Assembly: GCF_032191835.1 (NCBI RefSeq)
Contig: NC_083243.1
Coordinates: 54,560,001-54,624,000 of the forward strand
Direction of reading: 5' to 3'
Length of the DNA: 64,000 nt
Source: Heteronotia binoei
Taxonomy: Eukaryota
Shown: in pieces, positions 1 to 64,000 of the stretch
Layout: every line of letters starts with the position of its first letter
How positions within the stretch are numbered: position 1 is the stretch's first letter
The notes under the pieces: model-generated
Database searches by the model: none
Told to the model about the DNA's origin: nothing
The model's input: the letters and a program-made list of their open reading frames with translations, nothing else
Translations under genes and position numbers: made by a program

Positions 1-2167
1 TCAGTTATGAAGCTTTGACTCTTGAAATTTCATAGCCTGAAAATCTTGTTGGTCTCTAAGGTACTACTGGAATCAAAAGCTAGATGCTCTACTGCAAACC
101 AGCACAGCTACTCCCTGAAACTATCCCAATTTTTAAAGTTACAAAGTAAAAAAAACCATAAAAACAAAGCATTATAAGAATGAAAATTCAGCATTAAAAA
201 TGCAGCTCAGCATATTTTTAATTATGGACCTTGGTGAAACTGACACATGCAGCAGTGTTCCATATCTTTGGTATCTTATATTTGAATATTGAAATCAGCC
301 AAATCTCTGGATACTTACATCCAGTGACTGGAGGTGTGAATAGGTAAGACACATCTTTATACAAACCTTTTCAGGTTTGCAAAAAAAGGTGACATCTAAA
401 TAAATACACTGGTTTTTTTTTTTTTAATCCAAAATGATAAAAGGAACGCCTGTAGCTTTAAACAATTAATTCCTTCAGTGGCTGTTGCTAGCCAACCACA
501 GTATTCCAGGCTTCAGTTTCTGTGAGTAAAAGACAGGGGGATGGGAAGGAGTCCTTTCCAGACCTATTTTAGTTCTTGAGAGAGCACTTGTTGGGGGCAG
601 GCCTGGCTAGAGTTGCCAGCTCCAGGATAGGAAATTCCTGGAGATTCTGTGGTGGAGTATGAGGAGGGCAGGGTTTGGGGAAGCAAGAGGCCTCAGCAAT
701 ATAATGGTATAGAGTCCAAAGATATCTCCCCCTGGAGGTTGGCATCTAGGGTCATAACTCTGCTGCTCCATGTTTATTCATTTAGGATTTTTAAAAACCT
801 TTTCTTTTGCCTCTCCCTCCTGCAAAAGCCCCCAAGATAGTTCACAAAAAATTTAAAAAGAAAAAAAAAAGGAAAATATCAGTGGAGGATTTCAGCAAAT
901 GGAAGAATGGGGATTTCTACCAGTTCCTCCTTCCCTTAGCAAACTTCCAGCTCCCTTCTTGTGCTGTTCTGGAAAGTCCCTTCTCTTCCAGATGCAGCAT
1001 TGGGGGGGGGGACACATTTTGGGGCTGCAATGGGAGTAAGGAAGACAGTTGTGCTTTGCTGACAGAGATTCCTTTCCGTCAGCAGAAATTTCTAGTGGAT
1101 CAAAGATAATATGTTTCTGCATATATGGAGAGCCTCCAAAGAATGGAGAAACCATGCCCCCCCATCCTTTTCATTATTGGTTTGATGACCAGCCAATTTA
1201 CTAAGTCAGTTTGTCAGTCTGAGAAACTTCTCTTGGAAATAAATCCAGCTACTGCAGCTGACACTCAGTCTTAGGACCTGCATAGATTCCCACCATCACC
1301 ATCAAAGTCACCATAATGTTTAAATTCTCATTTACCTGTAATTCACATGAACACATGAAGTTGCCTTATAGTATCAGACCACTGTTCTTCCACAGTGTTG
1401 TCTACTCTGATGGGCAGCAGCTATCTAGGGTCTCAGAATTCTTCAAATACCTGATTCTCTTAACTAGAGTTACTAGGGCCTGGGATCTTCTGCAATATTT
1501 ATTTTTATTTTATTTTATTGACTTTATTTGTAATCTGCCTTTTTCACCAAACCTCAAGGCAGATTACACAGAGTGAGTGAATACAAGCAGTAAAATGAGA
1601 CATCTACTAAACAACATAATCCAACTAGGATCTCAGAAATTTGAAGGCAAGCAAATTGTATTAGACATTATATGTTAAGCATTGCAGGCAATGGTATAAT
1701 GTAAGTAGATGCCAATGTGGAAGGAGCAAAATAATACATACAAGTAGATAAGGCACACTATGCATAGTGGTCTTGTTCACAGTCTCATTTTTTGAAAAAG
1801 CACCTTCTTGAATGTTTCCATTGTAATGTAGCCCTATCACCTTTATAGAAATGCCCTCTTGAATAATTCTGTTTTACATTGTTTGCAGAAAGAAAGAAGC
1901 ATGGGAGCCTTCCTGACCTCAAGCAGGCCATTCCACAGAGTTGAGGTTACAGCAGAGAATGCATGTGTACATGTAGTTGTTGATCTTGCCCATATGTTTT
2001 GTGGCATCATGGAAAAAAGACACTACCACTGAGCCAATGCCTACCACTACCACTGAGCCACATCCCCTCCTATACTATATACTACAAGCTAGATAAGACG
2101 ATGCAAGAAACAAAGAGCCAAAAAAGTACTAAAAATGGTACACATTTAGTAGATAGCAGCAGCATGC

Positions 2168-2235
2168 ATATACTGATATATATATATATTTTCCATGATG
2201 CCATGATATATATATATATCATATCATATATATAT
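2168..2235. repeat. Interrupted (TA)n microsatellite
   Basis: Run read directly from the sequence. Confidence 0.8.
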
Positions 2236-2539
2236 GACGATTGAAGGCTATGTTTTCAACAAACACAGTGATGAATCTGAGGCTCTCGTCCTGAGAGTCA
2301 ATAGCAGCTTTCCTACTGAACTTTGTCCTTTCACATATGTCTCAACAACAGTCTCTTCAAATGGCTTCCCAGAAATAATTATTCTGCTTTTAAAAACATA
2401 CAGATTAATTTTTCATAAAGCTAACATTTTGAAATTTAAACTGTGCCTTCAAATTACTTTCTTGCTGCACTCTGATTTGTACATTGTATTTGTGTTAGTT
2501 TTGAAAAGTGTAATTTAGAACATAAACTTTTGTACTTAC

Positions 2540-2651
2540 TTTCACATTCTGGGTCACCACATTTTTTCTGATCTGACAACACTGTAGTCTTCACATTTGT
2601 TAACAGCAAAACTATCAACAGCAAGATTCTAACATCTACAGTCTTCCACAT
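2540..2651 (-). CDS. MIA2: MIA2 (MIA SH3 domain ER export factor 2) coding exon 1; gene continues beyond the left edge
   Basis: ATG at 2651 gives MWKTVDVRILLLIVLLLTNVKTTVLSDQKKCGDPECE (signal peptide plus KKCGDxECE, as in recalled human MIA2 ...LADLKKCGDLECE), followed by donor A|GTAAGT. It lies downstream of PNN, as in human. Confidence 0.9.
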
Positions 2652-2840
2652 CCTAAAGAAATGAAACAGTGAATCCTGAAGAAAATGCACAAAAGATCTG
2701 TTGCTGTCCTGTTAAAAGAAGTACTCTATATTTTAGTCCTTTTAAAAAAAATGTCATTCCATTTTTCTTCTGTCTGCAAACTCTGCTCACACAGAATGGT
2801 GTTTCAACAATCTGCAAAGTCAAATATCCTGATTGAGCAG

Positions 2841-2853
2841 CTTAATTATTAAC
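2841..2853 (-). promoter_or_regulatory. HNF1-type site in the MIA2 promoter
   Basis: Minus strand GTTAATAATTAAG is a 12/13 match to GTTAATNATTAAC, about 190 bp upstream of the MIA2 ATG. Confidence 0.6.
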
Positions 2854-4051
2854 TGGATCCACTAACTGAACTAACATTTTTGAAATAAAAAGAGTGATTT
2901 CAGCCGGATAAAGATATGCTAATAGTATAAGCAAGAAATATATCTGTGCAATTTATAAAACATTATGGGGGAGATACAGTGTTAAGGATAGGGTTGCCAC
3001 CCAGTTGGGGGCAGAGAATCCCCTGATTTAGAGGCCTTACCCCCACTTCAGGGTTATTGGAAAGTGTGTGTGGGGGAGGGAAATGTCTGCCAGGCATTCC
3101 ATTATACCCTATGGAGACTGATACCCATATGGTATAATGGAGACTTGATCCACGGGTATCTGGGGCTCAGGGGGGGGTTCCTGTTTTTTGGGTAGAGGCA
3201 CCAAATGTTCAGCATAGCATCCGGTACTTCTCAAAATACCCCCCAAGTTTCACAAAAATTGGATCAGGAGGTCCAATTCTACGAGCCCCAAAAGAAGGTG
3301 CCCCCCCCTGCAGCCTGCAGGCACCTTCTCAATTGCCCCTTTGACAAAGCTGTGGGGGAGACCCAATTTAGTCCAGGCTCATCAGAATTTGAGATCTAAG
3401 TGTCTACCAATCCCAGAGAGTCCACATAAATACAGATTTTCACTAAGAAGCTGTGCCTCTATTTCTTGTTCCTATCTAACTATGTAGCCCATTTGTATTT
3501 ACTCTCAACAGGAATTAATTTACAGGAAATTTGATGTGGATTTTTAAAGTTATTATCGACATTTTGATATATATTGGAGGTATATGCTTCTGATTTTCCT
3601 TTCTCCTTGTGGCCTCTGTCCAGTCATCTCCAACTGTCTTTTCTCAACTCCTCTTTACCCAAGGTTCCTTTTTAGCTCCATTCAAACCTCTGTTCTCATT
3701 GGTCAAACTCAAACCTATAGTTCTAAATTACAGATTACTGTCTCACAACAGAATATTATACCAGTTGATCCACAATAAAATACTGCTTTGAATGTGAATC
3801 ACTACAACTCATATCTTTCTCCTTGGTTGCTCAGTTACTCTGCCACCTTATAACTATATACTCTCTCTGAAAGATGCTTGCTGTTTGATTGGTTCCTTAG
3901 TTCCCAGCTTTCATTGTGGAGTCCCATGTAATCTCTTTGACTTTATAGTCCCTTTAACAGTTCAGACTATGCCTGCTTATAAACAAAAGGATGCTGCCAC
4001 CACCATTATTGGGGGTGGGGAGTCAGGCTTCCAGATTAGTCTGCTGTAGGG

Positions 4052-4186
4052 CAGGGGTGGCCAACAGTAGCTCTCCAGATGTTTTTTGCCTACAACTCCC
4101 ATCAGCCTGTCATTGACCATGCTGTCTGGGGCTGATGGGAATTGTAGGCAAAAAAACATCTGGTGAGCTACCATTGGCCACCCCTG
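4052..4186. mobile_element. hAT-type palindromic MITE
   Basis: TIR CAGGGGTGGCCAA/TTGGCCACCCCTG, internally palindromic, perfect 8-bp TSD CTGTAGGG. Confidence 0.9.
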
Positions 4187-4554
4187 CTGTAGGGTGCTTA
4201 TATGAAACTAACCACGAAGCCTGTGAGGACATTTCAGTTGGTCTCAAAAGCTGTTCCTTGTCTTGTTAAGTAAACACTGTAGAAGAAGCAATGCATGCTG
4301 CAAGAATTAAATGATGCAAGATTGGCTACTAAAAGGGCCTTTGTACTCCCCCCTCCCCCACACCATTACACTTCCCCTAAATGTTTCCTTAACTTACCTC
4401 ATTTGCAGAACTGTTGAAAACTGTTGTCTTCTACCAAACTTTTAGTATCTGCTCTCAATAGGGCCTTAATTGTTCAGAGACAGATTTTTTTCCCGCTATA
4501 GATTGTGCTGCAGAGGTATTTTGTGTTTTATTATTGTTTACATGCTGTGAATTT

Positions 4555-4800
4555 AGATGTGTCTGCCAGAACTCTCTCCCTAGAAACTAAAATGACTAAA
4601 TCATACTTTGGTCATATTATCAGAAGTCAAGAGTCACTGGAAAAGACAATAATGTTAGGAAAAACTGAAGACAGCAGGAAAAGAAGATGACGAACATGAG
4701 ATGGACTGACTCAATAAAGGAAGCCATGGCCCTCAATTGGCAAGAAAGGCCATTATAGGGTATTTTGGAGGCAACTAATTCATAGCGTCACCATTATGTC
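4555..4800 (+). mobile_element. RTE/BovB-like LINE 3' fragment
   Basis: LSLETKMTKSYFGHIIRSQESLEKTIMLGKTEDSRKRR, typical of the RTE C-terminus (YFGH...SLEKT.MLGK.EG.R). Confidence 0.75.
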
Positions 4801-6406
4801 GGAAGCCATTTGATAGCACACATTGCATTGAGTTCTGCCATGGTCTACTATGGATATTATGCTCTATAAACTTTACACTTAGTATAAAATTGCTGGAGAG
4901 CAATACCTCATGCTAGATCAGGGATATTGAACTCATTTGTTATGGGGGCTGGATCTGACATAAATGAGAACTTGTTGGGCTGGGCCATGTGTCATAAAAT
5001 GTAATGCCAGGTAGTGGAGACAATAAACTCTATAAAGGGCGCAAACACAATTAAAGATTTAAAAATAAAACACATAAGATTAGCAGTACTCTTGCAATAT
5101 TTTATTTAACAATCTCTGATAACTGAAGGAAGCACGATCCAAATGGGCAGCCGTGTTGGTCTGAAGCAGTAGAACAAAGTACGAGTCAAGTTGCACCGTT
5201 CAGACCAACAGTTTTATTCAGAATGTAAGCTTTTGTGTGCTCTAAGCACACTTCATCAGACAAGGAATCAGGTAGCAAGAGAGAGGGAGAAAGAAGCAGA
5301 CTTGCTCGTGGGCCTGATAGGAGCCCTCCAGGAGCCTTGTTTGGTCCCTGGGCTGCATGTTTGACTGTGCTAGATGTTTCAAAGTGCAATTTATTAGTTT
5401 TTCCTACATTGTCTTTCCTTAATCAGATTTATTTGCCTGAATTTTTCCCATTCTACAATCATAGCCTAACAGAAATCTTTGCTGTTAAGATTCAAATATG
5501 ATCAGTTTATTGAGTTGTTATATTTTATAATCTATTTACTGATTGAAGAGTTTGTTATACTTATAATTGCCTTCAATCCCAGTGAGAAAAGTAGACTGAA
5601 GTGAAAATAAGTTATTGTGGTTTAAGTCACAGCTGACTATGGCAACCCAAGGAGCATGGGGATTTCAAGGTAAGAGATGGGCAGAGGTGGTTTTGTCATT
5701 GCCTTCCTCTGCAAAGCAATCCCCCAGTTGAGCCCAGATGATAACCAGAAACCAAGCTTGTCACTCGCTTAATCTTTTTAAAACATTTCAACTAATTTGC
5801 ACACTAATTCACTGCCCAACCTTTATATGTAGGACTGTTAATTCCATTCCATTCTATTATCTGATGAAGTGTACTTGGCACATGGAAGCTCACACCCTGA
5901 ATAAAATTTTGTTGGTCTTGAAGGTGTCATTGGACTCTAACTAGGATCAAATTACCGTAGTAAGGTATATTCAAGCTATAAATGAAAAACAAATACCTGA
6001 ATGTGCTTTTTTGGTAATATTTTATATTTTTTCTTGTTGAATTTCATTTTTTTTATTGGAGGTTGCGAACTTCTACCCCTCACACCCCAGCACAACTACT
6101 GTGTCTGACAATGTCAGTAACTTCCACACAATAGTGTGAATTCATGCCACTGCTACAGAAGCAACATCGAAGCAGCACCTGCATGGCCTGTCTCTTCACT
6201 GCTGTCATTTACCACTCCCCCCTTACATCCAACTCATTCTTTTTATTTGCTGTAAAAAGAAAGACAACCACTAAAAGGGAGGGAGGGAAGCCAGAGCTTT
6301 GCATTCTCATCCCTAGACCGACTGCAGGCTCTACCTGATATCTCCTTGCAGTTTCCCCATTTCATTTCGATCAAACCTTTGTCATGTAGAAGCTCACAAA
6401 AGATGT

Positions 6407-6424
6407 GGGGGGGGGGGGGGGGGG
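6407..6424. repeat. (G)18 homopolymer
   Basis: Run read directly from the sequence. Confidence 0.9.
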
Positions 6425-6621
6425 AGATACAGCTCTCCATTTTGGGGGAAAATGCCTACAGAAACTCTCCTAGATAACAAGGCCATTTGGAATAAGTCTT
6501 TAATGCAAGAAAAAATATTAGTTACTAACTACATGGAAGAGGAACCAATCCTTTGGGCTGTCTACATGAATTTACAAAAACATAAATTTAATCCTTCATG
6601 ACCATGCTCTCACTTTACCTT

Positions 6622-6889
6622 GAGAACCAGTTTGGTGTAGTGGTTAAGTGCACGGACTCTTATCTGGGAAAACATTTTATTCCCCACTCCTCTGCATGCA
6701 ACTGGAGTGAACTTGGGTCAGTCATAACTCTCTCTGAGCTGTTCTGCTGAAGAGCAGTTCTGGGAGAGCTCTCAGCCCCATCTACCTCACAGGGTGTCTG
6801 TCGTGGAGAGGGGAAGGTAAAGGAGATTGTAAACTGCTCTGAGACTCCGTCAGGTAGTGAAGGGTGGAGTATAAATCCAATCTCTTCTT
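6622..6889 (+). mobile_element. tRNA-derived (Sauria-like) SINE
   Basis: A-box TGGTGTAGTGGTTAAG, degenerate B-box, body ...cctacctcacagggtgtctg..., tail tataaatccaatctcttctt. Confidence 0.8.
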
Positions 6890-7655
6890 ACCAGTCTGTT
6901 TCCTGGCACAAGTGTTAGTTCTTGCCTTTAAAGACTGCCTTCTCCCATACTTTCCAGCACACCAGATGAGATCCTCTTCAAAAGCCCTGCTCTCTGTAAC
7001 CCTGCCTTCATATGACATCCTTCTTACTGGTAGAATTAAGTCTTCCCTTTATTCACAGTGCAGACCAAAATCAAAATTGACTGTGGCTAGCACAGAATTC
7101 AGTTTGACCATCCTTTTACCACAGCTAAGGCCTTTTAGCATGAGTTCTTCGTCTAAGCTGCCTACATGATTGCAGCAGTCTCAACTATGCTACCACATAC
7201 CTGAGTTAAATTTGCACCAGCTATGCACAGAACCACTCCATAGTGTGTCAAGATTAGGATCTGGGAGACAGAGGACTGAATCCCTACTCTGCCATGGAAG
7301 CTTGCTGGGTGACACTGGGCCAATCACACACTTAGCCTAACACCCCTCATTGTGAAGATAAAATGAAGACAATAATGTAAGCTGCTTTGGGTACCCACTG
7401 GAATTAAAGGTAGGGTATAAATGAAGTAAGCTAAATTAGGTGGGAGTAACCAGAGACAGTTTGTTCAGAGGCGGTACATCACCCACCCTACCTCTTGATG
7501 TTCATCTGGCACCTTTCTCTTGTTTGGGAACTAAGACAAGACATTTGTTTACCCAGGCTTCTAATTATCTTTTTAAAATTGTTTAGTAGTCTGTTTCTAA
7601 CTTTAAACCACTTTATGATACATTTTTAAAGCTGCTAAATGTTTTCTGTTGCTAT

Positions 7656-8362
7656 GTATTATGTTCATTTCTGGACCCCATAATTTAAGAATATATACAA
7701 GCATGTCCAGAGGAGGGCAATGAAGATGGTGAGGGGTCTGGAGACCAAGTCTTATGAGGAAAGGTTGAAGGAACGGAGTATGTTTAACCTGGAGAGATGA
7801 CTGAGAGGTGATATGTCACCATCTTCAAGTACTTGAAGGGCTGTCATATAGAAGATGGTGCAGAATTGTTTTCTGTGGCCCCAGAAGGTCAGACCAGAAC
7901 CAACGGGTTGAAATTAAATCAAAAGTTTCTGGCTTAACATTAGGAAGAACTTCCTGACCATTAGAGAAGTTCCTCAGTGGAACAGGCTTCCTTGGGAGGT
8001 GATGGGTCTCCTTTTTTGGGAGATTTTTAAATAGAGGCTAGATGGCCATCTGACAGCAATGCTGATTCTGTGAATTAGGCAGATCAAGAAAAGAAGAGCA
8101 GGAAGGGGTGCATCAGTGCTTAGCTCTTGTGGCTCTTTTTTTACATGCCCAGGGAAATGTTGACTGACACTTTGGTCAGTCAGCAATTTTTCTCCAGGCC
8201 AGTTTGGCAAGGGATCCTGGAGGTTTTTTCCATCTTGTGGATGTGGAGCAGGGGCCACTGGGGATGCATGTGTGTGGGAGGTATTTGTGAATTTTCTGCA
8301 CTGTGCAGGGGGGGGTTGGACTAGATGACCCTGGAGGTCCCTTCCAACTCTATGATTCTATG
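7656..8362 (+). mobile_element. CR1 LINE 3' fragment with long 3' UTR
   Basis: Degenerate ORF2 end (gtccagaggagggcaatgaagatgg...) and CR1 terminus ggtcccttccaactctatgattctatg. Confidence 0.85.
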
Positions 8363-8801
8363 TTCTGTCTGGGTTTAATAATATTTTCATTTTTAATAGT
8401 TTTGTGTGTGTTTCAGTTTCTCAGCCACCCCTAGTAGGTTTTCTGCAAAAACAGTAAAAGAAGTTTCAACTAAAGAAAATATAGCAACCAGGGGAAAAGA
8501 GGTGAGGATTTCTACCTCCCCACTGAAGATCTCCCACTTTGCCAACCATGCTATTGTCAGTGGCCTCAAAACAGCCAAAATACTTTTTCAGGAATCACAG
8601 CTGGCTGCAGCAGACTGGCATGTTTGCTCCCATGAATGCTGCTGAATTTGTGCTAAACAGGTTCAAACTAATACCTTTAAAACACCCCTGAAAAAGTTAG
8701 TGACCTATAAAACCAAATGCTCTCTGCTAATGGTAAAGAGCTTACACAAATGCAATACAGCAAAAAGTCAAATGTTCAGTGCAGTAGTATATAAAGTCAC
8801 C

Positions 8802-8807
8802 TTTATT
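8802..8807 (-). terminator. Candidate distal PNN poly(A) signal AATAAA
   Basis: AATAAA on the minus strand about 1 kb past the stop codon; other candidates near 9018 and 9480. Confidence 0.4.
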
Positions 8808-9828
8808 TGGACTTTTACAGAACAGGCCAATGAATAACACTCCAGCTTTATAAAAAAAATTAAAAACAGTCACCTTTTTACACCAGCTGCACTTCCATCA
8901 ACATGCTCAGATAGTTACAAAAATTCCAAGTTTGAGCCCAATTTCCCCAGTCAACAGTTACTCTTAACACACAACATATATCTTAGTCCCAGATGGATTT
9001 CACAGTGCAATGCACATTTTATTGGCATTTGAAAGTTAAACCTGTGGTCAATAACCCAGTTTAGAAGTGACTTATGATCTTCTTCCAATATATAATAAAG
9101 CATAACAGAAATGCAAGTTTAAAAAAATTCTAAGTATTAATTTAGTACTAAGGGGAAGACTGGGCAAATGCACAGCAGGTTCTAAGATTCTACCTGTCTA
9201 GGTCAACTCTAATTACTGTTGTCCTTACTTTGCTCCTACATATGGACACTAAGGTCATCATGGAACTACAGCTAGAATTTGTATAAAGAATGAGAAACCT
9301 AGATAATGCACAGGTATGCACTCCTTCGTAGGACTTGGAAATTTACCTTGTCAGCAATTAGAGGAGAAGAGTCAATGCTAGGCAGAATGGTAAAACTCTG
9401 CATGAAGTATGCCAATAAAGGGGGGGGGAAGATTTCTAAGAAGCAGCAAAAGGCTGTCTCAAACTCTGTAAAATGCACATTTATTGCTACCAAAAAAAAA
9501 AAAGATAGGACTTATGTTACAGAAGTAAATTACATGAGTTTAACAGATCGACTTATTAAAATATACAGACTCGTAAGTAAAGGATATTTAAAGATGAAGG
9601 GGTTGTTAGATTTTTATTTGTATACATCCAGGTCTTCACATAATTTGATAAGTAACCTTTTACAAAAACATGTAAAAGCAAAGAATTTTCTGGTAGAGTT
9701 CTGCATTTCTCCAAAAGATTTTATACAGCATGCAATTAAGGCAGCCTTTTCTTCCTCACATCGAATCCTTTCACTCATCAAGTAATCTTCTGCTGCAAAG
9801 ATTAGGCTAAGGAGCCTGGTCTCTTCTG

Positions 9829-11102
9829 TCAACGCCTTTTGTCTTTCCTGTCTGATTTACGGTCTCTTTCACTCCGTGAAGTTCTTTTGCCTGACCGACT
9901 ACTTTCTGATATAGACCTCTTCCTGTCGGACCTTGAGGTTTTATCCTTTGATCCTTTTGCATCTCTGTTGCTACCTTTTGAAGATTTGTGACTTCTATCT
10001 ACTCCTGAATTATCCCTTCGCTTCCGATCCAAACTCCTCCTCCGCTTTCTATCTCTATTATGCCCACGCCCTCTGCTCCGACTCCTGCTCTCACTGCTAC
10101 TAGAACTGCTGCTACTTTCTCGACTGCTACTTCCACTAGTGCTACTGCTGCTGCTAGAGCTGCTCCGACTACTACTGGTGCCACTGCTAGAACTGCTGCC
10201 ACTACTACTACTTGTAGAACTAGTACTGCTGGTGCTACTGCTGGTGCTCCGACTTCGACTCTTGCTAGTTTTGTTCCTTGCTCTGCCTCTGCTCCTGCTT
10301 CTAATCTTGTGCTTGACTTCTGCGCTTCCTGCCTGCACCTGGTCTGCCTGAATCTCAGGCAGCTTCTCAAACACTGCAGTTTCTTCTTTGACTACCTGAG
10401 GATCTTGATCTTGAGTGGATTCAAATAATAGTGGAGGCTGTGGCCAAAGCACAGACTCTGGCTGAAGCTGGGTCTCAGCCTCCTCTATAGGAGTGGATTC
10501 AGGATCCTTTTCTTCTGTCTCCTCTGCTTCAGCATCAGCTTCTGGCTTGCTGACTTCCTCTTTCTCCAAGGAAATAACAGGACATTCCTGGTCTGGCAGA
10601 GCACTACACTCCATTTCTGGTTCAATCTCTTTGCTATTCTCATTTTCTAGTGGTTCTGCATTATCTGTCTCAGCTTCCACCACATCCTGCTCACCATCTA
10701 TTGGCAGACAGTTTTCACCTTCCTCTTTCAACAACACAACATTCTCATGTTGATTATCCTGCTGCCTGTTCTCTTTAACCTCATCTACCTCTTCTACTTT
10801 AACCTCTACTTCCTCTTTCTGTTCTTCCTCCTCCTGCTCTAGCTCCCCATCACTATGACTAGCACCTACCTCCTTTTCCTCCCCTACCTCTTCCATTTCT
10901 ATATCATTGCTCTGATTACCTGTCTCCATCTCTTCCACCTGCTGAACCACCTTACCCTCTTCCTGCTCCTTGTTCTGGTCTTCCTTCTTTTCTTCCTTCT
11001 GCACCTCCTGATGTTCTTTTTCCTTCATAGACTGTCGCCTGGGCCTGGCTTCCATTTTGTTAATTTGCTCTGCAAATTCAATGCGCCTACTTTCAAACAG
11101 TG
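9829..11102 (-). CDS. PNN: PNN exon 9 (last coding exon)
   Basis: Acceptor ttttcag|CA CTG TTT; [24 protein letters not shown]...DKRR; TGA at 9831-9829. Confidence 0.97.
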
Positions 11103-14100
11103 CTGAAAAAAAAAGAGGACACATAGTAAGCTTAACAAGGAGGGTTAAGTTTAGTTTCTTCAGATCTGTTTTGTGAAACAGGCTCTTGTTTTGGAGAAAC
11201 TGGTGCTGCTGATACCTGAATGTTTCTATGCAAAACAGTTTACCAAGAGGAACAGGAAAGAATGTTAGAAAAGGGAGAAACATCATTAAGAACTTGTGTC
11301 AAGAGCAATAATTCAACAGAATTTGAAATGAAACATTCTGGACCACCTCACATCCTACATCAATCATTCTTTTCACTATTTCTTGCCATCTGACTATCAA
11401 GGCTGGCCCTGACACTAAGCAAACTAGGCAATTGCCTAGGGCACCAAACTGGGTGCTCCCCATGTGACTTGGTGACATTATCAGTGCAGGGGGGACAAGA
11501 AATTAGCCTTGCCTAGGGTGTCAGAGAGTCTAGGGCTCACCCTGCTGACTACTGGAATGTTGTGAATGTTTTAACTGGTTTTATTTTGTTATTTTATTGA
11601 ATTTGTACATCGTCCAGATCCCTGCCTGTGGCAGAGATTAGACAATTCATAAATATAATAAATACTGAAGATACTACACATTATTATAAGCAAAGACGAT
11701 GTCTGTTTTCCCCCACATATACTTGCCACAGGAACCTATAGCTGCAAACATGGATTATAGGGCCTAACTACAGACTGTTTTCCCTGGGGAATATCACCGG
11801 GTTGGACCACAGAGATATTCTGGGAACTCTGTTCTTCCCAGGTGGGAGAGCCTTTGGATTTGGATCTAGACTGTAGCATACTGGGAGATGAGGCTTAGAT
11901 CTCCCTGCTGTGATATTTTTCAGACGTAAAAGGGTCCAATGGAGTCTGCAAGCATATTGATGAGCAACAACACATTATGTTTTCACAACAGGACAAATAA
12001 TGCCCCATCCTCCCAAAGCCATGGTTCTGATCTGAACTGGAACTAGCATACCTGGCAAGCATGGAGCTTCAGAACACACCTCTCCACATGATCTGGGGGG
12101 AAGTGTACTGCATAGTTAGGCCCTTACTTGTTGGCAATAAATGTTTCAAACTACAAATGATGATGCATGCAGATAAGACTATATCTACATAATTCAACAC
12201 ACTACTATCATGCCGACAGCACTGAGTTTTATGAAAGAAATGCTGAATTTAAAAGCCAGCACAAAAATACACACATACCGTTTAACTTTTTCTGAGAGTC
12301 ATCAAACTGCTTCTGTGTTGCAGGACACATTTTGCCAGGGATGAAGAACAGGTGAGGCTTTGTCTTTGTTCTTATGTATTTTATTATTTTGGCATTATGT
12401 TCATTCCATTCCTCTTGCTGGTAAACAAAAAAGCATATTCAGTTTCACTGATAATACACTGATAATACACTGTTGCTCTGCGCACATGCTTTGGATGCAG
12501 TGATCCTCCTTTTGACCCCAGCACTTATGAATTAAAAAAGAACCTTCCCTAAGCCTGGGACCCTTGAAAACTGCAGCTAGCTAGCACAGGCAACACAGAG
12601 CTAGTTGGACCAGAGGTTTAACTTGATAGAACACAGCTTTATAAATTCAGATGATCAATTCAAACTCACCAACTGAGCAAGTTCAACTTTTTGTTCCAAA
12701 AGCCGCAGCTCTGTTTGTTTTGCACGTCTTTCTTCAAAAAGTTCTCGCCTCTCATTTTCAACTTGCTTTCTCTCTTCTTCTGCTTGCACTTCAAGTTTCT
12801 GTTCAATTTCTTGTCGCCTTTTTTGCTGCAGAAGAGAAAATGGTTTTATATTTGCTCAGCAACATCAAATTTAAATAGGATTATCACAGAAGATTTAATT
12901 TTAGTTTCTAAAGTTTCATTTTGACCCTGTAATTCTAGATTAAGATTAAAATCTTACTCTCCATCTCACATCTAAAACTGCAATCCTAAACACACTTAGA
13001 TCAGATCCAATGATAATTCAACCCAAAGTTTTTTCCTCAACCTAAATGGAGGAAAAACTTTCCGATTTTGCTAAGTGAAACTATCCCACTGCTTCTAGTA
13101 GGTAGGCACAATTGGTTTCTTGTTCTACAAAGGTAAAGTGCATATAGTCCCAGCAAGAAAGGTTTACAGGGGAAGAAATACCAGGTTTTGTATTGCTTCT
13201 CCAGTTTTAAAAGTTTTCAAAGCAACTTTAAGCAGTTCAGAGCAGCATACGCAGAGCAACTCTCCACCCTGTGTTTTCTCCTCACAACAACACTCTGAGA
13301 TAGGTTAGGCTGAAAAAGTGTAACCTGTGCAAAGTAACCTGGCAAAGTTCATTTGCAAGTGAGACTATAAACCCATGTCTATCAGTTCTAAGCCATATTT
13401 AAAATAATGAGTTACATATTTAAAATCTCTTCCCATTTGCCTTTCTACTTGAAAATGACATTGTTGAAAAGACAACAGTACAACAGAAAACTACTGAGTC
13501 ACCAGATGCAAGAGTCTTTCCATGTGGGATACGAATTTCACTGTATAGAAGTATTACTAAATTCTCATCTAGTTAAAATGTGTAGGGACTGAAAATTGGT
13601 ACCCTCTCAGTAGCAACCGTAGATTCTTGTTTGAACTTCTGAAGAGTACCCATCAACAGGCCAAATATACGCCGATTCCTAATAGAATATAGAAAAGAGA
13701 CAAGTATGATTACTCCAGACACTTAGAGACAGTGGCACAACACCATTTTCAAAGCTTTCCAAAGCAGCTAATAATCGGGATTATAAAACAAGGCAACAGA
13801 GCATTATTATTTTTTTTTAATTGCCACATTTTAAAAGCAGTAAAAGATAAAATGGGGGGACAGTATTGAAATGATCTCATGGAAAAATTTACATAAAGTC
13901 ACAGTAAAATTACGTTTCACTGACAGAGAGCAGAGATACTTAACCTTATGGAATACAAGAGGCAGACTTCAAGCCACACTTATCAAAACTAGAGTGTTAA
14001 TATTTTTGCCAGTACTTGTTTTGGCTCACATAAACAGTGTAAATGACACTAGTTGTTCGAACTTACACCTCCTTAGTCTTTGCATGAAATACACTTCATG

Positions 14101-17100
14101 CATTTCTTAAAACAGACTAGGATATAATGAAGCGTTTCACACGTAATTTATGCAGTGCAGATTCTAAACATTACCATGCCTTCAGTAACCATTCAAGCCA
14201 TTCCAAGTTTCAAAAACCTTATGATGGACCTCTTCTGCTTCCCTCCCTCAGAGGTTAGATTTTCTGTTTTTCTGTCTCTTCACTGACTGAGCAGCCCTGA
14301 AAAGTGTGGTTTCTTCTCCCCTAAGGAAACTTTGTCAGGATTGAGCATGAGGGCAGCCCAAGATGGTGGCCAGCAACTAAACACCTCTTGGAAGTCACTC
14401 TGTTCTAGTTTTATCTTTCACTTTTATCCTCCCAGCTCCATTTTAACTTTTTACCTCTCCCACAGATTTATCCTAAAGACTAAAGAACACTTTTTACTGC
14501 CATCTACTGTATCTTCTGCTCACCTCCTGGCTATACAAGAAAGCCTTCCACAGAGTGCGATAATGAGATTGGCTCTCATGGAGAGGAAGAAATGTCAAAT
14601 AATCTATACAGATCTCATTCTCCAGCCAAGTCAGCAAAACAGCTTCATCTGAATGGTCCTTATCTCATGAAGTGAATCAGTAAGTGACCTCCCTGGTTTG
14701 CTTCTCCAAACAAATATGTAGTTTTGGACAGAGTCCAATACCCAAGAAACACAACCCCCCCCCCTTCCATACCCTAATTTCCCTTATAAACGACAAGTTT
14801 AAGATGCATGAGGACCATCTGCTTTCACAGAAAGCCACTGGGGAACAGAAAACCTACACAACTTTTTAAAAGAAAATTCACTGTCTCCTTGCTGGTCAAA
14901 CAGTTAAACTTTGCCTGTTCCACCCTATCATAAAGATATATTTTGGCTATTTGCTCAGCCCAGGGATCTGATGGGAGAGACAGGATTACCCTTTAAATCC
15001 AATATCTTCTTAACTTAAATCCTTAAAAACTTGAGATGCTTCTAAAATTTAAAAATAAGGTTTTCTTTAACATCAAAGATCAGGAAATCAGGAACTGAAT
15101 TTACGGAGAGAAAACTAGTATAAACACAGACTTTTGATCTTGTTTATCAGGTAAATGAGAGGTTCTTAATTTATTCACAGTTCCATTGAAAGGCTTTTGC
15201 TCCAGTGTTTTTCAAACATTCTAACACACTTTAAGCAATTGTTCACTCTTTTGGTGCCCAAAATGCTGGTACCTTCTTCCCAGTACCCAAACCCCTTATC
15301 TTGGAACACCAGTATGCTTCTTGAGTTGTTCACTGACTTTTAAGGTCTCTACAGACAGTTTCTAATCACACCAGACCAGGAAATTCTGTACTCAGAGATA
15401 TCTCTGTTTGACTGGATAGGAAATCTCTCTTTAGATCCATCTCCTTTCCTTTTGCCTGAATAGAAGTCTTCTCTGCTGCCCAAACTTCCCTGCCAAACTC
15501 TCCTCCAGTTCTCTGTCTGTGTTCAAACTGCTCCCAGCTAATGCTGAATTCAGACTGCATTCAATCAAGGTAGAAATCTGACTCAACACTAAACCCTTTT
15601 CAGTCAGAGCTATTCTCAGATGATCTCAGTATATTCTCTTCTCAGTTAAGGCAGGAATCTGAATGACTCTCCTCAGCATACAACGCTCTCAAGACTTTTT
15701 CTGTTCAGCTGATGCCAACTAATCAGACTGCCTAGAGCAGCCTGCCACTCAAGGCTCTCTGAAAAATTAACCCTTCACAGTCCGTTAGTTGTTGGTGCAG
15801 CGCTTCTAAGCCTTTTATAAAGTACAGTCTGCCACATCATGCCACATTAAATTCAAATCCAGATACCTTTGTTTCCCTTTTTCATCCATATTTTGATCTT
15901 GAATAAGGTCTCGGCGTGTTCGCTCTTTGGAGGTAGCAACAACAGAAGACTGCAACGCTGGCTACAAGCACAGAACAAAACCAGATTAAATTAAAATTTT
16001 CACTCATTTCCTCCCTTCTTTCTCCACATGAAAATTCAGATATACTTTACTTTTTTAACATCATCATCCTCTGCGTCGCTTTCATGGCGTGATTCTCTCC
16101 TTGTCCGACGCTCCCCAGCCAGCCTAAATTAAAAACATGCCAAGTATTAGAACCACAGCAATAATTTAAATGGGATTAAAATGTTAATAAAACCAAAACT
16201 ACACATTCAGTGGCACCTTAAAGGTTACCAGTATTTACTCCAGTATGAGTTTTAATGAGAAAATAAATACTGTTAGTCTTTAAGGTGCCACTGGACTTCT
16301 ATTGTGTTTTGGTACAACAGAATAACACAGCTGCTACCCTAAAAAAAATCCAGAGATTTTCAAAATCCATTCTGATCCTATCTCATTAGCAACCCGTTTA
16401 CTGGGATTTAACATGTTCTTTGTGGGTGACCAGATGCTTCAACTTGCACTGTTTCCTCTAAGGACTACAACTTCCTGTGTTAAGTGTAAACTTTGCAACT
16501 CTGGGGATCAGAGTGCTGCAGTAGGAAGGGAGGGTCACAAGAAGTCTGGATTTCAGGATTCAGAAAATAATGCTTCTGCATTAGCTATACACAGAAAGGT
16601 TTTCAAAACACTTCACACGTTACTGCTCTCTGCACAGGAATTTGGCAAAGTGTAATGCAGTCCCAAGATTTGGGAAACAGTTGTTTTACTGTATTGCCTC
16701 ATTATAATAAAAAGAAAACTGTCATTACAACAGTTGATCTTCATACATCTAAAAAAGATGTTAAAGAACCAAGGTTCCTATGCAATATATTAAAGGATAT
16801 TTCTCCAGCAGGCGCATGGGGAGAGATTGTCTCAACAAACAGCACAGCTGCCCCCTTAAGCAATGGATTAGTCTGTAAATGGCAGGTAGCTCAGTTGTTT
16901 GGTAACTTGGTTTTAAATTATGTAGCATATGGTTCCCTGTTATGGGTGGGTGGGTGTTTGGAGGGAACTGTAAGCTTTTCCAAGTCCACAACAAGCAGAG
17001 AAACAAATGGTAAAAGGCATACAAGCAAGTTGTAAGTCCACTCTTTTCTTACCCACCTACTGGTCGCCCCTTCCAAATCCCTCTGTTTGGCTGGGGGTCC

Positions 17101-19328
17101 TCCTCCGCTATCCGAGAATCCACGCCTGAAATGAAGCAGGATTAGATCAGTGTAACAACAGTGAAGGCCTGCAACATCTAAGATCCCACATAACCTTTTA
17201 CAGCAATGAATACTTTGCCCCACAGGCAACAAGTTTTAGTACAGGTACTAAGTTTGCCTCATCTAACAGGAAAAACTACTATCCCAGGCAACCATAGCAG
17301 GTATTTACCAGTGTAACAAAGAACTGTATATATAGCCTCCATTACACTGTGACATTTCATGCAACAATAAAGAAGTGCGCCTGTCTTCCAGACTGAAGTC
17401 AGCAGTCTCTTCTCAACTGGAAGAAACACATGTCCTACTGTAGTCCCATGCTCTCGCAGCTGCACACTCCACACTATTTCTATTGCCTGTTTTGTGCTGT
17501 ATACAGCATCAGCAAATAACCTCAAAACAAGAGGACAGGAAGAGAACATGAACATCTTTAGATTAAACCACTAGGAGATCAGCAACCATACAAATGGGAA
17601 GGTTGGATTTTCAGCCCCTGAAAAGTTATCTAGAAAATAGTTTTAGAACATCTACCTGCCTTGTTAGCAACTAGTGTCTTACATTTTTCATAAACATGAA
17701 ACATACTAGGAGAACCTTAATACTGTGTATCATATTAATTGTAATTTTAAACACAATATTAAAGACTACTATGTAAACTAGCCTAACAGAAATATTATAT
17801 AAATGGTATTGAAAAGAGTTAAGCTGTATGGTAACTAACTTGATAGCTTACTTACTGTTTAACCTGCTTTCCAGAAAAAGTTTAAAGTGCTACATTTAAT
17901 CACAATGACCTTTAAATTGCAGAACTCTGAACACACCAGTTCTCACAAGGGCTGCAGCTGTTGCTGTTCAAGCAAAGGCTAACACACCACCCTATGCAAA
18001 TCAACCAGGGTTCTAATCTAAATGTCCCATAACTTATCCCACACCATTATTTAAATGTATCTCTACAGAGAGATTTCAGCTCAACAGTCTTATGATTGCT
18101 GTTTCCTTCCAAGTAAAGAGGTATAGGATGTAGCTGTACAGATTTTAAGGCTTTCCACATAGCCTCATGACAGCAGTAATGGGGAGCAGCAGGGGCAACA
18201 AACGATACATGCAATGCAAAGTCACTCCAACCTAACTCTCCGCAGGACTGCACTGTAAAACGCAGAATCATGCACACCAAAATATTAGAACATTTAACTC
18301 CCCTGAAACTGTGCCCCTTAAATACATATTGATTTGTCCATGTGGCATTAGTAACACAAACTGAAAACACTGAGTGACATAGCAAAAGAATTGCCCAGAG
18401 ATCCAAACACAATCAATACCATGCATTGGAATGCAGGTTCTTACCTCAGCAATATACTTCCACGCCCCCTACCTCCACCAGGGCCTGTGAGGGTCAACAA
18501 TCTACCTTGAGCAGGCCTGGAAAACAAGTAAAGCCATAGACATTAGAAAATAAAAACAAATCATTAATGCAGATCCAAAGAACATTTCAGAAGACTTCAC
18601 ATTCAGACCTGCTGCACTTCCCAGGTCACATGGGCAGCATTAAGATGTTCCCCTAGGGCAAGATTTCCCGCATTACTAGTAGCTCAACAAACTTTATTTA
18701 TGGAGCACATATTTATCCCATCCACCGTCAAAATGTTTTCCCCTCCTCCATTTTTCCTTCGTAATAGCCCTGTCAGATAATTCGGGTCGAAACCTAGTTC
18801 AAGCCCACCCAGCGGACTTTCATAGCTTACTGAAAACTTGAATTTGGGTCTTTAAGATGCTATAACAACCAGTAACATGACACTGGCTACACCACTCCCA
18901 CAACTACTTTCCTCGCACCCTGGACTCTACTCCTCCCAAAGGTACTTGTGGGCTGTTCCTAATACCCCTCCCATTTTTTTCTCTAAGGAACCTCCGCTGG
19001 TCCTTTTTCTGGCGAAAACACAGCACACACCAGAGATGCCCCACGCCTTAAGAATGCACCCCCTCCCCCCGTTTCACTTGCGGGTTGCAACAAAAGCCAT
19101 GCAACGGTTGCACGCTTACGAAGAAATGAAATACAAAGGAACCCTTTCGCTGGTTAATAAGCCTAATTTTTTCCACTCCGCTCCGCCCCGGGCCTTAGCC
19201 TCCCCTCAAACTCACCGAACATCGTTGGGGTCCCTCCCCGTAAGCTTGCGGATGTTCTCATCGACGTGCTTGAGGCTCTCTTTGGCCTTCTCGAGCTGCT
19301 CCTGCAGAGCACGCACAGCTACCGCCAT
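9829..19328 (-). CDS. PNN: Pinin, complete 9-exon CDS, 2067 nt / 688 aa
   Basis: Exons 19328-19216, 18516-18445, 17125-17057, 16123-16051, 15961-15867, 13678-13603, 12825-12670, 12417-12279, 11102-9829. All junctions are GT-AG and in frame. Protein runs [20 protein letters not shown]... through [15 protein letters not shown] and acidic and poly-Ser/RS tracts to ...KSDRKDKRR*. Confidence 0.98.
11760..12123. mobile_element. Candidate PIF/Harbinger-like MITE in PNN intron 8
   Basis: TIR GGGCCTAACTA/TAGTTAGGCCC; flanks ATA and TTA, compatible with a TWA TSD carrying one change. Confidence 0.5.
12279..12417 (-). CDS. PNN: PNN exon 8
   Basis: [46 protein letters not shown]; AG/GT flanks. Confidence 0.95.
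12670..12825 (-). CDS. PNN: PNN exon 7
   Basis: [52 protein letters not shown]; AG/GT flanks. Confidence 0.95.
13603..13678 (-). CDS. PNN: PNN exon 6
   Basis: [25 protein letters not shown]; AG/GT flanks. Confidence 0.95.
15867..15961 (-). CDS. PNN: PNN exon 5
   Basis: [32 protein letters not shown]; AG/GT flanks. Confidence 0.95.
16051..16123 (-). CDS. PNN: PNN exon 4
   Basis: [24 protein letters not shown]; AG/GT flanks. Confidence 0.95.
17057..17125 (-). CDS. PNN: PNN exon 3
   Basis: [23 protein letters not shown]; AG/GT flanks. Confidence 0.95.
18445..18516 (-). CDS. PNN: PNN exon 2
   Basis: [24 protein letters not shown]; AG/GT flanks. Confidence 0.95.
19216..19328 (-). CDS. PNN: PNN exon 1 (coding part)
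   Basis: [38 protein letters not shown], donor GTGAG, in CpG-rich DNA. Confidence 0.96.
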
Positions 19329-19429
19329 CCCTGCCGCCGCAACCACCACAGCGCGGCCTACCCAACAGAAAGCAAGGCCTGAGGAATCGTGGGTGAAGGA
19401 GTTGGCTCACCCCGACGTTACGTGTCTCC

Positions 19430-19800
19430 TCCAACAAATTCACCAATCGTCAGTCACAGTCTGGAGCGACAACTCTCTTATCCAGTAGCTGCTGGAAATT
19501 TTAGCCAGAGACCGCCTTGTGACTTTAAGAGGCACCAAGCTAACCCAATCGTCGGCTTTTATCTGAGCCAATCATTCAGTCCTATGTTTCATAGTGAAAC
19601 AGCTTTCAGCCACTGGACGCTCGCCGGCTTTACCAATCTGACCAATTACCAAATGCCAGGGCGGACTGATGTCTAAAGAGCCAACCAAGTGGTAAATGAT
19701 ATATTAGTAGTAACCAATCATATAGCCGAGCTGGATGGGGTGGGTGGGTCTTTCAATCTCACTCTATGACCCGTCCTATTCGTTTTCGCGCGCTCTTCGG
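19430..19800 (-). promoter_or_regulatory. PNN promoter: CCAAT cluster plus E2F-like site
   Basis: Six co-oriented CCAAT boxes (19443, 19545, 19568, 19633, 19642, 19714) and TTTCGCGC (19784-19791) in CpG-rich DNA upstream of the ATG. Confidence 0.65.
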
Positions 19801-20546
19801 GTCAGGTACTGCATTGAAGCGTAGGAGATGGATGTAGGTTCAAGGCCACGAGCGGGTGGGACTCGGGAGCATTGGTTATTCTAGGAAGTTCTTAATTGGA
19901 AGGGGCATTTGTTTTTGGATTTTGTTGTGACCCTTAGAGGTTGCATTTAACTCTCACTTGGAAATAAAAATCATTCAACTGTGGATCATATTTCTGAATT
20001 AGAAAAAAGGCTACTTTAAGTAAGAACCTCTGAGTTATGTCGTTTTATTTCTAAATAAATAATCTTGGAATCACGTCACAACTTCCTTAAAACAATATGA
20101 GCGAGATGAGCTATAAATAATAATTCCAGACGGCTAGCCCCTTTCAGCAAAAATAAACAGGCGTTTCATGGCACATTAGAAAGCAACACGATTTACTTCA
20201 GCATTAAGCTTGCCTCTGAAGAAGTGAGCTTTAGTTCAGGAAAGAAGCTGGAATACAGTTTTATTTCTCATTAAGAATCTACAAGCTTATAAATAGCAGC
20301 AAGTCTGTCTCACCTTTTCTAGACATGTCACATTTATTCATTTGAGTAGAACGAAAGCAGCTTGCGGCATCAAAGGGCCATTTGCAACAGTGAGCCTGAT
20401 GCCTGTGGATGTCATGGTGTCTGCAGAACAAACCCTTTTAGAAAGTGGGCAGGGATAGCTGGCCTTGAAGGGCTTCTGATTGTAAATTAAAAGGCAGCCT
20501 GTTAAACAGAGCTTGTGCCTGAAATGCTGTTGTTATTAGAGTTAAT

Positions 20547-20690
20547 GGTGGATAACTGTGTTGGTCTGAAGCAGCAGAATAAAGTTTGAGTCCAGTGGTA
20601 CCTATAAGACCAACAAAGTTTTATTCTGGGTATAAGCTTTCATGTATGTACACACTTCTTCAGATACACTGAAACAGAAGTCACCAACCA
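20547..20690 (-). mobile_element. PLE (Neptune-like) pseudo-LTR-derived short repeat; other copies at 1-123, 5136-5270, 5878-5945, 16277-16340, 21720-21830, 50903-50990
   Basis: Shared core ...GAAAGCTTATACC...TTTGTTGGTCTTAAAGGTGCCACTGGACTC...CAGACYAACAYGGCT recurs across these copies. Confidence 0.7.
20630..20667 (-). ncRNA. Minimal type I hammerhead motif with intact core, in a PLE-derived short repeat
   Basis: GTAT CTGAAGA A GTGTG-TACA-TACAT GAAAGCTT ATAC: 4-bp stem I, stem II with two G-U pairs, palindromic AAGCTT stem III. Confidence 0.55.
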
Positions 20691-21362
20691 TTACATATAA
20701 GTAGCAGGTGAAGAGTACTCTGTACCATTCTGACAATACGGGTAGAATGGAGTGGGTTTAGGGGAGGGTGATTACAATGATCAGGAGCCCAGAGATCAAG
20801 CCCTACAAGGAAAAGCTGAGGGACTTGGGAATGTTCAGTCTGGAAGAGGTTGAGGCTGGACATGAATAGCAGAAGCCCACTGGAGACAGAGCTTCAGAAG
20901 AAAACATGAAATATGAACCCAGTCTAATAGAGCTAGAATCTTATTAGCACTCCAAAGAGATGAGCAATTGCATTATGCGCGAACTGAATTTTTGGAGCTG
21001 TTTTCAGGGTGATCCTGCATAATGCACATTGTAGTAATCCAAATAATAGTTTACCAGTGTGTGGGAAGTGGAGGCAAGCTCACAATCTGAGAGAACTGGT
21101 TGTAATATTTACACAATTTCACACCACTTTTGCAAGCTACTGAAATCACAATGGTTTCTTTATATTTCAATCATGTTGGTCTCAACAAAAACAAAAAACA
21201 AGTAAGAGCATTATGAAGAATTTTTTTTTCTAAATAGTGAAAATATAGCCAAGTTTAAAAAAAATTTAGAACAGCAAGCACGAGTGTACCAGGTATTCTT
21301 AAGATGAATTTGCAACTGGTTAATATCTCTTGGTGGTGCTCTGGCAGTGAATTACTTTGTAC

Positions 21363-21684
21363 CAGGGGTGGCCAAACTTGCTTAATGTAAGAGTCACATA
21401 GAATAAACATCAGATGTTTGAGAGCCACAAGAGATAAATGTCAGATGTTTGAAAGCCACAAGAAAATGGAGGAAGGGAGGCAAATAGATGGGGTGAGGAG
21501 GGAAATGTTGGAAAAACAACAACTTTAAATGCATTCTCCAAGCCGCTGGCTGGCTTGGCAAAGTGATTTAAAGAAACAAATGCCTTCTCCAAGCTGGCTG
21601 ACGGGGCAGTGGGGGCTTCAAGAGCCACACAATGTGTGTGAAAGATCCACATGTGGCTCTTGAGCTGCAATCTGGCCACCCCTG
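21363..21684. mobile_element. hAT-type non-autonomous element
   Basis: Termini CAGGGGTGGCCA/TGGCCACCCCTG; TSD decayed. Confidence 0.75.
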
Positions 21685-22194
21685 CCCTGCATTAACAGTA
21701 GAAACCAGTGCAGAGTTTGATCACACAAAAGTTCATACCTTGAATAAACTTTTGTTGGTCTTAAAGATGCCACTGGACTCAAAATTTGTTCTACTTCTTC
21801 AGACTAACATGGCTGCCCACCTGGATCTATCTTCAGTGCAGAGTTAGGTGCTCTTATCTCTCGCAGCCTTACCTACACCATAGGGTTGTAAGATTATAAT
21901 TAATTATATGAACACGTCTGTATTCTAAGATCATTGGAGAAAGGATGAGATAAGAATTATGGAGTGTGTGTGTGTGTAAGGGCTGTCAAATTGCTTCCAA
22001 TAAGTTCTAGCTTCTAAGTAAACAGAACAAGGAGGAACCTATGAGAATACACAGTATGTGAACAGGATAAAGCAAAGATAAGTAGGAAATAGTCTTTCCC
22101 TTTTTCATCCAATTGCCCTCTCTTTTCAACCCACAGGCATGTTAGGCGAATCTCCTATCTGTCTGGAATAGGAATGCAGAATGAAACTTCCTTA

Positions 22195-23405
22195 GTGTTT
22201 GTTAAGTGCTCTCCAGTCACTTCCAGCTTATGGTAACCCTATGAATTAATGACTTCCAAAGCATCCTATCATTAACAGCCGTGCTTGGGTCTTGCAATCT
22301 GAGGGCTGTGTGCCTTCCTTTATTGAGTCAATCCATTTCATGTTGGATCTTCCTCTTTTCTTGCTGCCTTAAACTTTCCCTAACATTATTATCTTTTCCA
22401 CTGAGTTGTGTCTTTTCATAATGTGGCCAAAGTACAATAGCTTCAGTTTAGTCATTTTAGCTTCTAAAGGGAGCTTGATTTGATCTAGAACCTACTGATT
22501 TGTCTTTTTGCAGGTATATGGTATTTGTAAAACTCACCTCCAACACATTTCGTAGGACTGAACTTTCTTCCTGTCAGTTTCGTTCACTTTCCAACTTTCA
22601 CACCTTAGCTGCAATCACACACACTAAATAGTGTACTTTCAATCCATTTTCAATGCACTTTCCAACTGGATTTTACTGTGTGAATTAGCAAAATCCAGTT
22701 GGATTTAAAGTGTGTTTTTTAGTGTGTGTGTGATCGCAGCCATAATAATGGGGAATACTACGGGATAAATTAACTAAATCTCTGTTGCCACACAATACAT
22801 CTTTACACTTAAGATTTTTTTTCCAGCTCCTTCATGGCTGCCTTTCCATTATCCTGATTGCTTCATTGCAGTTTCCCTTTTGGTTGTTGATGAAGCCAAG
22901 GAATAAAAACATATTGAACTCAGTTTCTCCATTGTCAGCCTTAAAGTTGTGTAAATCCTCCTTAGTCATTATGTTGTCTTCTTGATGCTCTGCTGGAATC
23001 CTGCTTTGGCACTTTCTGCTTTAACCTTCTGCAGCAATTGTTTCTTCACTATTTTCTGCCACTAATGTGGTGTCATCTGCATAAATTGTTAATGCTCCTT
23101 CCAACAGTTTTCACTCCACCTTCATCGAAAGGTGAACTTTCTTTATGATCTACATATAGATTGAAGAGATAGGTAAATAAAATACATCCTTGTCTGACAC
23201 CTTTGCCAATTGGAAACCATTCTGTATCTCCACATTCTAACTATAGCCTCTTGTCCAGAGTACAGGTTGCACATCAAAACAATCAGATATTGTGGTGCAT
23301 CCATTTATGTTAAAACCAACCATATTTTCCCATGATCTACACAGTCAAAATATTTGCTGTAATGTATAAAAAACACAATTTGATTTTCTTCTAAAATTTC
23401 TTGTA
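22195..23405 (-). mobile_element. RTE/BovB-like LINE fragment
   Basis: Minus-strand remnants GVRQGCIL..YLFNLY and YADDT, plus a BovB-type 3' end; interrupted by a MITE at 22607-22741. Confidence 0.8.
22607..22741. mobile_element. Palindromic MITE nested in the RTE fragment
   Basis: Termini RGCTGCRATCACACACACTAAA and its reverse complement; internal inverted repeats. Confidence 0.7.
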
Positions 23406-23591
23406 TGCTCTAGTATCCAAAGTCAATTTGCAATATGAAGGGCCAGGATAAAAAAGATGAAATAGCAGGTGGTAAGTTTTCCCCTGATTCGTAACTATAC
23501 AATAATAACAATACATGATATGTATGTAGATCTTTCCAAGCATTTAAAGCGCTTCCCAAACGTGCGGCGGTTCTCACCAATACACGCACCG

Positions 23592-23601
23592 TCTCGCGAT
23601 A
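23592..23601. promoter_or_regulatory. TCTCGCGAKA (BANP/ZBTB33-type) motif in the TRAPPC6B CpG-island promoter
   Basis: TCTCGCGATA about 380 bp upstream of the ATG in CpG-rich DNA. Confidence 0.45.
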
Positions 23602-23976
23602 CCGAAGTCTTAGCAAGCATTGCGCAAATTATCTGCATATATTCCTTGAGAGTCTGGTAAATATGCAAAGGATTCGAGCCGCACAAGAGCCAACTCCTGA
23701 GTATGCATCCCGAAACCAATCCGAAGACTTGACCCTAGGCCCAGCTTTCCTGCAGAGCCTTTCCAGTACCTAGACAGCCTTCCAGCTCTCCTGCTCCCGG
23801 GAGCGCGAGCCAACTGAGGAGGAGGCCTGCAGAAGCCCCGCCTCCGGGAGCTGACGGCGGTTGTCTTGACAGTTCCGCCTGCCGCTCTGAGGAGGAGGGC
23901 TTAGTTGGCCTTGCCGGGGGGTGCGCGGCCGGGAGAGCGGCCCTCGGGGCTTTTCCCCAGCCGAGAAGGGGCCACC

Positions 23977-24072
23977 ATGAACAAGTCGGAGATGGCGGAC
24001 GAGGCGCTCTTCCTGTTGTTGCACAACGAGATGGTTTCTGGGCTGTACCGCGCCGCGGAGCAAGGTGACGGG
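23977..24072 (+). CDS. TRAPPC6B: TRAPPC6B exon 1 (coding part)
   Basis: (MNKSE)[27 protein letters not shown], donor GTGAGT. Confidence 0.93.
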
Positions 24073-27000
24073 GTGAGTGAAGGGCTGAGAGCCGCCGCTC
24101 TGCGAAGGAGACCGGCCCTTCCCGGTTGGAAGGGGAGGCTGTAGTGACTCTAGTCTGGCCTGGATGGGTGTGAGCTGCAGACTCTTGTACCCTAAACACA
24201 CGCAGAGCGGTTGTGGCATAGAGCTCCAGGTAGGTTTTCCCCGGCTTTAAGGCGCTGCAGGATCACGGTTTGTTTTCGCTTCTGTTCGGATGGCCCTCGG
24301 GGCTGGGGTGGGTGGGGGCGTCCTTCTTCATTGGACTGAAGGGTCCCTCCCGTCCCTGAAAATCCACAAACGTCTATAGATGCATGCAACGAGTATCTCT
24401 CAAACGCTTCAATCACCACCACCACCAGTCCCGCGCCATAGAAACCGTAGTTTTGCAGTTGCCCCGTTTTTCTGCCATTGCTGCAGCAGCACGAACATTT
24501 TAGCTAGACTTTATTCTGCGTTCTAGAATGGCAAAGGAGAATGCAGACTTCTGTCTGTTTCTCCCTGTAAAGTGTTACAGGCAACTAGTGTTTATATCTT
24601 ATTTACTTCATATATACTTGGCTTTTTTCACCAAAAGCAGCTTACATCATTTTCCTCTCCTTTATTTTATCCTCACAACAACCCTGCAAGGTAAGTTAGG
24701 CTAAATTTGAGTGATAGGTTCAAGTCAACCAGCAATCTTCCATGGCAGAATAGCAATTTGAACCTGATTCTTCCAGATACTAGTCAGATGTTCTTCTAAC
24801 CATGCCTCACAGAGGCCCTACTGTGCAAAACTGATGTGCCAGTTGATCAATGGAATCTTAAACAGAGGTACAACTTTCTAAGCCTGTTGACTTCAGTGGA
24901 CTTAGAAGGGTATAACTCCTATAAATGAAATAAGCAAACCTTGCATAGGATTGCACTGCAAGTCCACTGAAGTCAGCAGGGGAGGCCTAGGTTCAAATGT
25001 GCATTGAGTCCTTCAGGTCACATAGTGATAGTGTGCCACTCACTCTCTCAGTCTGACCTCAGAGTTGTTTTGAGGATAACATTTGTGCTACCTCAGCTTC
25101 TTGGAGGAAGGGCAGGATTGAAATGTGAGAAATAGTTAAAATCCTCTTGTGTGGATTTGCTACAGGATTGCAATTTTTTTGCTTTCAGGAAAATGGACGA
25201 TGCATCACAAAACTGGAAAATATGGGATTTAGAGTAGGACAGGGGTTAATAGAAAGGTGAGTAGAATCTCTTTTTGATACATAGCTTGACTTTAAATATT
25301 CTACCTGGTTCTATATGTCTTTTTAAGAGTGGCATGAGGAGAGCTTTTGAAAGATGCTGTGTACTTTGTATAGCAAGGAAAATTCAGGAATAAAACTATT
25401 AGCTTCCAGCAGCTTGCTGTGTGTGTCATTGTGAAACAGTATTCACTTGAAGTAGAAAAGTGGTGAGACATTATATTGGTCTTCAGCTGGTAGTTACATA
25501 GTTGGCTTGTACCAAAGACTGGTTCTATCAGTAGCATCTAGACCATTTCCTTTGCTTTACATTTTTTAAACATATAAGAGAAACTGGTATAAAACAAGAC
25601 AGGTTCCATGTTGCAGTTTGGGGATAAATGTAGACACTGATTTTGAAGATGTTGAATGTTTGTATTCTAATGTCTGTTTTAATTGTTTTTGAAATCCCCT
25701 GGAGTTCTCATTGTGAATGTCCTCCAGTTTTCCCACTCAGATTGCTCTTCCCTTCTTATTCTGAATATTTTGAACAACATTGGGGTTTTTTGTGTCTGAA
25801 GTTTAAAGTGCATGCTTTTATTTGCTAACTGAACTCTCTATAGATGTCATCCCCAACTTCATTCAGCCTGTTGGCATATATTGAATCCTGAGGCCAGGTC
25901 ATTGTCACCACAGCAGAATGTCTGTCAGGTGGGTTGGGTTCACTCTCAGAGCACTGGAATGTTCCACAGAATGTTTGGAGGCTCCAAGCCAAGCTTCCTC
26001 TTATGACAGAGGCAGTGGTTTCCAAAAAGATTTTTCCTGGACTTTTCTGAAGTACATCTTACTCCAGTGAAATGGAGGACTAGTGCTTTGCTTGGAGGAA
26101 AAACAAGCAGGCACCATGTTGGGGATCACCAACTAATATAACTGAGCTTGGATTTGGAAAAAAAGTATGAACAGTTAATGACATCACAACTGTTATTATA
26201 TTGTGCTTGGGTAAAAACATAATGAAAGTAGCTATAGTAACTATCAGGTTGTAATTTTCAGGTCCCTTAAATTTTCGTAGGTGTTCAGTTATCTTCCATG
26301 AAATCAGTGTGCTTAACGCTGTCTGGATTGTACTCGTGCTTTTTAAGGAAGCCACATGAATTTCTTCTACACATAGGGCTGGATCCAGTGAATGGGATGG
26401 AAGAGAGGAGCTCAGCTTTCACCAACTTCTCCTTCTCCATCAGACCTCCTGTTCCACAGTTATGCTGTTTCTGAAGTGGTGGGTGGGGTGTTACCTGTGC
26501 CTTAGGAGCAGCACTTCAGGGGATGGTGACAAATTCATGACATGCTGATGGAAATTGCTTCCATCAGTGAAATGTCCATTGAGTCAAAGGCATATTTTGT
26601 TGCCAAAAAGCATTATTGTATTTAACCAAATATCTTGATTTCTCTTAGGTTTACCAAAGATACTGCCAGATTCAAGGATGAATTAGATATAATGAAGTTT
26701 ATTTGCAAAGATTTTTGGACTACTGTATTCAAAAAGCAAATTGATAACCTCAGAACCAACCATCAGGTATTAATATAATAATATGGAAATTGTAAAGCAT
26801 ATAAGTACTGAGCCTGAAAAAGAAAAAGCAGTGATTACATATACCTGACTGAGCATGAAACATAAATATATTGATTTAAACTCTTATTCTACAAAATGCT
26901 GATACATAAAGCAGAGATAATGCTTTCAACAAAATCATGTTACATATCTCTTGCTGAATTAGACCACTTCCTCCTGTAGACGGGGAAATCAAAATAATTG

Positions 27001-30000
27001 GAAGACGGATATGTTACCTAAAGGTTGTTCTTTCTCATGTTCTAATTTTCTATGTACTGGAAGAGTTTTTTTTAAAGTGTATTGGTAGCATTCAAACATG
27101 AGATCCCATCTTATTTGGCAAGAACTGAACCTCATGTTTCTTCCTGATCATATAGCTGCATTCTTTCTTCAGAGCAATGTGTGTGGAGTTGTATTCCAGT
27201 TATTTGGGTGCTTTCAAAGAAAACAGGTATTATATTGCAAGACTAGTACTTATATCCCAGTTGTTAGACTTACAACATTGAACAGCAAAGTAAGCATGTA
27301 AAATAATAGAATAGAAAAGTACAGGGAAGAATTACATGCAATGAAAAATACAATTCTGAATCAACTTGCCAACAATTTATGGGAGATTGTTTAACTGCAG
27401 GATAAATATGAAACAAAGATGGGTTAAAATCTCTTTACATAACCCATGTTATGTAAATGCATTATATCCAAAATGGTAATGATTGTACAATTTTTTTGCC
27501 TGAACTGCATAAAAATTTTATTAGTAATAAAATGAAGTTTAACAATTCTGAAGATGGTCTGTTTTGAATGGTCAGGGGCACACATAGTTTGACAGAGCAT
27601 GCACGTACAGACATGTTGAACTGGTCTAGCAAAATGAGTATACAGAATCTTTGTATACTCAGTTCCTCCATCCAACTAGGGATGTGTTCCAAATGCATAT
27701 GATTTCTAGCTGGATTGGAATATTAGAATACCTTTCTCTTGTGAGTAGTCCTGTCTTCTGTCTAAAATGGAGATAATTATTCATTTCTGCAGGGCATCTA
27801 TGTACTCCAGGATAACAAATTCCGTCTCCTGACTCAGATGTCTGCTGGTAAACAGTATTTGGAACATGCACCTAAGGTATGTATTGCATCATAGCCTATA
27901 TAGGTTAGTAGATTCAAAACTAGAATTATTTACTGAGTTGAATCTTCAGTTCTATTAAGATTTTTTAAATGTATTGAGTCTGGTGTGTGTGGGGGGGCAC
28001 AATGTCTGCACTGACTTGAATGCATTTGTGTCTATAGATCTGTGGAGGCTGCCACAAAAATGGTGCCCCCCTCCCAATATATAACGAACAGGGCTTTTTT
28101 TGAACAGGAACACACAGGAACTCAGTTCTGGCTGGCTTGGCATCGGGGGGTGTGGCGTAATATGCAAATGAGTTCCTGCTGAGCTTTTTCTACAAAAAAG
28201 CCCTGATAATGAACAATAATGAATGCCTGCAGAGGGTTCTTCTCAAAACTGGAAAGGGCAGACCTAGTCTTGTTACAGTTTTTTTTAAAAAAGATATTAT
28301 TAAAAAGATATCTTTGAATAGAAATAAGCTAACAGTAATGGTTCAAAATGATTTGCATATCCACATGCACGCCATGTGGAAATAGTTTATTGCAAGCTAG
28401 GCAGATAAATATCAGAAGTATACTTTATGTAGCTTATCTTTGAGGGGGTAAACAAACATGTGGACAAAGGAGACCCGATAGATGTTGTTTACCTTGACTT
28501 CCAGAAAGCTTTTGATAAAGTTCCTCATCAAAGGCTCCTTAGAAAGCTTGAGAGTCATGGAGTAAAAGGACAGGTCCTCTTGTGGATCAAAAACTGGCTG
28601 AATAATAGGAAGCAGAGAGTGAATATAAATGGGCAGTCTTCGCAGTGGAGGACAGTAAGCAGTGGGGTGCTGCAGGGCTCGGTACTGGGTCCCATGCTCT
28701 TTAACTTGTTCATAAATGATTTAAGAGTTGGGAGTGAGCAGTTGAAGTGGCCAAGTTTGTGGATAACACTAAATTGTTCAGGTTGGTGAGAACCAGAGAG
28801 GATTGTGAGGAACTCCAAAGGGATCTGTTGAGGCTGGGTAAGTGGGCGTCAACGTGGCAGATGCGGTTCAGTGTGGCCAAGTGCAAAGTAATGCACATTG
28901 GGGCCAAGAATCCCAGCTACAAATACAAGTTGATGGGGTGTGAACTGGCAGAGACTGACCAAGAGAGAGATCTTGGGGTCGTGGTAGATAACTCACTGAA
29001 AATGTCAAGACAGTGTGCGTTTGCAATAAAAAAGGCCAACGCCATGCTGGGAATTATTAGGAAGGGAATTGAAAACAAATCAGCCAGTATCATAATGCCC
29101 CTGTATAAATCGATGGTGTGGTCTCATTTGGAGTACTGTGTGCAGTTCTGGTCGCCGCACCTCAAAAAGGATATTATAGCATTGGAGAAAGTCCAGAAAA
29201 GGGCAACTAGAATGATTAAAGGGCTGGAACACTTTCCCTATGAAGAAAGGTTGAAACGCTTGGGACTCTTTAGCTTGGAGAAACATCGACTGCGGGGTGA
29301 CATGATAGAGGTTTACAAGATAATGCATGGTATGGAGAAAGTAGAGAAAGAAGTACTTTTCTCCCTTTCTCACAATACAAGAACTCGTGGGCATTCGATG
29401 AAATTGCTGAGCAGACAGGTTAAAACGGATAAAAGGAAGTACTTCTTCACCCAAAGGGTGATTAACATGTGGAATTCACTGCCACAGGAGGTGGTGGCGG
29501 CCACAAGCATAGCCACCTTCAAGAGGGGTTTAGATAAAAATATAGAGCAGAGGTCCATCAGTGGCTATTAGCCACAGTGTGTGTGTATATATAAAATTTT
29601 TTGCCACTGTGTGACACAGAGTGTTGGACTGGATGGGCCATTGGCCTGATCCAACATGGCTTCTCTTATGTTCTTATCCTATTTGATATGACTGGGTTCA
29701 TATCTTTGTTTGCCTGGTAGTGTTGATAAGACTGATTTGCTCACTGGCCCTCTGTCTGCACTTATGTGTGTGACAAGGCTATTATGTGATTCAATCTACA
29801 ATTTTGGAGCTAGCATATATATATATAACAGACCTGATCTGTCCTGACCTCAATAGGTTTAAAAAAAAGACCTGTTTAGCCATTTTTCTTTTTGAATTAT
29901 TACATTTCAGTATTTGGCATTCACTTGTGGATTGATCAGAGGTGCTTTATCAAATTTGGGAATAAAGAGTATTGTGACAGCGGAAGTTTCAGCAATGCCT

Positions 30001-32480
30001 GCATGTAAGTTCACTTTGTATTTGAGGGAAAAATTGGTATATATAACTGTAATTAAAAGAAAATTGTTGCTCAGTGCATTTTTTAAAACTAGAGATGTGG
30101 GATTTTGTAGCCCAGAACTATTCCTGCCCCACTTCCAATTCCCCCAACTGAGGCCAATGATTGTCAGGAGCTGTAAAACTGTTGCTCTTAAAAGAGTGTT
30201 ATAAGGAATACTGACGAAAGCAATCAAGGCTGGATTAAGATCTACTTGAGGCAGTGATCTATGTCTAGAAGCCTTCCCCTCCCAAGTAATTTGTTTGTAT
30301 TTAAAGGCCCCTTATAAGGCCCTTAACTGTAGCTTACTTATTTTGTGCATCAATCTAGCTTTGAAAGTGATGAATTCCAGAGTGGAAAGTAGTGCTTATG
30401 TTGTTTTGGATTTCCAGTTCAGCTCTACAAGGTTAAAAGGACTAGACTTTGCCCTAGGTCCCCAGACATTTAAAAAAACCAATACACAGATCTCATCTGA
30501 GCCAAGTTTAATGTGGCTGTAGTTCTGGACTGCTGGAGAGGCTGCTGAGGTTTCTTTGCCCTCACAGATCAGAGACTTTATGCACTGTATTATTGTCAAG
30601 TGCTGTATTTTCCATTGTAATATCCTGAAACCTGAAGCCTCTCTTTTACTTTTGATTGACACAGGACTATAAACTTGTACTATTTATGCCAGTTTTGTAA
30701 CCTTAAAAAAGAAATGGGGCATTTAAATCTGCATTTCAGATTGTTATATTTAAAACTTTATTTAGATATATTTATGCTCTATTGCAAGGAAGGTAACAGC
30801 AGACCACTTCTGATTATCTCTTGCATCAAAAGCCCCACATATAATGCCCCCTATGCATCCCTGCACAGGGCACACTGGATAAAAGATTTCTTTTATCATT
30901 TTTCACCCCCAATTTTCTCCATGTACAAGTGCCAGCCATATCTGATCTAGGAGTAAGTCAGAGTGTGACCTGGATCTGTACAATAAAAAGTAGAACCAAA
31001 CAAAATGGTTCCTGGCAGCCAAGCACAAATCTGAGTTTCTGTTTTGGGAGGTGGTTTTGGGGTGATTGTCAGGCTAATAATGCCTCCCCCCCATTTAAAA
31101 CAAAGATGCATTTCTCTCTTTAATGGAGCCCACAGGAAAAGATTTTCCTCCTGTTGCAAAACCCAATACCTGGTCCCCCCCCCCCCTTTCCTGATCCAGT
31201 CACCCTAATTAATGGGCCACTCACACAGCTGGGTAGCCTTTTCTCACCATCAATCTAGGATCATCAGCAAACATTAGCATTCTTACTTTCTTGGCCAGAT
31301 TGCGTCAAGACATGGTAGCAGTTCCTGTTTATATCCAGAAACCCAGCCCCATACATAGATGCAAATATTACATCTTTCGTCTTTTTCTGGGAACCCCATT
31401 CAGCATTTCCCAGCAATTGTTCTGCTCCCAGCTAATCCCATAAGGGCATTGTTTTAGTGGGCAATTACATCAACATCCTCCCAGGAGACAGTTTTGCCTA
31501 TATCTGGACTAGGACCTCCCCATTGTGGGTGTGTCTTGTCTTTGGAGCAAACTGGCATAACATCCCCAGATACATTTGGGTCTTTCTGTGAGACACTGGT
31601 CTGTTTCACATCCTTTCTCCATGGATTCTGCACTACTGAACAGGTAGTTATCACCCCTTTGAAACCCCTCCTAAAATCCCTCTCACACCTGTATTTTGGT
31701 GTGTTTGTTTTTCTGTGTGCATTTATCCTCTGTATGTGTGCATTAATTTATTATTTTTTCTTAATAAAACAATCTCTTTTGGTTACGTAGATCACTGGTT
31801 ATTCTTGAATATTCTCTAAGGGAAAAATCCCCATAAACTCTGGTGGAGAATTTCACTAGTTACCTCCCTCTTGCAAGCATATCTCTTGCTAATTCCCCAA
31901 CTAAATAAGAGATGACCTAATTTTACCAATCTGTAGCATCTGAGGTAACACATGGACCTGGGTTCGCTTTGAGTTGGTTACAACTTGACAGCACACTATT
32001 ATTATTATACTCAATTTTTGTCCCTGTGGGGACCCTAAGGAGTTTACAACACTTTCCTGCTTCCATTTTATCTTCATAGCAATCCTGTGAGGTACTTTAG
32101 GTTGAGAGGGAGTGACAAGTCCAAGGTCACCCAGTGAGTTTCCATTGCAAAGTTGAGATTTGAACATGGGTGTCCCAAATCCTAGTCTGACATTCTAATT
32201 ACCAGCAATGTAGTTTGAAGCAGAGTTACACCCTTTTAAGCTTGTTGACTTCAGTAGACCTAGAAGGGTATAGCTCTGCTTTGAGTTGTGGAAGATGTAA
32301 CCTACTCAGATTTAGTTAAGTATGGCTGTATGCATTGTACAAGATAATAGTATAGACTTAGGCAATTGTATTTTTGAACTAGGGAAATAGTTGCTTCAGC
32401 TAATTAAGGTAGATATTTTATAAACTCCTTCTGTTTTATTTTTGGCAGGTAAATTTCAGGTGATGATACAGAAGATTTAG
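23977..32480 (+). CDS. TRAPPC6B: Trafficking protein particle complex subunit 6B, complete 6-exon CDS
   Basis: Exons 23992(or 23977)-24072, 25189-25256, 26649-26766, 27793-27876, 29911-30004, 32449-32480; 477 nt from 23992. Protein [17 protein letters not shown]...[27 protein letters not shown]...KFQVMIQKI*. All junctions GT-AG. Confidence 0.97.
25189..25256 (+). CDS. TRAPPC6B: TRAPPC6B exon 2
   Basis: [23 protein letters not shown]; AG/GT flanks. Confidence 0.95.
26649..26766 (+). CDS. TRAPPC6B: TRAPPC6B exon 3
   Basis: [39 protein letters not shown]; AG/GT flanks. Confidence 0.95.
27793..27876 (+). CDS. TRAPPC6B: TRAPPC6B exon 4
   Basis: [28 protein letters not shown]; AG/GT flanks. Confidence 0.95.
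28089..28205. mobile_element. hAT-type MITE
   Basis: TIR CAGGGCTTTTTT/AAAAAAGCCCTG; 8-bp TSD ATAACGAA/ATAATGAA. Confidence 0.85.
28438..29676 (+). mobile_element. 5'-truncated CR1 LINE in TRAPPC6B intron 4
   Basis: RT motifs [31 protein letters not shown] and C-terminal [11 protein letters not shown]; one frameshift; tail TTCTCTTATGTTCTTA. Confidence 0.95.
29911..30004 (+). CDS. TRAPPC6B: TRAPPC6B exon 5
   Basis: [31 protein letters not shown]; AG/GT flanks. Confidence 0.95.
32449..32480 (+). CDS. TRAPPC6B: TRAPPC6B exon 6 (last coding exon)
   Basis: (C)KFQVMIQKI followed by TAG. Confidence 0.92.
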
Positions 32481-33170
32481 AAAATGTATAGAAGAAAACA
32501 CCTGCCCTGTAATATCTTGAAATTGTATATTTTATTTATAATTGCAGTTTAATGCAGAGGTCCTGTGTCTATGTGAAACATCTGTTTTGCCAAACATAAC
32601 ATGAAAGTTATGACTGTTGTAGATTTTTAGTAATGTCCTATACCTGCAAGTATGTAAAGATAGTGGATTCCTGATTAAATACTAAGTTTAAATATCTGAT
32701 TTGTTGTTTTGGCCTAGCAGTGCAGCATTTATTGAGGGCCTTATAAACAGGCAAACGCTCTGAGCTAATAGCTGACCACATTCTGAAGTTCTGTGAAGTT
32801 GCTGAAGCACCCAGGTTCTTCTAAGTCCTGCTTTATTCATACAGAATTTTCTGAAGAACTATGTATTCCATGTTTGTGCGCAATGCAATTATTCCAGACC
32901 TTCTGAGTTAAAAAAAAAAAAAGGATAAAATTCTTTGTGACTTTCTTATAAAGATAAATGGCACTACAGCCTCACTGCCTTTAGCAATGCACAACAATTT
33001 GTATATATTTAATCTTGTTATGTTATAAATTGACTAATATACTTTGTCTTGAAAAGCTAGAGCAGGCTGTTATCTGTATATACTGAAAAATTATTACTGA
33101 AATGAGGCCTAATATCCCCTTTAATGGTCTGTGAATGCTTTTCTTTATCATGGAGTGTGTGTGGGAGGGC

Positions 33171-33523
33171 TGTTGGTCTTCCGCGTTTAGTGAGAGAGGT
33201 TTCTGAAGACGCAAAGGAATCAAGTCTTGTACACAGCTGCGATTAGACTAGCTATATACATTTATTTACAACTATAATACAGACTAGCAAAATGCTCCGC
33301 ACACAATTCACCATCCAACCTCCAACAAGTAGCAGAGTACTACTGTACATTTATACATGTCCTCTAGGTAAGTGACCAATCAGGTTCAGTACTGAGTCAT
33401 GGTCACATCACTCTGGCTGATGCAATCTGGCCGACTTCCAGATGCCCCTGTCAGCCAGATCATCTAATGTCAATTAGATCCTTTGCTGTCAGCAGTGGTC
33501 TGTCGCCTGCACATACACTGACA
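33171..33523 (-). repeat. Copia 3' LTR (353 bp)
   Basis: Differs from 38261-38604 by 6 substitutions and 2 indels (7 and 2 nt). On the element strand, TATAAA near 33350-33355 and AATAAA at 33266-33261. Confidence 0.95.
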
Positions 33524-33891
33524 CCCCTCCTCAGGTGCAGATCACTAGTTTCAGCATATTCCTTAGTGTTACAAACTTTTCCACAGTGACATTTTTAGTG
33601 AACACGTCAGCAACATTACATTCAGATTTACAATGTGTCAGCGTTACCAGTTCTTTATTTACTGCCTCTCTGACATTCTGATAACGTATGTTGATATGCT
33701 TACTTCTGCATTTTATTCCCTTTGCCATTGCTAAATGTTGAGCTGCTGTGCTATCGCAGTGCATTTCTACAGGTGTTGGTTCTGGTAACTTCAGATCTTT
33801 CATTAATTGTGTTAACCATTCTAGTTGTATAATGGTGTCACTGATTGCCGAGTATTCTGCTTCACAGCTGCTCATGGCAATGTGAGTTTTA

Positions 33892-34113
33892 TTTTTTTAT
33901 TTTTTTTTCCCCAGAAAAAGTTTTTATTAAGAAACAAGTACAAACAAACACAAATACAATCGACCCCACAAACTTGCCAAATACACTCCCAAGCACCTCG
34001 TACATGATACATTCCAAAAATCACAATACTTTCTAAACAGATCTATGTGAGGTACAACAGGATACAACCATACCACCTACTACAACCACCCACCATACAC
34101 ACAGGGAGATGAA
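33892..34113 (-). mobile_element. Polyadenylated retroposed fragment nested in Copia RNase H (L1-type insertion)
   Basis: 222 bp GT-rich insert with AATAAA and an A-rich tail on the minus strand, flanked by 8-bp direct repeats GAGTTTTA (33884-33891, 34114-34121); it splits LISWR.../THIAMSSCEAEY. Confidence 0.75.
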
Positions 34114-37100
34114 GAGTTTTAGTACTCTCCAGCTTATTAGTGCACCATACATGAACACTGCACTACCTGAGGTGGACCTTCCGTCTGGTCTTTCCCCCCA
34201 GCTGGAATCACTGTATGCCACCAGGACTTGATACTCATTACTAATTTATGATCCATTGTACCCTTCAGGTACCTGAGTACTCTTTTGGCAGCTATCCAAT
34301 CCTTCTGCTTCGGTTCTGCACAGTGCTGGCTTAACAGGTGGACTGCCATACAGATGTTGGGTCTAGTCCAACAAGCTAAATATAGCAATGACCCAACTAA
34401 GGACTGGTATACTTATTTTCTAGTAAAGCGTCATCTTCCTCTTTTGCATAACCAGTAGTCATGGGGCTCTAAACTACTTTGGCTTCAGTCATTCCATATA
34501 TCTCTAATAGTTTCAGTATTTTTCCTTTTTGGCTTACTTGATAGTGCCCTTCTGTATTCTTGGTAATTTCCATCCCAAGGTAATGTATTTCCCCCAAATA
34601 CTTGATTTTAAATAGTGTTTGTGTTTCCTCCATAAACCATTCCAGCTGTTTATTGTTGTTACAAAGGAGGCACAAATCATCCACATGAAATAATATATAG
34701 CATTCCTGCCCATGTACCTTGTGGCTAAACAGACATGGATCTGCCACACTTTGCTTAAACCCTAAGCCCTCGAGTGCTGTACTCAGGCACTCGTTCCATT
34801 CATGGGCTGCCTGTCGAAGGCCATACAATGCTCTATTTATTTTAAGTACAGGCATATTTACTTTTATTGGGGAACCCGGGGATTGGCTGCAGGTCAAGTT
34901 CCTCTTTTATGGTGGTGTTAAGGTATGCTGTGGTCACATCAAAATGATGTACTGCCATGCCGCTGATATCAGCCTTACATAGTGTTGCTTTTAGTGTTTC
35001 AAGCCTGACCGTGGGGGCAAAACATTCATCAAAGTCCCTTCCTTCTAGTTGGGTAAATCCTCTTGCCACTAGCCTAGCTTTTTTCTGAAGCGTCCCATCT
35101 GTAAGCCGTTTAAGCTTATACAGCCAATTACATTTTTCCCAGCCGGCAGCTCTGCAGGTGTAAATACGTTATTTTCAGTTAGTGAGTAGAACTCTTTCTG
35201 CATAGCTTGCGGCCAGCCAGCACGCTCTTTATCGTTTAGAACTAACACGTCCTTGTAGCATTGTGGCTCTGTTGCATGCACATAATTTATAGCTGTGTCA
35301 AACCCATACCTCTTCGGAGGCACTCCCTTATTTATTCTGGTTGACACTCTCATTTCAGGCTGAGTGCTCTGTGAACCATCAGAGCTTTCATGTTTTACAT
35401 CCTCTGAACTGTCAGAGCTTTTGAGTTCTCTGCCGCTCCTCTGTTGAGGAAGTCTCTTGTCTAATATTCACATGCCTCTCCTCACTCTGCTGAGACACCG
35501 GTAACTCTACACCACTGGGCAATTCATTTGCATGTACCCTGCTCCAACTTTCATCTTCACAGAATGAGGCAGACCTGCTAAATCGCAGCATATTATGCTC
35601 ATCTGCGAATCTGTATGCCATCATTCCATTTTGGTATCCCAAGAATAACAATTTCCTTGCTCTGGCACCCCCTTTTCGTCTTTTATCTAATGGTACATTG
35701 ACCCAAGCCTTGGAGCCAAAGATTCTAAGGAAATCTAAGCATGGTTTCTTCCCATACAGCACCCTGTATGGAATGTCATTTATTGCTTGAGTCCATAACC
35801 TGTTTATTATAAAGCACGCTGTCTTCAGTGCTTCTCTCCAGTAAGTTATTTTTAGCTCGCTATCCTTCAACATAGCGTGAAGCATTGTCTGAAGTACTCC
35901 CCCTTTTCTCTCTCACCCCATTTTCTGCTGGGGCAGAAACATTAGCAATCCTGTGATGAATTTCCTGGTCTCTGAGCCAGGAGGCAAATTGTTTTTCTAC
36001 AAAGTCTCCCCTCATATCCATCTGCAAAGCACTTATCTTGCATTTTAACTGCCTTTGCACACGATTAGCCCAGTATCTGAATGTTGAACACACTTCTGAC
36101 TTTTGTTTCATGGCATACACCCAAGTAAAACGACTGTGGTCATCAACCAAGATTAAAGCATATTTGTTTTTAGATACACTGGGGGCATAAGGGCCGATCA
36201 CATTGGCATGAATTAGCTGTAGGGGCCTCTCAGAGACTGTTGCTTACTTTGGCCACCGGGTAGGCCTTAGATTTTGCCTGCTTACACACATTACAATCAA
36301 GATAAGCACTGCAGGACTCGACCTTTTCACCTTGTAGAACGGCCAGGGTCTTATTAATAGTGTTGTAACTAGCATGCCCCAGCCTTCTATGCAACCTATG
36401 AATACATTTGTGATGAGGCTGCTTGTTGCATACAACTTGTGCTTTCACTCCTTTCTGATCCAGCACGTACACATTGTCTCTCAATACACCTCTGGCCAAT
36501 AGTTTACATGCCTTAAATATTTTACAGCTACTTACATCAAAGGATACAGTAAAGCCTGCCTTTGCCAATGCTGAGACACTTAGTAGGCTTGTCTCTAGAT
36601 TAGGTACACAAAGCACGTTCACAAATTTGTGCTTTAGTTCAGAAAAGTACACAGTTCCTTGGCAGAGGACCTCAGCCTTTCTGCCATCAGCTAGACTCAC
36701 GAACCAAAGACTTGCAGGCTCAGTGTCCTCTAGCAGTCTCTCCTCGCAGCAGAACATCTGGGTGGCCCCGGAGTCAATAATCCACGGTGCTCTCTGCAGA
36801 CCCGAGTCAGTCCTCACCAGTGTCGCTTGCTGGTTCTGCGAAGACTTCTGCTTGCCTCGCCGTAGCTCAGGTCAACTCCTTTTCAGATGTTTTTCGCTGC
36901 CACAAAAGAAACATTTTCTCTTTACTTGCAACACTCTCTCTTTCGGTGACTGCTGCCAGCTGGAGGCACCTCCCATACTCTCAGCTCTGGCTTCTGCTGG
37001 CTTTGACGAGCGTGGGCTTTCTGCTCTCTGCACTCTTGCTGCCTTTGGTCTTCTGTCAGGAGCTTCCCAGTTATGTAGCTTAAAGTAAGTTTATCAGCGT

Positions 37101-37328
37101 CCTGGCCCTCGAATGCCAACAACAACATATCAAATCTCTCGTGCAGAGAGATCAGGATTATATACACCTTTTCTTCCGGAATTGTTTTACCTTGCTGTTC
37201 TAGCTCTTGGAAGCATGCAGATAAGCTGTTGAGATGGTCTCTCACCATCTCCCCGGCCAGCATTGTCTTCCGATACAGCTTGTCAGTGCTATCAGCGAGC
37301 CAGCTGTTGTCTGCACATAGATGGCCTT

Positions 37329-37851
37329 AAGAACATAAGAGAAGCCATGTTGGATCAGGCCAACGGCCCATCAAGTCCAACACTCTGTGTCACACAGTGG
37401 CAAAAAATTTTATATACACACATACACTGTGGCTAATAGCCACTGATGGACCTGTGCTCCATATTTTTATCTAAACTCTTCTTGAAGGTTTTTATCTAAA
37501 CTCTTCTTGAAGGCTATACTTGTGGCCGCCACCACCTCCTGTGGCAGTGAATTCCACATGTTAATCACCCTTTGGGTGAAGAAGTACTTCCTTTTATCTG
37601 TTTTAACCTGTCTGCTCAGCAATTTCATCGAATGCCCACGAGTTCTTGTATTGTGAGAAAGGGAGAAAAGTACTTCTTTCTCTACTTTCTCCATCTCATG
37701 CATTATCTTGTAAACCTCTATCATGTCCCCCCGCAGTCGACGTTTCTCCAAGCTAAAGAGTCCCAAGTGTTTCAACCTTTCTTCATAGGGAAAGTGCTCC
37801 AGCCCTTTAATCATTCTAGTTGCCCTTCTCTGGACTTTCTCCAATGCTTGA
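37329..37851 (-). mobile_element. 5'-truncated CR1 LINE nested in Copia gag
   Basis: ORF2 C-terminus [17 protein letters not shown]..., tail TTCTCTTATGTTCTTA, 5-bp flanking repeat GCCTT (37324-37328, 37852-37856), internal 25-bp tandem duplication at 37464-37513. Confidence 0.93.
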
Positions 37852-38228
37852 GCCTTGAGTGCATCCCAGGCTTCCTTCGCCTGCTGTTTTCCTCCTACGT
37901 GCACCAACTGATCATCCGATATACTTAGTATTATGGTTGCGAGAGCCTGGTCCCGGATGGCATCTTCAGGTGTGGGGTCCGCAGAAGGAGCTGATACACA
38001 GTTCCACAGCCCCCCTCGCTTAAGAAAATGTTCTATACGCAACGCCTACACGTTGTAGTTAGTAGGAGTCAGCTTATCTATCAGCACCATAGCCGCCGCT
38101 CTAGCCATCCTGCTTAGCACCTGCGTCTCAGCTACTGCTGTCCTCCTCCACTGAGGCAGCTTTCTCCTCACTTCTGAAGCACTTCTGCGTCTTTCTCCAA
38201 CACACACCTCCTCTACTCACGGCACTCA

Positions 38229-38260
38229 GGCGCAGCGGAAGCGTGCTGGGCCCATAACCC
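38229..38260 (-). other. Primer-binding site complementary to the 5' half of initiator tRNA-Met (32 nt)
   Basis: Plus strand GGCGCAGCGGAAGCGTGCTGGGCCCATAACCC equals vertebrate tRNAiMet nt 9-40 (sequential numbering) and abuts the LTR. Confidence 0.93.
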
Positions 38261-38604
38261 TGTTGGTCTTCCGTGTTTAGTGAGAGAGGTTTCTGAAGAC
38301 GCAAAGGAATCCAGTCTTGTACACAGCTGCGATTAGACTAGCTATATACATTTATTTACAACTATAATACAGACTAGCAAAATGCTCCGCACACAATTCA
38401 CCATCCAACCTCCAACAAGCAGCAGAGTACTACTGTACATTTATACATGTCCTCGTGACCAATCAGGTTTAGTGCTGAGTCATGGTCACATCACTCTGGC
38501 TGATGCAATCTGGCCGACTTCCAGATGCCCCTGTCAGCCAGATCATCTAATGTCAATTAGATCCTTTGCTGTCAGCAGTGGTCTGTCACCTGCATACACT
38601 GACA
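38261..38604 (-). repeat. Copia 5' LTR (344 bp)
   Basis: Direct repeat of 33171-33523, immediately followed by the PBS on the element strand. Confidence 0.95.
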
Positions 38605-40150
38605 GGGGCAAAACTGTGCATCCGTTGCAAATGTATCGGATGTTTCAAGCTACATGCTTCAGGGACAAGGGCTCACTTCAGATGCAATGAGGGGATCCAC
38701 ATATTGCACCTGAATAAGTGAAATCTAGTTCTTGGCAGCATATGCTGTGATAAAACTTTAGTTGGTTTTTAGAGGCTACAATATTCTCTGTTTTATTTTT
38801 GCTGCTGGAGACTAACACAGCTTTCTCAAACCAGATTATGGCTGCATAATCTATAGTTTTCCAAGGTTATTTACCTAGAATTATTTCCATCATCAGGGTC
38901 TCAGTTTATATACTTCTCTAGAGCAGCACTTCCATGCAGAGGTTGTGTAAGCAGTTTTACCCTATACTGTGATTCTTCTGACCCACCATTCAAAGAAATC
39001 TAGTTGAAGAACACTTTGCTTTCCAATTCTTTGATTCCAACCTTTCAGCAGTTCTAGTTAAAGCAGGAGACACTGAACTGCCCTATATCACAATGCTGCT
39101 TCAATAAAGTTATTTCTTCCAAGTTCGTTTGGGGACTCCTATTTATACAGCCCTCTTCCATGGCTGCAAATGCTCTTGCAGCTACATTTGAATACTATGC
39201 AATGCATGCTGTAGTTACTCTGTATTTTTTTCTGATAGTTCTGTGACCATTAAGGAACAGCATTCATCCACATAAATCTGTGGCTGGAAAGCTCTGTCAT
39301 GCGTCTTGCAATCTCACCAATCTATATGCAGACTCCTAGTTTGTTGCTAGCCTTCGATCAACTTCAGCTCACACTCATTACTTTTTCACTTTTTTCTAGC
39401 TAACAGAACAGTAATATCTTGTGGGCCTTCTCTGTGAAGATATTTGCATACTTTCTTCCTATTAACAAGAACATCCTAGCTGTCTTCAAAACCTAATGGG
39501 AGCTACTTGCTGAAAGAAGAAAATTTTGTGTATAAACCTAAACAGTTGCTTGGAACACAATCTAGTCAAGTGCACAGGACAGATATGGCCAGATGCTGCT
39601 GGGTCTGCTGTAGCAGATAAATATTTGAATTTTAGTTTTCCTTAATTCTGTAGGCTTAGGGTATTACAGACTATGACATTAAAACAGAAAATAAGTATTC
39701 TGCTCAACAGGCTTCAGTGATCTAGATTCAGAGTTAGGAAGCCACAAATAAAACAACTGCAAATTTCTAACAAGCTGTTTTAGCATGATTCTGGTCATTC
39801 TCTGTCACCATTTCAAATGTAGGGATTAGTACGGGAATTCAGAGAAACAAAACTCTGGATTTTTTGAAATCAGGGAGTTGAACTAATAATGATTTTGTTT
39901 TACTGTATCCACTGATTAAAGTGGTTAATTTGATTTTATAACTATAGCAACATTAATTAGGGAGGTAGGGGAGGGTTAGAAATTTAGACAGTTTGAAACA
40001 AACCTGAATACAATTAATAAACTTTGGAAGACTAGAATCCATGTGGGTTGACCAGCTCATGTTATGAACTATAGTAATTTAGAACAGCATGGACCAATAC
40101 AAAACAGACCTCAAAATGCTCACATTTACAATTCAAGACTTTAAAAAAAC

Positions 40151-40156
40151 TTTATT
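40151..40156 (-). terminator. Candidate GEMIN2 poly(A) signal AATAAA
   Basis: AATAAA on the minus strand about 400 nt past the stop codon. Confidence 0.45.
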
Positions 40157-40558
40157 GTAAATTTTAAAAAGGTCAGATATAATTTTACATTGTTTGATGG
40201 GGGATAGGGGAAATCTGTACAGATCTGATTTTTTAAAAACCTGCAGTTTTTTTAACGACTAGTCTCACTCCATGGTTTAACCAGCATGAGCTTATATTTT
40301 GGATATAGCGCTCACCGCAGCTTACCAGCAAAGGAGTCTACAAGGAAGTGTTTAGGCACCCTGTTGATATCTTCCAAGCTGAGCTGTCCACTACTGTTGC
40401 TAAAATCGTTTTGAATTACTCTTCAGCAAGGTCTTATGGGAATGCAGGGCACAGCTGCAGTTCTTCACCCTTAAGTCACAGAGGAGCTGGTTGATTATTG
40501 CATGGCATTCCTCCAAAGTTATTATGAGAGGCCATGCTGCTTTGCTCTCCATGCTTTA

Positions 40559-40598
40559 TCAAGCTGGCTCATCAGCCAGGTCATGCTGGTCAAAATAC
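40559..40598 (-). CDS. GEMIN2: GEMIN2 exon 10
   Basis: [12 protein letters not shown] followed by TGA. Confidence 0.93.
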
Positions 40599-43500
40599 CT
40601 GGAGGGGGGAATAAAAGTAATGAAAACAAATAATTGAGAGGGGGCTTTACATCTAAGACTGAATATGCTAGAGATGCAACTAGTTCCTTCCTTCAACTGA
40701 GCAATGGTGCATTAAGGAAGGGACAAAATTACAATATATTTGACTGTCTTCAATAAAAATAGGGAAATTCAGGACTAGACAGAAGGCCAGAAAGCCTGAG
40801 TAGAAGCTGAGCATACAGGTGGTTATACTAAGCACAGAATTAAAGCAAAAAGACCTTACATAGGCAATATAAGAGTTTCTAACATGTGAAGGAAAAAAGT
40901 GAATTCTATAGTAATTAAATTCTATGGTGAGATTCTCCTGCCCAATTTACAGTACACTCTTGCTCAGAGATCAAAATACATGATCTCTAATGCAAGAGGA
41001 AGGATGCTCAAGTGTCACTGCTACTGCTGATTTATTGGTACATGATGCCTATAGTGGCCTTCCCAAACTCATCCATGTCACCTTGGATCACAGGCTGCTA
41101 ATGACTGAATTCTGTATTTTAAAACTTCAGTTACTGAGCAAACAGTCAAATCAAGGGCCCAAGCCAATTCTGCTAGACAGGTATACTTGTGGTGCTTGGA
41201 ATACAAAGCTAAAGTTTCCAGCAGGTTACTGAGGAAAACAGCAACTCTGAACAGCGCACGTTGGGTGATTACAGACCGGCAGTTTGGGCCAACTAAGAGA
41301 TGCCTCTGAAATCAACCCAAAAAATCCTTCCACACACAAACGCCTGCTGCCCTTCCTTGTCCCGTATTCACCCCTGTCCTCCGCAGTGCGACTGAAAAAG
41401 CTACCACTTCCAAAGTGGGAGCAAATTTTTGAGCTGCACGCCAGTTGCCTCTTTGGCGCCTGGAAGTGGAAGGGTGCAAGCGAGGCACCTTGGCAGTGTG
41501 AAACCGCCAAGCTGCCCCAAGTCGCATCAGTTTTTAAAATTAAAACTTTCAGTGTGCATGAGCGCATTTATGCACGCACATGCACATGACTACTGAAAAT
41601 GTATGGGGACAGGAATGGTGTGCAATGGCCATCTGAACATGCCCATGTTGCCCCATGGACAGGATGGGGACGGCTTGTGGGGGAGCATGTGGAGGCTTCG
41701 GGATGGCTCTTTTTGAGCCATTGCAATTTGGGACACCTCCCATCTGCCCCAAAATGCCTGTTTGTTATCAGCCGTTGTTTCCTTAAATAGCCAACTCAAC
41801 AGAAACAGTATCTCTCATACCTGCCAACTAAACAAATTAACAAGTTCAGAGCAGATACTCTTTCTTCATTCTTGTTCTCCTACAACAGAGTAAAGCAGAA
41901 TTAATTCAGCACATGCCTGAAGTTTAGGAAATGTCAACATTCACAATTCTGGACAAATCTGGCAAACATCCAAAACCCCAAATATAAGCTAGTAAACAAC
42001 AACAGTCACTTAAACATGATAGTATTCAAGGTGCATAAAATGGTGAAATTGATACATTTAACATTCTGTGAATGTCAATCAGAGATCATGGTGAGTACTC
42101 AGCATGCTTTTTGTTAGGTTCTGAACTGTCATTCTAAGACGGTATAATGAAAAACACAAAAAATTAACACAAGCCAGATAACTGAATGGAATGACACCCA
42201 TACACTAGAAAATATTTTCTAAATAATTTTAATTTAATAATTTGCTAAGCTTACCTCCAAGACTCTCACTTCAGAACATCTTCTGGCCAACTGCCGAATC
42301 AGGGAGTGAGCCTCTGGTAACAACGGCTTTTCAAGACAGGCCAGCAGAGCATAAAGCCATCTGCCCTGCAGGAATTTAATGGAAGGTGCATCCTGAAAGT
42401 AATGTTTCACTACTGGTACTTTATCCAAGCAAAGTGGGGAAAAGCCAACTCTGGAAAAACATACACCCATGAATGTACTGATCCCAATAACATTACTTTA
42501 ACAGGTCTACAAATTAACCAGCCTGAATAAAAATGATTGTTTTGTAAGTCTATGTCAAATAGATATGCCTGGCATTGTGTACTGGTTAAAATACTAGACG
42601 GATCTGGGAGAGCCAAATTCAAATCCCCACTCTGCATGGAAGCTTGCTGGGTGACCTTGGCCCAGTCACTGAACCTAAACTGTCTCACAGAGTTGTGAAG
42701 ATAAAATGGAAGGGAAGGGACACAATGCTGAAAGCTGCTTTAGGTCCCCACTGGGGAGAAAAGCAGGATATAAACATCTAAAAAAATAAGTCTAATTTAG
42801 CCTGTTAACATGTATCTATCCAGGCAAACTGGGTTGTGCTCAAGGTTTTTAAAGAGCAGACATAGAGCATGCAAATTCCATCTTCATAACTGTTGTGTTA
42901 ACACTAAATTATTTATGTTTCATTTTTGGAGTGTACAGTATTTACAAAGGTTTCTATAAGTTCAGGCAATCATTCTATCTGTAGAGAAAGACCATTCCTT
43001 CTTAAAGGATAAACCAACCCAGGATGCAGAAAACAACAGATCCAGAGAAGCATATTGCTGACAAATGGCATGTCAGCAGGGCCATATAATAGTGGCAAAG
43101 TTCTAATAATGCTTAAGCTGGCATATCACTAAAAGGGACCCCCTGGCTGGCCAAATGTGCATCTGAGCCCCACACTATGGTTGGAAGGGCTGTAATACAG
43201 CAATCTTACTGTCTGGGTCTACTCAGTGCCCGTAACTCTATGATTGTCTCCTGTTCCATGACGGAAGAATGGATAAGGCAGGGATGTAGTAACAAAACCT
43301 GTGTTCTAAATATTTCTAACTTTCCTTCAGCGAAACTTCAAGAGAAACAGTTTCCTCCTCTGCTTTTCAAAAGGAACAAAAGTAAAAGTTACCAGTTCTG
43401 AAGTAAATTCCTTCTCTGCAAACCAGTTTATCAGATATTCCAAGACACTGGTTACTGTTGCCTTTTAAGAAGGAAGAAAAGCAGATATTAAAAACAACAC

Positions 43501-46500
43501 TTTGTATGGTGCCTCCTTATAGTCTTTGCATTGCATTACCAAATAAGATCTATACTTGTACCTCATGTTTCATGAAACACTAGGTATAATCCAGCAACCA
43601 GATGTTTAAATAACTGGCAACTATGGCTTAAGTTCAAATGCAAAGCCCCCATGTGATGCCAATGCAACTTCATATTTTGTGATGCTATGAGATAGCAGCT
43701 GGCAGAGTCTGCCCTAAACATTTTTCCCTACTGTTCCACAAACTGGAGGATCAAACTATAAGTGACAAATATTCTTATATGCATAATGCGAACAAATGTA
43801 CAAATTTGGGTTAACTTATAATTACACTGTGGGTCCAGGTATGCTATAACTTTCAGCAAGCTATCTGTATGATGCTGTTTCGTTTGATAAGAATCATCAT
43901 GCATTCACTGGACACACTGGGAGGGAGAGTGAGCCTGCTGGCTTTACCCCCTGCTTCTGTGCAACTTCCTGATCATCTGCAGGGGCAGCTGTGCCAAGGA
44001 AGTGGCCTTGTGAACTCTCCTTCCCCACTGATCAGGATGGAGAGTTGGAGCAGTTGCTCCTGCAAACAACCAGGGGGGCTGCTGTCACATGCACCAGGCT
44101 ACCCTTATGGAAGGATGTCTAAATAAGTAACAACACAGCTACAAAGAATTCACCACCAATCCCATTTAAGAAAGATAGTAGCAGATACCTGATTCATTCT
44201 GCTAACAATGCTCAGCAATGGAGGAAAGCCAACCTGGAGTGGGGAAGCCATCAGAATATGTAAGAAACAAAAGTACTTATAGGAAATCTAAATGAATGCA
44301 AATGTGCAAGCTATCAACTTTTATCAAAGATTTCAGGTTTTCACGGCTGGTAACATCATTAGGGTTTGTAGAATCTTTCGGGATCAAGTGCTGTGTTCTA
44401 CTGGAGAAAGTTTTCCTTCCAGGTGTTTCGTTCTCAGCTGCGGAGAACATCCTCAGTGGCGTTGCAGCCGGAGCAGGCGCTCAGACCTTCTTGGCTGCTG
44501 TGCATTGAGTGGGGCCAGGGCTGCTGGAGAGCTGCTATTTGTAGGCTGGAGGGGGTGTGATGAAAGGGCAATTGGTTTGTGGATGTTCCCATTGTTTGGT
44601 GGGGCTTCCTGGAAGGGTAGTGATAAGGAAACTGGCTGTTGAATGTGACCTGTGTTAATTGCTGGGAAGGTTGGAAGGGGTTTGAAGATAAGGAAGATGG
44701 TTGTTGACTGTGCTGATTGTTCTGTGGAATTTGCTGGTTGTTCTGAGACTTTCTGCAATTTATAGTCTGTAGGGTGTTTTGCAGAGCTGGGTACCAAGAT
44801 TGGTGGATGAAAATGCCTTCTTCCTTTCTGTTAAAATTGTGCTGGTGTTTGTAAATCTCAATAGCTTCTCTGTTCAGGCGGGTATGATAATGTGAGACCG
44901 TAGAAAGGACTTCAGTTCTTTCAAAGTGGATGACGTGGTCTCCTTCTTGAAGTGCATGTTCAGCTACAGCTGATTTTTCTGGCTGAAACAAGCGACAGTG
45001 TCTCTTGTGTTCGGTGAGACGGGTGTTGATACTGCGTTGGGTACTGCCAATGTAGACTGCACCACAGGAGCAGGGTATTTTGTAGACTCCAGGGGTTGAA
45101 AGTGGATCTCTCATATCTGTCACCGACCGCATTGGCAAAATTCTCAAATGCCATAATGTTGACACAGTCTTCAAGCCCACACAACAGATCTGCCACATGC
45201 TGCGCTCGGCCAAAGATATGAGAGATCCACTTCAAGAAGGAGACCACGTCATCCACTTTGAAAGAACAGAAAGGAAGAAGGCATTTTCATCCACCAATCA
45301 GCACAGTCAACAACCATCTTCCTTATCTTCAAACCTTCACACCCCCTCCAGCCTACAAATAGCAGCTCTCCAGCAGCCCTGGCCCCACTCAATGCACAGC
45401 AGCCGAGAAGGTCTGAGCGCCTGCTCCGGCTGCAACGCCACTGAGGATGTTCTCCGCAGCTGAGAACAAAACGTCTGGAAGGAAAACTTTCTCCAGTAGA
45501 ACACGGCACTTGATCCCGAAAGATTCTACAAACCCTAATATCAACTTTTAACTTTGTGCTTTCTACCTACCTGTACATAATCAATTCCTTGATTTTCATC
45601 ACAGGATACTTGAACACCTGTATTTAAATACAACTTTTCACCCAGACAAAACTTTTTCCAGCCTTCTTCGTCATCTGGTTTGGGCTGCAGAAATCAAGCA
45701 AACAAGTTTATTTTCCCTATTTTAATAAAACAAAAATATTGTACCTCCCCAAGATCACACACAAATGTTAATTCTACATTTTTAGTTTATAATAAAGAAC
45801 TAACCTGTTGTCTATCTCTACTCAATGAGAAGAGAAAAAGAATGGTGCCCCAAAAGATACTCACCATTGTAACGTTACTGTCCAAATGCTGGGATTTCCA
45901 GTGGTCCCTGTGTTTGTTCACACTCTGGAAAATTGAAAAAGTAAAATCTCATAAGAACTTTTTCACTACAGTTGCAGTGTTTAGTCCAGTTATTCAGATC
46001 AACTGATCAAAAGTTATTCAGATCAACTTCTGACCAACTGAAAAGATGCCCCCAATTATTCAAGCAGATATTTAATAACTGATTTTTTTTAAAAAAAGTA
46101 CTGATACAAGTTGCAGATGCGAAACAACAGCTGAGAAGAGGCATTTCCTTCACTCTCATACACAAAGACTGCTTGTAATATAGATGAACTACCTAAAAAA
46201 ATACATGTATTACCTAAAAACAAAATCAAGCCTTTTTCTTTAGAGCTGTTTTTACTCAGATGCAAATTTATAAAGATTTAATGAACTGCCTAATTTCATC
46301 AACAGCAAATGATGGGTGTCAGCCTGCATCCTATACTTCCTTTGGATTTGCACACCTCTTTGATCTCTTTTGAGGCAGTGCTCTATTGCATAGTGCACTT
46401 CCACTCAGCTACACTGCCTTTTCTGGAGCCAAGAAGTGGCTAGCACAAGAGGAATATGCTCTGCAGTGGAGGACTGCCTCTGCAGATGATGGAGAGGACC

Positions 46501-49500
46501 GCAAGCAGGAAAAACATATAGGATCTAAGTCCTATCGTCACACAATTTTACTAGTTTTGCAATATTAAGCAAAAATAGAAATGAAAGTGCCCAAAGCCTT
46601 ATTTCCATAAAATCTTCAAGAAAATAAAATTATGAATGACAGACTTGACCGGTAATTTTTAAATAATTTTTCAGAGTACAAAAGAGTAGACCACAGTAGA
46701 ACTTTCCCAATTAAAAGTAGCCTCTGAAAAATTAGTCTGAGAATGTAGTGCCTTTTGGATATGGTATTGTAGTAAACTCTCTTGAAAATGGGTAATATCA
46801 GATCAGGACATTCCCAAGTAAGAATGGCTGCAAGCCTAGATTAGGAAAAACTGTATATGATTGCTGAATTTCTAGGCCCATGTAGTAGTCACCTGGCGAA
46901 TGGCTGAAAAGTGAGCCACTTGTTGTTGTTGCCATTTCAGAGTTGGTGAGTATCCTTCAGGGGCAGGGAGGCATCCTGAGAGCTACAAGAAGAAAGGAAG
47001 AATAATTAATGCTAGACTGACAATATCAGTTCTGAATTTTTAAGTTCTCATTACCCTATGCATTAATGCTCTCTTCATTACAATCCTGTAGGAAAATCAG
47101 GCTGAGAGAGAGAGACTGCTGTACGGCCACACAGCAAGTTCATTCACTATAAATAAGATCAGGGAAAACTCAAACCATATTGAAATAGATGAAACACTCA
47201 AAAGTCCAGAACATGGTCTTCTACCTTTGTAACCCCCTTTCTCTATTATGGTATGCCATGTCTTATTTATTTATTTGATTTATATCCCGCCCTCCCCACC
47301 GAAGCAGGCTCAGGGCGGCTCACAACATAAAAACATCACAATAGTTAAAAGAATACAAATTATAAAAATAGTACATTCTAGAAAAATTATACATTAAATA
47401 ATTAAAATCAACATTTCATTTCATTTGGTGCTAGGATCTAGGTACTATGTCTTATTCAATTTTTCAGTCCGACGGCATTCCATCTACGATGTGGCTCCAT
47501 GTTAATTAAAGGCCTGCTGGAAGAGGATGGTTTTGCAGGCCCTGTGGAACTGGCCAAAGGCCGCACTTCCTCTGGCAGTTGGTTCCACCAGTGGGGGGCA
47601 GAGATCGAAAAGGCACTTTCCCTGGTGACTTTCAGTTTGACCTCCTTTGGCCCAGGGATTACCAACAGGTTTTGAGAACCAGATCGGAGTACCCTCTGGG
47701 GAATATATGGGGAGAGACGGTCCCTAACGCAGACAGGTCCTCGACCATATAGGGCTTTAAAGGTAATAACCAGCACCTTGTAATGAATCTGGTACACTAC
47801 TGGCAGCCAGTGCAGTTCCCGCAGCCCCGGCTGTATGTGCTCCCACTTAGGGAGCCCCAATAACAGCTTTGCCGCCGTGTTCTGCACTAGCTGTAGTTTC
47901 CGGGTTCGGCACAGGGGCAGCCCCATGTAGAGGGCATTACAATAGTCCAACCTCGAGGTGACTGTTGCATGGATCACTGCTGCCAGGTTGCTGCGGTCCA
48001 GGAAGGGGACCAACTGCCTCACCCGCCTAAGATGAAAAAAGCAGATTTAGCAGTGGCTACTATCTGGGCCTCCATTGTCAGGGCAGGCTCCAACAGTACC
48101 CCCAAGCTCTTGACCTTGTGCACCATTGTCAGTGGCGCACTGTCAAATGCCGGTAGGGGGATTTCCCTTCCAAGACCACCCCAGCTCTGGCAAAGGACCA
48201 CTGTTTTCGCTGGATTCAGCTTCAACCTACTCAGCCTGAGCCATCACGCCACAGCCTGCAGCGCCAGATCTAGATTTTCTGGGACACAGACAGGCTGGCC
48301 GTCCATCAGTAGATAGAGTTGGGTGTTATCAGCATATTGGTGACAACCCAACCCACCCCACACCTCCGGGCAATCTGGGCAAGGGAGCGTATGTAGATGT
48401 TAAACAACATCGGGAAGAGCACCGCCCCCTGTGGCACCCCACAGTTAAGCGGGTGCCTCCGGGACAGGTCTCCCCAAATCACCACCCTTTGTCCCCGACC
48501 ATCAAGGAAAGAGGAAAGCCATTACAAGGCTGACCCCTGGATCCCTGCGTCAGCGAGGCAGCGGGTCAGTAGCTGATGGTCGACCGTATCAAACACAGCT
48601 GATAGGTCCAACAGCATCAACACTGCTGAGCCACCTTGATCCAGTTGCCGCTGGAGGTCATCCACCAGGGTGACCAGCACTGACTCCGTCCCATGACCTG
48701 GCCAAAGCCGGATTGGTGGGTGTCTAGAATGGAAGTGTCATCCAGAAAACTCAGCAACCGTAGCGCCACTGCCCTCTCAATAATTTTACCCAAAAAGGGT
48801 AAATGCGAGACTGGCCAGTAGTTTGCCAATTCGGCCAGATCTGATGTAGCTTTTTCAAGAGGGGACAGACCACAGCCTCTTTAAGAGGCATTGGAAAAAG
48901 CCCCTCCGAGAGAGATCTATTTACAATGTCCCATATAGGATATCTAAGCTCCCTCCAGCAAGCTTTTAATTAGCCAGGAAGGGCAAGGGTCCAGATCATA
49001 AGTTGTTGGGCGTACAGTGGAGAGGATTCTGTCGACTTCCTCCAGGCTGAGCATGTCGAAGCAATTCAGAACTGGTCCAGAAGACAGGCCCGGGGCCTTG
49101 CGTTCACATACTGTCTCCAATGTGGCGGGGAGGTCGTGACGGAGTGACGAGATTTTATCCGCAAAAAATTCTGTGAAAGCCTCACAGCCTATCTCCAATT
49201 CCCTAGCATTTGGCCTGCCCTGAAGCAGTGTTGTAAGGGTCCGAATTGTCCTAAACAATTGTGCCGGGCGTGAATTTGCAGACGCAATCTTGGCTGCAAA
49301 GTAAATTTTCTTTGTGGCCTTGACTGCCCTCTCATAAGATCTCATAAACTCTCTATAAGATGTTCTAGTCACTTTGTCTTGAGCACACAGTTTGTTACAC
49401 TGACTGTTGCACTATTTTCCAATTCTGTAATTTTACTTTTTCTACATTGTTTATTGTGTATTTTGTTGTCTGACTGAATTGTTTTTATATGTTGTAATCT

Positions 49501-51832
49501 ACCTTGAGTCTTAGTGAAAAGGGCACACTATAAATGAAGTAAATAACCCATAGCAATCTAAAGTTTAATACTAGCAAATTGTAACCAATGGGTGGCCTCT
49601 AGTGTACTCTGTCATGAGTCATGGGCAGAGGCAGAGCTTTCATAGTGGTGGCAGGCTGCTTCATATGCCAGGACATGGGTCAGAGGTTGCTTCCAGAGCA
49701 CACCACCTTGTCCTCCCCTATAAAACTAGTTTGCCATGCATTGCATTTATTTTACCTTGGTGGATCAAGAAATAAGAAAGCCCAGCCTTCCTGGCTAGAA
49801 ATAACTAGCTAAAATCTGTGGACCCCTGACCCAGACAACATTATTTCAAGTTAAAAACAACTCATCAAGATTAAGAGAGAGAAGAGAAGGAATGACTGTA
49901 TTGTAGAATAAATGAAAACCGATTAGTGGCTGGAACCCCAGAGATACTGAAAATATTGGTCCAGATATTACTTGAAATAGTAGTGTTCAACAACTACTTG
50001 GGTCCATATTGCTAACACCTTTTAAGACTGGCCCATATTACACCAATTCCAAGTTTTGTTCTGGAAGATTAGACACCATCTACATGAACTCTGCAAGATG
50101 TTAAGTTTTGTTATTGGCAATCTGTAAAACATCTTGCACTATCAGGATGGAGGATAGCCTTGCAGAACATGCTCACTTGAAGTTTTGCTCACTCAGCATA
50201 TTACTGCCACAGTCTCTTCTTAAATGAACAAGAGGACAGTGTGATATAGGGGCTATAATGTTAGACTGAGATAGGTCAGGAGAGGTTCCAATTCGCTAAA
50301 CTGTAAAGCTCACTATATGGCCTTACACCAGCCACTGCTGTTGTGTAACTACAATGAGGAGAGAGATTCTCAACATTTATTGCTGCCCTGAGCTCACTGG
50401 ACCACACAAAATAAATTTTATTTCCCCAGAACTTACTGAAATATTCACTGTCTGTTTCTTTTTCAGTTTTCTTGGGTCTATCTGGGCCACAACAACATCT
50501 GGACATTTTGCAGCTTCAATCCTACAAAAAAAAAGCAAATGTCCCAATTTTGTTTTTAATGTCTTCCAGTTTCTGGAGAAGTGCAGAAATTACCCAGGAA
50601 TTCTTACATATTTTTTACATCTAAAAAGATTCTTTGATATGACTAACACCACAACAATGACCTAAGGAAGTCACCACAGGAAGTCACCTGCAGCAGAAAT
50701 TTTGAAGGCAATCAAGCCTTTCTCATCATGTCTTTGTTCCTATCTTTTTAATCCAGCATTTTTGGATGGCTTCAGTCTTTGTTTGTTTGTTCTTTTTTGC
50801 TATCTTTGTGAAGCTGATTTTTAGGCTGTTTTCTGTTCAGTGGCAGAACTTGTGTTGACAGAGATTACAGAATCAGAACATTTAGTTTCATACTAATTTG
50901 ATGTATCTGACAAAGTGGGCATGCACATGAAAGCTTATACCCAGAATTAAACTTTGTTGGTCTTAAAGGTGCCACTGGACTCAAAGTTTTTCTATAGAAA
51001 AGTAGGAGTAAAGTGTTCCTAATTTAATCCACAAATATTCATATTCTGAAAATCTCCCAGGACCATAGCCTGCCTTGCCAAAACACAGGACCTATGAGGC
51101 ACCCAACAGGCATTTGTGGACCAAATTCACCTTAGTAGGTCACAAGTTATGTAGTTGATCAAATGGGTGCCTTCTAGCATAACAAGTGAAGCCCAGGGAA
51201 AAAGTGCATCTGCATTGCATTAATTTCAATTAATCTTGTATATATTTTACCCCCAGTTATTCAATGATGTGGTACTACTGCCAAGCATCTCCAGACAAGC
51301 AATGTTACAGAAGGAGCACAGGCAGTCAGACTATTAATGAAAACAAATGCACCTTTACCCCACAAGCACTGAGTACATACCGCATACCTACAGGGAGCAA
51401 GTAGATTCTTCATTAATTTCATATCGACAACAACCCCATTAGATACTAGCTGCCAAATCTAGGCAGAACGTAAAACACCTATTTATCAAGGGAAACTGTG
51501 AGCGCACTTGAAGGGGCAACCCGGCCAACACAGGTAACCCTCGGCATCGGCTGAATGATGGCCTTCCTACCACCTTACGGAAGGGATAGCTGCAAGCCTG
51601 TCTCCAAAAGGAGGGCCGGATCAATCCACTCACCAGGAACTGACCCATTCCCAACCCTGCTCTTTCTCTGCTCTCCACTGCGGCAGGCGCAGACCCTCTA
51701 TCAGCCCACTTACTGAACCCGCTTTAAATACTCTTGGGGTGTTCTGGGCGGCACAGTAGGGTCGAAATCCTCCGAGATATCACAATCCTCCACAGGCAAA
51801 AGCCGGGGCATCAATTCCTCGACCGCCTCCAT
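40559..51832 (-). CDS. GEMIN2: Gem-associated protein 2 (SIP1), complete 10-exon CDS, 792 nt / 263 aa
   Basis: Exons 51832-51714, 50521-50437, 46982-46893, 45924-45865, 45684-45571, 44233-44189, 43461-43393, 42365-42255, 41879-41821, 40598-40559. All junctions GT-AG. Protein [15 protein letters not shown]...[30 protein letters not shown]...[12 protein letters not shown]. Confidence 0.97.
41821..41879 (-). CDS. GEMIN2: GEMIN2 exon 9
   Basis: [20 protein letters not shown]; AG/GT flanks. Confidence 0.94.
42255..42365 (-). CDS. GEMIN2: GEMIN2 exon 8
   Basis: [37 protein letters not shown]; AG/GT flanks. Confidence 0.96.
42590..42790 (+). mobile_element. Older SINE family copy (similar copies near 7241-7430, 18710-18870, 24640-24810, 32040-32200, 57550-57690, 58320-58460, 60290-60460)
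   Basis: Recurring ggatctgggagac...ttcaaatccccactctgccatggaagcttgctgggtgaccttgggccagtcac...gtgaagataaaatgg core. Confidence 0.65.
43393..43461 (-). CDS. GEMIN2: GEMIN2 exon 7
   Basis: [23 protein letters not shown]; AG/GT flanks. Confidence 0.95.
44189..44233 (-). CDS. GEMIN2: GEMIN2 exon 6
   Basis: [15 protein letters not shown]; AG/GT flanks. Confidence 0.94.
44419..44459 (-). ncRNA. Degenerate minimal type I hammerhead ribozyme motif (PLE pLTR)
   Basis: CCA CTGAGGA T GTTCTC-CGCAGCT-GAGAAC GAAAC ACC TGG; the cleavage triplet is mutated (ACC instead of GTC). Confidence 0.65.
45438..45478 (+). ncRNA. Degenerate minimal type I hammerhead ribozyme motif (PLE pLTR)
   Basis: CCA CTGAGGA T GTTCTC-CGCAGCT-GAGAAC AAAAC GTC TGG; G12 is mutated to A. 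Confidence 0.65.
45571..45684 (-). CDS. GEMIN2: GEMIN2 exon 5
   Basis: [38 protein letters not shown]; AG/GT flanks. Confidence 0.95.
45865..45924 (-). CDS. GEMIN2: GEMIN2 exon 4
   Basis: [20 protein letters not shown]; AG/GT flanks. Confidence 0.95.
46893..46982 (-). CDS. GEMIN2: GEMIN2 exon 3
   Basis: [30 protein letters not shown]; AG/GT flanks. Confidence 0.95.
47263..49372 (-). mobile_element. L2-clade LINE fragment in GEMIN2 intron 2, sense orientation
   Basis: Frameshifted RT remnants ([34 protein letters not shown]...[12 protein letters not shown]) and an (AATA)n tail at 47263-47276. Confidence 0.88.
50437..50521 (-). CDS. GEMIN2: GEMIN2 exon 2
   Basis: [28 protein letters not shown]; AG/GT flanks. 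Confidence 0.95.
51714..51832 (-). CDS. GEMIN2: GEMIN2 exon 1 (coding part)
   Basis: [40 protein letters not shown], donor CA|GTAAGT, CpG-rich context. Confidence 0.93.
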
Positions 51833-53059
51833 TTCACCCCCTCCACCAACACTCTTCGACAGGGAATGCACAACGCATGTGCAAAAAACCGAGGATGCCC
51901 ATGACGGCACAGCTGCGACCGGAATGCGAAACCAATGCGCCACTCCTCCTGCGCTGGAGACCATAGAGCTGGGATGGGATTGGTGAAAAAGCCCCACCGT
52001 TTGACAGAAGATTCTTTCTTAGGGTTTTCCTCGCAAATAAGTGATTTCTTGCATGTGCATTGATTTGCTACTCTCCCGCTTTTTGAACTTTTACTGTGGA
52101 TTTATGCGAGAGCCGGCGTGGTATAATGAAATGTGGCTTGAATTCTAGCTTTCCACATTCTTCTGTCCCTGCCAATAAAATGGAAATTTTGGATTCTCAA
52201 GCCCACAGCAGAAGTTTTGACGACAAAAATAGCTCACATTAGAATCCTCCCCCCCCCGCCTTCTTTGCAGTTCACTGAAACACAGCAATAGAACAGGAAC
52301 CTTAGTTGAGTATCAGTCATAATTTCTTAATTGCCTTCTGCATACCAACGAGGGACTGTAGCACTGAGTCATGGCCCCTCTCCAAGTTGCTTAACACTTC
52401 CACAAGTAAGTATTGATTGTGAGCACATTGTAATCTTTACTAGAAAAAGCCTGAATGTTTTTACATTCACCTACAAAATGGAGGCATGAAATGAAGGATC
52501 AAAATGATGCGGTACCTGACACCACTCCCAAAATGAAATTGGGTAGACATATTTAGGTTGGTGACAAGTCTAGTAGCACCTTAGACAACAAAATTTTCCA
52601 GCATATTAAGCTGGAAAATATACCTTGTGCACAGAAAAATAGATCTGTTTTATTCCAAATGGCTTTCTAAAAAGTGCATAGCTTGACAGCTCCATGATGC
52701 CCAACCATTAGTAATCTAGTAGAACAGAAACTTAATGTGTAAGTGCAGTTAACCAGTGCAACACTGTTCTACAAAAGTGAATAAAAGTCCTTTGTTCAGA
52801 AATCCATTTATTTGTTGTACTGTTAAAAAGCACACTGTTTTTGACACAAACCTCAGAATATGTTACAGCACCATTTAGGGTTAAGAATTTGCCCTTCTTT
52901 CTGTTAGAAAAATATAAAGGGATATAAAGAGTGTCTTCCCATATGTGATTAGTACTTTTTATATTTTTGGATGTTATATATATTCTTAAGCAAGATACCC
53001 AAACAATATCCTGTTATAAAATTACCGATATTTGTATACAAGCGAACATAACCCCAGAA

Positions 53060-53272
53060 TAGGGTTGCCAACCTCCATGTGTGGTGGCTGGTGATCTCTC
53101 TGAATTACAACTGATCTCCAGTCAAGAGATATCAGTTTTCCTGGAGAAAATGAATGCTTTGGAAGCTGGTCTCTGGCATTATACCCTGCTGAAGTCACTC
53201 CCCTCCCCAAACCCCATCCACCCCAGGTTCCATCCCCAAAACTTCCAGGAATTTCCCAACCTACAGCTGGCC
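53060..53272. mobile_element. TAGGGTTGCCA-terminated non-autonomous DNA element family (also 608-748, about 2989, 54215-54415, 57767-57995, 59770-59880)
   Basis: Recurring termini TAGGGTTGCCA/TGGCAACCCTA and a shared internal sequence (ctggagatcagttgtaatt...ccctggagaaaatggc). Confidence 0.65.
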
Positions 53273-53630
53273 AAAGACATTTTTCAAAAATACCCATATA
53301 AATTATTCTGTGTAGTTCATATATTTCCTTAGCAAGCACACATATCAACTGCTTGCTTTGACAATTGGAGTATGTTTGCAACAAAGTAGATCTTAAATCT
53401 ATGAATATAATCCAAATCTTTGGCCATACAATGTACGTGTTGCACTGCAAAATTTTTGGTTTAGGAACAAAACATCTGTTTTCTGTTTCAAATCCCTCTC
53501 TTAAGCAAGGATGCTAATCACAATAACATGAAACTATCTTATATCTAAGTCAGATCACTGGTCCATCTAACAATGGTTAATTTTGCCAATCTCCAGGTGC
53601 AATATAACACTAGAATTGTCACAACCGAGC

Positions 53631-54214
53631 TTGTAGTAAAATAAATTACACTGTGATAATATTTACTAAGAATTGATACTATAATTTTCTACAAGAATTA
53701 GCTAAACAAAGTACATAAAATATTTTCATACAATACCAATCATACAAGAGAATCCAGTTTTCAAATTCATTAACAGTCACACAGGAGAACCAGGAAACAA
53801 GTACAAAGGCAACTTTGTGAAGTACATCTGGAGGTCTCTGATCCCAGTTAAACCTGAAATGAATGTGTAGCTTCATTGCCTTATTAATCCCTCGCCTGAC
53901 TAAATAACATTGAAGCAAGAGTTGATGGTCATGTTGCAAATATCTTGGGATTATAAAATATTTTGAATGAATGTCATGAAATTGGACTGTTCAAGAACAT
54001 ATTATTCTATGAAATATTATTTTACCTGTTTCCTGTTTTACCTTGTACCTGTTTCCTGGATTCTCGTGTGACTCTTAATGTGAAAACTTTTGAAAACTGG
54101 ATTCTCTTGGATTATTGGTATTGTATGTAAAACGTTTTTATGTACTAACGCTTGTTGTAGAGAGTTATAGTATCAATTCTTAGTAAATACTGTCAGCGTA
54201 TTTATTTTCTACAA
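53631..54214. repeat. AT-rich long imperfect inverted repeat (fold-back)
   Basis: Arms about 53631-53815 and 54040-54214, including a perfect 20-bp match ATTTACTAAGAATTGATACT; roughly 80% identity by eye. Confidence 0.75.
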
Positions 54215-54510
54215 ACTTCCAGGTGGGGCCTGGAGATATCCCAGTATTACAACTGATCTCCAGACTACAGAGATCAGTTCCCCTAGAGAAAATGGCTGTT
54301 TTGGAGAGTGAATACTATGGCATTATACCCCACCAAGGTCCCTCACCTAACCCCACCATCTCCAGGCTCTACCCCCAAATTTCCAGGAATTTCCCAGCCT
54401 GGACTTGGCAGCCGTAGTCCACTGACTGACAGCAACTCTCCTTGACTAGAAATTTTTCAGATCAAACACTGCTTGATCTTTAATGATGCTGGAGACTGAA
54501 CCTGTGGTCT

Positions 54511-54789
54511 CAGATCATGACAGGGAGGGCAGGAAGGATCACATCAGTGCTTCATTCCTGTGGCCTTTTCTTACACGCTGAGGGAAAATTCTGACCACCA
54601 CTTGGGGTCAGGAAGCAATTTTCTCCTGGCGATTTTGGCCAGGGACCCTGGAGGATTTGGGTTTTTTTTTTGCCATCTTCTGGGCATGGAGCAGGGATCA
54701 CTAGGGATGTGGGGAGAGGTATTTCAGAATTTCCTGCAATATGCAGAGGACTAGATGATCTTGGTGCTCCCTTCCAACTCTTATGATTC
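54511..54789 (+). mobile_element. CR1 3' UTR fragment, same family as 7656-8362
   Basis: Colinear with about 8080-8362; ends cccttccaactcttatgattc. Confidence 0.75.
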
Positions 54790-55065
54790 CGTAAGTCAAA
54801 ATTAACTTCTTCAAATTCACTGGGAGTCAAAATTCACTTTTTCACCCCCCCCCCCCCCAATTTTATTTGTGTCCTACCATGCAAGGAATTTACTTAACTA
54901 GTTTAGGGTACAAATACTTACATTAGACGAACATTTCTTTCTTCAAATCTGAGTCTTAAATAGTCTAATTTTTAGTATTTTTTAAAAGATCTATCTCAAA
55001 AAAACAAATGTTCTTTAATTCTCCTCACCTTGTCAATGAAAGGCAAAACAGTTTTGTAAAGATTG

Positions 55066-55071
55066 TTTATT
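55066..55071 (-). terminator. Candidate PROSER1 poly(A) signal AATAAA
   Basis: AATAAA on the minus strand about 1.56 kb past the stop codon, with U-rich downstream sequence; another candidate at 56425-56430. Confidence 0.4.
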
Positions 55072-56626
55072 CCAGTCTACTTTAGAAACGTGTGTACCAT
55101 CCCTACACATTTTATAAAAAAAACTTTATAAAAATACATATATATACATATTAGTGTTCTTCATGCCTTTTCACTTGTGGAAGCCTCTATATTAATCCCA
55201 TTTAGTACACTTCCATTTTGGGGGGGGGAGGTATCAAGCTTTGCTTTTTCTGACAATTCACATTAAAAAAATCAAGTATATCACTACTGTAGATCTAGAA
55301 CATGATCAGTTCTTTAAGAGATAGAAAAATCCCTACTATTTGTGACTACATATACTAAAACAGTATAGAGCACTTCATTAACATAACAAGAGCATCATCC
55401 ATATCTTGTATTGCATAATTCCTACTTCAAGTGAGCCATCTGTCTTTAAAATTCTTGTGAGTATACTGCTGGCTTCTGCAGTCTGGAAGTAGGGGATAAT
55501 CAAGTGCCAGCCACTTGTACAGTGTAGGTGCATGAACTGGAGGATACATTTTAAAGGTTTAAGTCTGCATCTTTCAAAGATGTTTTAGACGCATTTTTTT
55601 AGTCAGGAAATTCATTCTTATATGACTATAATACAGCATTATATATTAGTGCAGTACTTCTCATTTAAGAAAAATGACCACTTCGTTCACAAATCAGCAG
55701 GCCTTTGACATGTTAGGCAGAATCTGAAGTGATGCATTTGGTGCACTAGAGCTTCTACCAATGCTTTACAATTAGGTTACAGTAAATTACCAATTATTCA
55801 TAAAACAAAACCATGAATTGTAGATACAAGTCCTAATGAGCTACAGTAACTGTACACTGAAGTCTAGGGCTTGCAAAAAAGGATATTTTAAAAAATAAAC
55901 TAATAGTCAAGTTTCCTAAAGTGGGGCTTCCTGGCACCCTTGGAGGGTAAAGAAACACTGGTGAATTATTTGAAACACATGCAGGTAAAGAATAGGGGCA
56001 ATCTGATACATATTATAGCAGTTTATAGCATTTGGATGCAGATGTGCAAATATGGATTGGAAAGGCAATGCAGAACATTAAAAATGAAGGACAGGGGTTT
56101 GGAATTGACTCTAAAGAAATGTGCCTTTTATGTAAAAATATTAGATTCTATAGCCTGGGAAAAGCAGCTATGAATCTGATATGTAACATGAGGTGGGGAG
56201 AAAGGAGAACATCTGACATTCTGGCAGCCTCTGATTTACACACTTGTTTTTTCTCAAAACCCACATATCAAATATGGGATTAAATTAGTCCTGAAAAGTT
56301 CATGTAACACTTCTTACACCAAACCACTTAAAAAAACCCCTGACCCCCTAGGCTGGATCATGCTAAGGTCCAAGTATCCTCAGCTTTTACTAGCTAAAAA
56401 TGGAATTAGGGACACCCAGTGCTTTTTATTGATAAGAAGTTAAACAGTTCGTCTTTTGTAGTATGTCAGAAACAGCTTCTCAGAATCCTTCTTCTCTTCC
56501 TCTTCAGTGCTATACACTGAAGTAAATATTTTCCAAAGCCTTCAATGGGAGCATCATCAGTGGCCTTGCCAAGCTGGCACAACATTCTTCCAAAAGGGCT
56601 CTCTCTGCAGGGGAAACTGAAGTTGT

Positions 56627-62564
<5,938 letters not shown>

Positions 62565-62743
62565 TCAACACGAATGCATTCTAACAATTCACGCAGCAAC
62601 TCATAGGCATAGGAGCAAAATAAAAGAGTGCATCACAACTTACAAAAAAAATGGTATGCAAGAGTGAGACATGACCAGCAGTTCAGTTACTGTTTGAACT
62701 GTTCAAGCTAAAGAACAAGCAAAATTTGTTCCCTCCACCCAAA

Positions 62744-62809
62744 AAAGTCCGTAATTTATGTTATCTGCATACCTATAAAGTCCGTAATTTATGTTATCTG
62801 CATACCTAT
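62744..62809. repeat. Perfect 2 x 33 bp tandem duplication
   Basis: AAAGTCCGTAATTTATGTTATCTGCATACCTAT occurs twice in tandem. Confidence 0.9.
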
Positions 62810-64000
62810 TCCGTTATCTTTCCTATCCTTGTACACTAGCTTCACTATAGGGGCAATCCTTATAAGGCTTTTGATTTGTGAAACAAATTTTTTTAAAAAG
62901 GTCCCCCCTTGTGAAAATATTTTTGAATCTGGAGAATTCTAAAGTTCAGGCAAAGTGATGTTTGTGATGTAGGTACTGGCCTGCATGGCCGGCACGTCCC
63001 AGTAGGCCAGGTAAGCAGCTGCCTAGGGCTGAGATCTTGGACCCCTGAATGATTTGTATTAGAATGACCCATTCATTTCCATTCCACCTTGGATGATCTT
63101 GACAGAGTCAATCCTTTTTAGACAAAGGACAATCTTGTTTAGGACAGGCCACTTATATGACATGGAAGATCAGAGCCATTGTTAGATACCTGATCAGGGT
63201 GGGGGATTATATTTTATACTTTTCTGATTGGTAGCAGTAGCCTTTGACATCAGAGATCGAACTTTGTGAGACATTTACTAATTCAGCTCATAGCTCTTAA
63301 AGAGGCTGGCTTATCTGGACATTTGAGATCTTCCCTTGTTTTCAGCAGAAGCTGGGTCCACAGGAGATTGGCTAAGGACTCCTCTAGCATTTTGTTACTG
63401 CAAAGAACTCTGCAAATGCTCTGAGCAACTTGCTAAAGCATAGGTAATATGCACTTAGGTTCATTCACCTGTATATCTTTTCATTTGAACCTCTGTACTG
63501 TGCTGCAGTGCCCCTTTTCCTTGCATTTTATAGTTTTTCAGTTGCTTTTTTGAATCCAACACCTTTTTCCTTTTTTTGCTCTCTTTTATAATAAGCCTTT
63601 TTATAAAGACTTTTTTTTTAGTTCACAGTACAACTTACTTCTCTCAGATATTTTGCTTAATCTGTTCCCCATGTGCTAGACTCAGAGCACGTGGGCATTA
63701 CACAGCTGGTTATAAGGTACTTTTAAAGGCTTCTACCCTGTCACTTTGTTATTGTTATGGTACTGTGTTAAAAGGATACCTTCTCAGTAGGTCAGTCTAG
63801 GTGTTACCAAGAGGTCCTGAGTGACAGTGGCTTAGTACCATTGCATTTTCCAGGGAACCCTTGACCTAAGGGAGTATCCCAGCAAGGAAAGACACTGCCC
63901 CTCCCCCTCCTACCATTACAGGGGCATCCTGGTAAATCAACACTTATTGAAGATGACAAATTCCTTAATTTTTGGTAAGTGGGAGGATGGGGCAAAGAAA

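Follow-up and report, generated by a model that had tools for sequence, protein, structure and literature searches.

The window, a stretch of 64,000 nucleotides of Heteronotia binoei DNA, contains a Ty1/copia element whose primer-binding site (PBS) is complementary to 32 consecutive nucleotides of the initiator tRNA-Met (tRNA-iMet) of its host, and a long site of this kind was found over a whole clade of families. The reading that we favor, at a probability of about two in three, is that this clade primes reverse transcription from the 5' half of tRNA-iMet, copies the primer into the plus strand and likely stalls at m1G9, so that the site would be rewritten in each round. Judged from sequence, a retrovirus-like function of the PBS is likely in this Ty1/copia element with half-tRNA priming.

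The element in the window and its primer-binding site

A decayed Ty1/copia element was found on the minus strand at window positions 33171-38604 (Table 1). Its LTRs, with TG..CA ends, are identical at 338 of 344 aligned bases (98.3%), and it is flanked by a 5-bp target duplication. The LTRs, the target duplication, the polypurine tract and the copia-type order of gag and reverse transcriptase (RVT_2) place the element in Ty1/copia. The full domain order of gag, protease-like domain, integrase and RVT_2 is that of copia, with seven of ten pieces matched by Pfam, and no Pfam match at E 0.01 was found for the piece at the place of RNase H. Stop codons, frame changes and two insertions disrupt the open reading frames. 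The insertion in gag is absent from two relatives of the family (L029 and L330) and has 92.5% identity to a second repeat at window positions 29178-29676; we take both to be the 3' end of a CR1-like LINE. The second interruption (33890-34125), in the end of pol, has an A-rich tail and no further copy within the window.

Table 1. Features of the Ty1/copia element, in positions of the window
Feature	Position	Strand	Remark
Target-site duplication, upstream copy	38605..38609	-	GCCCC on minus strand
5' LTR, 344 nt, TG...CA	38261..38604	-	
PBS, 32 nt, exact complement of host tRNA-iMet linear nt 9-40	38229..38260	-	
PBS core, nt 26-40	38246-38260	-	
PBS extension, nt 9-25	38229-38245	-	
gag, first piece	37860..38045	-	copia-type gag PF14223
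Insertion of ~520 nt interrupting gag	37331..37852	-	
gag, second piece	36979..37326	-	PF14223
Protease-like beta-barrel PF22936 and gag-pre-integrase PF13976	36233..36871	-	PF13976 under its curated cut-off
Integrase core PF00665 and SH3-like PF25597	35415..36243	-	pieces in different frames
Reverse transcriptase, copia type PF07727	34472..35168	-	two frames, broken
End of pol, at RNase H place	33534..33896	-	identity inferred from position
Polypurine tract	33524..33532	-	
3' LTR, 353 nt	33171..33523	-	
Target-site duplication, downstream copy	33166..33170	-	GCCCT, one mismatch

Host exons flank the element at window positions 29896-30204 on the plus strand and at 9829-11298, about 42250-42370 and 60702-62564 on the minus strand. 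One of them belongs to a TRAPP subunit (PF04051), and the others presumably belong to pinin, GEMIN2 and a Pro/Ser-rich gene, which they resemble. A repeat at 44434-45463, which we take to be Penelope-like, gave a weak GIY-YIG-like match (PF10544, E 0.006, below the cut-off) and is adjoined by a partial duplicate.

On the plus strand, the 32 nucleotides of the site are identical to linear nt 9-40 of a tRNA-Met(CAT) gene of the same genome (L025, identified by ARAGORN); the element strand carries the complement, which begins directly after the terminal CA of the LTR at 38261. The base following the match mismatches T8 of the tRNA. An exact complement to nt 9-40 that fails at T8 had been described in a first-pass annotation from the sequence alone, and alignment to the host gene bears this out; the site is, however, not inside the 5' LTR, as had been stated there, but just outside it on the 3' side. 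Our tRNA numbering is linear, with linear 25 corresponding to standard position 26, in agreement with the G26 probe in the accessible part of PMC7293042. Four tRNA-iMet genes were found in the genome, identical over the 66 gene bases printed, and two of them (L233 and L234) are clustered with other tRNA genes, namely those for Leu, Ser and Lys and a further Met gene. The site pairs with the anticodon arm of tRNA-iMet and not with its 3' CCA end, as in half-tRNA-primed elements of the Hemivirus type. It holds no complement to nt 2-8, the usual seed of small RNAs. We also considered that the site might be a tRNA gene. An Rfam scan of 37900-38700 found no match to a tRNA model and ARAGORN found no tRNA gene in the whole window, so it is a tRNA fragment.

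Long sites in the genome and beyond

The exact 32-mer occurred 148 times genome-wide compared with no match for a reversed control pattern, and the chance expectation for a given 32-mer on both genome strands is ~3e-10. Among 30 of these loci that were fetched, 29 were LTR junctions belonging to several families and one was a tRNA gene. Because a 32-mer search selects long sites, we also searched with the 14-nt core joined to the TG of the LTR, which revealed 1810 LTR-PBS junctions in the genome. In a sample of 96 junctions from the first 100 listed, all of them on one contig (C1), 68 sites were long and 28 were short (14-16 nt). The long sites ended at nt 10 in 48 cases, at nt 9 in 18 and at nt 8 in 2. 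With the flank of the window family as an anchor, all 38 copies found carry the long site with G9; nine are exact and the rest are mostly changed at CpG. This anchor fixes nt 8, so that longer matches are invisible to the search. A second G9 family gave 202 matches, 100 of them listed. A one-off capture and scattered PBS ends, which the first-pass annotation had named as outcomes against its own proposal, are thus both contradicted, since every window-family copy found is long and the ends cluster at nt 8-10.

In a tree of gag, built from the 24 rows of 42 with a usable piece and without the metagenome rows, which are too distant to include, the long-site families were separate from the short-site families with a 2-nt spacer. 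A single row with a short site (L090) falls inside the long-site group, possibly through loss of the extension, and the long branch of the window row is an artefact of the insertion in gag. The gag pieces have diverged to 38-86% identity with that of the window while the long site stays exact. Three short-site rows (L051, L087 and L102) resemble indel-damaged long sites. In other short-site families (L048, L058, L072 and kin), two spacer nucleotides separate the LTR from a site that ends at linear nt 25-26. The long-site families of the genome carry a single additional base that matches the tRNA (nt 40) and lack any other spacer. We dropped the idea that an m2,2G26 block lies behind the short sites with ends at linear nt 25-26, because human m2G26 is only partial and long and short families occur in one host.

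Metagenome contigs were scanned with a pattern of nt 10-39 directly before TG, which cannot find shorter sites. This gave 12 stretches representing 10 distinct elements with sites of at least 30 nt, which start at nt 39. Copia-type Pfam domains lie near six of these elements; three have none and one has no frame to test. Measured against the H. binoei tRNA, which may differ from the hosts' own, six sites end at nt 10 and four at nt 8, and T is found at nt 16 in seven of the ten. The four elements with both T8 and G9 (L242, L239, L244 and L248) have T at nt 7 in common, three of them have C at nt 6, and in L242 nt 1-5 match as well; the match of these four to the tRNA of their own hosts may extend further, perhaps over the whole 5' half. 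Viral contigs contained no match to the long site. Its presence in ten metagenome elements shows that the site is not peculiar to one host; it is a recurrent Copia design rather than a lizard oddity.

Mismatched and tRNA-perfect sites in sister family A

The largest family, family A, has a 31-nt site (nt 10-40) with C at nt 9, and nt 21, 24 and 25 of its own PBS do not match the tRNA. Its youngest subfamily, A1, has a median pairwise identity of 99.5%, and 641 of its copies were classified genome-wide by nt 21-25. The own form CCGCC was found in 437 copies (68%) and the tRNA-perfect form GCGTG in 121 (19%). Partial forms account for 13%: 70 copies read GCGCC, with the tRNA base at nt 21 only, and 11 read GCGTC, with the tRNA base at nt 21 and 24. 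Two other forms were single copies. Background mutation is expected to yield ~0.2 copies per given single substitution. No A1 copy combined the own base at nt 21 with a changed nt 24 or 25.

The older sister subfamilies yielded 173 junctions, from which 77 unique loci were combined with eight A1 rows in an 85-row tree with the PBS left out. The tRNA-perfect form is present in 20 of the 77. The own alleles at nt 25 (CCGCA, CCGCT and CCGCC) follow the subfamily tree, needing 5 changes against a shuffled mean of 18.9, and none of 200 shuffles was as low. In contrast, the distinction between tRNA-perfect and own forms needs 20 changes (shuffled, 20.3), at least seven of them forced by starred branches, and a single clade for the 24 perfect rows was rejected (p-AU 1.6e-80). 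Perfect copies sit on nearly every rung of the tree and, in the 7-15 nt to either side of the site, mostly keep the bases of their own subfamily. Three linked changes that recur toward the tRNA, on many backgrounds and at a share independent of age, fit primer copying followed by heteroduplex resolution as in retroviruses. The mismatched PBS of family A thus appears to have given tRNA-form progeny repeatedly, which is inheritance of the retrovirus type. This agrees with the earlier proposal that reverse transcriptase copied tRNA sequence into the element, although the longer copy appears to be renewed in each round and not, as had been suggested, captured once and fixed.

If copies were instead made perfect by gene conversion once inserted, with tRNA genes or perfect-site families as the source, donors would be at hand in at least four tRNA-iMet genes and about 144 perfect element copies. 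However, the homology shared is only 31 nt, the perfect share has already reached its A1 level at ~1-2 private changes per 1.7 kb and is similar in the older subfamilies, and private differences are alike across PBS classes. The share therefore does not grow with age, and we regard such an origin as very improbable.

A second alternative, to which we give somewhat more weight while still holding it improbable, involves no copying of the tRNA. Perfect and mismatched alleles would both be long-lived among active copies and passed on through element RNA; template switching would shuffle them, and selection for extended primer docking would keep them. The flanking SNPs of A1 do recombine freely, with r2 near 0 beyond 200 nt, and for this reason a tree of A1 alone, built from 84 of 86 rows after two rearranged ones had been removed, told us little. 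In addition, the nested series GCGTG-GCGTC-GCGCC-CCGCC would equally be left by stepwise mutation, and Ty1 and Ty3 inherit their own PBS. However, on the tree the own alleles at nt 25 remain associated with their flanking sequence whereas the perfect alleles do not. Nor is PBS class linked to two SNPs in the leader, at distances of 74 and 167 nt (D' 0.13 and 0.04), though the nearer of these is in linkage with SNPs lying 93 and 298 nt beyond it (D' 0.64 and 0.85; Fisher p 0.037 and 0.0003, from small counts), and no class-specific flank bases adjoining the PBS were found between own and perfect copies.

The partial forms of A1 run one way, with 81 copies carrying the tRNA base at nt 21 and the element base at nt 25 (e.g., L031, L032, L181 and L182) and none the reverse. 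They are rarer in the sister subfamilies, where one of the three among the 77 loci has the opposite direction. Simple heteroduplex segregation does not predict one-way partial forms. Candidate explanations are a 5'-to-3' excision repair that spares an isolated C:C mismatch, and switching of reverse transcriptase between the plus-strand tRNA copy and element RNA. Misincorporation at G26 was rejected as the main cause of GCGTC, because perfect-site families show three non-G bases (C, A and T) compared with 11 that are all C in A1.

The family A lineage has stayed mismatched through successive subfamilies though a fifth to a quarter of copies are tRNA-perfect, and the lone possible perfect-derived cluster on its tree is small (L282, L274 and L306). 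Together these suggest that perfect copies seldom found lineages in family A; other families, unlike it, are perfect throughout. The predicted energy of the duplex with the tRNA changes from -74 to only about -66 kcal/mol with the mismatches. Folding of the U5-PBS-leader RNA of 21 copies gave family-specific U5/leader stems and no consistent difference between own and perfect copies. A more far-reaching reading, which we offer tentatively, is that m1G9 is the plus-strand stop of a 5'-half primer in a vertebrate Copia clade, that the 31-nt site is rewritten in each generation, and that the most successful family stays mismatched as tRNA-perfect copies are poorer parents. Under that reading, silencing by 5' tRNA halves or too tight binding would be candidate causes of the poorer parenthood, and the genome would record a mutation-selection balance between primer templating and host control by tRNA fragments.

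The end of the probable tRNA copy and comparison with known systems

The element and the tRNA are the same at nt 10-20, so copying is demonstrated only to nt 21, and the true end of the copied tract can lie anywhere from nt 20 to nt 10. The window family has no mismatch to revert, and copying is thus not visible there. According to the accessible part of PMC7293042, human tRNA-iMet is almost fully m1G9, m2G26 is only partial and m2,2G26 is lacking; the H. binoei gene matches the probes printed there. In retroviruses, plus-strand synthesis halts ahead of m1A58, and the small amount of read-through is served by an over-extension sequence (accessible part of PMC13191261). A strict stop just before m1G9 would make nt 10-40 (31 nt) the commonest form, which fits the 48 of 68 long junctions ending at nt 10 but does not account for the 18 that include G9, as the window family does, or the 2 that include T8. 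Regarding the earlier suggestion that the site ends at m1G9 itself, the clustering of ends at nt 8-10 speaks in its favor, but the retroviral analogy predicts a stop one base earlier.

Converted family A copies retain C at nt 9, in line with a stop just before m1G9: G9 was absent from all 60 A1 copies fetched that carry G21, the base of the tRNA. A genome-wide search for family A sites with a base other than C at nt 9 gave 10 matches, of which eight are C-to-T changes at CpG and two belong to another family. The absence of G9 in family A may instead reflect failed extension of a mismatched 3' end. One G9 family carries A at nt 8, and only two of its copies were found with another base there; both have the T of the tRNA and lie on different branches, a weak hint of rare read-through past G9.

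It is also conceivable that the tRNA is copied but that structure or selection sets the end at nt 8-10, since in a nicked tRNA the acceptor stem would keep nt 1-7 base-paired and pairing and copying could reach no further than nt 8. All seven element junctions of the genome with T8 indeed fail at G7, the first acceptor-stem base, the ends are spread over nt 10, 9 and 8, and the two changes at nt 8 just described would fit as well. However, the commonest end is nt 10, both in the genome and in the metagenome elements (6 of 10), family A converts never gain G9 or T8, and the match of L242 to nt 1-5 indicates that the acceptor stem may be reached by at least one element. We consider a structural end unlikely, though less so than the two alternatives above.

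In the favored reading of primer copying with a stop at m1G9, the primer would be tRNA-iMet cut near nt 39-40, by analogy with copia and Ty5. A point against this reading is that t6A37, near the primer end, must be read through. The copy statistics of family A strongly support transfer of tRNA sequence into the PBS as far as nt 21 or beyond. New insertions would consequently begin as a heteroduplex of tRNA copy and element copy, which would resolve to either form, about 19-30% becoming tRNA-perfect. Copying would stop just before m1G9, giving nt 10-40, and the tRNA-perfect form would have been fixed in the window family. G9 of the window family, one base past the strict stop, would be element-encoded or an extra base fixed after rare read-through, comparable to the retroviral over-extension sequence. 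If this is true, the retroviral rule that a modified base sets PBS length would hold for another modification and another family of retroelements. A countable read-out is available from hundreds of very young insertions, the reading predicts both the stop base and the host enzyme involved (TRMT10A), and the elements provide a natural setting in which to ask whether transposons are restrained by 5' tRNA halves.

Neither the place where the plus strand stops on a half-tRNA primer nor inheritance of such a primer is apparently described in the literature searched. Nothing was found there on a long or tRNA-inherited PBS of vertebrate Copia; most subscription papers lie outside that search, and Repbase or Dfam consensuses may show the site silently. 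The 19-nt site string had no occurrence in the papers listed by one of these searches, and a copia cryo-ET preprint makes no mention of tRNA. The long site was not found in the accessible supplements of PMC10886601, PMC11889832 and PMC6317226. Squamates have record Copia numbers, assigned to Mtanga (accessible part of PMC11889832), whose main text, as far as accessible, does not mention a PBS or tRNA; the H. binoei genome has 1810 core junctions, which may belong to this clade.

Half-tRNA priming has been known for decades, and the PBS of copia and Ty5 is 13-15 nt long. Priming by half tRNA-iMet is known for copia, Ty5, Osser, Bryco, Gymco-II, Bianca and rust-fungus Copia (accessible parts of PMC5371799, PMC6317226 and PMC10886601). 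Drosophila copia, yeast Ty5 and the plant and algal elements Osser, Bryco and Gymco-II are alike, in the same accessible parts, in having a PBS to the tRNA-iMet anticodon arm directly after the LTR. Short sites like those of copia and Ty5 also occur in the H. binoei genome (28 of 96 junctions). The long sites differ from that type in that complementarity continues through the D arm to nt 8-10 and that there is evidence of tRNA sequence written back into the site.

The site of Tca2/pCal of Candida albicans is reportedly near 32 nt in the primary papers, which may already discuss a long site. Tca2/pCal (gamma LTR) belongs to Ty1/copia and shows an extensive stretch of homology to the interior of a tRNA (accessible part of PMC4139406); the accessible part of PMC7175516 adds nothing further on this site. 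It is a fungal element and its tRNA is tRNA-Arg(UCU), whereas the site described here matches tRNA-iMet. The yeast elements Ty1 and Ty3 are likewise LTR retrotransposons primed by tRNA-iMet, with extra pairing between tRNA and element RNA beyond the core site. However, they use the tRNA's 3' end and are reported not to inherit primer sequence (accessible parts of PMC5371799 and PMC7472051), whereas family A appears to do so.

The retroviruses and related elements (HIV/SIV, MLV and mouse ETn/MusD) are similar in that the primer is copied up to a methylated base, a heteroduplex forms, mismatches revert and an over-extension sequence adjoins the PBS (accessible parts of PMC13191261, PMC4549124 and PMC7472051). 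Their PBS heteroduplexes segregate to either form (PMC4549124, same part). The retroviral PBS, however, comprises 18 nt of the tRNA 3' end and is bounded by m1A58, whereas the site described here comprises ~31 nt of the 5' half, presumably bounded by m1G9, in a Ty1/copia element.

What the first reader, a model, noticed from the sequence alone, without database searches (positions are those of the whole stretch)
44312..45550. Fold-back Penelope insertion made in one event: two head-to-head arms inside one 12-bp TSD
Seen: the minus-strand arm (45118 to 44324) carries the GIY-YIG domain and pLTR. The plus-strand arm (45119 to 45538) starts with the upstream linker [38 protein letters not shown] and ends in the same pLTR. 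Both 3' ends point outward and the unit is bounded by TATCAACTTTTA on both sides. Terminal arms 44358-44560 and 45337-45539 match at 198/203 nt. Known: PLEs form partial tandem and inverted pLTR structures, and L1 twin priming creates inversions. Inference: both target strands were primed on PLE RNA and two cDNAs, each carrying the 3' end, were joined, which differs from classical twin priming where the arms do not overlap.
Basis: partly seen in the sequence, partly recalled or inferred. Interest (0 to 1): 0.7.

Follow-up and report, generated by a model that had tools for sequence, protein, structure and literature searches.

The report
Ordinary two-armed Penelope retroelement insertion
A dead, front-truncated Penelope-like jumping gene landed once in a tiny intron of a gecko gene as two mirror-image copies inside one 12-base target duplication. 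This is the published standard layout for this element class, and it fits test-tube evidence that the element's enzyme copies its RNA from both cut DNA strands.

Summary
Inverted arms 44358-44560 and 45337-45539 match at 198/203. An exact 12-nt duplication, TATCAACTTTTA, bounds the unit (chance about 8e-5). The minus arm encodes a Penelope-type GIY-YIG endonuclease, and the plus arm begins with the linker just upstream of it.

- Only the minus arm carries a 34-nt "tail".
- Measured from an ATG inside a hammerhead-like motif, the two outer ends lie at +93 and +127. By eye these match the two reverse-transcription start sites mapped for the Anolis element Poseidon_Ac (PAc).
- Each arm holds sequence the other lacks, so neither can be a copy of the other.
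- The central joint sits at an imperfect 13-nt inverted repeat.

The one-event, both-strands-primed reading is the best explanation (about 0.75). It is not new. An inverted 5'-truncated copy, one TSD around the whole unit and a tail at one end is the published "typical Penelope structure" (PMC3846280, PMC8557442). PAc protein cleaves and extends both target strands in vitro (PMC11167929). This scan has already logged several such fold-backs elsewhere in the same genome.

Interest is low to moderate: the locus is a clean natural example, not a new kind.

The parts
44312..44323 (.). Left copy of the 12-nt target-site duplication TATCAACTTTTA
   Evidence: Exact direct repeat with 45539-45550. Not extendable on either side. 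Chance about 8e-5.
44324..44357 (-). 34-nt 'tail': element sequence beyond the shared arm, present only on the minus arm. Its outer end is +127 from the ATG at 44450.
   Evidence: Alignment of the arms and distances. Same size as the roughly 34-nt PAc tail at nt 85-119, and by eye the same place (PMC11167929 supplement).
44358..44560 (-). Terminal inverted-repeat arm (pLTR-equivalent 3' region). It contains a hammerhead-like core (44456 to 44422) and the ATG at 44450 that opens a 42-codon ORF start.
   Evidence: Layout compared by eye with the PAc consensus. No Rfam hammerhead hit at E<=10.
44324..45118 (-). Whole minus arm: a 5'-truncated PLE copy (end of the linker, GIY-YIG endonuclease, C-terminal and 3' region, tail) with no internal deletions.
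44773..45117 (-). GIY-YIG endonuclease coding part.
   Evidence: tblastn at 58-73% identity to P0001-P0014. P0002 carries PF01541 in the aligned stretch. The window's own Pfam hit is only T5orf172, E 0.0016-0.0056, below cut-off.
45119..45213 (+). 95 nt private to the plus arm: the RT-EN linker just upstream of the point where the minus arm stops.
45214..45336 (+). Four short blocks, each 100% identical to the minus arm. They are joined across deletions of 150, 85, 83 and 117 nt, with 5, 3, 5 and 0 nt of microhomology (one odd T at 45336). No GT..AG ends.
45337..45539 (+). Terminal inverted-repeat arm of the plus copy. It ends at +93 from its ATG (45447) and has no tail.
45539..45550 (.). Right copy of the TSD.
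45119..45131 (+). First 13 nt of the plus arm, at the head-to-head joint. They are 9/13 complementary to 45201-45213 (core 45123-45131 against 45201-45209, 8/9).
   Evidence: inverted repeat I5; P about 1e-3 binomial, 7e-4 empirical.
45571..45684 (-). Host exon upstream of the insertion ([18 protein letters not shown]...GIDYVQ). The insertion lies 32 nt into the following intron.
   Evidence: The gene name GEMIN2 rests on my own knowledge and on note s1-322699.
44189..44233 (-). Host exon downstream ([15 protein letters not shown]).

Best explanation
This is one insertion of a Poseidon-type Penelope-like element (PLE) into an AT-rich site of a 110-nt host intron.

Shown:
- Staggered cuts 12 nt apart left two target 3'-OH ends, which is what the TSD records.
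- On each side, the strand whose 5' end abuts the target is antisense to the element. That is the geometry expected if both 3'-OH ends primed reverse transcription of sense PLE RNA.
- The two outer ends lie 34 nt apart on the element, at +127 (with tail) and +93 (without tail) from the ORF start.

Inferred:
- The top-strand cDNA ran 795 nt and stopped at the start of the endonuclease.
- The bottom-strand cDNA reached 95 nt further, but either skipped four stretches at 0-5 nt microhomologies or copied an RNA that was already deleted.
- The two cDNAs have the same sense, so they can pair only at self-complementary sequence. Their 3' ends met at an imperfect inverted repeat in the RT-EN linker, and each was then extended on the other.
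- After insertion the arms picked up 5 transitions, 4 of them at CpG.
For: - A single exact 12-nt TSD surrounds the whole unit, and neither arm has a repeat of its own.
- Arm asymmetry: the 34-nt tail and 435 nt occur only in the minus arm, and 95 nt occur only in the plus arm. A snap-back copy of one cDNA is therefore excluded.
- The outer ends are +93 and +127 from the ATG at 44450. In the related Anolis element PAc the roughly 34-nt tail spans nt 85-119 and equals the stretch between two RT start sites (PMC11167929). Shared motifs (CGAAAC at nt 21-26, CCCGAAAGA, ACAA.CCCT, TGAAA.CCT) put our ends within a few nt of those sites. That alignment is by eye against the sequence shown.
- The target is AT-rich (TSD 10/12 A/T), as reported for PLE endonucleases.
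- The retained internal blocks are 100% identical. The 5 differences are all transitions, 4 at CpG, which fits two arms that began alike at the same time.
- The joint lies at a 9/13 complementary pair of sites. This fits the 'palindromes at the inverted junction' reported for PLEs (PMC3846280).
Against:
- The correspondence with the PAc RT start sites rests on an alignment by eye, not on a computed one.
- The family consensus is unknown. I therefore cannot tell whether the four deletions arose during this event, were already in the RNA, or came later through palindrome instability.
- The 9/13 joint complementarity is a post hoc observation. The linker RNA does not fold better than shuffles (z -0.89).
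- PAc extension of both strands is an in vitro result on a target made from its own sequence.
Confidence: 0.75

Rival explanations
1. One target-primed cDNA was made. Its 3' end then snapped back on an internal complementary site (self-priming) and copied itself, giving the second arm. The tail and the deletions arose later.
For: The joint is exactly where a cDNA ending at 45119 could pair (9/13) with its own 45201-45213 segment and restart at the base where the minus arm begins. Self-priming at palindromes is the published proposal for PLE inverted repeats (PMC3846280).
Against: - A self-copy could not contain the 34-nt tail, which is element sequence homologous to PAc, nor the 435 nt missing from the plus arm.
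- The plus arm's 95 private nt cannot come from the minus arm.
- A snap-back copy would run on into the target and give an inverted flank, not a direct 12-nt TSD.
- Four later deletions confined to one arm, alongside only 5 substitutions, is an unlikely history.
Confidence: 0.1
2. The two arms came from two separate events. Either a second PLE copy inserted exactly at the 5' end of an older truncated copy, or a later inverted duplication or rearrangement produced the second arm.
For: PLE endonuclease can home to PLE sequence (PMC11167929), and TSD-less PLE insertions exist (PMC3846280).
Against: - Neither arm has its own flanking repeat, and the only TSD spans both.
- The second copy would have had to land to the base between the first copy's truncated end and its TSD.
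- The arms differ by only 5 transitions in 203 nt, with zero differences in 135 nt of internal blocks.
- A duplication could not add a tail or the 95-nt linker.
Confidence: 0.05
3. The unit is a retro-copy of an older genomic fold-back, or belongs to a non-autonomous family that already has this two-armed, deleted structure.
For: Deleted and non-autonomous PLE derivatives are known (PMC8557442). I could not survey the genome for copies sharing the deletion ladder.
Against: A transcript of a fold-back has only one 3' end, so the other end of the new copy would be an arbitrary 5' truncation. Here both ends fall on RT start positions. There is no second copy in the 64-kb window.
Confidence: 0.05
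4. The palindrome is an assembly artefact, such as a fold-back chimeric long read.
For: PLE tandem and inverted structures are known to cause assembly problems (PMC8557442).
Against: Artefactual fold-backs are symmetric. Here the arms differ by a tail, 95 nt, four deletions and 5 substitutions, and the unit sits between a direct TSD inside an otherwise intact 110-nt intron with both splice sites.
Confidence: 0.03

Closest known systems
Typical EN+ Penelope-like element insertion: inverted 5'-truncated copy, one TSD around the whole unit, 30-40 nt tail at one end (Arkhipova et al. 2013, PMC3846280; Craig et al. 2021, PMC8557442)
   Same: Head-to-head inverted terminal repeats, a single TSD (8-10 bp in A. 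vaga, 12 bp here), a 34-nt tail on one end only, 5' truncation, microhomology-joined internal deletions, and complementarity at the inverted joint.
   Different: There is no full-length ORF and no direct pLTR pair. Both arms are truncated copies, so this is the minimal form of the layout. One arm carries a four-step deletion ladder.
Poseidon_Ac (PAc) of Anolis carolinensis and its in vitro reaction (PMC11167929)
   Same: - The RT-linker-GIY-YIG order.
- About 65% identity in the endonuclease (counted by eye).
- The same CUGAGGA|AUG...GAAAC hammerhead/start-codon layout.
- Two insertion termini about 34 nt apart near nt 85-120 of the ORF.
- An AT-rich target.
- In vitro, both target strands are cut and extended.
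   Different: This is a gecko family, not PAc. The hammerhead-like core is changed in both arms and is not recognised by Rfam. The paper does not itself derive the inverted genomic layout from extension of both strands, so that link is inference.
L1 twin priming (my own knowledge of the LINE-1 literature)
   Same: The second target strand also primes reverse transcription, which gives an inverted segment within one TSD.
   Different: In twin priming the second primer anneals inside the same RNA. The two segments are therefore consecutive and do not overlap, and only one carries the 3' end. Here both arms start at the element's 3' initiation sites and overlap by at least 338 nt of shared sequence.

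Membership tests
Penelope-like elements, canonical C-terminal EN+ (Penelope/Poseidon type) | GIY-YIG endonuclease of PLE type, C-terminal to an RT | tested here: met
   The window aligns at 58-73% identity to proteins with PF01541 (P0002) and with PF00078 upstream of the aligned part (P0007). The motif [14 protein letters not shown] matches the PAc sequence by eye. The window's own Pfam hit is only sub-threshold T5orf172. The RT itself is absent because of 5' truncation.
Penelope-like elements, canonical C-terminal EN+ (Penelope/Poseidon type) | Terminal repeats (pLTR) in direct or inverted orientation, with an inverted 5'-truncated copy | tested here: met
   203-nt inverted arms at 98%. The layout is as described in PMC3846280 and PMC8557442.
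Penelope-like elements, canonical C-terminal EN+ (Penelope/Poseidon type) | [quoted passage not shown] | tested here: met
   The 34 nt at 44324-44357 occur on the minus arm only.
Penelope-like elements, canonical C-terminal EN+ (Penelope/Poseidon type) | Short, variable TSD at an AT-rich target | tested here: met
   12-nt exact TSD, 10/12 A/T.
Penelope-like elements, canonical C-terminal EN+ (Penelope/Poseidon type) | Hammerhead ribozyme motif in the pLTR | tested here: inconclusive
   No Rfam hammerhead match at E<=1 over 43500-46500 or at E<=10 over 44324-44620. By eye, CUGAGGA + AUG + a 6-bp stem (GUUCUC/GAGAAC) + GAAAC has the same layout as the active PAc motif. Each arm carries a different transition in or next to the core.
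L1-type twin priming product | Inverted and direct segments are consecutive, non-overlapping parts of one RNA; poly(A) at one end only | tested here: not met
   The arms overlap over the whole 3' region, both carry the 3' end, and there is no poly(A).

The most novel reading that the evidence does not exclude
The locus may be an in vivo footprint of symmetric target-primed reverse transcription by a dimeric PLE particle. One arm would start at each of the two mapped RT start sites. The two same-sense cDNAs would be joined where the element carries a conserved inverted repeat: the TDR/RSA codons of the RT-EN linker, also present in Anolis PAc with one compensatory third-codon change. If fold-back joints across the family cluster at such self-complementary sites, that would give a general rule for how PLE inverted repeats form. 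It would also replace the antisense-template self-priming model.
Probability: 0.12. Interest if true: 0.5.

Novelty: new member of a known kind. Interest (0 to 1): 0.22.

Why it matters
The PLE transposition cycle is still called undefined in the literature. This copy is a tidy natural example showing that the two arms of a fold-back are separate RNA-templated products rather than a snap-back copy, and that the arms can use the two alternative initiation sites. That agrees with the 2024 in vitro work on a lizard PLE. As a single locus it illustrates the model and does not prove it. The layout itself is textbook for the class and common in this genome.

Tried and rejected
- **Sequencing runs:** The stretch contains two conserved host exons. 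I sent no exon letters to any search tool afterwards. Only the PLE part went to the protein word search, Pfam and Rfam.
- **Rfam hammerhead:** nothing at E<=1 or E<=10. The only match at E<=1, a MIR6140 hit at 45097-45235, is just the 19-nt inverted repeat and is meaningless.
- **Splicing as the cause of the four deletions:** no GT..AG ends in any register.
- **Other copies of the family in the window:** none by blastn or tblastn.
- **Gecko copies in the protein collection:** none. The best hit is 70% identical, from a beetle, so the look-up of encoding contigs offered no route to a family survey.
- **Linker hairpin stability:** z -0.89, not significant. That fold also included 7 nt of the other arm by my own slip.
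- **Pyatkov et al. 2004 (PMC522041):** not held.
- **Computed alignment to the PAc consensus:** left out because the sequence has no reference id and would have had to be typed. The comparison was done by eye on short motifs.
- **Host gene protein:** the joined spliced protein was not built or searched.

Full report
**1. What is there**

- A 203-nt inverted repeat (44358-44560 and 45337-45539, 198/203) forms the outer parts of two head-to-head arms.
- An exact 12-nt direct repeat, TATCAACTTTTA, lies at 44312-44323 and 45539-45550.
- The bases on either side of the two repeat copies differ, so the repeat is exactly 12 nt.
- Using the window's own rate of 12-mer direct repeats, about 8e-5 such pairs are expected at these boundaries.

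**2. Identity of the element**

The minus arm read in sense (45118 to 44324) begins [25 protein letters not shown]....
- The protein word search found 17 relatives at 39-73% identity. Some carry PF01541 (GIY-YIG), PF00078 (RVT_1) and PF26215.
- A Pfam rescan confirmed GIY-YIG in P0002, inside the stretch that aligns to the window. It also confirmed RVT_1 in P0007, upstream of that stretch.
- The window's own fragment reaches only a sub-threshold T5orf172 hit, a GIY-YIG-related family.
- The first 114 nt of the plus arm (VTDRIGK...[12 protein letters not shown]) align to the residues of the same proteins just N-terminal of the endonuclease.
- By eye, both the protein and the 3' nucleotide region are clearly homologous to the Poseidon_Ac (PAc) consensus of Anolis carolinensis, printed in the supplement of PMC11167929.
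- Earlier notes of this scan call the genome a gecko.

**3.

- *Tail.* The minus arm runs 34 nt further at its 3' end (44324-44357) than the plus arm.
- *Private 5' sequence.* The plus arm reaches 95 nt further 5' (45119-45213) than the minus arm, which stops at 45118.
- *Deletion ladder.* Between 45214 and 45336 the plus arm is four short blocks, each 100% identical to the minus arm. They are joined across deletions of 150, 85, 83 and 117 nt, with 5, 3, 5 and 0 nt of microhomology. None has GT..AG ends, so they are not introns. The same window carries a separate first-reader note on this ladder (s1-322698).
- *Arm differences.* All five are transitions. Four are CpG in one arm against CpA/TpG in the other, and losses occur in both arms. 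That is what decay after insertion from two like sequences would give.
- *Hammerhead-like motif and ORF start.* The shared arm contains CUGAGGA followed directly by AUG, a 6-bp stem (GUUCUC/GAGAAC) and GAAAC. The ATG (44450 on the minus arm, 45447 on the plus arm) opens an [16 protein letters not shown].... PAc has the same layout: the hammerhead core comes just before the start codon and the ORF starts at stem II (sequence). Rfam does not report a hammerhead here at E<=10, so I call it hammerhead-like only.
- *Positions of the arm ends.* Counted from that ATG, the plus arm ends at +93 and the minus arm at +127.

**4. Comparison with the literature**

- Arkhipova et al. 2013 describe the "typical Penelope structure". 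[quoted passage not shown] They also report 5'-truncated members flanked by inverted pLTRs, microhomology-mediated internal deletions, and palindromes at the inverted junction. Head-to-head is the most frequent arrangement (PMC3846280).
- Craig et al. 2021 say the same of PLEs in general. [quoted passage not shown] They note that the transposition cycle is still undefined (PMC8557442).
- The 2024 in vitro study of PAc reports several relevant results (PMC11167929):
  - Reverse transcription starts inside the RNA, at sites that do not differ between the strands.
  - The roughly 34-nt tail (nt 85-119 of the ORF) is the stretch between the two start sites.
  - The target is AT-rich.
  - The protein is predicted to be a dimer.
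- Shared short motifs (CGAAAC at nt 21-26 in both elements, CCCGAAAGA, ACAA.CCCT, TGAAA.CCT) place our +93 and +127 within a few nucleotides of PAc nt 88 and 118. This alignment is by eye.

**5. Mechanism**

*Geometry.* At the left, the + strand runs from the TSD straight into antisense element sequence. At the right, the - strand does the same. Each arm's antisense strand is therefore joined by its 5' end to a target 3' end that carries the TSD. That is what target-primed reverse transcription from both nicked strands produces.

*Independence of the arms.* Both outer ends are RT start positions, one of each kind. Neither arm can be a copy of the other, since each holds sequence the other lacks. 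This rules out a plain snap-back copy of one cDNA. A snap-back copy would also have copied the flank in inverted order rather than leaving a direct TSD. Up to this point the argument rests on what the sequence shows plus published enzymology.

*Joining (inferred).* Two cDNAs of the same sense can pair only at self-complementary sequence.
- The first 13 nt of the plus arm (45119-45131) are 9/13 complementary to 45201-45213, the 13 nt just before the point where the minus arm stops (core 8/9). P is about 1e-3 for one fixed pair of sites.
- The 3' ends of the two cDNAs could therefore have annealed there and been extended on each other.
- PAc has a perfect 7-nt inverted repeat at the same codons (TDR and RSA), with one pair changed on both sides at third-codon positions (by eye).
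- The RNA fold of the linker is no better than shuffles (z -0.89), so I give this little weight.

*Deletion ladder.* It may be RT jumping during this event, a pre-deleted RNA template, or later loss in an unstable palindrome. I cannot tell which.

**6. Rivals**

- Two sequential insertions or a later rearrangement fail because neither arm has a TSD of its own and the fit is exact to the base.
- A retro-copy of an older fold-back fails because a transcript has only one 3' end.
- An assembly artefact is unlikely because the arms are asymmetric and diverged, and the unit lies inside an otherwise intact small intron.

None of these is formally excluded without reads or an empty site.

**7. Context**

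- The insertion lies in a minus-strand intron between the exon 45684-45571 (...[13 protein letters not shown]...GIDYVQ) and the exon 44233-44189 ([15 protein letters not shown]).
- From my own knowledge of the human protein these are GEMIN2 exons. Note s1-322699 also names GEMIN2 in this window.
- The intron is now 1337 nt. Without the insertion it would be 110 nt. The TSD occupies intron positions +21 to +32.

**8. Verdict**

The thing itself is the published standard layout of a PLE insertion, and the key enzymology is already in print. This scan has logged the same kind of fold-back on other DNA of the same genome several times (s1-340708, s1-330117, s1-323887, s1-330100, s1-341868). It is a new member of a known kind. 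Its modest value is as a clean asymmetric example that argues against snap-back copying.

Noticed in passing
window 44189-44233 and 45571-45684 (minus strand); intron 44234-45570: The 1.2-kb fold-back sits 32 nt downstream of the 5' splice site of what was a 110-nt intron of a gene I take to be GEMIN2. The intron is now 1337 nt. The pre-mRNA would carry a roughly 200-bp near-perfect hairpin that brings the two original intron halves together.
   Followed up: partly
window 44773-45117 (minus strand); proteins P0001-P0014: The closest proteins in the 5.8-billion collection come from insects (the rhinoceros beetle Trypoxylus dichotomus and the cockroach Periplaneta americana) at 58-73% identity. 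That is about as close as the Anolis Poseidon_Ac endonuclease (about 65%, by eye). No squamate copies are in that collection. This could be a sampling effect or a hint of horizontal transfer.
   Followed up: no
window 44422-44456 (minus strand) and 45441-45475 (plus strand): A hammerhead-like core (CUGAGGA, start codon, 6-bp stem, GAAAC) has the same layout as the experimentally active PAc ribozyme, yet no Rfam model scores it at E<=10. Three of the five differences between the arms fall in or next to this core, and they are different ones in each arm.
   Followed up: partly
window 45123-45131 and 45201-45209: An 8/9 inverted repeat links the TDR and RSA codons of the RT-EN linker. Anolis PAc has a perfect 7-nt inverted repeat at the same codons, with one pair changed on both sides at synonymous positions. 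It may be a conserved stem. The fold-back joint lies at its two feet.
   Followed up: partly
window 44562-44712: Three copies of a 26-nt unit at 60-65 nt spacing lie in the element's 3' region. Here the endonuclease reading frame stays open as a Q/S/P-rich extension up to 44434, running through the hammerhead-like motif. The 117-nt deletion in the plus arm removes two of the three units.
   Followed up: no
   Followed up: no
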